Source of the DNA: a virus
Taxonomy: Monodnaviria > Loebvirae > Hofneiviricota > Faserviricetes > Tubulavirales
Direction: 5' to 3' (one strand)
Virus record (IMG/VR): IMGVR_UViG_2529293142_000001
Location: 1 to 9,373 of that record
DNA: 9,373 nucleotides
The notes under the pieces are model-generated. The model did no database searches. It saw nothing but the letters and a program-made list of their open reading frames with translations, and was not told the origin of the DNA. Positions 1 through 9,373 of this stretch are shown piece by piece (position 1 is the stretch's first letter; each line of letters opens with the position of its first letter). The translations under genes were made by a program, and so were the position numbers.

Positions 1-117
<117 letters not shown>

Positions 118-151
118 CCTCATTGGTTGTTTTTTTGAACAATAATATGAG

Positions 152-538
152 TCAAGTAATTTCATCATTGTGGTGCTGTATATGGTGCCTGATTTTATTT
201 AGCAACTCTTCTAAGTTTCTTGATCTTAGCAAGGTAATACCAGTGAACTTAAAGATCATGTTTACTTTTTGATCTCTATCAACTCTATCAGGAAGATCGT
301 GTGAATAGTCATCAAGTTCAATTGCACATATGATTGAAAAATCATTTTTATTAACAATCAAAAAATCTATATGATATTGAGATATAGACCTAAATGCTTT
401 TATAAATGAATTATATTGAGTGTTCTTGTCAAATATAGGAACGATAATGTCTACCATTCTAACCTGTGAAAACACAAAAAAGTCCTGATGAAATTCATCA
501 TAAATCAATTTAAAAAAGCGACGTTCGCGATTGCTCAT
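152..538 (-). CDS. Hypothetical small protein, DUF2726-like / PD-(D/E)xK nuclease-like fold (128 aa)
   Basis: ATG at 538..536, TGA at 154..152. Motif block HIDFLIVNKNDFSIICAIELDDYSH...RDQKV...GITLLR matches my recollection of the DUF2726 pattern (VDFLI...IELDG.SH...RD..K...GI.LLR). Local sequence is much more AT-rich than the phage genes (about 25% GC in a 60-nt sample at 301..360). No clear Shine-Dalgarno upstream. Domain call is from memory, not a search. Confidence 0.45.
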   Translation of the reverse strand: MSNRERRFFKLIYDEFHQDFFVFSQVRMVDIIVPIFDKNTQYNSFIKAFRSISQYHIDFLIVNKNDFSIICAIELDDYSHDLPDRVDRDQKVNMIFKFTGITLLRSRNLEELLNKIRHHIQHHNDEIT

Positions 539-960
539 GAAATTTTTCTTTTGATAGAACTGGAATGCATCATACTGAAGTGTATGAGATTTCTTTGATG
601 TTGCTTTATAATTAAAGAGAGGAGGGGCATAATTTGGTGTGTTATCTGGAGCATGGTGTAACGTCTTATGTATACTTTCTTTTTTAGTTTTTATCTGTGA
701 GTCCTCGTATTAATGAATATAATGCCAAAAATAAAAGATAGAAAAAAATAGAGCTATAACTGAAAGTAACAGGGCAAGAGGTATTTGCCATAAGGGGATT
801 TTGGGAAACATAAAACGATCCTACAAATGAAAGGGGCGATATTATATGGTAAAAAAACGAAGATTAATACAATGAATCGGTAAGATTTTAAAAGATATCA
901 ACGTTAATACACTGTATTTAGATATAGTATTATGAACAGTTTATATAAAAGGATTATAAG

Positions 961-995
961 AAGGTCGCGACAGGAAAATATCCTAAGGCGACCTT
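961..995 (-). terminator. Possible weak intrinsic terminator downstream of the secretin gene
   Basis: Perfect 8-bp inverted repeat AAGGTCGC (961..968) / GCGACCTT (988..995) with an inner 4-bp stem AGGA/TCCT (972..975 / 981..984). On the minus strand the hairpin lies about 50 nt after the gene IV stop and is followed by CTTATAATCCTTTTAT, which is AU-rich but not a clean U-tract. Confidence 0.25.
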
Positions 996-1026
996 AGAGT
1001 GAGGAGACAGACATCATTTGATGTGA

Positions 1027-3595
<2,569 letters not shown>

Positions 3596-3612
3596 GTTTT
3601 ATCCCCGCATGA

Positions 3613-3972
3613 TTATTTACCAACAGAAAGTCCATTTGATTTAAACAAATCATAAATCAAACGATACACCCTGTCCTTATAAAGATATATGTAAGAGATA
3701 AATTGAACATGAAGAATGATATTAAAACAATCCTGAATGTTCAGAGGTAAGTAACTAAATGCAATTGTTATAACATCAATTTTATTAACCACGGAAATTT
3801 GACGAATAATAAAATTAACTGCAGTAATAAGTGCATAATATGACGTATAACAAAGACCAAGATAAGAAATAAGTCTGGCCCATGCGACAGCCTTATCGCC
3901 AATCAATCCGGCAATAAAACGTAGAGATTTTAAGACAATCTCAACAAAAAAAGCGCCTAAAATAGCCCACAT
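3613..3972 (-). CDS. VI: pVI-like minor coat protein (119 aa, hydrophobic)
   Basis: ATG at 3972..3970 overlaps the gene III TGA stop (ATGA). Size and hydrophobic character match Ff pVI (112 aa), and it sits between gene III and gene I as in Ff. Call is by position and composition, not motif. Confidence 0.55.
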   Translation of the reverse strand: MWAILGAFFVEIVLKSLRFIAGLIGDKAVAWARLISYLGLCYTSYYALITAVNFIIRQISVVNKIDVITIAFSYLPLNIQDCFNIILHVQFISYIYLYKDRVYRLIYDLFKSNGLSVGK

Positions 3973-5438
3973 CAGGATTTAACCTCACGTTCAAAAAGTG
4001 TACGACGCGTAATCACAAAAACACGAAGCATGGTCATCATATAAAGGGTGTATTCAAGAATGGAGCGAACATAATAATCATAAGCCTTTGCAAAATCAGT
4101 TGTGTCAACCTTAAAACCAATCACTCCAATTAAAGGAAGGTTAAAACTAAATTGCAAAACAAAAGGAAGTGCAATCCCATTGTTTGTATTCAATAGTTTA
4201 TCCAAATCGATTGTTAACCAATTACTATCATCATAATTTTCACTTCCCTGACCAGGCAAATATTGAGAAAGATCACTTAAAGGGAAATCACCTTCAGGTA
4301 AAGACGAAACCATATTTTTATTAATATTCTCAATACCGTTATCCAGTGAGTTTAAAGCATTGTCCATATCTGACTGAGAAACAGAAAAAATATTATTCAG
4401 ATCATTCACTGAACTCCAGATTCTCTGCAACCAGCCAAGAATATCACCAAGCCAGCCATCATCATCACCGGAAGTACTGCCACCGGATGAACCGCCGGAA
4501 GTGCTGCCACCGGACGAACCGCCGGAAGTGCTGCCACCGGATGAACCGCCGGAAGTGCTGCTGCCGGATGAACCGCCGGAAGTACTGCCACCGGATGAAC
4601 CGCCGGAAGTACTGCCACCGGACGAACCGCCGGAACTGCTGCCACCGGACGAACCGCCGGAAGTGCTGCCACCGGACGAACCGCCGGAAGTGCTGCCACC
4701 GGATGAACCGCCGGAACTGCTGCCGCCGGATGAACCGCCGGAACTGCTACCACCGGATGAACCGCCGGAATTATCACCACCTGATGACCCTCCTGAAACG
4801 CCACCACCGGATAAATTCCCCGAATTATCACCACCGTCAGTATTACCGTTATCTCCTTTATCTTCAGTATCTCCTTTATCTTCAGTATCTTCTTTATCAG
4901 AATAAGCCGGATCAACAGTTACAGGTTTCCAGGTAGCGGTACAAGAATCTGTACCATCGGGACAAATAACAACACCCGTTGCCTTATAAATGCATCCATG
5001 AATGGTGACATATTGATTACCCTCATCATCCTTATAAAAACCTGACAAAGAAACATTACTAAGCTCAGGACGGGATAAACAAACCTCCTCAGTAGGTTTA
5101 GCTGAATACGAAGCACCAAAATATTGACCGTAAAAGCTATCCTTACACTGAGAATAAACCTTAACACCATCCTCAAAATGGTAAGACTTATAAGAGATCC
5201 AGTTACCTGTAACCAGTAAAAAAGGCATACCAGAAAGTTGCTTAGTATCGCTGTAAGACGTCGTACAATAAAACGTATCACCTGAGCAGGATGCATATCC
5301 AGTAGTACAGGGTGGAGCTACACCGGCCCTTGCAACACGGGTACCGGAACCTGAATCACCAAGATATTCTGTCGTTGAAGCTGCATATGCAGAATCAAAT
5401 GAAAAAACCGCTACGAGGAAAATAAATATATATGCCAA
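3972..5438 (-). CDS. III: pIII-like adsorption / minor coat protein (488 aa): Cys-rich N-terminal domain, long Gly/Ser linker, hydrophobic C-terminal anchor
   Basis: Only available start is TTG at 5438..5436 (the frame opens at a TGA two codons upstream), preceded by GGGGTGAG Shine-Dalgarno; M13 gene III likewise uses a non-ATG (GTG) start. N-terminal hydrophobic leader, Cys-rich domain (about aa 40-180), acidic TEDKGD repeats, then (SGGSSGGST)n linker, then C-terminal domain ending in a hydrophobic anchor, which is Ff pIII architecture. Follows gene VIII and its terminator. Confidence 0.75.
   Translation of the reverse strand: MAYIFIFLVAVFSFDSAYAASTTEYLGDSGSGTRVARAGVAPPCTTGYASCSGDTFYCTTSYSDTKQLSGMPFLLVTGNWISYKSYHFEDGVKVYSQCKDSFYGQYFGASYSAKPTEEVCLSRPELSNVSLSGFYKDDEGNQYVTIHGCIYKATGVVICPDGTDSCTATWKPVTVDPAYSDKEDTEDKGDTEDKGDNGNTDGGDNSGNLSGGGVSGGSSGGDNSGGSSGGSSSGGSSGGSSSGGSSGGSTSGGSSGGSTSGGSSGGSSSGGSSGGSTSGGSSGGSTSGGSSGSSTSGGSSGGSTSGGSSGGSTSGGSSGGSTSGDDDGWLGDILGWLQRIWSSVNDLNNIFSVSQSDMDNALNSLDNGIENINKNMVSSLPEGDFPLSDLSQYLPGQGSENYDDSNWLTIDLDKLLNTNNGIALPFVLQFSFNLPLIGVIGFKVDTTDFAKAYDYYVRSILEYTLYMMTMLRVFVITRRTLFEREVKS
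4468..4791. repeat. Tandem 27-bp repeat array, 11 near-identical units plus 1 degenerate unit, in frame inside gene III
   Basis: Unit CCGGAAGTRCTGCCACCGGAYGAACCG repeats head-to-tail from 4468 with only 1-3 substitutions per unit; the last unit (4765..4791) is degenerate. Encodes the (SGGSSGGST)n linker on the minus strand. Confidence 0.9.
4851..4898. repeat. 18-bp tandem repeat (about 2.7 copies) encoding acidic TEDKGD repeats of pIII
   Basis: ATCTCCTTTATCTTCAGT at 4851..4868 and 4869..4886, then partial ATCTTCTTTATC at 4887..4898. Confidence 0.7.
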
Positions 5439-5457
5439 GACTCACCCCTGAATAAGC

Positions 5458-5480
5458 AAAAAAGCGCCCCGCAGGGCGCT
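5458..5480 (-). terminator. Rho-independent terminator immediately downstream of the major coat protein gene
   Basis: Minus-strand reading gives AGCGCCC-UGCG-GGGCGCU (7-bp stem, 6 G:C pairs, 4-nt loop) followed directly by a U6 run, 16 nt after the gene VIII stop. Ff phages have a strong terminator at the same place, between gene VIII and gene III. Confidence 0.65.
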
Positions 5481-5495
5481 GTTGTTAAATAACTA

Positions 5496-5756
<261 letters not shown>

Positions 5757-5763
5757 TTAAAAA

Positions 5764-5934
5764 TTAATTAACAACATCGCTGAACATCCGGCAGACCAGA
5801 GTGAAAATAACACCAAGGCCAAAACCAAGAAGCCAGCAGACAATCCAGACATACAGAACGGCCCAGTAAAGTTCCCCGTCCTGTACGCCGGAATTTATTG
5901 CGGATAAAACACCGCTGAAATCAAATTCAGTCAT
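5764..5934 (-). CDS. Small hydrophobic protein at the gene IX position (56 aa from ATG 5934; alternative GTG start at 5967 gives 67 aa)
   Basis: ATG at 5934..5932 overlaps the end of the preceding small ORF by 8 nt. Product MTEFDFSG...YWAVLYVWIVCWLLGFGLGVIFTLV has one transmembrane segment. Called by position and hydrophobicity only. Confidence 0.4.
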   Translation of the reverse strand: MTEFDFSGVLSAINSGVQDGELYWAVLYVWIVCWLLGFGLGVIFTLVCRMFSDVVN

Positions 5935-6067
5935 AATAACGCTGAACAGTAATGCTTTGTGAGTCACAGGCGCGAATCAGTTTTATTCCGATGCCAAAAC
6001 CTGAGGAAAATAAAATCAGTGCAGGCGCAGCGAATAAAACAAAGTTCAGAAAATCAGCGTCAGACAT
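5927..6067 (-). CDS. Small hydrophobic protein at the gene VII position (46 aa)
   Basis: ATG at 6067..6065, 4 nt after the upstream gene stop (6072). Product MSDADFLNFVLFAAPALILFSSGFGIGIKLIRA... (M13 pVII starts MEQVADF). The longer track ORF to 6121 would need a TTG start overlapping the upstream gene. Confidence 0.4.
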   Translation of the reverse strand: MSDADFLNFVLFAAPALILFSSGFGIGIKLIRACDSQSITVQRYYD

Positions 6068-6071
6068 ATCA

Positions 6072-6497
6072 TCAGCCTTTTTCTTTACCTGCGGGCAGTG
6101 CCCCCAGTGGCTGACCGTCAAAACGTTTCATGGAGCCGGAAATAAAACGATACCAGACGCCATGACGTTCAGAGCCTGTTGCCCATGAATTCACATCCAC
6201 CGTGAGATAAACAGGTTTACCCTTCAGGTCAGGACATGAATTAAAAAATTTAAAATCCTCCTCAGTACAGGAAAAGCGCTCATGCTCCTCACGACGGACT
6301 TTTAATTTTTTGTCCTCATACGGATAGGCAATAACAATGGCATATTTGGGTTTAGCCTCAGGGTTATAATGAGTACCACCGGGCTTTAACTCCTCATCAT
6401 TTATAACAGTGGCGTGAATAAAATATCCCGCCATTGTCATACCTGTCGCGAAACCTTCAGGTACAGGAAACGGAAAACTGTCGTAAAACTCATTCAT
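6072..6497 (-). CDS. Hypothetical protein at the gene V position (141 aa); ssDNA-binding role is a guess from position
   Basis: ATG at 6497..6495 with GAGGAG Shine-Dalgarno 8 nt upstream. Starts 30 nt after the end of the rep reading frame and is followed after 4 nt by the VII-position ORF. No recognisable similarity to M13 gV (87 aa), and it is larger. Confidence 0.4.
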   Translation of the reverse strand: MNEFYDSFPFPVPEGFATGMTMAGYFIHATVINDEELKPGGTHYNPEAKPKYAIVIAYPYEDKKLKVRREEHERFSCTEEDFKFFNSCPDLKGKPVYLTVDVNSWATGSERHGVWYRFISGSMKRFDGQPLGALPAGKEKG

Positions 6498-6527
6498 AAA
6501 TCAGACTCCTCAATGTTAAAAATTCAA

Positions 6528-9373
<2,846 letters not shown>

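What the first reader, a model, noticed from the sequence alone, without database searches (positions are those of the whole stretch)
4468..4791. Highly homogeneous 27-bp tandem array encoding the pIII linker
Eleven units differ by only 1-3 substitutions each, which implies recent expansion or ongoing concerted evolution. Such arrays are prone to unit gain or loss, which would change the linker length between the receptor-binding and anchor domains. The array is also a likely assembly-collapse hotspot.
Basis: seen in the sequence. Interest (0 to 1): 0.4.

Follow-up and report, generated by a model that had tools for sequence, protein, structure and literature searches.

The report
Repeat-encoded flexible linker of phage pIII
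This is a real 27-base tandem repeat that encodes the floppy glycine/serine tether of the host-attachment protein (pIII) of a filamentous prophage in E. coli; its copy number differs between related prophages, as is already known for other filamentous phages, so it is genuine but ordinary.

Summary
Observation confirmed. Eleven head-to-tail 27-nt units lie at 4468-4764 (codon register 4473-4769, minus strand), each 0-2 substitutions from the consensus, with 0 matches expected by chance. They lie in frame in a 488-aa pIII/g3p-like gene (3972-5438, minus) of an inovirus prophage and encode (SGGSSGGS[T/S])11.

An N1 (TolA-binding) domain homologue lies just upstream. AlphaFold models the repeat as structureless, between a confidently folded N-terminal module and a low-confidence helical C-terminal part.

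The units are far more alike at DNA level (2.1 differences per 27 nt) than protein constraint alone would give (8.8). Related prophages carry 11, 12, 12, 17 and 18 units. Draft assemblies show about 2-18 units, and some contigs end inside the array.

Positional orthology inside the array is erased even between near-identical flanks. The same 27-mers join unrelated N-terminal heads to the same C-terminal domain, so the array sits at a module-exchange boundary.

Copy-number variation of glycine-rich g3p linkers is already published for IKe and UPΦ phages.

The parts
4473..4769 (-). Core array: 11 in-frame 27-nt units, consensus TCCGGCGGTTCATCCGGTGGCAGCACT = SGGSSGGST (equivalent to 4468-4764 in the + strand register)
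4770..4850 (-). Three degenerate 27-nt units at the 5' side of the array (NGNTDGGDN, SGNLSGGGV, SGGSSGGDN)
4850..4898 (-). Second small in-frame tandem repeat, 18 nt (DTEDKG), 2.7 copies; one copy fewer in L001
4374..4472 (-). Partial last unit plus a conserved junction segment (SGDDDGWLGDILGWLQRIWSSVNDLN...) that is nearly invariant across all C-domain types; similarity to the closest prophages ends at about 4374-4377
4452..4895 (-). Whole predicted disordered linker (residues 182-329)
   Evidence: pLDDT about 27-30, no secondary structure
3972..5438 (-). pIII/g3p-like minor coat (adsorption) protein gene, 488 aa, TTG start preceded by a GGGGTGAG Shine-Dalgarno-like stretch
4914..5099 (-). 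N1-like (TolA-binding) domain, residues 114-175, directly upstream of the linker
5100..5381 (-). Confidently folded beta-rich N-terminal region (residues 20-113) of unknown specificity; inferred to be the primary-receptor-binding part
   Evidence: inference
3975..4451 (-). C-terminal domain (residues 330-488): helices, a beta-hairpin and a long terminal hydrophobic helix followed by basic residues
3613..3972 (-). pVI-like gene; together with the pIII C domain it forms the exchanged cassette (about 3596-4374)

Best explanation
The array is an in-frame coding minisatellite. It encodes most of a roughly 145-residue, intrinsically disordered Gly/Ser tether in the pIII (g3p) adsorption protein of a temperate filamentous phage of E. 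coli.

The tether connects an N-terminal receptor-binding module to the C-terminal domain. The N-terminal module is an uncharacterised beta-rich region plus an N1-type TolA-binding domain. The C-terminal domain is built into the virion tip together with pVI.

The units are near-identical 27-mers, and 27 is a multiple of three. Replication slippage or unequal recombination therefore adds or removes whole 9-residue units without breaking the reading frame. As a result, linker length differs among related prophages and the order of unit variants is continually reshuffled.

The array, together with the conserved segment just after it, is also the stretch shared by pIII genes that carry different heads and different tails. 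It therefore marks, and probably provides the homology for, exchange of these modules.

Shown here: the repeat, its frame, the domain context, predicted disorder, DNA-level homogeneity, copy-number differences, loss of positional orthology, and module boundaries at the array.

Inferred: slippage or recombination as the mechanism, and that length changes are largely tolerated rather than tuned.
For: - Repeat and frame.
- pIII identity and gene order: Pfam PF05357, 29.4 bits against a cut-off of 20.8. PDB sequence matches 4eo1 at 3.5e-10 and 1fgp at 2.5e-8. Foldseek gives TM-score to target 0.79-0.85 against the IF1 and IKe N1 domains. PHROGs hits for pI, pIV, pVI and pVIII.
- Disorder: pLDDT about 28 over residues 182-329, against 82-92 for residues 20-180.
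- DNA homogeneity beyond protein need: 2.07 observed against 8.81 +/- 0.66 expected, with a minimum of 6.36 in 5000 simulations.
- Copy number: 11 units in the window; 12 in L001 and L006; 12 in both tandem copies of L007; 17 plus one 15-nt unit in both copies of L002/L005; the same array with one more unit in L012. Database proteins show linkers of 24-168 aa, varying in unit-sized steps within one N/C combination.
- Turnover: the 162-nt leader differs at 1 site between the window and L007, but the best positional alignment of the arrays gives 21 differences in 297 nt, the same as random unit pairing.
- Module boundary: the N domain is 96% identical to L001/L002/L007 and the C domain 62-64%; against L004 the C domain is 80% and the N domain 60%. 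The breakpoint lies at about 4374.
- Shared array with unrelated heads: L014 and L015 have an unrelated head, the same 27-mers and a 97% identical tail, with homology starting at the 5' edge of the array.
- Literature: Ff pIII domains are joined by flexible glycine-rich linkers that are invisible in cryo-EM (PMC10175506). [quoted passage not shown]
Against: - No experimental evidence for this phage: no virions, receptor or infectivity data.
- The C-terminal domain has no detectable sequence match to the Ff pIII C domain and is modelled at low confidence.
- Many copy-number values come from short-read drafts, where arrays can be collapsed. Only four independent long arrays come from complete genomes or a full-length viral contig.
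- The two tandem copies within one genome have identical arrays, so instability is not visible on that short timescale.
- The window carries many frameshifts in other genes, so its assembly quality is uncertain.
Confidence: 0.85

Rival explanations
1. Linker length is adaptively tuned. Unit gain and loss acts as a rapid switch that adjusts the reach of the receptor-binding head, and so host range or infection efficiency. The polymorphism would then be selected, not neutral.
For: - g3p is the most variable gene in related enterobacterial inoviruses, and a link to host specificity has been suggested but not tested (PMC7307601).
- Linker length spans 24-168 aa in relatives.
- Long linkers are proposed to let several pIII copies clamp a pilus (PMC10175506).
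Against: [quoted passage not shown]
- The same head/tail combination occurs with many different lengths, with no visible association.
- Part of the spread may be assembly collapse.
Confidence: 0.15
2. The unit number in this window is an assembly artefact (collapse or expansion of the repeat), so the array as read does not reflect the real genome.
For: - Draft contigs break inside the array.
- 96 member sequences belong to protein clusters that end in the linker.
- The window has about 12 single-base indels in the replication and IS110 genes relative to L001, which could indicate an error-prone assembly.
Against: - The ORF is intact and in frame.
- Arrays of 12-18 units exist in complete genomes.
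- The indels are confined to 6528-9373, while 1043-3604 aligns to L001 without a single gap. That pattern looks more like gene decay than random sequencing error.
- The window-specific variant units (three AGT units) would not be produced by collapse.
Confidence: 0.1
3. The repeat acts at the nucleic-acid level, for example as a hairpin-rich element of the single-stranded phage genome or a dedicated recombination site, with the protein linker secondary. Alternatively it encodes a second product in another frame or on the other strand.
For: - The coding strand folded as ssDNA is more stable than shuffles (z = -4.9).
- Four of the six frames are open across the array.
- RefSeq annotates the antisense ORF as a protein in CP039404.
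Against: - The predicted structure is only unit-internal mini-hairpins from CCGG-type Ser/Gly codons, and no inverted repeats of 15 nt or more were found.
- Open alternative frames are automatic for a stop-free repeat.
- The antisense annotation coincides with a mis-split of an intact 528-aa pIII ORF.
- Other lineages have different DNA units (15 nt GGGxS, 27 nt SGGSSGGGS) at the same place but always encode Gly/Ser. This points to selection on the protein.
Confidence: 0.04

Closest known systems
Glycine-rich linkers G1 and G2 of Ff (M13/fd/f1) pIII/g3p
   Same: - Flexible Gly/Ser repeat tethers between the receptor-binding domains and the C domain at the virion tip; they are disordered and invisible in cryo-EM (PMC10175506).
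- A homologous N1 domain lies next to the linker.
- Same gene order: VIII-III-VI-I-IV.
   Different: - Here there is one long linker (about 145 residues), not two short ones.
- The unit is 9 aa / 27 nt, SGGSSGGST, without Glu; the Ff motif (E)GGGS is from my own knowledge.
- The N1-like domain is preceded by another folded region without a linker, rather than being at the N-terminus.
- The C domain shows no detectable sequence similarity to the Ff C domain.
Glycine-rich repeat region of g3p in IKe/I2-2 and UPΦ prophages (Lineavirus-related enterobacterial inoviruses)
   Same: - Copy number of the glycine-rich repeat linking the N- and C-terminal domains is the main source of gene III variation among isolates (95 variants in 229 genomes).
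- It changes within a few generations in IKe (PMC7307601, citing Bruno and Bradbury 1997).
   Different: - Different repeat motif (GGGES there).
- Apparently a different phage group: no isolated phage in the collection exceeds 34% identity in pI, and pIII has no tblastn hit.
- This prophage sits between ybiB and hcxB with an IS110-family transposase, rather than only at dif.
YpfΦ / CUS-1 (dif-integrating filamentous prophages of Y. pestis and E. coli K1)
   Same: - Enterobacterial temperate inoviruses.
- Relatives of the window prophage lie as tandem copies next to hipA, the neighbourhood of dif in E. coli (the dif location is from my own knowledge).
   Different: No YpfΦ or CUS-1 sequence could be compared here, so the relationship is untested. 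The reviews read (PMC4266046) do not mention a repeat linker.
In-frame coding minisatellites (VNTRs) in bacterial and phage surface proteins
   Same: - Unit length is a multiple of three.
- DNA-level homogeneity far above what the protein needs.
- Copy-number polymorphism between strains and loss of positional orthology.
   Different: It is not a phase-variable contingency locus: no change of unit number can shift the frame or switch the gene off.

Membership tests
Inovirus pIII/g3p adsorption (minor coat) protein | N1-type TolA-binding domain | tested here: met
   Pfam PF05357 at 29.4 bits against a cut-off of 20.8. PDB 4eo1 at 3.5e-10 and 1fgp at 2.5e-8. Foldseek against 2x9b and 4eo1: TM-score to target 0.79-0.85, rmsd 1.5-1.7.
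Inovirus pIII/g3p adsorption (minor coat) protein | Flexible glycine-rich linker between the N-terminal domain(s) and the C domain | tested here: met
   Residues 182-329 are Gly/Ser-rich, with pLDDT about 28 and no secondary structure.
Inovirus pIII/g3p adsorption (minor coat) protein | C-terminal domain with a terminal hydrophobic anchor helix that is incorporated at the virion tip with pVI | tested here: inconclusive
   The predicted helices, beta-hairpin and long terminal helix 450-487 followed by basic residues resemble the description of the f1 C domain. But pLDDT is below 50 and there is no sequence match to the Ff C domain. Virion incorporation cannot be tested here.
Inovirus pIII/g3p adsorption (minor coat) protein | Gene position between the major coat gene and the pVI/pI/pIV genes | tested here: met
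   PHROGs: major coat protein (5496-5738), pVI-like (3613-3972), pI at 1.8e-50, pIV at 6.1e-117. Pfam Zot and Secretin.
Inovirus pIII/g3p adsorption (minor coat) protein | N-terminal signal peptide | tested here: inconclusive
   A hydrophobic N-terminus ends in AYA-A and is modelled as helix 2-17. No signal-peptide predictor was available.
Coding minisatellite with copy-number polymorphism | Head-to-tail units, length a multiple of 3, reading frame preserved | tested here: met
   27-nt units, no indels, intact 488-aa ORF.
Coding minisatellite with copy-number polymorphism | Unit number differs among homologous loci | tested here: met
   11, 12, 12, 17 and 18 units. P0056 against P0084: 8 against 3 units on identical flanks.
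Coding minisatellite with copy-number polymorphism | Instability observable within a strain or lineage over short times | not testable with these tools
   The two tandem copies within one genome are identical. Passage experiments or read-level data would be needed.
Phase-variable contingency locus (simple-sequence frameshift switch) | A change in repeat number shifts the reading frame or promoter spacing | tested here: not met
   Unit and sub-unit lengths (27, 15, 12 nt) are all multiples of 3, and every variant seen stays in frame.
UPΦ / Lineavirus (IKe, I2-2) group | High sequence similarity of core morphogenesis genes to IKe/I2-2/UPΦ901 | tested here: not met
   The best tblastn identity of pI to any record in the phage collection is 34%, and all 58 hits are below 60%. 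pIII has no hit. UPΦ901 itself was not compared directly.
YpfΦ / CUS-1 group | Sequence similarity to the YpfΦ/CUS-1 genome | not tested

The most novel reading that the evidence does not exclude
The shared SGGSSGGST array plus the adjacent conserved GWLGDILGWLQRIW segment acts as a universal recombination joint in an uncharacterised family of E. coli inoviruses. It would allow unrelated receptor-binding heads to be re-assorted with co-adapted tip cassettes (pIII C domain plus pVI). The same repeat instability that generates length polymorphism would thereby drive host-range evolution.
Probability: 0.3. Interest if true: 0.45.

Novelty: new member of a known kind. Interest (0 to 1): 0.25.

Why it matters
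For biology, it adds little that is new in kind. Glycine-rich repeat linkers of filamentous-phage attachment proteins, and their copy-number variation, are established.

It does document the phenomenon quantitatively in a widespread but undescribed E. coli prophage family. It also shows that the repeat coincides with the boundary at which receptor-binding heads and tip cassettes are exchanged, which matters for understanding how host range evolves in these phages.

Practically, it matters for genomics. The array breaks or collapses short-read assemblies and inflates the number of apparent pIII 'variants' in protein databases. It also causes automatic annotation to split an intact pIII gene and to call a spurious antisense protein.

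Tried and rejected
- Megablast of the pIII gene and tblastn of pIII against the phage collection found nothing. pI reaches only 34% identity, so no named phage could be assigned.
- Exact look-up of the window's pIII protein found nothing on record.
- A peptide-pattern scan of species-representative genomes found no relatives.
- A scan for the DNA unit found only one stray single-unit match, in a Lachnospiraceae MAG. I judged it a chance Gly/Ser-coding match and did not pursue it.
- A higher-order 81-nt period was rejected: TRF reports it at 87% matches, against 93% for the 27-nt period.
- Array-specific concerted evolution since the split from the closest relatives was rejected: within-array distance equals between-array distance.
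- A phase-variation switch was rejected, because all unit sizes are multiples of three.
- A functional antisense or alternative-frame ORF was rejected.
- A long-range ssDNA structure was rejected: only unit-internal mini-hairpins were predicted and no inverted repeats were found.
- The paper on the distal linker of g3p (J Virol 2000) could not be read because it is not held.

Full report
**1. The observation.**
Tandem Repeats Finder reports an array at 4468-4770 with period 27, 11.2 copies, 93% matches and no indels. A search with the consensus finds exactly 11 copies at 4468-4764, spaced 27 nt apart, each with 0-2 mismatches. None is expected in 200 dinucleotide-preserving shuffles.

Read on the coding (minus) strand and in codon register, the units lie at 4473-4769. 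The consensus is TCCGGCGGTTCATCCGGTGGCAGCACT, which encodes SGGSSGGST. Only six columns vary. Four are third-codon positions. Two are non-synonymous: Thr to Ser in three units and Gly to Ser in one.

Two further degenerate units follow on the 5' side. A separate 18-nt repeat (DTEDKG) lies at 4850-4898.

**2. What it lies in.**
All long ORFs are on the minus strand. They form the morphogenesis module of a filamentous phage:
- a pVIII-like major coat gene (5496-5738);
- the 488-aa ORF that holds the array (3972-5438);
- a pVI-like gene (3613-3972);
- pI/Zot (2384-3595);
- a pIV secretin (1044-2273).

The 488-aa protein passes the Pfam cut-off for Phage_Coat_A. Its residues 114-175 match the TolA-binding N1 domains of IKe and fd g3p (E = 3.5e-10 and 2.5e-8).

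An AlphaFold model from a 30-sequence alignment gives three regions:
- residues 20-180 are confidently folded (pLDDT 82-92);
- residues 182-329 are featureless (pLDDT about 28);
- the C-terminal part has helices, a beta-hairpin and a long terminal helix, at low confidence.

The N1 part of the model superposes on the IF1 and IKe N1 structures with TM-score to target 0.79-0.85. In f1, pIII is described as N1, N2 and C domains separated by flexible glycine-rich linkers that are invisible in cryo-EM (PMC10175506). 'Linker of pIII' is therefore well supported. Identification of the C domain rests on position and predicted secondary structure only.

**3. Homogeneity.**
Mean pairwise difference among the 11 units is 2.07 per 27 nt. 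If only the peptide were constrained, and codons were drawn from the usage of the phage's other genes, the expectation is 8.81 +/- 0.66, with a minimum of 6.36 in 5000 simulations. The similarity is therefore a DNA-level property.

Synonymous codon difference among units is 0.17. Between orthologous N-domains of the closest prophages it is 0.04-0.06, and between distant lineages 0.30-0.45.

Among the close relatives (window, L001, L007, L002), within-array and between-array unit distances are the same (2.05-2.44). The same polymorphic sites recur in all of these arrays.

The L003 lineage has a related but distinct 27-nt unit (TCCGGTGGCTCATCYGGCGGCGGTTCY). Units differ by 1.4 within that array and by 7.5 from the window's units. 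That is similar to the 22% divergence of the flanking N-domains.

So units have been homogenised or re-expanded since the deep split, but not since the shallow ones. What has happened recently is shuffling. The 162-nt leader of the linker differs at one site between the window and L007. Yet the best positional alignment of the two arrays gives 21 differences in 297 nt, which is what random pairing of units gives.

**4. Copy number.**
The window is E. coli DNA, and related prophages occur in complete E. coli genomes. Unit counts in those and in one viral contig are:

| Source | Units |
|---|---|
| Window | 11 |
| CP027550 (L001) and the ybiB-hcxB copy of EC12 (L006); identical protein | 12 |
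| Both tandem copies near hipA in EC12 (L007); different unit order | 12 |
| Both tandem copies in CP039404 (L002/L005) | 17 plus one 15-nt unit |
| IMG/VR contig L012; the L002-type array, same 3' signature | one unit more (660 against 633 nt between anchors) |

Among 120 database homologues the linker ranges from 24 to 168 aa. It varies in unit-sized steps within a single N-domain/C-domain combination. P0056 and P0084 have identical flanks and 8 against 3 units. Other lineages carry a 15-nt GGG(S/N)S unit at the same position, again with variable number. Values from short-read drafts may be underestimates.

**5. Assembly and annotation.**
Contigs L009, L010 and L011 end inside the array. The three protein clusters that end in the linker stand for 96 member sequences. 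In CP039404 an intact 528-aa pIII ORF is annotated as two fragments plus an antisense 'hypothetical protein' lying within the array. In the window, four of the six frames are open across the array. This is automatic for a stop-free repeat.

**6. Module exchange.**
The window is 96-98% identical to L001, L005 and L007 except for about 3596-4374, which covers pVI plus the pIII C domain. There it is only 62-64% identical to them, but 80% to L004 and 98% to draft contig L008. The right-hand breakpoint lies about 95 nt beyond the array, at the end of a segment (GWLGDILGWLQRIW...) that is nearly invariant in all lineages.

Conversely, L014 and L015 carry an N-terminal domain unrelated to the window's. 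It is joined by the same 27-mers, rotated by 12 nt, to a tail that is 97% identical. Homology begins at the array's 5' edge.

Across the database, head type N0 occurs with tails C0-C3, and tail C0 occurs with at least three kinds of head. The array and its conserved neighbour are thus the common core around which heads and tails are re-assorted. Whether the array itself supplies the recombination homology is an inference.

**7. Mechanism.**
Most likely (confidence 0.85), the array is a slippage- and recombination-prone in-frame minisatellite encoding a disordered tether. By my own estimate, each unit adds nine residues, about 3.3 nm of contour length.

The unit is itself an imperfect 12 + 15 nt duplication (SGGS + SGGST). 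This explains the 15-nt short unit seen in L002. Folding the coding strand as ssDNA gives only small hairpins within units (z = -4.9) and no inverted repeats. Such hairpins might favour slippage, but that is speculative.

Functional consequences of length are untested here. The only experimental precedent found is for IKe, where a longer glycine-rich region conferred no selective advantage (PMC7307601 citing Bruno and Bradbury 1997).

**8. Comparison with what is known.**
Copy-number variation of the glycine-rich g3p linker has been reported as the main source of gene III diversity in UPΦ prophages of Enterobacterales, and as arising in culture in IKe (PMC7307601). The present phage is not close to any isolated phage in the collection: pI is at most 34% identical and pIII has no hit. 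Its relation to YpfΦ/CUS-1 could not be tested. The finding is therefore a new member of a known kind.

**9. Verdict.**
The one refinement is that the data show turnover of a shared pool of unit variants, not homogenisation private to this array. Interest is low to moderate (0.25). The most novel reading still open is the array as a recombination joint for head and tail exchange (probability about 0.3).

Noticed in passing
window 6528-8530 and 8527-9373: The replication-endonuclease gene is broken into at least 7 ORFs and the IS110-family transposase is split. Relative to L001 there are about 12 single-base indels here, whereas the pIV/pI region 1043-3604 aligns without any gap. This suggests decay of the replication and integration genes with intact morphogenesis genes, or uneven assembly quality.
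   Followed up: partly
window 3596-4374: A cassette made of pVI plus the pIII C-terminal domain has been exchanged as a unit relative to the closest prophages: 62-64% identity to them, 80% to L004 and 98% to draft contig L008. The left boundary coincides with the start of pI.
   Followed up: yes
window 4850-4898: A second in-frame tandem repeat, 18 nt (DTEDKG), is itself polymorphic: the window and L007 have one more copy than L001.
   Followed up: partly
L002 5520-7106 (NZ_CP039404.1): RefSeq splits an intact 528-aa pIII ORF into fragments and annotates an antisense ORF inside the array (WP_062865521.1) as a hypothetical protein. This is an annotation artefact caused by the stop-free repeat.
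   Followed up: yes
L001, L004, L006 versus L005, L007: One prophage family uses two chromosomal locations. Single copies lie between ybiB and hcxB next to an IS110-family (RNA-guided) transposase. Tandem copies without that transposase lie next to hipA, the dif neighbourhood. Strain EC12 carries both.
   Followed up: no
window 5463-5480 (minus strand): A GC-rich hairpin followed by a T-run lies between the pVIII-like and pIII genes. It resembles the terminator after gene VIII in Ff phages.
   Followed up: no
window 152-538 (minus strand): A DUF2726-family gene lies at the ybiB-proximal end of the prophage. It is only about 74% identical to the L001 copy and shorter (128 aa) than the annotated homologues. 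It is probably an accessory gene.
   Followed up: no
window 4346-4936 (+), 4501-4905 (+), 4406-4915 (-): Three additional long ORFs run through the array in other frames (for example a PPDEPPEVL repeat). They are a by-product of a repeat without stop codons, and there is no evidence that they are genes.
   Followed up: partly
L013 7947-7973 (Lachnospiraceae MAG CADBEN010000005.1): A single exact 27-nt match to the unit occurs inside another Gly/Ser-coding stretch. It is probably a chance or convergent match.
   Followed up: no
P0013, P0016 (database homologues): These are hybrid linkers, with GGGSSGGSS-type units at the 5' side and SGGSSGGST-type units at the 3' side. This suggests crossovers within arrays between lineages. 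It was seen only at the protein level.
   Followed up: no
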